Source of the DNA: Negaprion brevirostris
Taxonomy: Eukaryota
Reading direction: 5' to 3'
DNA length: 61,974 nucleotides
Assembly (NCBI GenBank): GCA_030324005.1
Contig: JARDVH010000031.1
Span: forward strand, 77,054,566-77,116,539
Part shown: positions 1 to 61,974 of the stretch, piece by piece
Layout: every line of letters starts with the position of its first letter
Numbering within the stretch: position 1 is the first letter of the stretch
Position numbers and translations under genes: made by a program
Notes under the pieces: model-generated
The model's database searches: none
Seen by the model: only the letters and a program-made list of their open reading frames with translations
Told to the model about the DNA's origin: nothing

Positions 1-1422
1 CAATGATGAGTCTTGCTTTTTTATTTTGTTTGGGGATTTTTTGTTCTTTATATTTTCTTTCAACTTTGCCCCTTCTATTTATTCCCTGTCCTTTTGCATG
101 CTGCTCCCTCTGCTGGTAAGCAAGCTGTAATAGTGTTGCTTCTGCCAACGTAATTGGAGTTTATTGCTGCATAGTTGAGTGAATATTTTTTGCTACTTTT
201 CTACACCTCAGACCCCAGTAATTCAGTTTATAGATAATTACAGCTTGTCATTTCCAAAGCCTTAGAAATGGAAAACTATCTTGTGAAAGTGTGCTTAAAT
301 ATTGCTAATATTGTTAATATCTGTTACAATTGAATTATAATTTGGTCTTCCATTGATCACATGAAGCTGTCTGCCAATCATCAAATAAATCCTATTGTGT
401 AACATATTGGAAAGGGTGGAAATTACCCTTTTTTTTCCAAAGCATACGAAGGCCATCAGATCTTCAGTGTGAAAAGTAATCATACAGTTTTGCTGTCAGT
501 CATTTTGCTTTACTGTTCTGATTGTGAAGTCCTGAATTTAACACAGACTTGACAGGCATTGTATCCAGGTAGTGATTGAGAATAGCACCTAGTCATTTTA
601 GTTTATTAATGTTACATAGAAAGGATATGGTAAAGTTAGAGTTATCTTTGTCTGCCATACAGTTCATTGCAGGGAGAGCAAATTAGACATTTCCTTATTT
701 TAGTGCTTTTCCTGAATCTGTGCACGTTTTAATTTTACAGGGTCTGAATGATTGATTGTGTATCTTTATCTCTGATAGAAAGGAGTTTAAACAACCCTGA
801 TTTCTGCTCACCATCTGTCTGCAAAGAAAAGAAAAGTTGTTTTAATTTTCCAACTCAATTGTGAAGTAATCCTGTGCTATCACAAGACTCCCATCTCTCC
901 ATTTTGCCTTTGACAAAGAGTCTGTATTCCTTTGTTCGGGTTCCTGAGATTGGTAATGTTCCAGCCATTAAAAATTTGAGAGGAGGTTGCAGCATCCTTT
1001 GCTCTAGTAGACTTCGGTGGTCAGATCTGATTTATGAAATGTTTTGAAATGTCTTTGTATGAATCCGGTTGAATTTGCTCCCTGCAGCCCACAGAACCAT
1101 AGTGTCTCTTCAGAGATAATGAGTTGTCAGCTTCTCTGATGCTGCTAGAAAGTTTCTTTTGTTCAGGGTCACATCTGAACATTGCTTCAGCCTTTTTAAA
1201 GCTTTTGTCAAGTTTTAAAAATTTTAGAAATTAATCAGGAGGATGTCTGAGAGTGTAAGATCTTTGCCTCCTGTCACCTGTTAAACCTGGTTTATTGATG
1301 TCATTTGGAAAAGCCCAATTTTGTGTGGAATTGGAAATTACAGGATTAAGTAAAGAAGCAAAGTAAAGTGTTGCCCTGGAAGAGAGAACATGTCAATCAA
1401 AGTTCAAGGAATTGAACGTACT

Positions 1423-2444
1423 GGACCTGATTTTACCATTTTGATTCTAAGTGCTGGGCAGACTTGAATCTGGGAGTGTTTCGGATCCAACTTTTAGACC
1501 TGTTCTCTGGTGCCCCCATACGCACTCTGCCTGAAAAACAAAATCAGTGATTCTGAATCGCGCTGTAGAAGCCTGTGGGTGGGGCTTAAAGCGGCTGAAA
1601 CACTGCAGCTCCAATCGGAGCCTTCAACTGTGCATGCGCAGTCAAAAAAAACCATTTTCCTGTCACATCGCTCCCGGGCTGGATAATGCCTCCCCCTGAG
1701 CCCTGCAGAATCGTCCCACCCCACCCATAACTGACCCCCTTATCCTCACCACCCCCTCCCCAACCATGGATCGCTTGCAGATGGCAGTGGATTATCTTCC
1801 CCTGCCCCTCACTAGAGAGCCGTCTGACACATNNNNNNNNNNCTTCCCCACCAGAGAACCATCTGATCTGTTTCCCTCCACACCTCCCCCCCCCAAACCA
1901 GAGAACACCTGACCCATCTCCCCCCAAAAAAGAACGGGGAGTCATCTGACCTGCCTTTCTCCCCCTTCCCCTCCGTCCTACCGGACGGTCATCTGACCCG
2001 CTTCCCCCCGCCCCAACCAGGGAGCCATCTGACATGCCTCCCTCCCTCCCCTACCAACCACATAAACTTAACTCCTCAGAANNNNNNNNNNNNNNNNNNN
2101 NNNNNNNNNNNNNNNNNNNNNNNNNNNNNNNNNNNNNNNNNNNNNNNNNNNNNNNNNNNNNNNNNNNNNNNNNNNNNNNNNCCACCAGAAGGTCTAAACT
2201 TAACTCCTCAGAAGCTGGAGCACCGGAATCAGATCTTTGTGGACCATGTCAGTTCTCACCGAATCTGGATATGCAAATGCATTTAAATCAGCTTCACTCC
2301 CATTCCAGGTGTGGTCCGGAAAGTGACCATTTTCAGCCATTGGTAAAGGGGGAAAGGGCATGGATCGTGTTACTCGGCTCATGCCCGATTTTACCAAGTT
2401 TTCGCAGCCAAAAAGGGGCATGACTTGATGGTAAAATTGGGCCC
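1423..2444. mobile_element. Non-autonomous DNA transposon, PIF/Harbinger-like
   Basis: TIRs GGACCTGATTTTACC / GGTAAAATTGGGCCC, 3-bp ACT on both flanks, GC-rich interior with gaps. Confidence 0.7.
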
Positions 2445-3131
2445 ACTGTCTTCTTTATTAGTGCTGAAGCAGCTTTGAATAGGACAGATATTTATAATCT
2501 TATGCCTCTTAGTTTATATGCTCCACTCACCAGTATTTTATACATTGTCCCGAGTAACCAGTTCGTGTTCATCATTACACATTCTGCTCTCTATAATTCT
2601 AAATATTCAAAACTCTCAAATCTAAAGAGGGAAGCTAATTTGAAGGAAAATACAGAGTTATGCTTATTTGGTGAATTGTGTAAAAAAATAGTTGAGGAAG
2701 ACACCGAAGAGGGCTATAAGTGATAGTAATCTGAGCATTCATCACGTCTTTGTTCTCGACTCTGGATTCCTGTCATTAAAATGTAATTGAAATGTCATAA
2801 GTCCTTGAGGCTGTGCACAGTTGTGCCATGATCCTGATTCTTCTTGTCAATAGATTGAGTTATGAAGAAATTCTTCAGCTTTAAAAGTTGGGGAAAGATG
2901 AGCCAAACCTTAAAAAGGTAATGTAATTTGGAATAGTAAACCTAAATCCAGGGTCCAATATCTAATTAAACCATGATCCAAGTTTAATTTAAATAGCACC
3001 ATGGGCATAGATGTAAATTTGTTCTTTTTTTTTAAGAAAAGCATATTAATGTGAAGTAATGAAAGGAAAATTGGGGTAACATCAATATGCACTTATTCAT
3101 ACAGGACATGGTTATTCAGGACTCAGTGATC

Positions 3132-3462
3132 TATTGATAATGTCACTAGGCTAGCAATCCAGAGGCCCAGTGCTCAAGACAATGGTTCAAGTTACAGCAC
3201 AGCAGCTGGTGGAATTTAAATTCAATTAATTATAAAATCTAGTCAGTCGCAAATCATCAATTGTCGTAAAAACCCAATTGATTCACTAATGCCCTTTAGG
3301 GAAGGAGATCTGCCACTCTAATCCTGCCTGGCTACGTGTGACTCCAGACCCACAGCATTTTTAATGTCTCTCTGAGCAGGCTACTCCGTTCAAGGGCAGT
3401 TGGAGAATGAGCAGTAAAAGGTGGTCTTGCTAGTGACACATGTCCCATGAAAGAATAAAAAA
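3132..3462 (+). mobile_element. tRNA-headed SINE, second family
   Basis: Shared core ggaatttaaattcaa...ttcactaatgccctttagggaagg...gtgactccaga and A-rich end. Copies at ~15685(-), 33478, 36721(-), 51843. Confidence 0.7.
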
Positions 3463-3870
3463 AGACCTGGAACAAATTCAAGATTGAGTAGTAAATGCAA
3501 AAATCGCCACCATTCAAGAGGCAGTTAGCTGCTTTGTTTGAGGTGCTGTAGATTTCTGGGAAGGGATGAGCTAGATAGAGAAATCGTATCTTTTATATAT
3601 TGCTGTCTTAAGTTACTAGAGTCATCTAAATTATTTCTGAAGTGCTCCAATGATTTTTGTGTCAATGGATGGAGCAAACAGCCTTCCTTATCTGAACTTT
3701 GTAATCACAAATTATTTCTGAAGATCAAGTTGGTGGAATAAACAGGATTAAATATCTTTTAAAGCCTGGTTAGTGGAGATGCATTATTAAGTGTAGTATC
3801 ACGTTGATTTTGTTTTCATATCTACATGTTTTGCTGATTGCTACAGTAAACAAAGTAGGAGGATACAGAT

Positions 3871-3997
3871 TCTGAAGGGTCATCTGGACTCAAATGTCAG
3901 CTTTTTTCTCTCCTTACAGATGCTGCCAGACTTGCTGAGATTTTCCAGTGTTTTCTCTTTTGATTTCAGATTCCAACATCTGCAGTAATTTGCTTTT
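3871..3997 (+). mobile_element. Penelope-like terminal repeat relic
   Basis: tctgaagggtc...cagatgctgccagacttgctgag...ttccag motif, also at ~12905, 24440, 25317, 56590. Confidence 0.6.
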
Positions 3998-5754
3998 ATA
4001 CATAATATAACTAGCGGTTCTGTTTCTTGCAGTTCAGAAACCCTTTCACTACTAGACAATTTGGCAAGTTTGCTTTAGAATAAAAACTACTTTGTGATTT
4101 TTGTTTACATATGAAGATTAATCAGTAGTTAGTAGCATATTGGTAATGATCTGACAATTCTCTTATCTGAAAAGATTGTGGCACAACAAGCGTTGGAGAT
4201 TCAATGTTTGATACGTATGTAAGAGATCAGAATTTGAATAATCAGTACATTCATAATGGTAATGAACACTAATTGCAGACATTAAGGTTAATGCATTTAG
4301 CATAAGCCAGGTTCGACTAATGTGTAAATATACTTTCCAAAAAATCATAAGCCATAACCTTTTGAAGTTTATTATATATGCATACTGTCCTATATACTAT
4401 ATATGCATAAACTTGTCAATTGCATAGCTGTAAGCATCAATAATGTAACATTGCATTTTCGAGTTGTAAAAGTCAACAGCATGTCAGAACTCAATGTTGC
4501 AAGGCAGCACAGTTAAAAGCTCAGTTGGCTCAGGCGATTTTAATGACAATGCAGCTAATGGGATGAAACAACAGAAATAATAAAATTAAGATGAGCTGGG
4601 ACAAAGTAGACAGAAGCAGACACTTCTCGGGTGTTAAGAACTTAGCAACCGTACATACAAGATTAAATGCAAGAGGTTTAAAGCATAGGGCAGGAGAAAC
4701 TTCAGAAAGTTATGAGGCTGTGACATTCAGTTCTTGAGTTAGTGGCTGCAGCATAAATGATGAAAAGATTAAATTGCATAGGTGAATAAAGAAAAAGGAG
4801 TTGAAGGGATTTGGAGATGCATTGAGTAAATGTGATTAAGATCTGCTAATGCACGTGGGTACACTGCAACCTGAACTGGTCAGGCCAAATAGCCTATACC
4901 TCTCTATGAAAATTGTAGAATATCACACCTTTATGTTTTGCCTGACTGTAAATTTACATTTAAACATTTTGTTTATAGTACAGAACCAGCAACCCAGAAA
5001 TTGNNNNNNNNNNTTTAAATTTGAAGGGTCCTGCCAATTATCTTCTCATCACATGACATTAATAATTGACTGAACGCAACAAAGGTTATGGACTCTGACA
5101 AATGAAATTTTTGAAGACCTAAACAGTAGAGCTGGCTAAGATATTTCAAAACAGCATTTATTTACCAATGTGGAAGATTTCCCATGTCTTATTCTAAAGA
5201 AAGCAGCACAAATCCTTTCAAGAATTGTTCTGTCAGTTGGCTATTAATCGTTTATTTAAGGTTAAAAGTTGAAGCAGGAATCATCAGTAATGCCATGAGG
5301 CAGTGTCTCCTCGTTCATATCTAGTTGCTCAGTTTCGCACTACTTGGCTTCATATCTCATTGCAGCTTTGACCCAAACGTGGAGGCAAGAGCTATACACC
5401 AAAGGAAATGAGAGGGAAGCTGGCATTGGCATTAGCACAGCAATTGACTAAACATGGCATCAAGGTGATCTAATAGAACAAAGACAGTGGAATTCAGTGG
5501 CGGTCAAAGGGAATCATACCTGTCTTTAAAGCTGTCACTGCAGGAGTTCTTCATGACAGAGTCCTTGGCTTAACCATTTTCAGTTGCTTCATTAATGACT
5601 TACGAGACCAGGAGTAAAACAGTTAAGGCAAGGAGACAGTGCAGAATAAAGTGTTACAGTCACAGCTAATTTGTGGAGAAATGGTAGGTACACTCAAAAG
5701 TCTGATGGCAGCAAGGAAAAAGTTGTTCTTGAATCTGTTGGTACTTTCCCAGTT

Positions 5755-6043
5755 TCCCAGTGATTAGCATTGGTGCCTCACAACAATTCCAGCCTTGGAT
5801 GACTGTGAGGAGTTTGCACATTCTCCCTGTGTCTGCATGGGCTTCCTCCCACAGTCCAAAGATGTACAGGTTAGTCAGATTGGACATGCTAATTTACCCC
5901 TTCGTGTCCCGAGATGCGTAATTTAGGGGGATTAACAGGATAAGTACTTGGAGTTACGGTAATAGGGTCTAGATGGGATGCTCTTGTTGAAGAGTCGATG
6001 CCAACTCGATGGGCTGAATGGCCCCTACACTGTAGGGTTCTAT
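5755..6043 (+). mobile_element. HE1-type V-SINE
   Basis: Degenerate tRNA head, V-domain gtttgcacattctccctgtgtctgc, CR1-like tail gatgggctgaatggcc. Confidence 0.85.
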
Positions 6044-7451
6044 ATAGCACTCTGATAAATTATAAGCTATCAGAAATGACTTGCAGGGCCTAACTGAGTC
6101 TTGTATTTGATAATGAGGACCTTGTAATAATGTGAGAAACTTAACATTCTCCTCAATAGCAGACTGCTCCAAATTTCCATGTAGCTTTGAACTGTTTTGA
6201 TTTTATTTGCATTTACATAGTATTGGCCTTGNNNNNNNNNNNNNNNNNNNNNNNNNNNNNCTTTATTGTTAGCAGTTAAACTTTAGAATGGACTTGCTGG
6301 AAATTTTAAAGCCAAACCCTGGTAAGTGTCGTTTTCTTTTATTGCCAGATGGTTGGTCTTGGTGAATTTGGCAAGTTTACTCCAGAGCTGTATGAGACTC
6401 GTGCATGAGTGAACATCCCAATAAAGTCAATTGTAAAAGTGACTAATGTAATACCAGGTGCTGTTGCAATGTGTTAAGTAAGAAATCAGCTTTAGAATAC
6501 TTTGAAATAAAACCTGCATGAAAGATTCAAAATTCTGAAAGAACACGACAATGAAAAGCAGTTTAACCTGCACTTTGCAGTTGAACATTTTATAAAAGTC
6601 ACGTGGCTGTGTTTTTATGTTTTGGATCAGTTTCTTTGAGATGTACAAGTAGATCTGATTACCAATTCTAATTTGTTATCCTGAATTTAAATCATACATG
6701 TAAATGTAATGCTGTTTCCCTTTGAAATTTCAGGAATTTATTCATCTTCAAATTTTGTTGTCATTTTTTAAAAAATCTCAACAATTTATTTCAAGTATAC
6801 ATTCTTTTACAAGTAGGGAAAATTCCTGGCTATAAGTGGGTTAAAGCCCTTGTGACATGTACGTAACTTCAATTACTATTACTTTAGAGTTCTTCTTCTG
6901 TTTGTGGCATTGATTTTCTTTCAAAACAAATGGAACTAAGTTTGACCTGTGTATGAATTAACTAATATCACTCCACTTGGAACGTATATATGCCCTTTGA
7001 AGTGCAAGCATCATCTGCACGCAGCATTGTTCTACTTCACTGAATGTGTTTGGTATCCAGCTTCATAATGCACCATGAGCTAAATTTGCAACAAACCTTT
7101 TAACTTCATTCCATCAAAGAGTATGTTGCTTTTGGCAAAGTGAAGGCATGAAAGATATTTAATTACTTTTAAAATGTCATCTTAATTGAAAACAATTTAT
7201 TTCCCGAGGGCATGGTTCACACTACATATCTGTTAAGTATTCGTGGTCTAAAAGGAAAAAGTTTCAAATTTATTTAACTCAAAACATTTTTCTCTATTGA
7301 AAGCAGCCTGAAGCACCTTTTGGTTGGATTTGTTTTTTTAAAAGGCTTGAATTCTTTTTTCTCACTGCCAAATAGCATTGGCACCTGTGTAGCTGAAAGT
7401 GATATGTGGAAATGTGTTAACTCAGGGTGTTCCCCCTTCATTTGCTTCCAG

Positions 7452-7514
7452 CTTCTCGTCGACACTCAAGGTCTACCAGCGCACTCTCCACTGCTGATTC
7501 TATTGGGCAGCCAG
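7452..7514 (+). CDS. CLASP1: CLASP1 63-nt cassette exon, (A)SRRHSRSTSALSTADSIGQP
   Basis: tttgcttccag acceptor, GTGAAC donor, phase 1-1. Matches the ASRRHSRST alternative segment of CLASP proteins and joins in frame to DRYGLGQ. Confidence 0.88.
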
Positions 7515-9662
7515 GTGAACAAGTGNNNNNNNNNNTTCTAATTTCCCCATTTTTTTCCTCTTCCCATTGTCATTGGGGTTTTCTAACTGCAGGCGATTCT
7601 TTTTTTCAAATGGTCATTTTACGTTGCATACATATAAGGAGCAATCATAATTGTTGTTTTTACAAAACTGTAATGAAAAAAGTTGGAACAAAAGTATTGT
7701 AATCTTTACAGTCACACAAACATCTAAGAAATAAAGTTATGATCATCCAATATGGTTTTGAGTGGAGTGTGAACCAAAGAAAAGTGTTTGTGCTCTCTGG
7801 GAAAGATGACAATTATGGTTGCCAAGTTGTAGACTTCATGGAGCTTTTTTTGTCGTAGTGTGCACAGTTTTCATTCTTTCAGTTCCACCATTAATATTTC
7901 CTGGTGAAATATGGCATTTCATATTGTACTGTGGTAGTCATGACTAATTTATGTTACTTTATGCCAACTGTCTTTATTTTTATCCTTGCAAGGATTGATT
8001 GTTTTAATTTTCAGGCAGATATCAGTTGTTGAAATCGAGGATGTGAGTTGGGTCACAGACTGTATAAAATATTTATTAAGTACTGTGAAGCAGCTGCCAT
8101 CAACAAGCCCACTTTTTGTCATAAATGCAAAGTGGAAGTATAGCTTTATTGCATTGTGAAATTGACAATAGGTTGATTATTAAGATAGATTAGCAAAAGT
8201 GTTTTTTCTATTTCATTTGTATTTAGTCAGGTTGATGTCCTGAAAAATTACTAACAACAGGTTTTCTACCTTTTATACATTAATACCAATCATTTCAACC
8301 AGGAATGCTTTTTGGATAATTTAGCAGTTAGATTCTAAGCTTATTGGTCAGCACAGGGTTAATATCCAGTTCATTACAAATATGTCAATGCACAGCTTCA
8401 TGTGGTAAATTTTCAACTTCTTACTGGTGTAAAACTGGATACGAGAAATGTGTGGTTTCTATAATCCATAAAACCAATTTAATGTCTGGATAGCAAATTG
8501 AAAATCTATCTCAAAATTCATAATTTCCTTGAAATAGTTAACAGCTAAAAGCTCATTAAACCAGTAATAATTGGTGTACTTTAAAAACAGGGATCATCTG
8601 GTGTGTGAAAGCTAATTGGACCACCAAATCTGGATTATCCTGAGAGCCATGTATAATCTTTTTACTTCTATCACCTCCATTCTTCGTCCACGTTTGTACT
8701 AATTCTTCTCTTGTCTGGGTTATGGATTTGAATTATGCTGCACCACCTGTAACATGTTGTCAACTTGATCATGACATTCAAAGCAAAATGAATAATTTTT
8801 GCAGGATATCAGTTCATTTTCCTTTTAAGGTAATAAAACCCATGCTCCAGAATCCTTTCTGCAGCAAAATAAGACAGAATTGTATTAAATGCAGATCCAC
8901 GCTATTATGTAATAAATTAATGGAAAAATACTATCCCTTGCTATAATGATAAATATAACAAGATTGCAGTGCTGACAGTGATTGTGTGCAACTTTTGTAA
9001 CACACTCTCAATGTAATCTGGCTTTTGTTAGAGTTCTGAATTTGCACAGATGATTGAGTGAGACATTACCCTCGGTGGCCGATAAGTGCTGTCTTTTTTT
9101 TCTGCCCTTTCTTTCCCTGCCTTCCCATACCATCCAAGCTTGAGTGCCCCTAATTTGCACATGGTGGTGCATTTTTCAACCCTTGCCATGTACAAGAGGT
9201 GATTTGACCCTGGATATTCCAATAGAATTAAGTGATGAGCAGCAGTCATTCTCCTAAGGGCTCAAATACTTGAATGGCTTCCAATATCAATATTTCTGAA
9301 TGTGTATTTGTTGGCAGTATTGCTGTTGGAATCCACACAACTTTTATTACGAATGCAGGTAATTGATTAATGCCAGTGATGCTGCTCATGGTCACAGCTA
9401 CTGAATTTAATGCCTACGCTACACTCCAGTCGTGGGGCTATCCTGCCCATCTGCCTGCATGAAAGGATTGGGCCTTCTGTAATAAAATGTTTCTTCAATA
9501 CATATCAGTTGATCATAGACCGGGTTCAGCTCAAATTTTAAAAATCAAGTTTGATCATTCGCAATCAGCCCTCTTTTTCGGATGCTCAAGCAATCTAATT
9601 AGCCTTTAAAGATGTATTTTGAGTTTCAGTTTCTTTCAGCAAAAACATTGAAAAAGTCAAAA

Positions 9663-10106
9663 GCATGGTGGTTTGCACTGCTGTCCTACAGTGCCAGGGA
9701 CCCAAGTTCAATTCCTGGCTTGGGAATCACTGTCTGTGTGGAGTTTGCACATTCTCCCTGTGTCTGAGTGAGTTTCCTCCAGATGTTCCGGTTTCCTCCC
9801 ACAATCCAGAGATGTGTGGGTTAGGTGGATTGGCCATGCTAAATTGCTCCTTGGTGTCAGGGGCACTAGCTAGAGTAGGNNNNNNNNNNNNNNNNNNNNN
9901 NNNNNNNNNNNNNNNNNNNNNNNNNNNNNNNNNNNNNNNNNNNNNNNNNNNNNNNNNNNNNNNNNNNNNNNNNNNNNNNTCCTTGGTGTCAGGGGCACTA
10001 GCTAGAGTAGGAACATGGGGTTATGGAGATAGGGCCCGGGTGGGATTGTGGTTGGTGCGGACTTGATGGGCCAAATAGCCTCCTTTTGCACTGTAGAATT
10101 CTGTGA
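9663..10106 (+). mobile_element. HE1-type V-SINE spanning an assembly gap
   Basis: Same head, V-domain and tail; sequence duplicated across the N run. Confidence 0.85.
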
Positions 10107-10423
10107 AAGATCCAAATGTCCTCAATGGTGTTGCACAGATAGATGCTTTTGATATAAAGACAACAAATTTCTTCTGTTTTCAACTTGTCTATTGTTGCTC
10201 AATCCCCTGTCATTTGAAACAGTGGCATAACGGTTAGCACCGCTGCCTCCCAATGCCAGGGACCGAAGTTCCCTTGGGTCCCTGGCACTGAGCCTTGGGT
10301 GAATCAAGGCATAATTTGACTTAATGGGCGAACTTTGTATAGAAAGACATGTTCAGTCTCATAGAGTTTGAGGATGTAGTTAAATTCACAACAATTTAAA
10401 ATAATTACTTTCTACAAATATAG

Positions 10424-10722
10424 GATGGTGCAATAACACAGTAGTTAGCACTGCTGCTTCACAGCACCAAGGACAGGGGTTTGATTCCCAGCTTGGGAAT
10501 CACTGTGCACAGTCTGCATGTTCTCCCCATGTCTGTGTGGTTTTCTTCTGGGTGCTCCGGTTTCCTCCCATAATCCAAAAAACATGCTGATTAGGTGCAT
10601 TGGCCATGCTAAATTCTCCCTCAGTGCACCCAAATAGGTGTTAATGTGTGATGACTAGGGGATTTTCTAAGTAACTCCTTTATTGCAGTGCTAATGCAAG
10701 CCAACTTGTCACACTAATAAAT
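10424..10722 (+). mobile_element. V-SINE with alternative 3' tail
   Basis: HE1-like head and core; tail aaattctccctcagtg...ctaataaat shared with the copy at 43604. Confidence 0.8.
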
Positions 10723-11231
10723 ATATAAGTTTACATATTACTATTTGCTGACTCACCATAGAACACTGGCCTTCATCCAAGCCTTCATGTTGAATATATT
10801 TTTAAGCAGCTTTCCCACACAGACCCTACTGAGTCCAGCAGTTATTCCTTTTTTGCATACTCGGATTGAAATGAAACCCTCAATAACTTAGTGCAAATAT
10901 TACAAATGTTAGTGCCAAATGCATTCAAACCAAATATTTGTTTCCTCCTATTTGAAAATGATTCCAATATGTTATTAGAAATAAAATTCAACATTCTCCA
11001 GGATCATTGGCCAAACTTTCATGGCTGTTTTAATTGCGTGATTGCTGAAGCTCGTTTGGGTGATAGTGGGGTAGGAAATAATTTCTGATTTTAAGGTAGC
11101 ATGTGTTTTGTTGCAACTTTAAATAGCATAGTCAAAGCTATCTGTCACAAGTCATCTTGTTGGCCCAAGCTGGTATAATTTTAGAAACAAAATTTCTTTT
11201 TAATGACCCTTTATATTTTGACTTTTATTAG

Positions 11232-11335
11232 ATCGATATGGGCTTGGACAAGCTGGTCGGTTGCCGCCCACAGTTAATGCCATGAGGGTTCTCAATACAA
11301 GCACAGAGGTGGAGGCTGCAGTTGCAGATGCCTTG
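11232..11335 (+). CDS. CLASP1: CLASP1 exon, (D)RYGLGQAGRLPPTVNAMRVLNTSTEVEAAVADAL
   Basis: cttttattag acceptor, GTAATA donor, 104 nt, phase 1-0. Homologous to human DRFGLGQPGRIPGSVNAMRVLSTSTDLEAAVADAL. Confidence 0.96.
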
Positions 11336-12559
11336 GTAATAAATAATTGAGTTGTTGCAGACCTGAAATAGAAGTCTAGCCTTAAATAACTGTATCTTTT
11401 TTGAAATGCGATTATTGTTTGTTTTCTTTAACTGTTTATCATTCCAATATTTTTATCAGATTATTGCTACATAGAGTTGTGTTTCTTGACCGTGTTATGT
11501 TGCTGAATGATGGAATTTGTGACTTAATTGTGTTTGGGACAGTTTTGCATTTGTTACAATATTGGTACAGTACCAGCTCACAGTCTTCACCAACAACCAG
11601 TCTTTCCTAAGATTCTTATCTGCTTGTGGCATTATAAATCCATATATAATGGCTACCATCCAGTAACATGTCCAAGTTTGCCCTCATTCATGCAAATCTT
11701 ATTCAGTAGTAAAGCACATCATCGTCAAGCGAGTGTAAATAATTTTTCATTTTTTTCTAGAGATAACATTCCTGTAGATTCTCTTTTTTTCACAATTCAA
11801 ATGTTGGGTGCAGTGCCTTGCTGTTCTTGGAGTTAGCAGTTGCTTTTTTTTTCGTAGCATTGCCTTGCTGTGGCAGGAATTGGATTCCTATTCTCTTTTC
11901 TCTTGTTTCCACTCTTTATCTTGCTGTTTTCCCTCTCTTTCTCCTTGCTCACTTCTCATCCTTTCCTCTCAATTCCACCTTGCTCTCTTTCCTTATCCTA
12001 TGTGGTGATCTTGCTCTTCTCTTCCTCGCTCTGTGTCTCCACATCTTAGAACTTGAGGCCATGATGGGGAATCTAGGGACCCTCACTGTCTCCACCCCCA
12101 TGCAATTTAAATGAAACAAAATTAAAGTATCTGGCATCAGTTTCTAATGTAGATGGCATTAAATAGAGATACGATTAGGCCACTGCTTTGGAATGAATTC
12201 TGATTCTCTAGGTGCTACAATTTATACACGTTCATAGAGTACCAAGATTACCTTATCAGAGAAGAAACAAATGTAATTATTCTGTCATTGACCTGCACGA
12301 AGGCACGATGAACGTTGGCCATCCTCTACCATATTCATGTCATTTCTCGGTATGGTAGCAGGATTTTGGTATTTTTCTTGCATCCATTTATTTAAACATT
12401 TCTGAAAATAAGCATCTCAGAATCATCTTTCAAATGCTTTTGCTGTTATGTTTAATTTGCTTTAATTAATTCATCGTTCTGCAATGAAATATTCAATTAT
12501 TCTCCTTTTGACATGATTCTTTGTACTTTTTCCCCTCAAAATTGTTTTCCTGCAATCAG

Positions 12560-12583
12560 CTATTAGGAGACTCCAGGACTAAG
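12560..12583 (+). CDS. CLASP1: CLASP1 24-nt microexon, LLGDSRTK
   Basis: ttttcctgcaatcag acceptor, GTAGTA donor, phase 0-0. Matches the human alternative LLGDSRSK. Confidence 0.93.
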
Positions 12584-12904
12584 GTAGTAGTGCTTTTTGA
12601 TCCTGTTTTCTTCACCAATCATTCTGTTGTTGCTTTGCTGTTTTTATTCTTCAGCATGTTAGAGCATATGCATACAAATAACAGATCAGAGGTACATTGC
12701 ATATAGAGCTGTGGATGTCTTGGGCTTTATTACAAAGTTGTTTGTTGTCATATTACAGAGCATTGAAGCCTCAATGCTACTGGAGTATTCATGAGGTCTA
12801 TATTAGATGCACGACAATTAGACTGGGGTGGTGAAACTTTCATCTGTTGACAATTAGCATCTAATTGGAAGTTAGCTTGGCTAATCTCAACCCAGTCCTT
12901 GGTG

Positions 12905-13075
12905 AAGCAAAAACAGAAAATGCTGGAAAAACACAGCAGCCTAGTCAGAATCTTTAAAAGCTATTTTGAAGAAGGGTGCACACATGAATTGTTACTTTGC
13001 CTGTGTCCCACAGGTGCTGCTTATTTCCAGCATTTTGTTGTTCTCTTGTTAAGATTTCCAGCTTCTGCTGTTCTA
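12905..13075. mobile_element. Penelope-like terminal repeat relic, head-to-head inverted pair
   Basis: aaaatgctggaaaaac ... tttccagcatttt inverted arms of the same repeat family as 3871. Confidence 0.55.
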
Positions 13076-13302
13076 CTTTTTGCTGGTCTTCAGTAGATCT
13101 GGACCCAAAGCAGAAAACTGTCTCTGGGTTGGTAATCTCCTGTTCAATCTTCAGCACAAATGCTCATAACCTTAATGAGAACGCAAGGAGACACATTCCA
13201 CACTATTATCTCTAAAGATCTGTTGTTTTATGCATTATAGCATGATATTAATTACTTTAAAAATAATGCAAATGATGGATTAATTTAATAGCCAAAAAGA
13301 AT

Positions 13303-13481
13303 GGGGTTCATTTTAACCTAACTCATCTGGTGGGGAGTCAATAGGATGGATTTGGTGTCTGTTATTATACCCTGCCTGATTTTTGATGTCAGTGGACAGT
13401 AAAACCAGACAGGGTGTAAAATGGTCAGTGGATCTGTTCTGGATGGTTGCTCACTGGGTCGGTTAGGCTAAAGTGGCTCCC
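13303..13481. mobile_element. MITE, Harbinger-like
   Basis: Imperfect 20-bp TIRs (15/20), AAT on both flanks, internal palindrome accctgcctgatttt / aaaaccagacagggt. Confidence 0.7.
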
Positions 13482-15079
13482 AATGGGTTCTGGCAGGAAA
13501 ACATCCTTAACCTGTCCCCAAAACAAGTACTAGTATTTAAAGATATACATTCATGCAGATCAATTTATGACTCGCTATATTTTGTAGTACGAAGAAAACA
13601 GAAGAACTTTGACTCAGAGTCATTGAGCTGGAGGCATTGCAAGACATCAGGAAGGGGAACAGTTACCTGTGTGCTTCCAGAAGGTTGTCACACCCCTTTG
13701 GCTAGGCAAAACTTTAGGGTTTGTAAATGGTCAGGGACAGGAGGATGTGACTAGAAGTTAGGCAGTTATGCACATTCACCATATGGAGTTGGAAAAGCTT
13801 CAGCCCCTGACTTTGTCTAATGGAGTGCTAACTGCCTATGCAGATGAGGTGAATGACCATAAGGTGAATGCAATGAGTGACTGTAGAACCAAAGGCACAG
13901 AACCAGGAATGATATTCTGCTAAGAGAACTTGAACTGAGGAGCTGAATTAAATCACAGAATATCAAAGATAATCATCTCTGGGTTGTTACCTGAGCCATG
14001 TATAAGTTAGCGTAGGNNNNNNNNNNNNNNNNNNNNNNNNNNNNNNNNNNNNNNNNNNNNNNNNNNNNNNNNNNNNNNNNNNNNNNNNNNNNNNNNNNNN
14101 NNNNNNNNNNNNNNNNNNNNNNNNNNNNNNNNNNNNNNNNNNNNNNNNNNNNNNNNNNNNNNNNNNNNNNNNNNNNNNNNNNNNNNNNNNNNNNNNNNNN
14201 NNNNNNNNNNNNNNNNNNNNNNNNNNNNNNNNNNNNNNNNNNNNNNNNNNNNNNNNNNNNNNNNNNNNNNNNNNNNNNNNNNNNNNNNNNNNNNNNNNNN
14301 NNNNNNNNNNNNNNNNNNNNNNNNNNNNNNNNNNNNNNNNNNNNNNNNNNNNNNNNNNNNNNNNNNNNNNNNNNNNNNNNNNNNNNNNNNNNNNNNNNNN
14401 NNNNNNNNNNNNNNNNNNNNNNNNNNNNNNNNNNNNNNNNNNNNNNNNNNNNNNNNNNNNNNNNNNNNNNNNNNNNNNNNNNNNNNNNNNNNNNNNNNNN
14501 NNNNNNNNNNNNNNNNNNNNNNNNNNNNNNNNNNNNNNNNNNNNNNNNNNNNNNNNNNNNNNNNNNNNNNNNNNNNNNNNNNNNNNNNNNNNNNNNNNNN
14601 NNNNNNNNNNNNNNNNNNNNNNNNNNNNNNNNNNNNNNNNNNNNNNNNNNNNNNNNNNNNNNNNNNNNNNNNNNNNNNNNNNNNNNNNNNNNNNNNNNNN
14701 NNNNNNNNNNNNNNNNNNNNNNNNNNNNNNNNNNNNNNNNNNNNNNNNNNNNNNNNNNNNNNNNNNNNNNNNNNNNNNNNNNNNNNNNNNNNNNNNNNNN
14801 NNNNNNNNNNNNNNNNNNNNNNNNNNNNNNNNNNNNNNNNNNNNNNNAGATATCAACAGATTAATAAGATGAAAAGGAATATAATGTAATGAAGTGTGAA
14901 GTTAATCACTTCGGTCAAAGAATTAAAACATTTTTTTTGAAAGATGAGAAATTGTGTGGATATTCAGAGAGATTGGGTGTCCTTGTACAAGGAACGCAAG
15001 AAGTTAGCACACAGCGTACGTTTTGTTTTTGTGTATGAGACATATAGATGAATAAAACATTGCTTATTTTTACTTTTAG

Positions 15080-15324
15080 AAAAAACCTGTCAGAAGGCGA
15101 TATGAGCCATATGGAATGTACTCTGATGATGATGCAAACAGCGATGCATCTAGTGCTTGTTCAGAGCGGTCTTATGGCTCCAGGAATGGAGGCATTCCAC
15201 ACTACTTGCGCCAGACAGAGGATGTGGCTGAGGTTCTAAACCACTGTGCAAGCTCAAATTGGTCCGAGAGGAAAGAAGGACTTGTTGGCCTTCAAAATCT
15301 ATTAAAAAGTCAGAGGACTTTAAG
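15080..15324 (+). CDS. CLASP1: CLASP1 exon, KKPVRRRYEPYGMYSDDD...QNLLKSQRTL(S), start of TOG3
   Basis: tacttttag acceptor, GTAAGG donor, 245 nt, phase 0-2. CLASP1-type residues (YEPYGMYS, RNGGIPHYLRQ). Confidence 0.98.
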
Positions 15325-15684
15325 GTAAGGTTCTGTAAAAGATATTATCATGTTGTAGGATCTTTTCAACTCAGTTTCTTAAACCACTTGATTATTTTAA
15401 TAACCTGGGTATGTTAGAATCCATCACTGTAATAACTTAGCATTTTTAGGAAGTCTTTTTATTTATCTGAATATCAAGGGGGTGTAAGTTAGACTGATTC
15501 AAATTTGGGATTTTCCAGTCAGCATTATTGTTTCCTTTAACTTGAAATGGATTAGTACTGTTAGTAGAGTCAGGAAATGTAGGTGAGTGTTTCAATCCAT
15601 CAAAGCAACATTTAGCACAGAGTTGTTGAGTAAAATCTGACTAGTTAATTTGCCCATAAACTTTGAAATACAATTTCTTGAATT

Positions 15685-16062
15685 TTTTTTATTCTTCCAT
15701 GCGATGAGGGTATCTGAGAGCAACATTTGCCCACCCCTAATTGCCCTTGAATGGAGTGGCTTGTCCCATCATTTCAGAGAGCAGTTAAGAGTCAACCACT
15801 TTGCTGTGGTTCTGAAGTCGCATGTAGGCCAGATGAAGTAAAGATGGCGGATTTCCCTCCCTAAAGGGCATTAGTGAACCAGTTTTGTTTTAACAACAAT
15901 CAACAATGGTTTCATATCTTCATGACAGAGACTCAATTCCAGATTATGAGTTTAATTTAAATTCCATTAGCTGTCTTGGTGGTATTTCAACGTTTGTCTC
16001 CAGAACAATAGCCCAGACCTCTGGATTACTAGTCAATGATGTTACCACTATGCCACTGTCTC
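15685..16062 (-). mobile_element. tRNA-headed SINE, second family
   Basis: Reverse-complement similarity to 3132-3462. Confidence 0.7.
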
Positions 16063-16382
16063 CCAATAAATAAGTTATATGTAATTGTTATTGTGACTTT
16101 TGTATGAAATTTCCCAATTAAAGAAAATGTTATACAAGTGAGCAGTTGTTCATTAAATACCTGAAGATCTTTTAAAATGACAACAGAAAATCAAAATTAT
16201 TCTGTTCAAATGTATTAAAAAATTTTAATAAGGGGCAGAATTTTATTTCTTGTTTCCAATGCTATTATTTGTATCTCTAGGGAAAAAAGAGGATTCCAAG
16301 CATCTTGCATGACCTAATATGACTTAATATAAAGCTTTTAATAAACTCTTGATCTGCACATTTTTCTTCATTTACTTCACAG

Positions 16383-16446
16383 CCGTGTTGAATTGAAAAG
16401 ATTGTGTGAGATCTTCACTCGTATGTTTGCAGATCCTCACAGCAAG
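16383..16446 (+). CDS. CLASP1: CLASP1 exon, (S)RVELKRLCEIFTRMFADPHSK
   Basis: acttcacag acceptor, GTAACT donor, 64 nt, phase 2-0. Confidence 0.98.
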
Positions 16447-17146
16447 GTAACTTCTATGAAAGCAAGTTTTTGCAACCAGCTTCTTGCATGTACATGTAAT
16501 CAGCTTTGTGTTTTGTGTGAATGCATGCAATGTTTTTATAAATGGAGCATAACACGCTTTTTTTTAATTTCCTCACTTGTGGCAATACAGGACATTTGGA
16601 TGCAATGTTTAAAAAGATTATTGTTCTTATTAAAAATAAATCAACTTGCATATTTTCAAATAATGATTCAACTTTGGAAGTATTTATTCAGTAATCCCTT
16701 TACAGTTATAACATGTGTGTTGCTTGCAGCAAGTAGAATTATAATTATAAAGCTGATTTTTTAAAATTTAACATCCAATTTCCTGAAAGGATTTTGCGTA
16801 GACCCAAGTTCAAAAGACAGCCCATTTATCGAATGTTGGTGCAGTTTACACACACTATTTTAAAAATATTCTGCAAAAGTGATTGTTACATTTTTTAGTT
16901 CTAGAAAATTAAAGCACAGTAAATGATTTGAAAGATATACTGGAATGTGTATTTTGGCATGCAGACAGAACTGGCGGATGTGAGAAATTGTTTGTAATTT
17001 GCACAGCTTTATCTAAAAGCCTGTGTATTATGAAATGATTAATGAACATCAGTAACCATTGCGAAGCACTGTTGCTTTTAAATCTAATGCATTAATCAAT
17101 GGTTTGTTTTCTTGCATGTCCTGTCCTTTGTTGGAACTCACAACAG

Positions 17147-17149
17147 AGA
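17147..17149 (+). CDS. CLASP1: CLASP1 3-nt microexon AGA (Arg)
   Basis: caacag|AGA|gtaagt. Supplies the R of DPHSK-R-VFSMF, which neither flanking exon encodes. Confidence 0.85.
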
Positions 17150-17520
17150 GTAAGTGTTGCTTTTACTGCTTATCACAAACTAACATATAACAGGACCCTT
17201 GAAGTACCTTTTCATTTTCTGAGGAAAAGTTAGTTTAAAATCTGATTGAAGAATAATAAATATCAATTAGTTGCTGCGATAAGTGCAAATTTATAATTTA
17301 CAATCTAGTTAAGGATTGTTGACATTGAAAAAAATGCCTCATTTTAACCAATGGAACTGCGCCACATGATTTCACTTTTTAGCAAAATAAACTTTATTGT
17401 ACATAAAATAATGAATTAAAATAAATATTTTAAGTTTAATAATGTGGTTTAACAAACTACATTTGTTATTCACTCAGGTTTATGTCTTCCTCCAAGAATT
17501 CTCTTATAAAACATTTCAAT

Positions 17521-18095
17521 CTTAAAAGCTAGTATAAGGTGTTGGTATAAAGGTTGTATAGGGTGTTGGTAAGACCACACCTGGAGTATTGCATCCAGTT
17601 TTGGAGGCCCTATTTGAGGCAGTTCAGAGAAGATTCTCTAGATGAAGGAGTTGATGTATGAGGAGAAATTAAACAGTTTGGGCCTTTATTCATTGGAGTT
17701 TAGAAGTATGAGGGGGGGGTTGGATCGAGATAGATAAAATTGTTAAAGGGATTGATAAGGTAAATGTAGACCAATTGTTCCCTCTTGTGGGGAATCTAGA
17801 GTAAGAGATCACAGGTATAGGTTGCGAGGCGGTAGATTTAAAACAGAGATGGGGAGGAACTACTTCTCAGAAGGTGGTGAATTTATGGAACTCACTGCCC
17901 CATAGCGTGGTGGAGTCTGAATAGTTGAATGGTTTCAAGAGGGAGATGAATGTTTTCTAATGAAAAGAGGAATATGGGGAACAGGTGGGGAGGTGGATTT
18001 GAGACCAGGAAGAGATCAGCCACGATTTGATTGAATGGTGGAGTGGGCTCGAATGGGCTGAACTTGCCTACTTCTGCTCCTAATTCCTATGTTCC
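17521..18095 (+). mobile_element. CR1 LINE 3' fragment
   Basis: Encodes LYRVLVRPHLEYCIQFW-like RT C-terminus followed by a CR1 3' UTR. Confidence 0.85.
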
Positions 18096-18304
18096 TTTTT
18101 CTTTTCTGTGGGGACCACCCGTAGGCATGCCACAGTCCTCTGGAGATGATCTTTAATTCTTCTCCAGTATTCTCTATTCTCCACGATAAAATTTCTCATT
18201 TGCCATCTCTTGATTTGGAATAGCTCAGTTCTGGTCGCTTTTTCAGTACATCCAAGCTGCTTTAGCTGATTACTTTCTTTTGCAGTAAGACACTGTGAGG
18301 CCCA

Positions 18305-18498
18305 CTTAAAAGTTAGTATAAAGGTTATATAGGGGTTGGTAAGACCACATCTGGAGTATTGTGTCCAGTTTTGGTCTCCTTTTATTTGAGGAAGGATGTG
18401 GTGGCATTGGAGGCAGTTCAGAGGAGGTTTACCACATTGATTCCAGGGACAAAAGGGTTGACATATGAGGAGAGAGTTTGGGTTTGTACTTCCATTAG
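18305..18498 (+). mobile_element. CR1 LINE fragment
   Basis: LVRPHLEYCVQFWSP motif. Confidence 0.8.
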
Positions 18499-18911
18499 AT
18501 TCTTCTACTAGCTTCAAATTAGACAATATTCCAACTTCTGTTCACTCAGGATGCAAAGTGAGATTAAGTTTCATTTGCCTTCTGCACAGTCAATGCTGAA
18601 ATTAGTGCTTTACAACAGTGAGGACCTATTTATTTGTCATTTACATTAGCAATCTTCTCTCAGCCAATTGCAAACCGCCGCCGGTCCAAAGTGCAGCTAA
18701 CTTTTCTAACAGGCACTCGGATATATTGGAACCAAAGAACCTTCTTAAACTCCATCCATCTCCATGATGATGCAGTCTAATCTCAGCTGTCCTCTAACCA
18801 ACCTTTTAAATTCATTATCCCTTATTTACAATTTTGTTTTCCATCTGATGAAGTAGATGGATTTTCAACGCTTAAGGGTTTACACACAGTCGTTTGGTAG
18901 TACAGAACTTG

Positions 18912-18947
18912 ATGTTGAAGCTTTTCATTTTGCACTCATCAGGACAC
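18912..18947 (-). ncRNA. Degenerate minimal type-I hammerhead ribozyme motif, Penelope-associated
   Basis: Minus strand GTGTC-CTGATGA-GTGCAAAAT-GAAA-AGCTT-C-AACAT. Confidence 0.55.
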
Positions 18948-19350
18948 TTTGCACAGATACTAGTACAAGGGGAAAATCACATATGAGAAGAGAATGCTGA
19001 AGGCAAATGGACTCTGATTGTTAAAAGCATTGCCTAAGAGAATGCACCAGTTGATGGTGACTGACAAATAACTGCCAAGTATTGTTTGAAATTTAAACCA
19101 AGCTGCATGTCCTGATTGGTCATGGCATAGCTCTGGTAATGAAACAGATGTGGCATTTGCACAAGTTCTTGTTGTCTGCAAAGAACAGGCCTTGTGTGTT
19201 AATATAATTGGCTTCCAGCACATGCAAATGCATGTTTCAGGGTTTGAGTTTCAGGTTTGCCTGAATGTTTTCAAATTAATTTAGCCCTGTCGCTGAAACA
19301 AAAAACGTTTCTCTGGACCACATTTCGTTGCAAACATTGCAGACATCGCT

Positions 19351-19446
19351 GCTGGAATTTTACCGCAGGCTCGCAGAACGGCATTCTCCGTTGGCCTTGG
19401 GTGGAATCTTATGAGCCTCGGGCGGGAGAGGTGGTACAATTCTGGC
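19351..19446. mobile_element. Short MITE
   Basis: gctggaattttacc ... ggtacaattctggc imperfect TIRs, similar to the other GG...ATTTT elements in the window. Confidence 0.5.
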
Positions 19447-20395
19447 ACACACCTCTCAGTTTTTTAGCTAAGTAAGCCCACCTGCTATTTTGAGCTCTCT
19501 GTTCTGACCTTTTCAACCTAGAACCTGAAAGATAGGTTCAGAAAACTAAAGGTATATTCTATAACGCATGATCAGTTTGTAACAACAGGGTGCCTATCTA
19601 CTGCCATTAAGTGTTGGTCCACTTCAGATTATTTTTCTGAATATTAGGAACATCAGCTGAAATTTAGGAGGCATTGCCAGATTTTTGTTTAATTGGATTC
19701 TAAATGCAACATTGATATTGTACTAGTTTTGAAATATTTGGAGCCCAGTGGTGGTAGTAAGGCAATGTGAGGTATTTCTTGCTGTTTATTCCCAGACAAT
19801 TAACAATGTTGACTTTCACCAGGTGGAGACAATTTTTATTTTATATATTGAAAGGTCCAATAACTGATTCTTTAAAAATGTGAAAAATTAAAAGAAAACT
19901 TCAAATGAAAAGATCTGTCCCCTTAAGTACAGTATTCACTGTGAACTGTAACTAACATATACCACATCACGTTTTAAGAAGGTTTTTACTTCAAGTTCAT
20001 GTGGCTAATGGATAATATTAGCACAGAATAGAGCACTTCAATTTTATATCCAGCCATCTTGGATCTGNNNNNNNNNNNNNNNNNNNNNNNNNNNNNNNNN
20101 NNNNNNNNNNNNNNNNNNNNNNNNNNNNNNNNNNNNNNNNNNNNNNNNNNNNNNNNNNNNNNNNNNNCTTCAATTTTATATCCAGCCATCTTGGATCTGC
20201 TTTACTACTACATCAAAATAAGTCATTCTTTCTTAACTACATTTGTCATTAATTACAAATTAATTTTTGGAAGGTTGCCAGGTTGTTTCTACATACAGAC
20301 TGTTTGTTTTGGTTATAATGCTTTCTTGATGCGTGGCAATGTCATTGCTCCCAAATACCAACAAACATCCTAATACATTCTTCTTTTTATTGTAG

Positions 20396-20559
20396 GTATT
20401 CAGCATGTTTTTGGAAACTTTAGTAGATTTCATCATTATCCATAAGGAAGACCTGCAGGATTGGCTGTTTGTGCTCCTGACTCAGCTTTTAAAGAAGATG
20501 GGTGCTGATTTGCTCGGTTCTGTACAGGCCAAGGTTCAGAAGGCACTAGATGTCACCAG
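20396..20559 (+). CDS. CLASP1: CLASP1 exon, VFSMFLETLVDFIIIHKEDLQDW...KALDVT(R)
   Basis: tttattgtag acceptor, GTCAGA donor, 164 nt, phase 0-2. Confidence 0.98.
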
Positions 20560-20679
20560 GTCAGACTAGAGATCAGGCAGTTGTTCATTCTCCTAACATT
20601 CATTTGCTTTGTGATCCATTTGGTTGCATTTCAAAAAGCCTAATTTCTCTTGACATTTAACTTTCTGGTTTCTGAAGAT

Positions 20680-21260
20680 TCTTATTTCATCTTGCCTTAA
20701 CAAATACCTTACTTAATGGATGCACTGCCTTGGTTGTCTGACTTCCCAACTGTGGGACCTGTTTCCTGAAATTTTCAGGGTCCCAAAATGATGAGCTCAT
20801 TTGCCAGATGCTCCAGAGTCTTGCACTGCTGGTCAAACAGCTATATTCTTGTGTTTCTTGAACTGCTTTCAAATACAACTGGTTGGTAAAATCAGTTACA
20901 TTCTCTCCATCTGTCCTATTTCCAGATGTCATCTAACTCGACGACTATTGAGAAGAACATGTCTTTGAAGTTTACAATCCATACTGGGATTCTCATGAAA
21001 ACGTAGGCTGCAATTCTCCCAAATTAGGACTAAGCGCGCATCCCTCTGCTCCTGCACTGTTAGAATTATGCCCCTCACTTTTAGCTTGCCTCCCCTCATT
21101 CTCCTGACCATATTTAACTCTGCGTTAAATTTCATCTGGCACTTGTCTACTCTTTCACCTTGTCTATGTCCTCTTGAAGTTCATTGCAATCTTCCTCAGT
21201 TCACAATGTTTCCAAATCATGAAAATGTGCCTTTACTCCCAAGTTTCGATCATTGCTATG
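20680..21260 (-). mobile_element. Old CR1 LINE 3' fragment
   Basis: Degenerate reverse-complement similarity to the CR1 3' region. Confidence 0.5.
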
Positions 21261-21292
21261 CATCAAGAAAGGTCATGGTCATAATGTTGAGG

Positions 21293-21438
21293 TAGAGTAG
21301 GGGAGCTATCCCTAGTGGCCTGGCCAAAATGCACCCCTTCATCAACATCACTAATGATAGGTATCTAGTCATTAACAGATTGCTGGTCATGGAACTTGTT
21401 CTGAGGAAATTGGCTGCTGCATTTCCTTCATCGCAACA
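21293..21438 (+). mobile_element. DeuSINE (SacSINE1/AmnSINE1-like) relic
   Basis: Deu-domain-like ggggag...cctggcca...caacatcacta...aaattggctgctgcatttcc. Confidence 0.65.
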
Positions 21439-21984
21439 AAATCTTAAGGGCCAGGTTTTCCCCTTTTGAGGAGAAAATCACGAATTAGAAGATTTTCTGC
21501 TGTTTTGATATTGCTTCCTGTGGAGATTGTGGAGTCTATTCAGTATACTGGAAAATCAGTTGACATCCTCCTCCCCCCAACCCCATTGGTTCATGGCAGA
21601 ATGGTCGGGATGGGGCTGAAAGTGGAACCTTTTGCCTCCTGAGGCAGGAATTGAGGTTGGGGCAGATTGGAAGGCCCATCTTCATTCGCTGGAACATTGG
21701 CCCAGTTCCCCACAAGTGTTAGACATCCTAGCCCTCACCCCCAAAGGAGAGTGGGGGTGAGGCAAAAAAAAGACAAAGTAGAAGGTCTTTGAGGTGGAGA
21801 GCAAGTGATTAAATGACAACAATGGTAATGGAAGGCAAAAAGGTGTGATGATGATGCATTTTAGTTCTTGTCAGTACTTTCATAGAATATTACAACAGGA
21901 AGTATTTCAACATTATAAATGCTAGCGAGACAGAAAAGATAAAACTGTGAACTCTGAAACACTAACTCCCTTTTCTGCTTGTAG

Positions 21985-22063
21985 AGAGTCCTTCCCATTT
22001 GATCAGCAATTCAATATTCTTATGCGTTTCATTGTGGATCAAACACAAACACCGAACCTCAAG
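21985..22063 (+). CDS. CLASP1: CLASP1 exon, (R)ESFPFDQQFNILMRFIVDQTQTPNLK
   Basis: actaac branch point, ctgcttgtag acceptor, GTTGGT donor, 79 nt, phase 2-0. Confidence 0.98.
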
Positions 22064-22620
22064 GTTGGTATTAAAATATCCAGTCCTACACTTGACATAT
22101 TCTGGAAAAATGATTTGAATTAGTTGAAACTTTAAAACAATGAGCCTAGAATAGCTTGAGATTTAACAGCAATTAATTCTGAACTGGCTCAGAAGAGAGG
22201 AGTGAGATGATCCAATTCAGATCTATGAAATATGCTGCTTGCACAGTTGGGTAATTTGACATTTTGGCCCTTACTGTATCGTGAGGATACCATTTCCTGC
22301 CAAATTCTGTCTGGATCACAGACTGATGCTTGGCAGAAAATAAGAGGTTTTGATGGCTGAAGTTTGAAATGAGAAATAAAACTTCCATTTAGATTTGCTC
22401 CTTTATTGTGATGTAAAATATTCTCTGCTCTACTTGTACTCTTGTGTCTACTTCTTTGTCATTATATTGATAGACATCTGTGAGCAGCCTCTTGAGATGG
22501 AAATGGTACAGCATGTGAAGGAGAGGGAATAATTAAATATAGCTAAGTAGATTTGTGTACAGACCTTTCATGATGCCGTAACAGAAATAAATCGATTGGT
22601 TGAACTTGCATTTATAAGGT

Positions 22621-22905
22621 ACGGGGCAGCACATAGCGCCAGAGACCTGGATTCAATTCGAGCTTCGGGTGACTGTCGTGACATTTGTCCTGTGTCTGCC
22701 TGGATTTCCTCTGGGTACTCCAGTTCCTCCCACACTCCAAAGATGGGTGGTTTAGGTTGAATGGCCATGCTAAATCCTTCCCTTTTGTCAGGAGGACTAG
22801 CAGGGTAAGTATATGGGGTTATGGGAATAGGGCCTGGGTGGGATTGTTGTCGGCGCTTGCTCGATGGGCTGAGTGGCCACCTCCCACACTGTAGGGATCC
22901 TATGA
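22621..22905 (+). mobile_element. HE1-type V-SINE
   Basis: Partial head, V-domain and tail. Confidence 0.8.
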
Positions 22906-23181
22906 TTGTTGTATCGGAGTTATTCTGTTGAGCCCAGGGCAAATGTATATGGCTTATTCTATCTGATGTTCGACTCTGTTTGTTCAGGCTAGTGACTCAA
23001 GCATAGTTTAAAAAAAAATTATATCTATAGCATGTTATTCGAAACTAAATTAAATGTTGTTTGTATTCGATCTTTAAGGTGAATTTTTTTCAATTATTCC
23101 TTTCTTTTTGGCTCTACTAATTGTGTTCAATCAAGCATGTTTCGTTCCTACTTTATTTTGTTCACATACTTTCATTTGAAG

Positions 23182-23325
23182 GTTAAAGTTGCAATCTTGA
23201 AGTACATTGAGAGACTGGCAAGGCAGATGGACCCAGCCGATTTTGTTAATTCCAGTGAGACCCGCCTTGCTGTTTCCCGAATCATAACCTGGACAACTGA
23301 ACCAAAGAGCTCTGATGTGAGAAAG
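23182..23325 (+). CDS. CLASP1: CLASP1 exon, VKVAILKYIERLARQMDP...EPKSSDVRK
   Basis: tcatttgaag acceptor, GTAGGT donor, 144 nt, phase 0-0. Confidence 0.98.
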
Positions 23326-24740
23326 GTAGGTAATTTAAGATAACTTAGAATTTATTTATGAACTCAAGTAGAGTGGACTGAATGGCCTCCTCCTGTGCTT
23401 TATGATTCTATGATTTCCCATTCATTATTTTGATGTTATGGTTGTACATGAATCTCAAGAGGGCAGTGTAATTCACTACAAAATAATTTTGTTTGAATCC
23501 GGTCTGCGAACCTTGGTATTTTAATTTTACTGTGTTTATTCCTTGCTGCATAGTGACCATAAAAATTAATTTTAAAGACCAGTAAACCATGTTAAGACCA
23601 ATCATAAATTAATCATCTTAGATTTGGGATTGATAGATTTTTGCTAGTTAGGTTAGGAAATACGGTGCCAGGATAGACACATGAAATTAGGAATACCGAT
23701 TAACTATGATCTAAATGAATGGTGAAACTAATTCATGGGGCTGAATGGCCTACTTCTGTTCCTGTGTCCCAGTTGTCTTTGTGCAACCTTATTCTGGCTG
23801 TAGCTCTTAGTGACTTGCTTGTTCATAGGAGTGTTTCGTGTTGAGGTGTACGTGACATTTCAGAATAGGATTTAAGTTAGTAATTTATCTATGTTGGGAC
23901 TAAGTTGAAAGAAATGGAAAGGGATTGTTTGTGTTCTATGGCTAAATGTGTCTACATCTTAGCTATTGCAGCCAAAGTTATGGCATAGATTTTAACTTGC
24001 TCAAGGCCTTTACATTTACTCAGGTAAAATCAGATGTCAGTTAATCATAAATTGATAGCTGTAGATCATTCTTGTTTCTTCTAAATAATGATCAAATCAG
24101 TAAAGCCTGTCGTCTCATGGACTTGTTCTTGTATGTACCTCGGTAATGAAAATCAGGTCAACTCATTTAGATAGAATAAACTAAACTTCATAACCCAAAG
24201 TAGCATTTTGATCATTTCTAAAATAGTCAATGGAAAACCATTGCAAAAGAATATTAAAATGTCTTTTCATGAACTTAACCCATTTTTCAGTACTTGGTAC
24301 TTTTACCCCCTCTAGGTTTTTGATAATGATGCTGTAGTTTGCCATAATATAGAAGAATTCCAGAAATAGTTAGTGTTTGAGTGAAAATGGCTCTCCTTAT
24401 CAGGCCTAAAGGAGATAATACAGACTCAACACTCACTCTGTTTCTTTTTCTACAGATGTTCCCAGGCCTGCTGAGTTTTTCCAGCATGTTCTGTTTTTAT
24501 TCCAGATTTCTAAAATCATCAATGTTTTCCCTGTATTGTAAAATAAGGGTTTAATTTAAAGCTGTAAATTGCATGCATACAGGTTCCTAAATGTTGAAAT
24601 TTATCTCTGTAGGATGGAAGTAAAGATTTTAACTTATTGATTTAAGCTGTAGTTGGAAAATAAGCCCAGATTTTGTGGTTGTACTAATGGAAAAACTATC
24701 AGCGTTTGGCATTGATATCTGAAACTAGTGGAAATATATG

Positions 24741-24867
24741 GGGCAGAATTTTCCCATCCTGCTTGTTACAGGAATCATAGCAAGTGGGACACAGACCATG
24801 CAAAGGTCCATTGAACTCGGGTGGGATTTTTGGCCCTTGGGGTGAGAGTGGCTAGAAAATCCCACCC
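24741..24867. mobile_element. Short MITE
   Basis: gggcagaattttc ... gaaaatcccaccc TIRs, flanked by atg and gtg. Confidence 0.55.
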
Positions 24868-27751
24868 GTGGTGTCTGCATGCATGCAGTGCCAAAATCAG
24901 AAGTTGCTGTTTGTGATTTCCTTATTCTCCGCAAATATATTTTTGAAGTTCTGGTAGATGGTAATCTTCACCCGTCACTAAACAGATGAGAACTTCCATT
25001 TTATGTTGTTTTCTCCTTACACCACCTTAATGACGTGAAACTAGGTTTATAATATTTGCTAAGTCGTTATTACAGCTGAATGACCTTTCCACTCCTAAAA
25101 AATTTATTTGTGGAGAAAGTCCATAGTTCTTTAAAACATGAAAAAGTAATGTTTGTTTAATACTTCTGCTTTCAGTATCAATAATCCAATCTTTATTTCA
25201 TTTTCTAAACTTACAAAAAATAAAGGGCAATTTGTGCATTCGCATTCTGGTTTATTCTGCTTTAAATTAACACCTCATTTTATGATATAAGCAAAACATT
25301 GACGCTAGAGATAAAATGGAATAAAAACAGAATATGCTGGAAAAACTCAGCAGATCTGGGAACATCTGTGGAAAGTAATACAGGGAAACTGTGTTCAGTT
25401 TTACTTCAGGAAGCGTGTCACAGCCATGCCATATGTGTATATACAAGAAATTTGTTAAAATTTCAGAAATAAGAAGGTTAAATTTGTCTAGTCGTGACTA
25501 TTTTAATCAAAACAAAGCAGATTAAGAGGAAATCTGATGGACATATTCAAAATTAAGAGATATTGCTGAAGTAAAAACTATTTTCACTGATTGTGCTAAA
25601 CCATTAACTACAGGCATAAATGTAAGATTATGAAAAGATTAAATGGAATGAATGATAGTGTTCGTTTGCACAGAGGGTTGTTTAGGATATGGAATGTCCT
25701 ATCTGGAATATTAATAGAATTGGAATCCATAAGGATATTTTGAAAAATTCATTTTTAAACTTAAAATTTAGGCATGCAGTGGAAATGGAACAAGAAGCAC
25801 TGTTATGCTGCAAAATGTTATGACTGCCATTGTGAAAATTATAGTTTTTAATTTTACATTTTAATTCAAGGATCCGCTTTGCGAAAGATATAATGAGTAT
25901 TAACATATTAGTACAGAAGCCATTGAGTTAATCTGCCTTGATCTGGTTCAGATTTTCCTTCAGGAAGGAACAATTTTCTGTTCCTCTGTGACATGGTACT
26001 TCCCTTCTCTGTATTATTGTGAATTTAAGCTAAGGCTCGTCCAGGGAATCAGAATTTCCTTGTATCCCAGAAGTATGCAGGTTCATAGTATACCTTCCCT
26101 TTGCAGTAGAGAAATCATGAGCATTTGCGTGAAAGGATTTTGATACAATTATCATGTGCTAAAAGTGAGAAAAATTAAGCCTTCTACTTGATAGTCCCCT
26201 TATTACGTTAGATTGCTTTGTGTATGAGTTTTAACATGTATTCAATGGAAGATTTACTTATTCACTGTGACTTAACACACTGTTCCTTAAGAACTGTAAA
26301 CTGAACACTTGATGACATATTCATAAAAGCGTATGTGCAAATATACCAGTACACTCGGCAATCATAGAGTCATAGAGGTTTAGCATGGAAACAGGTCCTT
26401 TGGCCCAACTTGTCCATGCCACCCCTTTTTTAATCCCTAAGTTAGTCCCGATTGCCCACGNNNNNNNNNNNNNNNNNNNNNNNNNNNNNNNNNNNNNNNN
26501 NNNNNNNNNNNNNNNNNNNNNNNNNNNNNNNNNNNNNNNNNNNNNNNNNNNNNNNNNNNNGTTAGTCCCGATTGCCCACGTTTGGCCTGCATTGTGATAC
26601 CATGTGCAATCTCATGACATTGCCCATGGCATCCAGACCAAATGTGGTTTTAGATAAAGTGAGAGTAGAAATCAGGAGGTGCAGATAATTGGACCAGGAT
26701 ATGCGGCTGTAACTCAGTCCTTATTAAAATAATGCATTCTGTCCTTGTATTAGCATTCTAAATCCCTCTGTCCATGTTTCTGTTCAGGGCTGCAAATATA
26801 AGTTGATCTCAGTACGTCATTACAGCACAAGCTCACAAGGCCTAGGAATTTATAATGGAAAGTTGACTGGAGCTTTAATATATAATACTCAATGCATATT
26901 AAAATCTTGCAACTGTACCAATTCCTGGAGGTACATTAATTTGTATGCCACAGTTTTGTCACGCCTGTCATCTTTTGCACTGTTGGATAAGACATGAGTA
27001 AAACAAAGTAAGCTAAGCTATTTATCAATCCCCCCACGATAGGTTGCACTGTTCTGAAAATTATATTGACTATGCCCTTCTAAATAAATTTTATTTTTAT
27101 ATCCATTGCTTTTAAAATGTTTCAGGTTTTAAGTGTATTAAAAAAAGGCTAATTTTTCTGAGGTTCAAATTAAAGGCCGTCTATAAAAATGCCCAAATTT
27201 TGTCTTGAATGCTCGAGGCCTATTATTCAGTCTTGGAAGGAAATGCCCTGGCTAATTTGCAGGGGTGGAATTTCTGACTACCCCATCCACTGAGCTAGCA
27301 CACTCATTTGTTTCAGTAGCCCCACCCCTTTATCTGCATTTTACTCAGTACTGATGGGCCCTTCAATAATGTGTAACTTACACAGTATCAGGAAAATCAC
27401 AGTGCTATGTCATAAAAATTAACTTTTGACTTGTTCAGTCATTGTAAATGGCCCCATGATAGAAAATGCTTATTGTGCAATGACACTGGAAACCTGTTCT
27501 TGTTTCCAAACATACTACTTGCAGTGAAATAATCACTTGTATTTCAGTGGTGGAGGTTAAGTTTATATAGGCCAAGTGACATTTGCCATTTTAAAATCTT
27601 TTAAGCATTTGTGTCATGCAAATAGTATTAACTGTAACACTTACTTTTCAAACTTTAACATTTATCAGGTAATTTTAATTTGTATACATTTTTCAAAACA
27701 GCCAAAAGAGGAGGTTGTGCTTATGGAACTTCCTTGTTCCATAAATGAGCT

Positions 27752-27823
27752 TCCTCACTGGTGTCGAGGTTTGTATCCCCACCTGTCAAATGGGCAACCA
27801 GGGTTCAATTCCCCGACAAGAAC
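27752..27823 (+). pseudogene. tRNA-Asp(GTC) pseudogene
   Basis: Colinear over 72 nt with vertebrate tRNA-Asp (gtatcccc.cctgtca...gggttc.attccccgac). Anticodon GTC at 27785-27787; acceptor and D stems are broken. Confidence 0.8.
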
Positions 27824-27863
27824 CTGTCAAGCTTCATGACATCGCCGCGATGGTGTCTGTTTG

Positions 27864-28165
27864 GGATGGCGTGGTGGCACAGTGGTTAGCACTGCTGCCT
27901 CACAGCACTAGGGATCCGGGTTCAATCCTGGCCTCGCGTCACTGTCTGCCTGGAGTTTGCATATTCTCCCTTGTCTGCGTGGATTTCCTCCTGGTGCCCT
28001 GGTTCCCATCTACAGTGCAAAGATTTGCAGGTTAGGTTGATTATTTGTACTAACTTGACCCTAGTGTAAGAGGGATTGGGTTACGGGAATAGGGTCTGGG
28101 TAGGATTGTGGTAGGTGCAGACTTGATGGGCTGAATGGCCGCCTCCTGCACTGTAGAATTCTATG
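27864..28165 (+). mobile_element. HE1-type V-SINE, full length
   Basis: A box tggcacagtgg, B box gttcaatcc, V-domain and tail. Confidence 0.9.
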
Positions 28166-29536
28166 GACATTCTTTTCAAAGTGCCACTTTCAAAAATTGC
28201 TTCTCAACATAAAATGCATTTAACACTTTCAGGTTGCGTTGCTTCATCAAAAGGCTTTATTTAAAATGTGAACCTGTACTGTGGAAATACTTCAGGACAT
28301 GTTCTGCAAAAAAAAATCAAAATATGTAAATTATTAACAAAAGAGATTATGATATGGTCTGAAGGCCTATTTATGGAGTTACAACTTGATCACCCGTGTT
28401 GCTAATGTATTTCTTTACTGCGAAGAGCTTATTCGACAGAAATCTCTTTTCAGTCAGAAGAAAAGTTGCCACAGGAAAAGTGTTCCTTTTTTTTAACAAA
28501 AGCAAATTGCTTATCATTCCACAGATTAACCCAATGTAAGGCCACAGCAGTTGCTAAAGTCAATCATGTTCCAGCCTCCAAATCAGTGAGCTACACCATA
28601 TCTGACAACAAAATGTGTGCAGCAATTGTTCAGTTGACATAATACAATAGAAGTCTAAATATAATAGAATTTAATAGAAGTTTAAAACCCCCAGGCCATG
28701 GTATAGCTGTTTCAGATTTGTGCCCCATATCGCACCTTTTTGTTCTATTCCAAGTATGTGGAAATGTGTTTGGGAACTGTAAGTTCAACAAATAGAATGG
28801 TACAGCACAGAAGGAGACCATTTGAACCATCTTGTATGAGCTTTGTTCATTTTATTTAAGATGGATATGCCACCTGCATAGTCTTTAGTTCACCACTTGA
28901 ATGTTCCATGAGTTATGAGTCCATAACTTCTATTCAACATTCCAAAGACTTTTGGCCAAAGCAATGCAATAGTTTTAATGTGTTTTAAATTCCTTATAGG
29001 TTCAAGGAACAGGTATCATTTGGTTTGATATATTGCTTATAATGCCATTCTACTGTTGGTACATTCAATGTGTAATATTGAATCCATAACGTTTTGCCAG
29101 ATTCGGAGAAGACGATTTCAGAAATGCAAAATTTTAGCTATTGTAGGACCCAGGCCATCTGTGAGTGTTGCAACTGAGAGTTGTAAAGCATGCTCATAAC
29201 TATTTATTTTGTACTCACATTAGGCTGTTCTGCACTGATGGGCAACAAGATTGTGGCATTCTTTTGTCTTTTGAGATGCCACAGGAACTTAATTTTTTCC
29301 CACGATCAAGTAAATGATTAGCTCTTTAATATGTATAGGGTGCAAAGGAAATCACAATTGGCAGCTCTGTAAGGTTACAGTCTTAATTAATGCAAAAGCC
29401 AGCATCTCTCTGTTGCAAACACAACTAGTCACTTTCTGTTGTGGCTTGTAAGCTTTATATAAGTTTGTTAATCATGCAACTGCTGTTTATTGTATACTGA
29501 AATTTTTCTAATACCCTTCCCACCTGTCAAACCCAG

Positions 29537-29632
29537 ACTGTGCATAGTTGGTTGAGTGATGAGGTGTTGGCCAGGTCCTGTTCGAGTACCTCTGGGCCTG
29601 GTGAAATTGGCCTGGAAGAAAAGTGTAAACAG
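29537..29632 (+). CDS. CLASP1: Probable CLASP1 96-nt cassette exon, TVHSWLSDEVLARSCSSTSGPGEIGLEEKCKQ
   Basis: ctaat branch point, pyrimidine tract and cccag acceptor; CAG|GTAGAA donor; open frame, phase 0-0. Resembles an insert ending ...LEERCKQ-AAQVVL that I recall from fish clasp1 isoforms. Confidence 0.8.
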
Positions 29633-30574
29633 GTAGAAAAATGTTGCACCTACTAATCTCAAGTTGCTTTTTTTCCCTGTATCATTGGCTCTTTTTTTAA
29701 CTTGGCTGCACAAGGGTCTTGGCCTGACTGATTTCTGTTTCTGTGTAACAACCATGTGTTTGTTCACTCTACTGTATTGCCAGTGGCAGTTGTCTTCCCA
29801 TAATTATACAGCACGTAGGTGGTGGACTCTGGGAATAAGGTTTGCCTTTTCTTTGCAGTGTTAATAAGTAACAAACAGCATTGGCCCTGACATGAGGACT
29901 GCTGCTTGTAGTGTTGGAATGCATGCTCATCTGTTAACTAATGTATCTGAAAGTACATTAACACAGTTCTTTAAATATATGTTTATTTGAAACTTGAAAT
30001 GTGTTCTTTGATATCAGTGCAAATTGGATTGATGCTAGCAAGCCTGTAGTAAATCCACTTGTAGTTAATTGTTACCTAAATGTAAAAGAATTTGGGGCTA
30101 ATATGACTGTGTAGTAGATCTGAACTTATAACCTTGCCCATGTTAATTGGATGCACCACTGTGTATTAATTCTAACAAGAATATTAACTTTTTATTCCAG
30201 CGCATTCCCAGCAGATTTATGCACTTGCACGACATATATTTATTATTCTGGTTATTTAAAATTGGAATAGTTACCCTGACATAAACAGGTCACGAGCTAA
30301 TTGAACATGTAAAAGTTGTTGCTCTCTTGAATGATGAGGCATCCAACATTTGATGAACTGCCATTAATAAACTTATTAACAAAATTGAAGGTCAGGGGGT
30401 TAGAGAAGAAATGGCTGCATGGATATGAAATTGAATGAGGGGCAGAAAGCACAGCATATTGGTGAGTGGTTGTTCTGGAGGGAAGTGAGAGAGTTGGCCA
30501 TCCAGGGTGTTATGCTTTAGAAACAAATCACTAAGCCAGACAAAAAAAATTTTTGAAAAAAAAACTGCTTATTT

Positions 30575-32290
30575 TGATTCCACTTTCCAGCACCTGTTCT
30601 ATGGCTTTGTAGGTTACAGCACTCCAGATGTAGATCCAGGTACCTTTTTAAATTAGTTCAGCATTTCAGCCTCAACCACAACTTGAGCAATGAACTCCAG
30701 ACACCCACCATCCTCTGGGCGAAAAGGTTTTTTCTCATCTCTCATCTAATCCTTATATAATCACCTTAAACCTCCTGATAATTGACCCTTCAGCTAGGGG
30801 AAATGAGACTTTCCTGTCTGGGCCCCTCATAATTTTGTACACCTCAATTAGGTTACTCATTGGGCTGCTCTGCTGTAAGGAGAGCAACTGTAGCCTATCA
30901 ATCTCTCTTTATAGCTGCAGCTTTCAAGCCCTGGCACCGTTCTTGTGAATCGTCTCTTCATTCTCCTGAAGCAATTGCAGTGACCAGAGCTGTGTACAGA
31001 ACTCCAGTTATGGCCTAACCAGCTATTTGTACTGTTCCATCATTACATCCCTGCTTTTATATTTGATATCTCATCCAATAAAAGAAAGCATCTCAGATGC
31101 TTCCTTGTCCACCTGTCCTGTCACCTTCAAGGACCTGTGGACGTGAACTGCAAGGCCTGTCACTTCCTCAATCCCTCTCAATATCTTCCATTTATAGAAT
31201 ATTCCCTTGCTTTTCTTTCCCTCCCCAAATGAATTACCTCAGTTTTCCAAATTGAATTCCATTTGCCATATCTCTACCCACTCAACCAAACCATTGATAT
31301 CATTCTGGAATTGACACCTATCCTCTTCATTATCAACTACGTAGCCAATTTTTATGCCATCTGCAAATTTCCCCATCATCCCACCTACATTTAAGTCTAA
31401 ATCATTAATATAAACAGCAAGGGCCCCAGCACTGAGCTCTATGGAACACCAGTGGAAACTGTTTTCCATTCACAAAAACACCCATAGACCATTATACTCG
31501 TCGTTTCCCACCACTGAGCCAATTTTGGATCCAGTCTGCCACTTATTCCTGTGTCCCAGGAGTTCTCACTTTTCTGACCGGTCTGCCATGTGGGACCTTG
31601 TCAGATATCTTACTGAAATCCATGTAGACACTATCCACTGCACTACCCTCATCAATCCTCCTTGTTACTCAAAAATAAAAGTTGGAAAGATGCAATTTCC
31701 CCTAACAGAGCCATGCTGTTGTTTCTTTCTAAGTTTATCCTGTCTCAATTGTTTGATGATGAAGGGGATGGATAGGATAGAGGTGGAGAGGCTCTTCCCG
31801 CTCAGAAAGGACAGTAGGACTAGGGGGCACNNNNNNNNNNNNNNNNNNNNNNNNNNNNNNNNNNNNNNNNNNNNNNNNNNNNNNNNNNNNNNNNNNNNNN
31901 NNNNNNNNNNNNNNNNNNNNNNNNNNNNNNGTTATCCCTCGCATCCTTTATAAATAATGGTGCAACATTTGCAAACCTCCAGTCGTCTGGTACCTCACCT
32001 GCATCTGGCGAGAATTAGAAAATCATCCAGTGTACCTGCCATTTCCTATCAGGTTTCCTTCAACAGCCTGGGATACAATCCATCTGCCCCTGGTGCACTA
32101 TTCATCTTCAAAGATGCCCAGTACTTTCCTCTTCCACTATACTTATTGTGTCTAATACTTTTCACATCACTTGTCTGAATCATCCATCTCAGTAAAAACA
32201 GAGACAAAATGTCATTGAGAATCCTGCCCACTTTCTTCTGAACACATAAGTTATCATGTACATCTCTGATAGGCCCTATCTTTCCTCCCT
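30575..32290 (-). mobile_element. CR1 LINE ORF2 fragments, interrupted by a + strand CR1 piece and a gap at ~31755-31930
   Basis: Minus-strand YINDLD...KFAD (RT motif) and SAPGADGLYPRLLKE. Confidence 0.85.
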
Positions 32291-33273
32291 ATTCAGTAAT
32301 GATTTCTAAAGGGAATTAGTTTAATACCTTAAATGAAAAAAATTACAAAGCTATGGTGAACAAGCACAAGGGTGTGACTAATTGGATAGCTCTTTTAAAA
32401 GCCAAAATAGGCACAAATCACTTGATCTTCTGGGCTGTGATTTGTATATGCATAGCATGTTCTGCCAGGATTTATTATACACCCATGATATTCTTTGGCA
32501 TAAGGAAAAGCTGCAAGTTCAAGTTGTAGAATGCTATTTCTGTTGAAAATTCTGCAAGTGTTCAATGAATTTGTTTTACCATTTTCTTTTGCTTGTCCTT
32601 TCCAATACCAAACCCTGTGACAAAAAAACGCACAGAAAATAGCAAACTCTGATAGTTTAATGTGAAATACAAATTAGTAAGAGGAATGGTATGTTTTTTA
32701 AAAAAGATTATTGGCTGTCTAAATGTCACTGTGCTGCTGGGAATAGAGGTTTAAAAATGGTAACTGCTTAGAACAATCTTTGTACCAGAAAATGACAGCA
32801 GACTACGTGTCCATTGTGATTGATTTCAGTAATGCTATATCGGTTTAAGCTGTATGGTGCAAACCTGAGTACTGAACTAGCTGAACTCTTTTAAGAAAAA
32901 ATTAAACAGGTTAAACTGTAAAAATGGCAATGTTGCAGTCTGCTCTATAGTTGATGTCAGTAGTTTCTGGCTTGTAACGCAAATGTTACACACCCCTTTG
33001 AAATGCAGAGCGCAGATGCAGGGTCCATAATATATGATCATGTCTATTTTGAAATGCTGAGCCTAGATGCAGTGACCAGAATATAATGCTGCATCTGTGT
33101 AAAGAGAAGCCAATAATCTTCAAATGTAGCAAAGGCTATTCAAGGTTCCCATTGGGTATCTGATTTCGAATGGGACTGTTTAGATGGTGCTCTTGGGTTA
33201 ATAGGAATGAGCAGAATTCTTTCATTGTACTTTCCTTTTGTTTTTAACCAGTGCTTCTTTCTGTTTTCTCCAG

Positions 33274-33417
33274 GCTGCGCAGGTTGTGCTGATTTCTCTG
33301 TTTGAGCTGAATACTCCTGAGTTCACAATGTTACTTGGTGCCTTGCCAAAAACATTCCAAGATGGTGCCACCAAGCTCCTTCACAATCACTTGAAGAACT
33401 CTAGCAACACTAGTGTG
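33274..33417 (+). CDS. CLASP1: CLASP1 exon, AAQVVLISLFELNTPEF...KNSSNTSV
   Basis: ttttctccag acceptor, GTACTT donor, 144 nt, phase 0-0. Confidence 0.98.
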
Positions 33418-33477
33418 GTACTTCGCTTCTACCACTTTTTAATGCAATAATTCAATAATTAAAAATAGCCAGTTATG

Positions 33478-33730
33478 AAGTATTATGGTCATGGTACTGG
33501 TTAGCAACTTGGATGCCGTGAGTTAAAATTCCAACATGGCAAGTTGAGGAATTAAATTCAATAAGTCAATTGATTAATTTAGTAACTAATAAAAGAAAAC
33601 TGTTATATTGTTATAAAAAGCAACCTGGTTCACTAATGTCCTGACAGTACCTAGTCTGGCATACATGTTACGGCAATCCCATACTGCGTAGTTAACTTTG
33701 AATACTTCTGGGCACCTAGGGATACCAAGT
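33478..33730 (+). mobile_element. tRNA-headed SINE relic, second family
   Basis: ggaattaaattcaa...ctggttcactaatgtcc core. Confidence 0.6.
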
Positions 33731-34039
33731 GAACACGGTCTGTCTGTCTGTGTTGCGCATAGCATGGGAACAAATTAAAAAGAAAATAGTGCAGTCTTAT
33801 TTTGTGAGCTGGGCAAATGGCACAATTGCAATTTCCAGTTGGAATAAATACCTCCATAATTTGCATTATGATACTTAGAACTTAGAAATGGAAGTGGAAA
33901 AGAAATTTGTGATTCTAATACCCTATTAGATTTCTTTCTGTCAAATATCTAGATATAAGTAAGATACTTGTTTTGGCAATCTACATATCTCTTCCCTTGC
34001 AATCACGCTGTGTACAATGATAGAAATAGAGTGTATTTT

Positions 34040-34550
34040 AACCCACAACTACATATGTTGGACAATATTCAGTCATGTGCACTGCCATAGAAAGAAAATA
34101 TTTATTTCGGAGGAGGTGCAATACTGATTTACTGGAATGATACCTTAACTCCAAGGATTAAATTATGAGGAGCACTTGGACAAAGAGTTGTAGAAGGTGG
34201 AATTTAGAAGGTTAAGAAGTGATTTGATTGAAATTTTTAAGACATTAAGGGGAACAGATAGAGATCAGCTGTTTCTGCCGTTCTTGGGGGGTGGATCCAG
34301 GACTGTGGGGCATTAAGGTTAGAACCAGGTCCTTCAACAGTGAAGTAAGGATACATTTTTGCATACAAGAATGGTAAAAGTTGTGAACTTCCTTCTCCCA
34401 ATGACTGTTGGATTAATTATTTATTTTAAATCTGAGATTTATAGAGTTCTGAAAAATCTATCACCAGTATTAAAGGGGTCAGAGATTGTAATTGGGTCAC
34501 AGAGCAGCCATGAACACGTTGATGATCTAAATAAGCGACTGCTGTTTCTA
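34040..34550 (+). mobile_element. CR1 LINE 3' fragment
   Basis: Degenerate similarity to 17521-18095. Confidence 0.7.
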
Positions 34551-34835
34551 TGTTTTGAAGCTGCATTTTTGCTCATTTTATAATCAACCTCTAATGCGAT
34601 CGCAAGATTAAAGTTGCAGTCTAAAAATTGAAATTGGCAGTTGACACACATTTCTAACTTTCCTCTCCTACTTGGTTTGGTTCCGATATTTTAATCTGAA
34701 GACTCTTGTGATTAATTACATGAGTGATTCAGTTGTAATGTATGACAGCGTTGCTCATGTTCCAGTAATTCTAGCTGACATCAGTGGAAGTTCATAATGA
34801 TTCACAGCTCATTTTATTTTCTGTTCTTGCTGCAG

Positions 34836-34942
34836 AGTTCACCTAGCAACACAATGGGACGCACACCTTCACGGCACTCCAGCAGCCGAACAAGCCCTCT
34901 TACCTCTCCCACAAATTGCTCGCAAGGTGGTCTTTCCCCAAG
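34836..34942 (+). CDS. CLASP1: CLASP1 exon, SSPSNTMGRTPSRHSSSRTSPLTSPTNCSQGGLSP(S)
   Basis: cttgctgcag acceptor, GTAATA donor, 107 nt, phase 0-2. Confidence 0.97.
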
Positions 34943-36720
34943 GTAATAAATTATTAATTTTTTTTTTTTACTTATCCATAGCAAGTTTGTGATGTATATC
35001 AAGTTCCTGAGTGAAATCTATTATGAAAATAATAATTAAAATCTCGTCCATTTGCTGGAAGTTCCTTATCTTTACAACCTTCAAAATGCATAAGCAGTCA
35101 TAACTTTTTCAAGCCTTATTTTTTCCATTTCATTTTTATTCCATCTGCTGTTCCCTTGCCTTGTCAATTTTTGAATAGCAGCTACATGTGGCGTCCTACA
35201 ACAAATGTTAAGATCCATCCCATGAGGATAATTTATGACAGTAAATTTTGTATCCAAGTCCCATCTTTTTCTCATTTCCTACTGCCCACTCTTATAATGG
35301 AAGGGAAAAAACACCCTAGAAGTTTCACATAAGGAACTAATTTATGCAAACCTATTACCATGTACCAGATCCTGTATCTTGTCCTTCCTTTATGATTCAG
35401 TCCAGATACTTCATAACATATTATCCTATGANNNNNNNNNNNNNNNNNNNNNNNNNNNNNNNNNNNNNNNNNNNNNNNNNNNNNNNNNNNNNNNNNNNNN
35501 NNNNNNNNNNNNNNNNNNNNNNNNNNNNNNNATACTTCATAACATATTATCCTATGACACTGGAGCTTTTGCCGGACCCGAGATGTAATTTCTATGATAT
35601 ATGACGTAAATGCTATTGTTGCAACCCAATAATGTTGAATAAAATGAACACATTTTTAAAAAATGAAGAATCCAGGTTTCTTGACAAAAATGCACTTTAA
35701 GGAACCATTTTTTTCTATGGGAAATGTGATGACTTTAAACAGATTTCTTGGAGCTGGATGTTTTCAGGAACTTATCAAGCTCCAAAACATCCTGAAAAGG
35801 TCATGCAGCAAAGGTATACACCAAAATAATACAGGGTATCTCTCTCCCCTCAATCAAACTCTTTCTTTTCGTAACACATCACGTGCATGAAACTACCATG
35901 CCATTATGCCATTTTCAAACTGCACTCACTAAAATGGCATTTTAATTCCTGTTTCATTGTTCTCGCACAAGCTTTTTTTTTCATTAAATTGTATTGTATG
36001 TTTGTTTTTGGGAAAACATAAACAGATATGCTGATACACACTATTGTCTTAATGCTATTAACATAAGTATTTCTGGCTTATTTCACATTTTAAAAGCATG
36101 GTTCTTGGATAAATTAGCATTATTAATTCTTGTTTGCAATGTAATACTGCTAGTTTGAGGAACCTCTGTATTAATAGAAACCCAATAACAAAATGGAACA
36201 CTTCATCTTAAAAATTATTATTGGTCAATGAAAAATTACTGTAAGTCATTCAGAGGTTTATCACAAGTGTGGTGTTCCTCCCAACCTTGTGCAACTAGTA
36301 GTAAATAAATGAAAAATGTATCTGCTGATAACTGCAGTGGTTTATATTCATGGTGAATGTAACTGACTTTGTATGGTGAAAGTGTCTGTTTTTTTTGTAC
36401 ATAAAAGGGATGTAGTTGTTGTGAATTGGTTGCTTGTCTATTTTTGTACATAAATGTTAGGCTGCTCATAACAGTGCCCAAGTATGCATATGTGCTAGAA
36501 CTTGGACAGTAAAGGCCTTTAGTCAGATTTTTCTGAAGTATTTATCAGATCTTAATTACCTCTAATGTTTAATGTTAATGATTTTGATACCAGATACCAG
36601 TGCATGGAAGTTGATGAAGTTAGGTAAAGTAGGGGAGAATTACATGAGATGAGATGCAGTTTAAGGCATCATAGTTGAGAGCGTTTGATAGCTGTGTATG
36701 CTTGGGAAGCCACCAGCAGA

Positions 36721-37030
36721 TTTTTGTATTCATTCATGGGATGTGGATGTCTGGCTGGCCAACATTTGTTGCCTATTCTCAATTGCCCTTGAACCGAGAG
36801 GCTTGCTAGGCCACTTCAGAGGGATATTTTTTAAGAATCAACCACCTTGCTGCAGATCTGGATTATCATGCAAGCCAGACCACACAAGGACATTATGAAG
36901 CAGGTTTATTTGTAATGACAACCAACAATGGTTCTATGGTCTTTAGACTTTTAATCCCAGATTTTTATTGAAGCCAGGTATCCAGAGCAATTACCCTGAG
37001 TCTCTGGATTACCAGTCCAGTTACAATACA
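36721..37030 (-). mobile_element. tRNA-headed SINE, second family
   Basis: Similar to 15685-16062. Confidence 0.65.
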
Positions 37031-38559
37031 GTGATGGAGGGTCGAAGGCTGGATGGAGGTGACAGTGTTGTGAACAGGAGTTTGTGATGAAGAAGTAAGG
37101 ATGGAAATGGATGATTTTGGTAATGAATTGGTTGTGAGATTTGAATCTCTGTTCAGGGCTGAACCAATCCTGACAATTGAATCATCTTGAGGTGTGGAGA
37201 TCCTGACGGGATTGCAAACAGAGACACCCCAAATTAGAATACAGATTTGCACTAGGGATTATTCACAATAATATTTGAGTCCCTCCAAGGTTGAACTTTG
37301 AGTTTTATGCATGTAAATGTAATAAATATACAGGTATATGGTAAAATAATAGATTAGATTAGCAATCTATCAGCTGTTTCAGCAGAATTTCATCAATGGT
37401 TTTTGTTAGAGGCTGTTATGATAGTTTTTAAATACAACAAGAAACCATCATTCCTCATAGCCAAACAAAGTAACAATGGGGTCAAAATGATTTATTAAAC
37501 TATGGCCAGCTATAGGACTCTGAAAGTCCATTCAGAGTGAAAAATTCAGAGATACAAAGGCAATTAAAGTCTCAGATTCAATTACAAGTAGTTAGCAAAT
37601 ACCAATAGATGTATAGGAGTTATCTCTATCCAATCAGAGTTCGGGCTACATCATGCATACATAAGGGTACAATGTCCAATTAAACCTGGTGCATGTTATA
37701 CCACCAAGAAATTGGTCTTGTTGACCAATGATAACTCAACTCCCTTTCCACTGTTCCTTATTCCTGTTTGCCCATTAGAACTGCAGCTGCACATCATTCA
37801 ATTAGATAGTCCTTGACCTTTATCTGGGCTTACTGTAATTACTGTAATACTGTAATCGTTTGCATGTAGCTTTCCCTGTGTGACTGAGGTTCAGCCTGCA
37901 GCTTATGTGATTTTTAAACTTGTATGATTTTTAATCCTTTCTGTTTTTAAAATGGAGGTGGTAATGATCACGCAAATTAACTCAAATGGATTTACAAATT
38001 GTCAGATAGAATTCCTTTAGGAGGCACAGTCCTGTACTCAGGAGATATAAACAAGGATGGGTCACTTACAGGCTATGGACTGCTTACAAGTATAAATTTA
38101 TCATTAGTGCTGACGAAGGACAAGTTTGAATATGGAAAGCCTTCCCAAGACTTGGCCATGCAGTGACCCAAAGTTGTAATGTAGCCAAACATGTCAATAT
38201 GCAGGATAATCAAAGGTGCCCAGTTCAGGAATTTAGCTGATTGTTTTATTTATGAGAACTCTGCTGCACTACTAGCCCATTTGTTTAATGCTTTCATTTG
38301 TTGGGAATTTGTTTGTACTGTATAAAATTTTATACACAGAGGTTATTGACTTATTGTAGTCATCTATATTAACTTCCAAATGTACTTCTGCCCATATGAA
38401 CTGGAGCTTTATTAAACATTTAGCCCTACAGGGCCACAGCAGCTAAATAGATGAGTGTTGACTAAGGAAGAATTTGGGAGCAATTCTCCCATCCCACTGC
38501 GCTTAAAAAAAAAAGCTAAAGAATTATCCAATTCTCTGGCATGATTTAAAGGTTAAAGA

Positions 38560-38915
38560 AATGATATAAATGCAAGATAAGATGATTCGCAGCCAATGAA
38601 TATTTATCTGAGCTTTATTCACTGCTGCATTAAAAGCAGTCAGAGCAACCAGTTTGCACAGCATAAATCCAAAATCGTGATTGGTAACAGTTTAGTAGTG
38701 AATGTTGGCCTAGACACTGAGAATCCCTTGTCATGAAATTTTTTACATCTGCCTTAACAGGCAATAAAGCCTCAGGATCGCATCCAGCTGAAAAATAGCA
38801 TGCCCAACAATGTAGCACTCCATCACGTATTTTAGTGACTGATCAAATTGTGATCAAGTCCTGGAGTGGGACTGAACCAACAATATACTGACTAGACCAG
38901 AGTGTTACCACAATA
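38560..38915 (-). mobile_element. DeuSINE relic
   Basis: cagccaatgaa...gcaaccagtttgcacagca...caagtcctggagtggga. Confidence 0.6.
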
Positions 38916-40499
38916 AAACTTCAAATGCTGAAAGGATCAGAGAACTATTTTGTACTCCATAAAATGAATTCCGCACGTACCATTCTTCTAAATGAACTCT
39001 AGTTATATTGCATAGTTGGATTTTTCAAAGATTTAAAATATTTAAAGTCTAATAATATCCTATTACATGAAGAACAGAATGATATTTTCACATCGTTAAT
39101 TATTTGATCCCCATCCAAGTGGGATAATAGTGATGTGAAAATTTCACTCTGTATCCTCCAAATGTAAATGTCTCTCTTTATCCTACAACAACTTAGTAAT
39201 GTTCTCCTTCAGATTGTGCAAAATAGGGGCCAAAGATTAAATTGTTTATTCCAACATTGATGACTCTTGCATAAAGAGATGGACAAGTTAATTCTACTGG
39301 TTCTCACATGATTCTGAAGTCTAAAAATTCAAAATTAAGTATGATCAATAATCTGAAAGGACGCATGTCTTACCAAAGCTTTTTGTCTTACACTTATGAG
39401 GACAATTGCACGAATGCCAAATTTCAAATGATCATAACAATCTATATAGGAGAACAGAATGTTAATTGCTCGACAAGTTTATTCAGATTTGTTGCAATAT
39501 TGCCAAGCTAAAAGCAACAAGGAACTATAGTTTCCCCACACTCTTAATTCAAAATAGCGTAAGGCTTGAACCTGTATCTCATGTTTGCAGGTAATGGACC
39601 CCTGTGTGAATGTATGTCGCTTCTAGCAAGTGTAAATGAGCCATGTTATGAGCTTAACATAGTATTTTAAGTTGTCATTTAGACCAGCGATAGCTCACTT
39701 GGGGATTGTTTAGCTGTCCAATCGCAAAATCACATCTAATGGTGAATGTTTTGTTTTGGGTTTTGCCAAGTCGGGTTGGTTGAGTGTGATCCAGATTCTG
39801 CCTATCACAAACGGCCGAAGGAGCATGTTGTTGATTCAATCAGTCAATTGCTGGCACATATGGCTCGAGTACCTGGCATTATGGGACAGCCTACAGGAAG
39901 ATTGACTATTCTGATCAAATCATTGATCAGTGTATCACACATGGGGTCACCTTCAGACTTGACAAGTATCAGTCTACCTTAAGTTAGCCTGGACAGGCAA
40001 TGTATCTCAAAGTTTGATCAACAGGTTAAGCAAGTCAGTTCTTGCTGCTACTATGCAGTAGCTACACAAATGTTATTTTCCACAAACAGGATTCTGCCAT
40101 CAATTCAAAAAGTGTTTTGTCTACTGTATAATTGAGCATCAGCTTGCATGAATTTCAGTGCCTGTGCAATACCAGGTACATGTGCCATATGACCCATTGA
40201 TTAGCTAATCCAATCAAACAGCCATCTGAGCAATGTACTGAAATGCAATTGGGGACTAAACTTCGAATAATTTAATCGTTTCAGGATAGAGCGAGTGCCA
40301 GGTAAAAGCTTCAGCAAATTTCTCTTTTTAGAAACGTTAAAATTCTGCACTACCAAGTTATTGTTTGTGATCGACAATACTTAATTTGCAATAGGTCTGT
40401 TTTCCATTATTTTGCCAAATATAGTGTTAAATAACATTTTCTGACATTTACTTTGCAATGTATTGAGCTGAGAGAACATAGAACATTTTATTTTGCCCC

Positions 40500-41090
40500 T
40501 CGGTTTTAATTCATCCGAAAGTCAAGGGTCCTATTCCAAGTTAGTTTCCAAAGCATTAACCAGTTCCTTGATGGTATATCAAAGTCATAGTTTTGGTAAC
40601 ATTGGACACCAGGTGTAATGACATTATGCCCATAATGGAAAAGCCTGTAAGATGTGGATTAATAGAGATACTTAGGTGTTCAAGTATCAACATCCCTCAA
40701 TGTAATTTAAAGCAAATAAGGCCACACAAAAGGCCATTAGTTTTGTAAGAGGGGCATAGAATACAAAAGTGAGTAATAAATTTTTTCACACAGCTGATTA
40801 AGCCATTGGTAAAATACTACAGACCATTTTGGGCAATATATTATAGATAAGGTTTAAAACCATAGGATATATACAGCACATATTCACCAGTATGAAGTCA
40901 GGGATGGGGAGCTATAATTATGAGACCCTAAAGATACTGGAGCTGTTTCCACAGGATCAGAGAAGACTAAGGGAGTTGCAAGAAGATTTTAAAATTAAGA
41001 GCCCTAATAATGTGTAGGGAAAGACTATTCCATGAACATGAGACCAAGGAATTCACAAGGAGCAGGGTATTGGGACTATGTCTTGATTCA
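40500..41090 (+). mobile_element. Old CR1 LINE fragment
   Basis: Degenerate CR1 RT C-terminal region. Confidence 0.55.
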
Positions 41091-42750
41091 TGTAGAAAAC
41101 TGGCAGAAGCATAATGGGCCAAATTGTCCCACACCTGATTTGGTTCCAGCATCTACTGCAGTTTTCCACCAAAAACATTTAGTTCATGATTGTGCGTGTA
41201 CTCAGACTGCTGCGTCTGTGTCACATAAGATCCTGGAGTATACAAATGTGCTGACCTATATGAAGGTACATCTTGACCAATTATAATGAGGAAAGTTGAC
41301 ATGGACACAAAACAAATGTATTTGAGGTAGTTTGTGGATTTTGTGTCTGAACTAATCAGCAATTCTATTCCCAGAGATGATTCTGGAATTTGAATATTTA
41401 TGATGGGACTCTCAAAGATAGTGAAGTCAGTCAAAAAGTTAAAAGATGCTGTTGGTTATATGTGAGAATTTTTTTTTCAAAAGTAAAAGTATATCCAACA
41501 ACTCTGGATTCAGCATTTCAGACTGAAAGGATGGAATTTATTGATGTTTAAGGACAAATTCTTGTTGCTTTCTTGGAGTATTGAAGAATGCAGTGCTCTA
41601 CAGCAAAACAATGGGATGAATTAGTCGGTGCAATATTGAGTGGGGTGCCCAAGGTGTGGATGGGGCATTTGAAATCTTAAGTAAAAAATGAAGGGCTTCA
41701 TAGGAAGGTAATAAAAATAAATCTGATAAAACAGATGGGCAAAAGGGTTTAGGAGCATAATTGAAAATTGTTTGTTTGATTCAAGAGGGTGATCTGTAAT
41801 CAGTTGCAGACAAGGCAGTGGACCAATCTGACAGTTATGTACCAAAATGTCACTTCTATCCAAGCCCAGGCTGCGATTTGTTCGGTTTCTGGTTCAAGTA
41901 TACAATTGGTTGAACAGATTGGTGGAATGGGTAGTGTTCTCTGAAGTTTGGTTAAAGTTCAGGATGTAGTTAAGCATGGAGTTGAATCCCACCATGGCCA
42001 GGAGTACAGTGATTGTTTGTTCTCCTTCCTGGCTGCTGAACAGATCCCTTTAGGTGGACAATTGGCAGCTGAAATTTAATGTGGGGACCTGGATGTTGTT
42101 TAATTTGCCCACGAAAAGGGAAGATTTACAGGGTAAGGGAGTGCTCCTTCAGGGGGCCAGCACAGAAAACACAGGCTAAATGGCCTCCCTTGCTGCTGTA
42201 ACCATTTTCCACGATTGACAGACTTATGGTCTCTATTTCTGCAACTTGAGTGAAGAAATATCCTGGCTCAAAATGCTCCCTAAAATTTGCTTTAGTGCTA
42301 GTTTGCGCCACTGCAGCGGAGTTTGTGAAATACGTTTTTTAAAAAATAAAATGCCTGGGTTCCTTCTGTAGTACTATTCAGTGTGATTTCTATAATTTGA
42401 GAAAAAAATGAATGCAATAAAGGCTATGAAAATCGTTTGATGCGAAAACCCATGAGATGAAGAAAAAATTTGTAAAACCTCACTTGCACTTGCACACTGA
42501 CAGTCTAAAATGTTATTTATGTTATGCCAGTCTCTGTTGCCCTTGTATGTTTGTATGGTATTGGCTAGAGTGGAGTAAATCTGCTGCTGCTTGCTTGGAT
42601 GAGGTGTTCTCTGTTTGCTATTCTGCTTCTATTAATGTTTTGAAATTTTTCTTCAGTAAAGCATGACCAAAAGCCACTCGGAATATGGTTTTCTTTCTCT
42701 TTTTTGCCTTTCTCGTTCTTTCTCTTTCTCTGACCACACTGTGACTGCAG

Positions 42751-42867
42751 TCGATACTGGGGTTGGAGTGCAGATGGGCTGTCAAAGCATCCCCCCACCC
42801 CTTCTCAACCTCACTCCATCCCCACAGTTCCTACCCACAAGACCTTCCGGCGTTCTTACTCGCCCAG
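42751..42867 (+). CDS. CLASP1: CLASP1 117-nt cassette exon, (S)RYWGWSADGLSKHPPTPSQPHSIPTVPTHKTFRRSYSP(S)
   Basis: Long pyrimidine tract and ctgcag acceptor, GTAACT donor, phase 2-2. Matches human RLWGWSADGLAKHPPPFSQPNSIPTAPSHKALRRSYSP. Confidence 0.95.
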
Positions 42868-43336
42868 GTAACTAACCCCCTATCCACGTCTATTCAAAAT
42901 GCCTTATGTCATCAGGCAACTCTTATTTTGGGCTTCAGCATGGTTTGTTGTATGTTTTGAGTGGCTATAACTTTTGTTTGCTGTACTTCATTGCCATTTT
43001 AAAAAATTAATCTTCATCTTTTTCAACTAATTACAGCTTTGTACTTAATCATGAATGTGAGCCATCACAATTTTGAATGCGTCATCACAGCTGAACGTTT
43101 TTATTAGCGGTGGGGTAACTGATCAGCAGCAAACCATTTTACTGTAATTCAACAATTACTCTTATCTTGAATAATTGAATGCAATGTCACATGCTGGCAC
43201 AAGCACGATGGGCTGAATGGTCCCCTTCTGTGCTGTATCATTCTATGATTCTGTGTTACCATATTTGAAGTATTTCAGTTATAAACTCAGAATATACTAT
43301 GTGCTTTGGATTACTCACTGGCTATTTTGTTTATAG

Positions 43337-43487
43337 CATGTTGGACTATGACACAGAAAACCTTAACTCCGAAGAAATTTATAGCTCTCTTCGTGGGGTC
43401 ACACAAGCCATCCAGAACTTTAGTTTCCGCAGTCAAGAAGATTTAAATGAACCAATTAAAAGGGACGGAAAGAAGGACTGTGATGGT
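43337..43487 (+). CDS. CLASP1: CLASP1 exon, (S)MLDYDTENLNSEEIYSSLRG...RDGKKDCDG
   Basis: tgtttatag acceptor, GTAAGT donor, 151 nt, phase 2-0. Confidence 0.98.
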
Positions 43488-43603
43488 GTAAGTACCCGCT
43501 TCCAAATTCATCATGAGTTACTCCTTGGTTCTGCATGCAGTTGGCTTAATGAGGGTACTGGGGCAGAATAATGACATATTTTTGCCGCGGCACAGGAACA
43601 TTG

Positions 43604-43890
43604 ATGGTGGCACAGTGGTTAGCACTGCCTCATAGGGCCAAGAACCCAGGTTCGATTTCTGGCTTGGGTCACTGTGCAGAGTCTGCATGTTCTCCCTGTG
43701 TCTGCGTGAGTTCTCTCTGGGTGCTCCAGTTTCCCCCCCACAGTCCAAAGGACCTGCTGGTTAGGTGCATTGGCCATGCTAAATTCTCCCTCAATGTACC
43801 TGAACAGGTGGCAGAGTGTGGCATCTAGAAGATTTTGACAGTAACTTCATTGCAGTGTTAAGGCAAGCCTCCTTGTGACAGTAATAAATT
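43604..43890 (+). mobile_element. V-SINE with alternative 3' tail
   Basis: Intact A and B boxes; same tail as 10424-10722. Confidence 0.85.
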
Positions 43891-44874
43891 AATTTTAAAT
43901 TTATTTACTTTCACTTAGTGTCCTGGGGAAGTCAGGAATTCCAGTATACACATCAACACAGTACCCTTGGCCTGTTGTATAGGTTTTTTGATAAAGAATG
44001 GTTGATCCCTTTTAATATCATTTTATCTTTTTCCTGTTTGCTGACCTTACCCTGCCAGTAGCGCTGACTATTAAGCATGATGCTAATGGAGTAATTTGCT
44101 GCAAAGTTTTGTTAGCAAATCTTTGCAGCAATGGATGCAATCATAAATGAAAGATTCCATCCTGATTAACACGGGACATAAGTAGTACACGTTGAGCACC
44201 ATTAAATACTGGGAAATCTGGTTTGTCAGATTTTAAAGCATGTGAAGGATAGTAGAAAATGGTTTGGTGTGTATTGGGATGAATTTTTGGTCTTTTTGTT
44301 TATTATAAGTGATTTTTTTTTAAGCCCTTTTGTCTACTGCTAAGAATTTCTTGTGTTTCCACTGTGATTGTAAGAGACAGTCATTGCTAATTTACTACTT
44401 CTCCCCACAAGATTTGAATTGAAATGTTCGTGCTATTTGTTTTAGGTGATGATGTCAATGGCTTCCCAACTCTGAAAGAAATAACATGCTATCTCTATGT
44501 TGAGTGTTATTTTTCAGTATAATGCCACATAATTATGATGGCCATTTAGCATATTTTGTGTACCTCCTGAAGATAACCATTGATGTAAACTAGCAGCAAA
44601 TTAGTAAAGATCCCATGATTCTGTAATTAAGTAGTGTTGCTTCAAACTGAATGCACTGGAAGCCCTTACATCCAAGTTGTTGAAACCCTAGCTTCAAGCT
44701 CTTTAAAATGCATATGCTTGTTTTGATTTTAAATAAACCTCTCAAACCAAAATGCAAAATTTTGGAAGATGGAGATAATCTGGTTCTTATTCTGCTCTTT
44801 GTGAGCTGTACTTCTATGAAGTGTTAAATTGTCTCTTGGATTTTTAGGAATTCTTTGTATACCATTTGTTAAAG

Positions 44875-45121
44875 GTATCAAGGGATGGAGGAATTGCATC
44901 ACCGTCCTCTGACATTCGTGGAGGAGGTGAACCTGTGGAAGGAGGAAGAACTGCTCTTGACAACAAAACGTCTTTGCTTAACACTCCACCACCACGCTCT
45001 TTCTCTGGACCTCGGACTAGGGAATACAATCCATATAATTAGTCAGATACAATCAATATGTTTGACAAGACAGCCCTCAAAGAAGCTATGTTTGATGATG
45101 ATATGGAACAATTCCGTGATG
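44875..45121 (+). CDS. CLASP1: CLASP1 exon, VSRDGGIASPSS...EYNPYN*SDTINMFDKTALKEAMFDDDMEQFRD, with in-frame TAG at 45040-45042
   Basis: ttgttaaag acceptor, GTGAGA donor, 247 nt, phase 0-1. Homology to CLASP1 continues on both sides of the stop. Confidence 0.95.
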
Positions 45122-45476
45122 GTGAGACTCTTATACAATATATCTTAAATAATTTTGGCTTCACGTAGTATAACTTGATTAGATGGTATGGTGCAGATAA
45201 GCAATTCATTTAATGTCAATTAACAATCATTTTGCACAAAATGATATGACTGTTTCTCTGAAATAACATACAAACAACTTGTTAGTGTAAATAAGTAACA
45301 GTGGAGCAATATCTTACAAAGTGTTCTGTCATTGAGCTAACAGTAATCTGTTCAATTAATGTTGATCAACATCGGCCAAAAAATGGACCTAAAGTTGGTT
45401 TGGGTGTATTTGAAATAGTAAAGCAAAATAACTTGTACAAGATAGTTTACCTGCGCCTGCCTCATGTTCAATCAGT

Positions 45477-45634
45477 AAAAAGTCTGACAACACCAGGTTT
45501 AAGTCCAACCNNNNNNNNNNNNNNNNNNNNNNNNNNNNNNNNNNNNNNNNNNNNNNNNNNNNNNNNNNNNNNNNNNNNNNNNNNNNNNNNNNNNNNNNNN
45601 NNNNNNNNNNCAGTCCAATGCCGGCATATCCACA
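45477..45634 (-). mobile_element. Penelope-like short element, interior in a gap
   Basis: aagtctgacaacaccaggtttaagtccaac matches 60746; flanked by the 15-bp direct repeat tcatgttcaatcagt. Confidence 0.65.
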
Positions 45635-45690
45635 TCATGTTCAATCAGTCAGAGCTCTGCTTTCATTGTTTATGTTTAGGCCAAAGCAGC

Positions 45691-45729
45691 ATTGCTTCTC
45701 AGCCTTTTGGCTGAGATCAAGTGTAGTAT
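45691..45729 (+). pseudogene. U2 snRNA 5' fragment (nt 1-39) heading a ~285-bp element
   Basis: ATTGCTTCTCAGCCTTTTGGCTGAGATCAAGTGTAGTAT is 36/39 identical to the vertebrate U2 5' end. Confidence 0.9.
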
Positions 45730-48700
45730 TGACATGCTGTGCTTGGTTGGAGTCATAAGGTTACGTTATGGCTTCATGTGAAGCAATTTTTAAAAGTGGC
45801 GTCTTCTGGCTAAGATGCAAATGAGATTGAGCCTTGGAGAAGATGCAGTGCCTGTTCCAATCAGTTTGGATCTTGTAGATCAAGCCCAAGACAGGAAGTG
45901 GTGAGCTTGTCTTGTCAGCTTGGATCTGGAATGTCTCGCTTACTGAGACTCTGAATTGGATATAAACAAAAAAAAGCAGCATAATATTAAGAGATTTGCA
46001 GAGTTAAAGTTGCTCCTAGATTTGAATGACTTGCCTTTCTTGGAAAGTGATTTGCATTCCCCTCTAGCTGTTATGTACATCGCACGTGAAAAGTTACTTT
46101 CCCAATCAAGGGGTCTACTTAATGGTGCATCAGTACGCATTCTGGTACCTTGAACTGTATTTGTGGATACTGGCATACTATCAGAGAACTGGTTTAAGCA
46201 CAACATAAACTGATTGGACAGATATTTACCCCGATAAGAGATTTAGCTCACCATGCTTTGCAGCAGATTTTAAATTGGACTTTTAGACCATCTGGAGAAG
46301 ACGCATGTAGTCAGGAAACAAATCTGCCTGGTTTTGACAGGCTCTGAATGAACAATTCTAAAGTGTAAATGACCAAATCAGTGGTATAAATGTGATGTTA
46401 TACACTTCACTTTGAAAATAAGGCAGATTCACGCATAACATTCTGTTCCAAGACCTTTGCTTTAATGTGAGATGAGTTCTGATTACATTAGATAGTATTC
46501 TGTAATTCTAATTAAGCAAAAATATGATTTCATATTAATATTAGTGGACTGGGGTCTAGTACAGAATATTGCAGTAGTCCACAAATTAAACTATTTTTAG
46601 CCCTCCTTTTCAGCTATTTTTCTAACCCTTCTTTCATCGCTCCTTGAAATGTTGATAGCATGTTAGGATACAGTTCCACAAGTGCAGAGTGTCCTGTCAT
46701 ATCTTGCCAAAGTGTCCATTCTTCATGGGTGAAGGTAGACGATTAATGGTGTGTTATTACTGAGTCAATCCTGCTGTCACCCGACATCCACCTGCATTCT
46801 ACCAGCAATGGACAACAATCAGAAGCATGAACCTATCTAAATTTCTGTCTCCCGTTTCCTTGGGCACCTCTGTGGCTGCTCTGGATAAGACTGATGAGCC
46901 CAGAGGTGAGGCCAAAGCTGGTGTTTCATAGTTTGTACAGCTCAGTTACCTCCTGTTTTAATCAGGTGAGGCATTGAGTGGCCCTGTTCATTTTCTAACA
47001 AGTTAGTTCGTTGGTGGGAACTCTGGGTGCATTTAATTCTTCACTGGTAATGTTCAATACATGAATAAATTCTTAAGTATTGAGTGCTACAGTGACTTTT
47101 GAGTGAGTGCACTATGTGCTAATAAATGCACACTAATTGTTTGCAACATTTGCTCGATCAGGTAATGATGCAATTACTTGCTTATTTAAGCCTTTTGAAA
47201 GCTTAATTTCTTTTATGGCCTTCAGATAATATGCCCAGAGCAAGACTAGAAGTTGCAATATTTTTTCCCACAGAACAGTGGATATATGACTCGTAGCTAA
47301 AGCTGTGTTGATCATAATCTTTCAAAAATTTTCAGGATAGGGTTAATGACATTATGTACTGTTAGTTGATTAAATGTTGTGTGGAATATGATGATTCCTG
47401 AGCTGTGACAACAATGAAAATGTGTGTAGGAAAACATCTGATCAAGGAATGAGGTTGGTGGCATCTACAATAGAACGCGTTGTACATGATCTGTGGAACA
47501 AACAGCCTTGATGTGTTGAATGATTTGATTTATGATTCCTTGATGCTCCCATGTGCAAAACTACTTGAGATCTGAAGAGAATGTTACACTGAGTTGGCAA
47601 CTGACCCAATAAGCTATAGTGTGGGGATCATTGGATGTATTGGAAAACCATGAAGTGCACAGCTGAGATGCAATGAATCAGTTCATTGGGACAACTGTGC
47701 ACAATGCATGGTGCTGGGTATAGTTAGTTTTACAATGAATTCATTAAAACTGTGGCAAGTAATTGAGAATAGTGCTAAAGCTGACAACTTGCTTCAGAGC
47801 TCTTTGGAGACTTTGGAATGGAATTTTATTTGAAGTACTCTCTAAGTCTTCCAGAATGCATTTGCGGTTTTTAGCTAAGAAAGGGGATTCTGGAGAACTA
47901 AAACACTTCAAAAGAAATTGTGATCACTATGATTACCTGCCCCTCGATTCAAGGATGACTAAGGTTGCATGTTTCTGCCATGGGTCTTCATGGATTGAAC
48001 CAGTTGCTTCTTGATCTACAGGTCTTGGGCACATGGGAAAAGACATCCCATGAGATAGAAAGAAAATCTTAAATATTGCAACTTGGAACCTTGCACTCCA
48101 AACCCCCCTATGATGGATGATCCCACTGAGTGTGATTCCTTAGCCAGGAGAAAGTAGGATAGCCTAATTTCTTTAGCCGCTATTCCATTTCAATTGCGTA
48201 GAGGATATGCTGAAAAGGACTGCTCAGTCACAGATGCTGCTGCCCAAAGACGCCTCTGTCCTTTCACATGTGTCCAATGATCTCCATGCATCTGTCACCT
48301 GCATGCAGATTCCTGACTAGAGCTCCCAAGTGCTCAGCCCCATCCTTTTCATCAATTCTTCATTGCTGCAGGACTTGGTAAATGGAGTCTGTTAGAAACC
48401 TGCATGCAATTTTGTTTGATATGGAGTTCTTGGGCACTATCATTGCCCACATGGTCTTGATAGGTTGGTGGTCAGATTTTGGTGATGTGTTGAATGAACC
48501 ACAATGATTGGTACCACCTTGTCACTGCACCTGCCTTCATACCCAGTGAGGTGCATCATTGTCTTTTGCATGTTCTGCCTTTGAGGACTTTGGACCTCAC
48601 TTTATCTGGCACCTTCCCCACCATGCTGGGAGCAAGGAGCACCTGATGGTATTGCTCAAGGTGTAGTTGGAGCACACAAGCCCCTCCACCGCTTTGAGGT

Positions 48701-49487
48701 CACAATCCACAGAGGATCTGATTGGTATCAGGTGGTCTTAAGGTCATTCTTTGAAATGGCATTGTTTTTAATATGTATTGAAGGCTCATGTAATAAAATT
48801 TTAAAAATGGTGCTTCACTTTCTCAGGAAGAATACTTGCGGTCATGGATGAAATTAACAAATACTATCAAGCTTTTGGAAAATCTGATAATGTTGCATTT
48901 AATTGGCACCTTGTGGCCTGAATTTAAAAAAACTGAACCCATGAGCTACATGACCACACCTTGGATTTAATCCAGCTCTGCTTTAAATAAAGGTTAATTG
49001 GATTACTTATTGAGTCTATCGTTTGCAGGCTGGAGAGATATCATAGAAAGGACCTTTAAGGACCTTGGAGGTGACAGTTGATCTTGAATGTCCAGTTAAA
49101 GCCATTGGAACGTCAGTATTGGAGCTTTATCTAGCAGGAGCCCACTGTTCCCTTTGTGGCTAAAGTTGCTGTTACGTTGTTAATCGTGTCTCATCAGATT
49201 AAATCTGTCTAGCTCAGGTAACACCTGCTTTAAGCTCAACAAGTTAGCTTCACTAAAGCTTTGCATGTCTGATCCCTTTCCCAGATTTGTAGATTAGAGA
49301 TCAATTTTTTAAAGCAATTTAAGTACTGACCGCGTCAGAGTAGTTGGAGCAATTATTAATTGCAATATTGAGTTTGAGTGAATTGTTAGGGTGCAACACG
49401 TGCTGTTGAGACTTTTTGCAGGCATCCAGAGAATGAACACTACATTCCTTCAATGGAATGTGTAACTTCCACATGGGATCAAAAAGA

Positions 49488-49630
49488 CAAAAGGCAGGGA
49501 ATTATAGGCCAGTTAGCTTAACATCCTTAGTCGGAAAAGTGCTAGAGTTCATTATCAAAGAAGAAATAGCAAGACACCTAGAAAAGAATGGTTTGATCAA
49601 GCAGATGCAGCACGGATTCGTGAAGGGGAA
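49488..49630 (+). mobile_element. Young CR1 ORF2 fragment abutting a gap
   Basis: Open frame GNYRPVSLTSLVGKVLE...QHGFVKG. Confidence 0.85.
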
Positions 49631-50959
49631 NNNNNNNNNNNNNNNNNNNNNNNNNNNNNNNNNNNNNNNNNNNNNNNNNNNNNNNNNNNNNNNNNNNNNN
49701 NNNNNNNNNNNNNNNNNNNNNNNNNNNNNNACGTGCTGTTGAGACTTTTTGCAGGCATCCAGACAACGAACACTACAATCCTTCAATGAAATGTATAACT
49801 TCCACATGGGACCAAAAAGAAAGATCAGTGGCGAGCGCAGACCTCCGCCCAGAGTCAATAAATGCTTTCAGTGTCATGATAGGACCAGAACTACCTAGGA
49901 ATGATGGCATCTTGTTGCAGTGCTGCGTGGAGAATGTTTCCTCTTTTTGGAATTGTACTTCGTGGTAGTGCGTAGCACACTCCTTTGCAAAACTAAAGCA
50001 GTACATGATTACTGCCTGGGCTGCTCTTGCTTTAGTCAGAAATTATAAATTTTGCATGAACAAATTCCAGTGGAATTGGTATTCTGTCCCGTGTCAATCA
50101 CAAGCTTGAATTCCAGCTCGTCAGACGAACCTGTAGGACTGTCTGATATGCAAGTGCATTGATTGATTAATGCTGCTTTATATAGATTGCAATAGTACTT
50201 GTGGGATGCTTGGTAGGTTAATGTGTGTAATAACCTGTAATTATACTTAATAAATATCCTGTGCTCATTTGGAGGCATTTCTGTTCATATTTCTTGATTT
50301 GGGTGGGGGGGTGGAGCAGAGCAGAGCAGAGCAGGAAACTTGTCCCAGATTTTTATTTTCCAGGTATGCTCTTCTAAAGGTGTCTACAGAATCGGCAAGT
50401 AAAACACAGCACAACTTTCCTTACTTTAAAAACTATACTGTAAGCACAGAAGGGTTTATTCTTGGTTGTGTGCTCCAGGATGCTGTGGAGTTGGATTTCT
50501 GATACTCAGTTGAGAAGTGGCCTGTGCTTTTGAAGGTGGTATCTTGTCTGGAAGGCTATTTGAGTAGTCATTAACTGTCAAATTTACTTAGCTGGAGAGA
50601 TATGTGGGATAAAAACCCAGATCCATTCCAAAAGATAACCCAGCTAGTTTGGATACACAAGTAGCAGAATAAATATCCTGACCTAGAATTCAGATCATTC
50701 AGAATTGTCAAAAATGCTTTTAGTCATATTGCACCTGTAAAACTTCCAAAGATTAAAAGCAAATTACTGTGGGTGAATTTCCAAAGAAGTTTAACTACAT
50801 TAAATGGGTCACGTAAAATAAGGTGTTCAGGGTAACCAATTTGACTGAATCGTTTTCAAGCTCGAGTAACGTATGACCTTCCTGTTCAATTCTGATGTCA
50901 GTGCAAACTGTGCAGCTTTGGGTAGGTGAAGACATGACTGCTAACCCGCAATAGTGACA

Positions 50960-51245
50960 GGGTGGATGCTGAATGGATTGGGAAGACTAGGATTAGAGAA
51001 CACAGTTTGAAAACAAGGTGTCTCCAATTAAGAAGTCTGTGGACTTCTCCCAGAGAGCAGTGGAGGCAGGGTCATTGAATACTTAAAATGTTGTATAGAA
51101 TAGATTCTTGATTGACAAGGGAGCCAAAGGTTATAGTGGATAGATGGGAAAGTAGAATTGAGGCCACAGTCAGAGCAGCTATGACCTTATCAAGTAGGAG
51201 AACAAGATTGAGGAGCCAAATGACATATTCCCACTCCCTAATTCG
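50960..51245 (+). mobile_element. CR1 LINE 3' end
   Basis: Similarity to the CR1 3' UTR. Confidence 0.65.
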
Positions 51246-51289
51246 TATACATACATACATATGTATGTTTATTGACTGAGGTGAGGTGC

Positions 51290-51595
51290 TGTGTGGTAGC
51301 ACTTCACAGTGTAATGTGAGAAATGGAGCAGCCAGTTTACAGACCTTATAATCCCACAAGCAACAGTTGAATGAACAATTAAATTTTTAAATGTTGTTTG
51401 TTAAGTGTTAATGTCTGACCAAATAATGAGTTAATATCCTTTCTGATCTTTGAAACATGTTGTGGCATCTTTTGAGTCCACCCAAGAGGCAGATGGGATC
51501 GGGTGCTCTGCTTAACATCCAGAAGGCAATATAATGTAGCATGAGCTCAATGCTGTCAGTCTAGATTATATGTTCAAGTCTCTGGAGTGAGAGTG
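51290..51595 (-). mobile_element. DeuSINE relic
   Basis: gcagccagtttac...atcccacaagcaacag...tcaagtctctggagtg. Confidence 0.6.
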
Positions 51596-51842
51596 AAAGC
51601 TAAAATCACAGCATTGTTATTGTGAAGAATGAGACCATTCAGTCCATTGTGTCTGCTGCAGCTTTCCAAATGAGCATTATGACTTAGTGCTATTCCCCTC
51701 CCTTTTTCCCCATACACCTGCAAAAGTTGTTGCACAACATTTAGACTAGTATAAATAACATAACATAATGGAAATCTGTGCTGATATATAAACTGGAAAC
51801 ATATATCTGTTTATGTAAATAGTACCCTTCTAAATACATGGA

Positions 51843-52186
51843 GGGGATGTGGAGTAGTGCTGAAGCTATTGGAGTAGTAGTCCAGATGCTCAGACTAAAG
51901 GTTCAGATCCCATCGTGGCATCTATTGGAATTTAAATTCATTCAGTAGATTAAAATGTAAAGTCAGTCTCAATAATAGCAATCTTGTCATGAAAATCTAC
52001 CTGGTTTACTCATGCGCTTTATGGAAGGAAATCTGCTGTCCTTGCCTGATTTGCTCTACATGTGACTCCAGATCCACGGAAATGTGGTTAACCCTTAACT
52101 GCCTCTAGCAAACCACTCAGTTCAAGGATAAGCAGAGATATACAACTAATGCTAGCCTTACCAATGACACCCGCATCCCATGAAAA
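51843..52186 (+). mobile_element. tRNA-headed SINE, second family
   Basis: Same core and catcccatga tail as 3132-3462. Confidence 0.7.
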
Positions 52187-52339
52187 ATATCATACAACTG
52201 CTGGCAGTTTTGTTATAAGATTTTGTCTCTCAGCATGTTTGCTTTTAAGGGTTGCAGTGTATGTTGTTTTGTTTGGATATTAAGAAGGAAATTGATAGAT
52301 TTCCATACAAAAAAAACCTTGAATTGAATCAAAGCCACA

Positions 52340-52830
52340 GGTTTAGCAATAAGTTAATTATATTTGGTGATTTCAACTTTCCCAATATTAATTGGGGTGC
52401 ATACATAGTATTAAGGGCTTGGATGGAGTGGATTTCTTGAGATGTGTACAATAGAACCTTTTAGATCAATATATAGAGGGCCCAACGAAAGATGTTGCAA
52501 TGCTGGACCTAATTCTGGAACCGTTGAGGTGGTGGTGGCATTGCATTTATAGCAACCACAACATGGTACAATTTAAGCTTATTATGGACAAAGAAGTAGA
52601 CAAGTTACCAAAAAAATTTGAATTGGGTGAGAGTGTATTAATACAACAAGGCAGGATTTGGTAGACTGCAAAAAGCTACTTTTGGGGAAATCTACAGAAG
52701 AGCAATAGGGGTGTTTAAAAAGGAAATGGGCAGGATATAAACCCAATATGTTCTCTCCAGAGTAACACAAAGGAATAACAAACCCAGGGAACAATGGATG
52801 AGCAGAGGTATTCAGGATATGGTGATGAAA
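52340..52830 (+). mobile_element. CR1 LINE endonuclease fragment
   Basis: IIFGDFNFPNINW APE-endonuclease motif. Confidence 0.75.
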
Positions 52831-53456
52831 TTTTACCAGGGCCTATTCTGCACTCTGATTCTGTAGCAGTGTCATATTTGGGACCAGAAGAGGGACTGTT
52901 ATGTTAAGGTGGGAACGTGTGCAGCATTTGTACTAGCTTGAGGAAGGTGTTAACTGGGTCTGGTTGATCCAATGTTTTGACCACTGTTTCCAACCTACAC
53001 AAGTGGTCTGTTTACCCCAAATAATGTGTAAATCCATCACAATGCTGACAAGACTAATACAGGGGAGAGTATTAGAGATGAGGTGCAGCTGAGATTTTCA
53101 GAAGAATTCAGATTGGTTCAGCAATTAAATATAAAATTAAAATTCTGCAGTGATGAATGTAAAGTTACTAAATTGAAAAAAGGGCCATAAATGAACAGTG
53201 ATTGAAAGTAAATGCAGAGAGCTAGAGAAATATACATGATTAATAGCAGAAAGATTATTCTGTCTAGAAGAGGTTTTGAATTAATTTAAAATCTAATCAA
53301 ATGTCAAAAAATACAATTCCATATGAATTATGTTGGTACTTTATAGGGCATTGCACAAACATATTTATTGTATCATGTTTTGTCACATGAGCACAGACCA
53401 GCTATGCATGCACCATAAATGTTACTACTGGAGGGATCAAGAAAAGCAACAAGACT

Positions 53457-54010
53457 TTTTTTAAATTCATTATGGGATGCGGTTATTGCTGGTTAGACCA
53501 ATATTTATTGCCCGTTTCAAGTTGCCTTTGAGAAGGTGGTGGTGAGCTGCCACCTTGAAACCGCTAAATGTTTCTGAGGTGCAGGTGCACAGGAGTGCTG
53601 TTAGGGAGGGAGTTCCAGGATTTTGCCCTACTGACAGTGAAGAAATAGTGATATATTTTCAAGAAGGATGGTGAGTGATTTGGAGGTGAACCTCCAGGTG
53701 GTGGTATTCCGCGGTATCTGCTACTCTTGTCTTTCTGTATATTAGGGGTCATGGGTTTGGGAGGTGCTACCTAAGGAACCTTGGTGAGTTCCTGCAGTGC
53801 ATCTTGTAGATGGTAACCATGTCTGCCACTGTTCGGTGGTGGGGGGGAATTGAATATTTGTGGAAGGCATAGCAATCAAGTGGGGCTGCTTTATTCTGTG
53901 TTGTGGCAAGCTTCTCGAGTATTGTTGGACTTCTACTTATCCGGGTAAATGGAGAGTATTCAGTTACATTCTTGACTTGTGCATTGTAGATGGTGGACAG
54001 GCACACTGAA
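53457..54010 (-). mobile_element. LINE 3' fragment (CR1/L2 group) sharing its tail with the second SINE family
   Basis: Minus-strand IYNAQV...EYSP...Q.KAA RT C-terminal relic and catcccataatgaat tail. Confidence 0.7.
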
Positions 54011-55169
54011 CATTGTTTAGGCATCAGCGAACACCTCACTTCTGACCCAACTAATTATTCCAAATGTGTATTCTGGAAGAATTATGAGAAATGGAAAAGT
54101 TTAAGATTTCCAAGTAGAACAAAAATAACTAAGGAGAGACCTTGTCAAAGTACAATATTTAAATTTTTAGAAGTAAGCTTGGATTACTATTTTGAAATAA
54201 ACCCTTAAAGTAAGACCAGGAGGATATAAATGGGAACTATGAAAAATAAATATCTCACAGAATTTTGTGAGTTGGAATGATTTGCCAGCAGAATAGTAGC
54301 CACAAAAATATTTGGGTCATTCAAGCTGCAGAGATATCCTGAGGTCATTTTTAAGGTACTGGAGGATTAGACTTCAATAGCTATATTTGTCCTCGACTTT
54401 CCTGAACTATTTATTATTTTCGTTCTCACTCCTCTCCATCAATCTTTGTTCCTTCTCTTCCTGAAGTTATTGCATTCTTGAGATACAGTCCCTGGTTGTA
54501 TTTCACTACTTCACTCAAGTGGCTGTTATTGTAAGCTTTAACTGCAGAATGTCTGCATGCTATTCATTTGTCAGGGGCACTGTAGCCAGTGTCAGTCCTG
54601 TCCCCCCTCGATATTATGTGAGAGGGAGAGAGAGAGATGAGTTGCTGAAACCTTTCGTTTTGTACTCATCAGAACACTTACATGCCAAATTTCAAACTAT
54701 TGCAATTTATATGACAGGAGAAAAGGGTGTTGATTAGTGGGCAAATTGACTCTGGCCAAGGCCAGAGAAAGCAATGGAAACTATAGGCTCCCCAAGCTCC
54801 TGGAGAACCTTTATTAAAAAAGGTGAAAAGCTGAGACGTATTTGTAAAGAATAAGCCTCTGATTATGAATGTGTCTCTCTTGTCACAAGCCATGTTACAA
54901 GCTCCACTGATTATGTTAAATTGTCAATTGCAAAATTACATCTAGCAGTAAATGGTTTTTATTTGGATTTTACAAGCTTGAGCTGGTTGAGTACGATCTG
55001 TTGCGAACAACCAAAAGTTCATGCCATTTGATTGGATCAGCCCATCACTAGAATATAATGGCCAATATATCTGGGTTCAAAACAGCTCTGAAATTCATAC
55101 ATGACATTACTCAATTGTGGGATCGGCAGAATATTGTTTTGAACTGCAGGCAGTTCCAGACAGTGGAAA

Positions 55170-55430
55170 ATACAAAGAACAACCCAGCACGGGAAACAGG
55201 CCCTTCGGCCCAACGAGCCCACGCCGCCGCATCCTCCTACCTACCCTACCCTACCCTGTGTGTATGTGAGTGGATCCCCTAATTTGGCCAGATTCAGGGG
55301 AGAATAGTGTCAATTTGGTACACCAATCAGCCTAAGAGCACGTCTTTGGGGTGTGGGAGGAAACCGGAGCGCCCGGAGAAAACCCACGCAACCACAGGGA
55401 GAATGCGCAAACTCCCACAGACACAGGCCC
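55170..55430 (-). mobile_element. V-SINE
   Basis: Reverse-complement V-domain tgtgggaggaaaccggagcgcccggagaaaacccacgca. Confidence 0.8.
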
Positions 55431-56110
55431 AAATCCATGTATCTGCACAGCTAGCANNNNNNNNNNNNNNNNNNNNNNNNNNNNNNNNNNNNNNNNNNNN
55501 NNNNNNNNNNNNNNNNNNNNNNNNNNNNNNNNNNNNNNNNNNNNNNNNNNNNNNNNAACATGAACCAGCTTGCTTAATCTACTGTTCAAATTTTTGAGAT
55601 ACTTTGCCTTTCCGGATTAATTTCAGGACCAAAAGTTTTTTTTTTGGCCCACTTGCAAGTTTGCACAATATACAGCAAACAGCGATCCAATCGGGATAGC
55701 CGTTGTCTTGCAGAAAAGCTTTCATGCGCTTTTGTGAGATCACTGTGAAGATGAAAGTTGAAAATTTATTTTGCTTGAGTTACATTTCAAACTTGGGGTC
55801 TATCTATCTTTAATCCTGTGTATGGTAAAGGTATTTTCATTTTATTAAAAATTCTTGAATTATATATTTTGGTTGGAAAAATCTGTAACACTTAAAAAAA
55901 AAAAATTGAAGCTTGTATATTAATGCTGTACTAAAATCTGTGCTGGGAGTACGGCTGTCTGGTGTCATATCCTTTAACTGGCTAGTCAAGCGAAAGGCGC
56001 AGTTCCAGTAGTAATGTAATTCTCATGTACTACAACTTTTTGACCAAATGGCATGGACACTTTTGGCAGATGTCAGGAATGATATTTTTTCCTTTTTTTG
56101 TCCCTTGCAG

Positions 56111-56301
56111 TTCCCATTGACCATTCAGATTTGGTTGCTGACCTTCTGAAAGAACTTTCCAACCACAATGAGCGAGTTGAAGAGCGGAAGGCAGCACTGC
56201 TGGAACTCTTAAAAATAACCAGAGAGGACACTCTGGGGGTGTGGGATGAGCACTTCAAGACTATTCTGCTTTTGCTTCTAGAAACTCTAGGGGACAAGGA
56301 T
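56111..56301 (+). CDS. CLASP1: CLASP1 exon, (V)PIDHSDLVADLLKELSNHNERVEERK...LETLGDKD (CLIP-interacting domain)
   Basis: cccttgcag acceptor, GTAAGT donor, 191 nt, phase 1-0. Confidence 0.98.
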
Positions 56302-56589
56302 GTAAGTAATTCTTCACGCCCCATGGTGGGTGAAAATCCTGCCTTCTCCTAAGGAGCGAAATGGTATTTTACAACATTGGAGTGTGTTCAGAAAACAACT
56401 GTGTAGCTTGTTCAAAATAAGTTGAGACTTCCAGTTTGCTGGGATCAGACTAAACCAGCCAACCTGTTTTATTTAATATGGAGTCTCTTGAGCTTGTGGA
56501 TAAAATGTTTCTCCAGGACATCCAAATTGTTTAACCTTGGGTCAGTTCAAGATGGACTGCAGACAAATAACGTAAAATACTAAAGTGAA

Positions 56590-57630
56590 ATACTCCAGAT
56601 GCTAGAAGACAAAAATAGAAGATGCTGGAAATACTTAGCAAGTCTGTGGAGAAAGAAACCAAGTGCATGTTTCAAATGGATGAACTTTTATCAGAACTAG
56701 GAAAAGTTATATTTAAGCTAGTGAAATCTTGGGGCAGGGGTATCTCTTCTAACAAAGTGGAAGGCAGGAGTGATTAAATGACCATTTTGTTAATGGTGCA
56801 ATGCCAAAGGGAGAGATAATGAGGATAAGGAAAGAAACAAAACATATTGAGAGAAGGTGTGAATGGCAGGGTCAAGGATATCTGTTGCCTGAAAGGAAAC
56901 AGAGGGAAACAAGAGAAAGACCAAAACTAGCAAATCAAAAGGAAATATCACAGGTTGCCATCTAAAATTGTAGAACTCAATGAGTCTGGAAAATGCCCTG
57001 TGGAAAGTTGAAGTGCGGTTCCTCTAGCTTACGTTGAACTTTTTCGGAACAGTTTAGGAGTCCGAAGACAAAGATCAGAATGGAAGGAATGTGTATAGTT
57101 AAAATGGGAGATTACTGCAAGCTTGGGGTCGTATTCTGCAAAATGACCACCCAATCTGCATTTGATCTCCTCTGTGTACTCAATGCAGAACGGACTACAT
57201 CTTGAGCAATGAATACAGAATATTTAAATTGAAGGAAGTACAAGTAAATTGCTCTTTGATCTGGAATGTGTGTTTGGGACCTGGTATAGTAAGAAGGAAG
57301 GAGGAATTCCTTCACTTGCATGTGTGAAGGGGAGAGGGTGTTGACAATGACTGGGGAATGGACAAGGGTATCACAAGGCTTTTGGAAATGATAACAGGGA
57401 AGGGAAGAGGAAGAGAGCATCGTGATGGCATCATGCTGGAAGTGGGAGACATGGCAGAGGATGATCTATTGAATATGGCAGTTGGTTGGGTGGAAGATGA
57501 GGACAAGTGGAACCCTAGCATGGGGAGGACAAGGGGGTGAAAGGAGAAGTGCATGAAATGGATCAAGGACTCTGTCAACCAAGTGGGGTGGGTAGGAGTG
57601 GAATTCTCAGGTGAGGAAAAAGGAAAATCA
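56590..57630 (-). mobile_element. Penelope-like retroelement relic with GIY-YIG region
   Basis: Frameshifted minus-strand RVPLVLIFHP...GPKHTFQIKEQFTCTS...CIHCSRC...RLGGHFAE, followed by the terminal repeat. Confidence 0.75.
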
Positions 57631-58270
57631 ATTAGAAGCATGATTATGGAAATTTTGAATATTTTGACATTTTCACTGTTAACAGTTCTGCACCTATTCA
57701 AGCAATTTGAAACACAGAGCAAGTGATTAAAACAAGTCAGAAGGGTATTGAACAGGACAGGAGGGGTGACATTGACCTTGAGAATCATTTTCATAAGATT
57801 TAAATTTATTGTGATGGCTAATCCATTCACAACCTGGCTTAAACAAACTTAATGTTAGTGTATCGCATGAAATAATTAGATCTGACCTCGTTCTAAGTCC
57901 TTTTTGGAATGGGATGCATATTGTTCATGTTGTAGAAAACTATAAATCCAGTTTGTGACTTGATGTGCAGGTAGTCTGTTACAAGGAAAATGTTACTTTT
58001 GAGTGTTCATGCATTTACAGTTAGCAAGCATGTAATAAAACCACAACTGCTCACAAGGAGAAAATTTCCTAAGTGTGTTAATCCCTGACATCCCTGCCAG
58101 ATACAAGTTTCAGAAGATTATTCTTTGACCTCTTGTGAATGTTGCATGGTGGTGTTGGTGACCGTAAATGTTGACGTGAATTGTAACTCATTCTCTGGAA
58201 AAGAATTATATGAAAATATAACAATTCATAAATGTATTTACAAATCAATTCTTCTCATCCCCACCCCCAG

Positions 58271-58399
58271 CACTCCATTAGAGCATTAGCCTTAAGAGTT
58301 CTACGAGAAATTCTGCGCAACCAACCAGCAAGGTTTAAAAATTACGCAGAACTAACCATTATGAAAACACTAGAAGCACACAAAGATTCCCACAAAGAG
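58271..58399 (+). CDS. CLASP1: CLASP1 exon, HSIRALALRVLREILRNQPARFKNYAELTIMKTLEAHKDSHKE
   Basis: cacccccag acceptor, GTGAGT donor, 129 nt, phase 0-0. Matches human CLASP1 as I recall it. Confidence 0.98.
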
Positions 58400-60177
58400 G
58401 TGAGTTAAGTTTCAGTATTACTCAGTAACTTAAATTCTTATCTATAAGCTCCTTCCAATTAATTTTCATTTAATTTATTTTTCAAAGTGATAATAAACAT
58501 CCTTCAGCAAATTAAACACATCCCAGTCAATTAGTGAGGTACCGTTTGGTATCTGACAAATTAAGAAATTACTGATTGATGACATTTCATGCATCTTTTT
58601 TCAATGTAATATATTTTCAGTGGGACTTGAATTGGATGTTTCAGGTCATATTGTCATAGAAGTTTGAGCAAAATGATACTAGAGGTATTGTAACAGCCTA
58701 AACAAAAGGGAAGACCATTCATTCCTCTTCACCATCAGGGTGTTGTGACAGCAGTACGCACTGTTTCTCAACTCTCCAATATGAATTTAACAGGCAAACT
58801 AGTCGAACACACCTCAATGCACATTCAGTGATGGATGCGACCAAGCAAATCCCACAAGTTTCCTAGCATCTCATTTGGATGACAGTGACCATTGAGAGTC
58901 ACAAAATCCCAGTAAACCCATCTCGCTTATGAAAAATGTCAACTCTTAAGCCACTCCAATTCGATTGCTGATCTCCAAATAAAGCAAAGAAAATTACAGC
59001 ACAGGAACAGGCCCTTCATCCCTCCAAGCCTGCGCAGACCATGCTGCCTGATTTGACTTTACCCTTCTGGGGTCCATAATCTCTTTGTTCCCTTCCTATT
59101 CGTGTATTTGTCCAGACATCCCTTTAAAAGTCACTATCGTATCTACTTCCACTACCTCCCTGGCACCCAACACCTATGTATAAAAAAAAACTTGCCTCGT
59201 GCATCCCCTTTAGACCTTCCCTTGTCCCTTGCATCTTAAACCTGTGCCCCTAGTAATTGACTCTTCCACCCTGAGAAAAAGCTTCTGACTATCCACTCTG
59301 TCCATGCCCCTCATAATGTTGTAGACTTCTATCAAGTCGCCCCTTAACCTCCATCGTTCCAATTAGAACAAACCAAATTTCTCCAACCTCTCCTCATAGC
59401 TAATGCTCTCCATACCAGACAACATCCTGGTAAATCTTTTCTGTACCTTCTCCAAAGCTTCCACATCCAGCTGGTAGTGTGGTGACCAGAATTGAACACT
59501 ATATTCCAAATGCAGCCTAACTAAGGTTCTATAAGACTGCAACATGACTTGCCAATTTTTAAACTCAATACCTCAGCCGATCAAGGAAAGCATGCTGACT
59601 GCCTTCTTGACTACTCTGTCTTCTCCACCTGCGTTGCCACTTGCCGTGACCTGTGCACCTGTACACACACATCCCTCTGCCTATCAATGCTCTTAACGAT
59701 TCTGCCATTTACTGTATATTTCCCATCTGTATTAGACCTTCCAAAATGCATTACCTCACATTTGTCCGGATTGAATTCCATCTGCCATCTCTCTGCCCAN
59801 NNNNNNNNNNNNNNNNNNNNNNNNNNNNNNNNNNNNNNNNNNNNNNNNNNNNNNNNNNNNNNNNNNNNNNNNNNNNNNNNNNNNNNNNNNNNNNNAACCA
59901 GTTATGTTTTCCTCCAAATCGTTTATATTACAAACAGCAAAAGTCCCATCACTGATCCCTGAGGAAGGCTACTTGTTACAGCCTCCATTCAGAAACGCAC
60001 CCTTCCACTACTACCCTCTATCTTCTATGACCCAGCCAGTTTTGTATCCATTTCACCAGCACACCTCTGATCCCGTGCAAATTCACCTTCTGTACCAGTC
60101 TCCTATGAAGGACCTTGTAAAAAGGCCTTACTGAAGTCCATATAGACAACATCCATTGCCCTACTCTCAAGATTTTC

Positions 60178-60520
60178 GCCACAGTAGCAGAGTGGTTAGC
60201 ACTGCTGCTTCACAGCTCCAGGGACCTGGGTTCGATTCCTGGCTTGAGTCACTGAAATGTGTGGAGTTTGCACATTCTCCACATGTCTGTGTGGGTTTCC
60301 TCTGGGTGCTCTGGTTTCCTCCCATAGTCCAAATATGTGCAGGTTAGGTTGATTGGCCATGCTAAAATTGCCCCTTAGTGTCCTGAGCTGCAAAGGTTTG
60401 AGAGATTAGCGGGTAAAATATGTAGGGATATGAGGATAAGGCCTGGGTGGGATTGTGGTCGGTGCAGACTCGATGGGCCGAATAGTCTCTTTCTGCACCG
60501 TAGGATTCTATGATTCTATG
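60178..60520 (+). mobile_element. HE1-type V-SINE nested in CR1
   Basis: Head, V-domain, tail and (attctatg)n end. Confidence 0.9.
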
Positions 60521-60745
60521 AAGTTAGAGACATGACCTCTCCTTCAAAACCATGTTGCCTCACGCTAATACATCCACTTATTTCCAAGTGGGAGTAAATC
60601 CTGTTTCGAACAATCCTCTTTAATAATTTCCTTACCACTGACGTAAGGCTCATCAGACTGTAATTACCTGGATTATCCTTGCTACCCTTCTTAAACAAAG
60701 GAAGAACATTGATTATTCACCAATCCTCTGGGACCTCCTCTGTAA

Positions 60746-60846
60746 GAAGTCTCTCAGCACTAGGTTAAAGTCCAACAGGTTTATTTGGTAGCAAATGCCA
60801 CTAACTTTCGGAACGCTGCTCCTTCGTCAGTTGAATGGGAGTTCTG
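60746..60846 (-). mobile_element. Penelope-like fragment with hammerhead core, nested in CR1
   Basis: Minus strand CTGACGA-A-GGAGC-AGC-GTTCC-GAAA-GTTAGTGG. Confidence 0.7.
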
Positions 60847-61619
60847 AACTCTCCAGGCCCCAGCAATTTCCTCCCTTACCCCTCTCGATATTCTGGGGTA
60901 TATCCCATCAGGCCCTGGGGACTTGTCTCCCTAATGTTTCTCAAGACCCCCAATACCACCACCTCTTTGATCTTGATGTGAACCAAGCTATCAACACTCC
61001 CTTCCCCAGACTCATCATCCACCAAACCCTTCTCTTTTCTGAACACTGACGCCAAGTATTCATTTAATACCTTGCCCATTTCCTCTGGCTCCATGCATAG
61101 ATTCCCTCAACTGTCCTTGAGTGGGCCAATCCTCTCCCTGGCTACCCTCTTGCCCATTATATAAGTATAAAAAGCCTTGGGATTTTCCTTAATCTTGCTG
61201 GCCAATGACTTTTTGTGACCTCTTTTAGCCCTCATGACTCCCTGCTTAAGTTTCTTTCTACTTTCCTTGTATTCCTCACTTGCTTCATCTGTTCCCAGCC
61301 TCCCAGCCTTGACAAGTGCTTCCTTTTTGCTTTTTGAGTAGGCTCACAATATCTCTCGTTATCCAAGGTTCCCGAAACTTGCCATATATATCTGTCAGCC
61401 TTACAGGAATGTGCCAGTTCTGAACTCCTATCAACTTACACTTTGAAAGCCTCCCACATGCCAGATGTTGATTTGTCCTCAAACATCTGTCCCCAACCTA
61501 CATTCATTAGTTCCTGCCTAATGTTGTAATTAGCCTTCACCCAATTTAGCACCTTCACTTGAGGATTACACTCATCTTTATCCCTCAGTACCTGAAGTGA
61601 ATTCCTATGAATTAGGGAA

Positions 61620-61840
61620 GGAGGTTGAAATCCATACTAATCCCCCTAACACTAAGGGACAATTTAGCATGGCCAATCAACCTAACCCATACATCTTTAG
61701 AGTGTGGGAGGAAATTGGAGCACCTGGAGGAAACCCACGCAGACACAGGGAGAACATGCAAACTCCACACAGACAGTGACCCAAGGAATTGAACCCAGGT
61801 CCCTGGCGCTGTGAGGCCAACCACTGTGCCACCGTGTAGC
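61620..61840 (-). mobile_element. HE1-type V-SINE
   Basis: Reverse-complement head and V-domain. Confidence 0.85.
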
Positions 61841-61974
61841 CCAAGTTATTCTTATGACCAAGCAGTAAGACATTAATTTACACTGCAGCACCCTGGAAGC
61901 CCCCTATATGCTATATAGTGTAGTATTCAGTAAGTGTCCTAAAAGAGGTAAAGGAAACAATGGACTTGTAAAGT

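Follow-up and report, generated by a model that had tools for sequence, protein, structure and literature searches.

The window analysed here is a 61,974-nt stretch of the Negaprion brevirostris genome (GCA_030324005.1, contig JARDVH010000031.1, 77,054,566–77,116,539), and coordinates given without a contig refer to positions within it. It holds the 3′ half of the CLASP1 gene on the plus strand, where the successive exons of a skate CLASP1 protein can be placed between 7451 and 58402. The gene was identified as CLASP1 rather than CLASP2 by the exon at 20396, which matches numerous shark and ray records named ‘CLIP-associating protein 1a’ at 100% identity. Between the two exons encoding HEAT repeat B of the TOG3 domain lies a 3-nt microexon, AGA, encoding a single arginine (Table 1). 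It sits between a canonical CAG and GTAAGT, is in frame with both neighbours and falls within the microexon size range of 3–27 nt. The initial annotation of this DNA had placed an AGA exon between caacag and GTAAGT, flanked by DPHSK and VFSMF, and the sequence bears this reading out.

Table 1. Coordinates of the AGA microexon, its neighbouring CLASP1 exons and associated intronic elements in the window (motif classes follow consensus sequences).
Feature	Position	Strand	Remarks
Upstream CLASP1 exon, 64 nt	16383..16446	+	TOG3 HEAT repeat B, first helix and loop; ends DPHSK; donor gtaact
Two TGCATG copies (16485 and 16522) past the upstream donor	16485..16527	+	Doubtful role
Candidate branch point CTAAT at −63, in a 78-nt AG-free zone	17084..17088	+	Inferred; paralogue CTAAT at −61
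Conserved block, T-rich run and TGCATG	17107..17118	+	11/12 identical to paralogue
Conserved purine-containing acceptor block ending CAG	17130..17146	+	15/17 identical to paralogue
Microexon AGA (Arg), 3 nt	17147..17149	+	Phase 0 on both sides; acaacag/AGA/gtaagt
Donor GTAAGT plus 3 nt, consensus	17150..17158	+	8/9 identical to paralogue
ACTAAC at +30, presumably QKI-type	17179..17184	+	Paralogue: CTAAC alone, at +29
Downstream CLASP1 exon	20396..20559	+	Begins VFSMF, HEAT repeat B second helix; acceptor ttgtag/GTATTC

Further features were observed along the same gene. A 24-nt microexon encoding LLGDSRTK is located at 12560–12583; it has a paralogous counterpart, LLGDIRSK, at G000:C59:112410601, and the microexon tables of mouse and zebrafish contain rows that match it; the mouse Clasp1 row of this type falls in a neuromuscular cluster in the accessible part of the MicroExonator data (PMC7821500). 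Downstream of TOG3, the 39-codon exon at 42749–42865 (SRYWGWS...) is alternative, and CLASP1 records occur with or without it (P0046 versus P0007). An in-frame TAG at 45040–45042 interrupts the coding sequence of a CLASP1 exon at a position that is Tyr in the skate protein. Because position 45042 reads T in the genome of a related organism and the contigs of sequencing run X1 end exactly at this base, the TAG is likely an assembly error or a heterozygous site. The contigs of runs X1–X3 do not extend over the AGA microexon. On its 3′ side, several stretches within 17554–18444 have multiple diverged copies in the paralogue’s intron and are apparently interspersed repeats.

As no Arg codon is present at either the donor of 16446 or the acceptor of 20396, a shifted donor and a tandem acceptor were both ruled out as sources of the arginine. 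The pyrimidine tract mentioned in the initial annotation is set back from the acceptor: a Y-rich stretch (70% Y) extends 20–50 nt upstream of the exon, but the last 20 nt are just 53% Y. The possibility that the whole element is a pseudo-exon produced by chance was evaluated with a second-order Markov model of the window, applied to the 3.9-kb intron. Under this model, YAG-Arg-GTRAG is expected 0.0096 times in the intron and YAG-NNN-GTRAG 0.22 times; the AGA site is the sole YAG-NNN-GTRAG on the plus strand of the window, and three such sites occur in the 55.7-kb span of the paralogue. The motif by itself is only moderately unlikely to arise by chance, and its conservation in the paralogous gene provides the decisive support.

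The second CLASP gene in this genome is CLASP2, the VFSMF exon of which is 100% identical to shark CLASP2 records. Its intron contains ctcaatag/AGA/gtaagt at G000:C59:112441188, 26 kb past the DPHSK exon. Conservation of the flanking intron was judged within this genome, between CLASP1 and its CLASP2 paralogue: with both sites anchored on AGA, identity is 11/12 from −40 to −29, 15/17 from −17 to −1, 3/3 in the exon and 8/9 in the donor, and the flanks of this block are identical at 5/30 and 7/29 positions. From −40 to −4, 27 of the 37 bases match, compared with a mean of 9.7 (sd 2.8) for 10,889 control pairs of YAG-NNN-GT sites. Three control pairs scored at least 27, all of them repeats with 16–17 copies across the two loci, and the three neighbouring true acceptors scored 8, 11 and 15 in the same comparison. 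Furthermore, a 28-nt pattern made from both paralogous sites, which matches these two by construction, has no third site in 2.69 Gb. A repeat origin was rejected: the 201-nt region around the exon gave one genome match, subject to caveats of the search tool, and two BLAST copies across both loci. Together with the read support for the mouse and zebrafish exons described below, these results make a chance or repeat origin highly improbable, and AGA is almost certainly a real exon. Judged from the sequence, it is likely spliced in this shark as well, and its use there is quite probably alternative.

The CLASP2 VFSMF exon lies at G000:C124:46577897–46578061, apart from the rest of the gene on contig C59, and probably belongs to a misplaced piece of the assembly; the order of the exons and the counterpart of a catshark cassette are the grounds for assigning the AGA site to this intron. 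On C59, a 5,074-base gap at G000:C59:112459983 precedes the next CLASP2 exon. Because the VFSMF exon sits on a different contig from the remainder of the gene, a search of the 30 kb upstream of it on C124 found no paralogous microexon.

Proteins with and without the arginine were then compared. The CLASP1 search returned 120 proteins, including 45 reading DPHSKR-VFSMF, 63 reading DPHSK-VFSMF and 12 of other sequence; the numbers are not independent, as they take in many isoforms from the same species. Among them were 27 Logan proteins, 19 with Arg, one without and seven not spanning the junction; we take the multi-exon proteins of this type to derive from spliced transcripts. The remaining 93 annotation-type proteins comprised 26 with Arg, 62 without and five others. 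The arginine is thus present in 19/20 junction-spanning Logan proteins versus 26/88 annotation-type records, in agreement with the earlier expectation that gene predictors miss this exon. A human cDNA record, BAH11926.1, also carries Arg. In the CLASP2 search, 94 of 119 new proteins lacked Arg, eight had it, 16 catshark models had Arg plus 13 residues and one was unspliced.

In sharks and rays, Arg is all-or-none per species in the CLASP1 annotations and discordant between congeners: it is present in Mobula hypostoma, Scyliorhinus canicula and Chiloscyllium plagiosum, and absent from M. birostris, S. torazame and the records of C. punctatum. For this reason we read the Arg-less shark annotations as missing the exon, and a genuine residue is probably missing from many gene models of shark CLASP1. 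This pattern would also be expected if the exon were effectively constitutive in the CLASP1 gene of this shark, with no switch at all and the Arg-less shark records being annotation misses. The donor is a perfect consensus, and Arg is found in 5/5 junction-spanning Logan proteins with the skate/catshark LWEIF variant (P0007, P0032, P0033, P0241 and P0243), both of which are consistent with constitutive use. However, two CLASP1 Logan assemblies, P0109 and P0254, lack Arg, and seven pairs among 618 proteins differ by Arg alone (CLASP1 from caecilians in two pairs and from cod in two, CLASP2 from catshark in one, and two Logan pairs). The conserved TGCATG and the tissue differences of the orthologous mouse row in heart and muscle in the accessible data (PMC7821500) also argue against it. 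We therefore consider constitutive use in this shark unlikely, and a regulated cassette exon remains the reading we prefer.

Other alternative exons insert next to the arginine. A mammalian CLASP1 cassette of 23 residues, which is acidic and enters the same HEAT-B loop, precedes Arg and is found with it in P0024 and P0270 and without it in P0011; the 13-residue catshark CLASP2 cassette follows Arg. As Arg is combined variably with these two cassettes, it behaves as a separate module. The idea that the 23-residue cassette extends the microexon on its upstream side was also considered and rejected, as the cassette ends in Thr and such an extension needs an xAG last codon; no counterpart of it was found in the window intron or in the paralogue (best scores 14–23 of 122). 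The catshark cassette has a match 800 nt 3′ of the paralogue’s AGA, a 39-nt segment at G000:C59:112441990–112442028 with a gtaagt donor and caa in place of the AG acceptor, which may represent a former exon, inactivated in this species. Alternative exons have thus entered the HEAT-B loop on at least three occasions (AGA, the mammalian 23-residue cassette and the catshark cassette). All five copies of the Arg codon seen are AGA, one of six codons available, a uniformity that speaks for constraint on the RNA no less than on the arginine.

Rows for matching exons exist in published microexon tables for mouse and zebrafish, which we presume, from gene positions and neighbouring rows, to be those of mouse Clasp1 (chr1), mouse Clasp2 (chr9) and zebrafish clasp1a (chr9). 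The tables used were Tables S1 and S4 of the MicroExonator study in the parts accessible (PMC7821500); they give no gene names, and rows were located by coordinates. Exactly two rows of the mouse Table S1 contain AGA as a whole word. The first, chr1_+_118547655_118547658, is a 3-nt AGA exon with 822 reads, flagged ‘Annotated’ and placed in cluster Included I2; the exon differs in skeletal muscle and heart and shows no difference in neural tissue. The second, chr9_+_113887044_113887047, is AGA with 2013 reads, likewise ‘Annotated’ and placed in the Non-Neuronal cluster NN1. Its direction in brain is −1, and it also differs in skeletal muscle; according to the accessible main text, NN1 changes are exclusions (PMC7821500). 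Both rows are typed ‘RESCUED’ and have high chance P values, as expected at 3 nt. In zebrafish, chr9_+_38268829_38268832 is AGA with 320 reads, in the same transcript as an LLGDSRNK row (Table S4, PMC7821500); no AGA occurs among the four rows of the brain table for the clasp2 region. Two more 3-nt AGA rows, lying in short introns, are listed in this zebrafish table at chr11:43646453 and chr11:44035126.

The rows neighbouring the mouse AGA exons agree with these gene assignments. At 6–8 kb upstream, 24-nt rows (PMC7821500, in the part accessible) translate by hand to LLGDARSK and LLGDIRTK, compared with LLGDSRTK in the window and LLGDIRSK in the paralogue. We infer that the mouse and zebrafish AGA rows are orthologues of the shark exon. 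Because the Clasp1 row has a PC2 value of +0.09, whereas PC2 is negative in all 25 listed of the 139 ‘Muscular’ rows, mouse Clasp1 likely skips AGA in heart and muscle, the direction being deduced from this sign (Clasp2 row, −0.03; PMC7821500, accessible part). Mouse Clasp2 skips AGA in brain, and its inclusion appears higher in muscle. The alternative use of the exon proposed at the outset therefore holds at least in mouse. The further suggestion that such exons are usually missed needs qualifying: in mouse the exon was not overlooked, because its matching rows carry the flag ‘Annotated’ and have been quantified.

RBFOX proteins are abundant in muscle, heart and neurons, and we take TGCATG to be an RBFOX-type motif on the basis of its consensus. 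All three copies pointed out in the initial annotation are present, but only that at 17113–17118 is kept in the paralogue, where it occupies the same −34 position and is accompanied by an extra copy at +37; the copies at 16485 and 16522 have no counterpart within 300 nt of the paralogue’s donor. Three TGCATG within 700 nt have a post hoc probability of about 0.01 under the Markov model, and the plus strand of the window contains 38 copies. Conserved TGCATG in the proximal upstream intron, as expected of RBFOX-repressed exons, is thus found in both paralogues. In mouse, RBFOX-dependent skipping fits Clasp1 in heart and muscle, where the direction comes from the PC2 sign, and Clasp2 in brain, but misfits Clasp1 in brain and Clasp2 in muscle. 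Since the mouse Clasp1 row is mostly included and shows no neural difference despite neuronal RBFOX, simple repression from −34 is insufficient to explain the mouse pattern. Moreover, the mouse Clasp2 row changes in the opposite tissues to Clasp1, though the shark paralogue has an equal −34 motif.

Microexons dependent on SRRM3/4 have a UGC within about 20 nt upstream of the acceptor. Here the closest TGC lies beyond that distance, at −34 in CLASP1 of the window and at −30 in the paralogue. By orthology, higher inclusion in neurons is likewise not seen, as the accessible mouse data record no neural difference for Clasp1 and neural exclusion for Clasp2.

To place the arginine in the TOG3 domain, we used 3WOZ (CLASP2 TOG3), the only TOG3 chain found among the PDB sequences, which reads DPHGK-VFSMF without Arg. 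In the accessible text of PMC6641166, W660 of HR-A and P699 and H700 of HR-B are the equivalents of Stu2 tubulin-binding residues, HR-B is modelled against lateral tubulin, the contacts of P699 and H700 being those of a docking model, and TOG3 is cited as promoting rescue. W660, P699 and H700 correspond to residues 19, 58 and 59 of the 3WOZ chain, where the Arg would be inserted between positions 61 and 62; the mapping onto the structure called for earlier thus puts it three residues past the HEAT-B Pro-His pair. In AlphaFold models, the second helix of HR-B spans 166–186 with Arg (starting at K166, with Arg in its first turn) and 165–185 without it (starting at S165), and the block pLDDT is 87 with Arg versus 97 without; the pair consists of two database proteins with different constructs and alignments, and the difference amounts to a 1–2 residue shift of a DSSP boundary. 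The Arg model lies 0.9–1.2 Å from 3WOZ (Foldseek E 5e-26, TM 0.97 by target). In skate CLASP1, six other HEAT-like turns have the Asp-x4-Val/Ile spacing of the Arg-less form (seven regex matches, one probably not a turn). These models suggest that Arg causes a one-residue register shift, lengthening the Asp-Pro-His loop and adding a positive charge. The description of the exon as toggling a positive charge in a TOG domain is therefore incomplete, because the insertion is also predicted to make the HEAT-B loop one residue longer.

The length of this loop was surveyed in 149 cluster representatives, 102 of which cover the junction, 95 of them with identity below 75%. The short loop is present in 94/95 of these distant homologues, named examples being amphioxus, Styela, Priapulus, Owenia and Haliotis, which indicates that HEAT-B loop length is constrained. 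The single exception, the Ciona intestinalis UniRef model P0286, has Tyr exactly at the Arg position and is either a gene-model artefact or an independent one-codon insertion. None of 14 lamprey records carries Arg; these and the invertebrate records are mostly annotations liable to miss 3-nt exons, and the lamprey query favoured Arg-less matches. As both paralogues have the element and the invertebrate and lamprey records do not, we conclude that the short loop is ancestral and that the exon dates back at least to the CLASP1/CLASP2 duplication. The initial claim of a one-codon Arg exon across jawed vertebrates is thus sustained and extended further back, to before this duplication.

We propose that a regulated one-codon cassette exon retunes the HEAT-B loop of TOG3, an explanation that accounts for the data best and that we hold to be somewhat probable. 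The exon would be defined by a conserved block from −40 to +9, comprising a distant branch point, a T-rich run and TGCATG, together with a consensus donor, and RBFOX-type binding at −34 may damp its inclusion in some tissues. Inclusion is predicted to add Arg such that the second helix starts at Lys rather than Ser, the Pro-His loop gains one residue and the face becomes more positive. The longer loop would likely tune the grip of TOG3 on the microtubule. That Arg changes TOG3–microtubule behaviour is slightly better than an even prospect.

The exon could instead be real and regulated, with Arg nearly neutral for tubulin because the helix N-terminus absorbs it, the element being kept for RNA reasons or for a non-tubulin partner. 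Both forms fold alike, the Arg model lying about 1 Å from 3WOZ, the codon is always AGA, and lamprey and invertebrate records manage without Arg, all in keeping with neutrality. However, because neither paralogue has lost the element since the two arose and 94/95 distant homologues share one loop length, a one-residue insertion is unlikely to be silent; the site also adjoins P699/H700. On balance we regard a neutral Arg as rather doubtful, while giving it more weight than constitutive splicing, and we retain the loop-retuning exon as our working explanation.

A broader and more tentative form of this explanation, which we consider possible but short of probable, is that a one-residue switch dating from or before the CLASP1/2 duplication in early vertebrates sets two TOG3 loop geometries and two levels of rescue. 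The paralogues would have kept the same 50-nt cis element and used it in opposite tissues, CLASP1 dropping Arg in heart and muscle and CLASP2 in brain, and the loop of the commonest CLASP1 form would be one for which the PDB sequences yielded no structure. If Arg alters the binding of TOG3 to microtubules, this exon would be about the smallest protein switch possible, kept in two paralogues across jawed vertebrates. CLASP constructs one residue apart would then not be equivalent, with 3WOZ lacking the Arg that 19 of the 20 junction-spanning CLASP1 Logan proteins carry. In addition, the shark paralogue pair isolates an element of about 50 nt that offers a ready minigene for the recognition of 3-nt exons.

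The exon is already known, being annotated and quantified in mouse; the present analysis contributes its copy in a shark, a cis element common to both paralogues, the placement of the arginine next to modelled tubulin contacts, and a contrast in tissue use between the paralogues drawn from the published table. The accessible main text of the MicroExonator article contains no mention of CLASP (PMC7821500). Within the literature searched, no report was found on the function of the TOG3 Arg or of a 3-nt CLASP exon. Clasp2 exons are mentioned without sizes in the accessible parts of PMC4387716, PMC5630039 and PMC11653684.

The closest counterparts are the mouse and zebrafish AGA microexons, which have the same length and sequence and each lie 4–8 kb 3′ of a 24-nt LLGD-x-R-x-K row, as in the window (PMC7821500, accessible part). 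They differ in being from other species and in being assigned to CLASP by gene position and neighbouring rows. On the protein side, 3WOZ represents the same TOG3 domain, but the chain crystallised lacks the Arg. In the same genes, the accessible texts describe a 24-nt Clasp2 exon (PMC13174390) and a neural Clasp1(A) microexon (PMC12868881) that depend on SRRM3/4. These resemble the AGA exon in their shortness and in a pyrimidine run set back from the AG, but they are included in neurons, whereas the AGA row of Clasp1 is classed as ‘Included’ and that of Clasp2 as ‘Non-Neuronal’ with direction −1, and the nearest TGC is at −34; Clasp1(A) differs from the AGA exon in this neural pattern. In the available part of PMC4317164, alternative micro-exons have their thymine enrichment set back by more than 20 nt, a 6-nt micro-exon occupies the paralogous position in APBB1/2/3, and TLN1 has a 3-nt micro-exon. 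The likeness lies in a tiny in-frame exon that recurs at the paralogous site of genes duplicated in vertebrates, within a binding domain; both isoforms occur in mammals, birds and fish, and the single-codon exon is a precedent (PMC4317164). Unlike the APBB and TLN1 exons, which are included in neural tissue, the CLASP exon adds one codon to a HEAT/TOG loop and is either skipped in neural tissue or broadly included.
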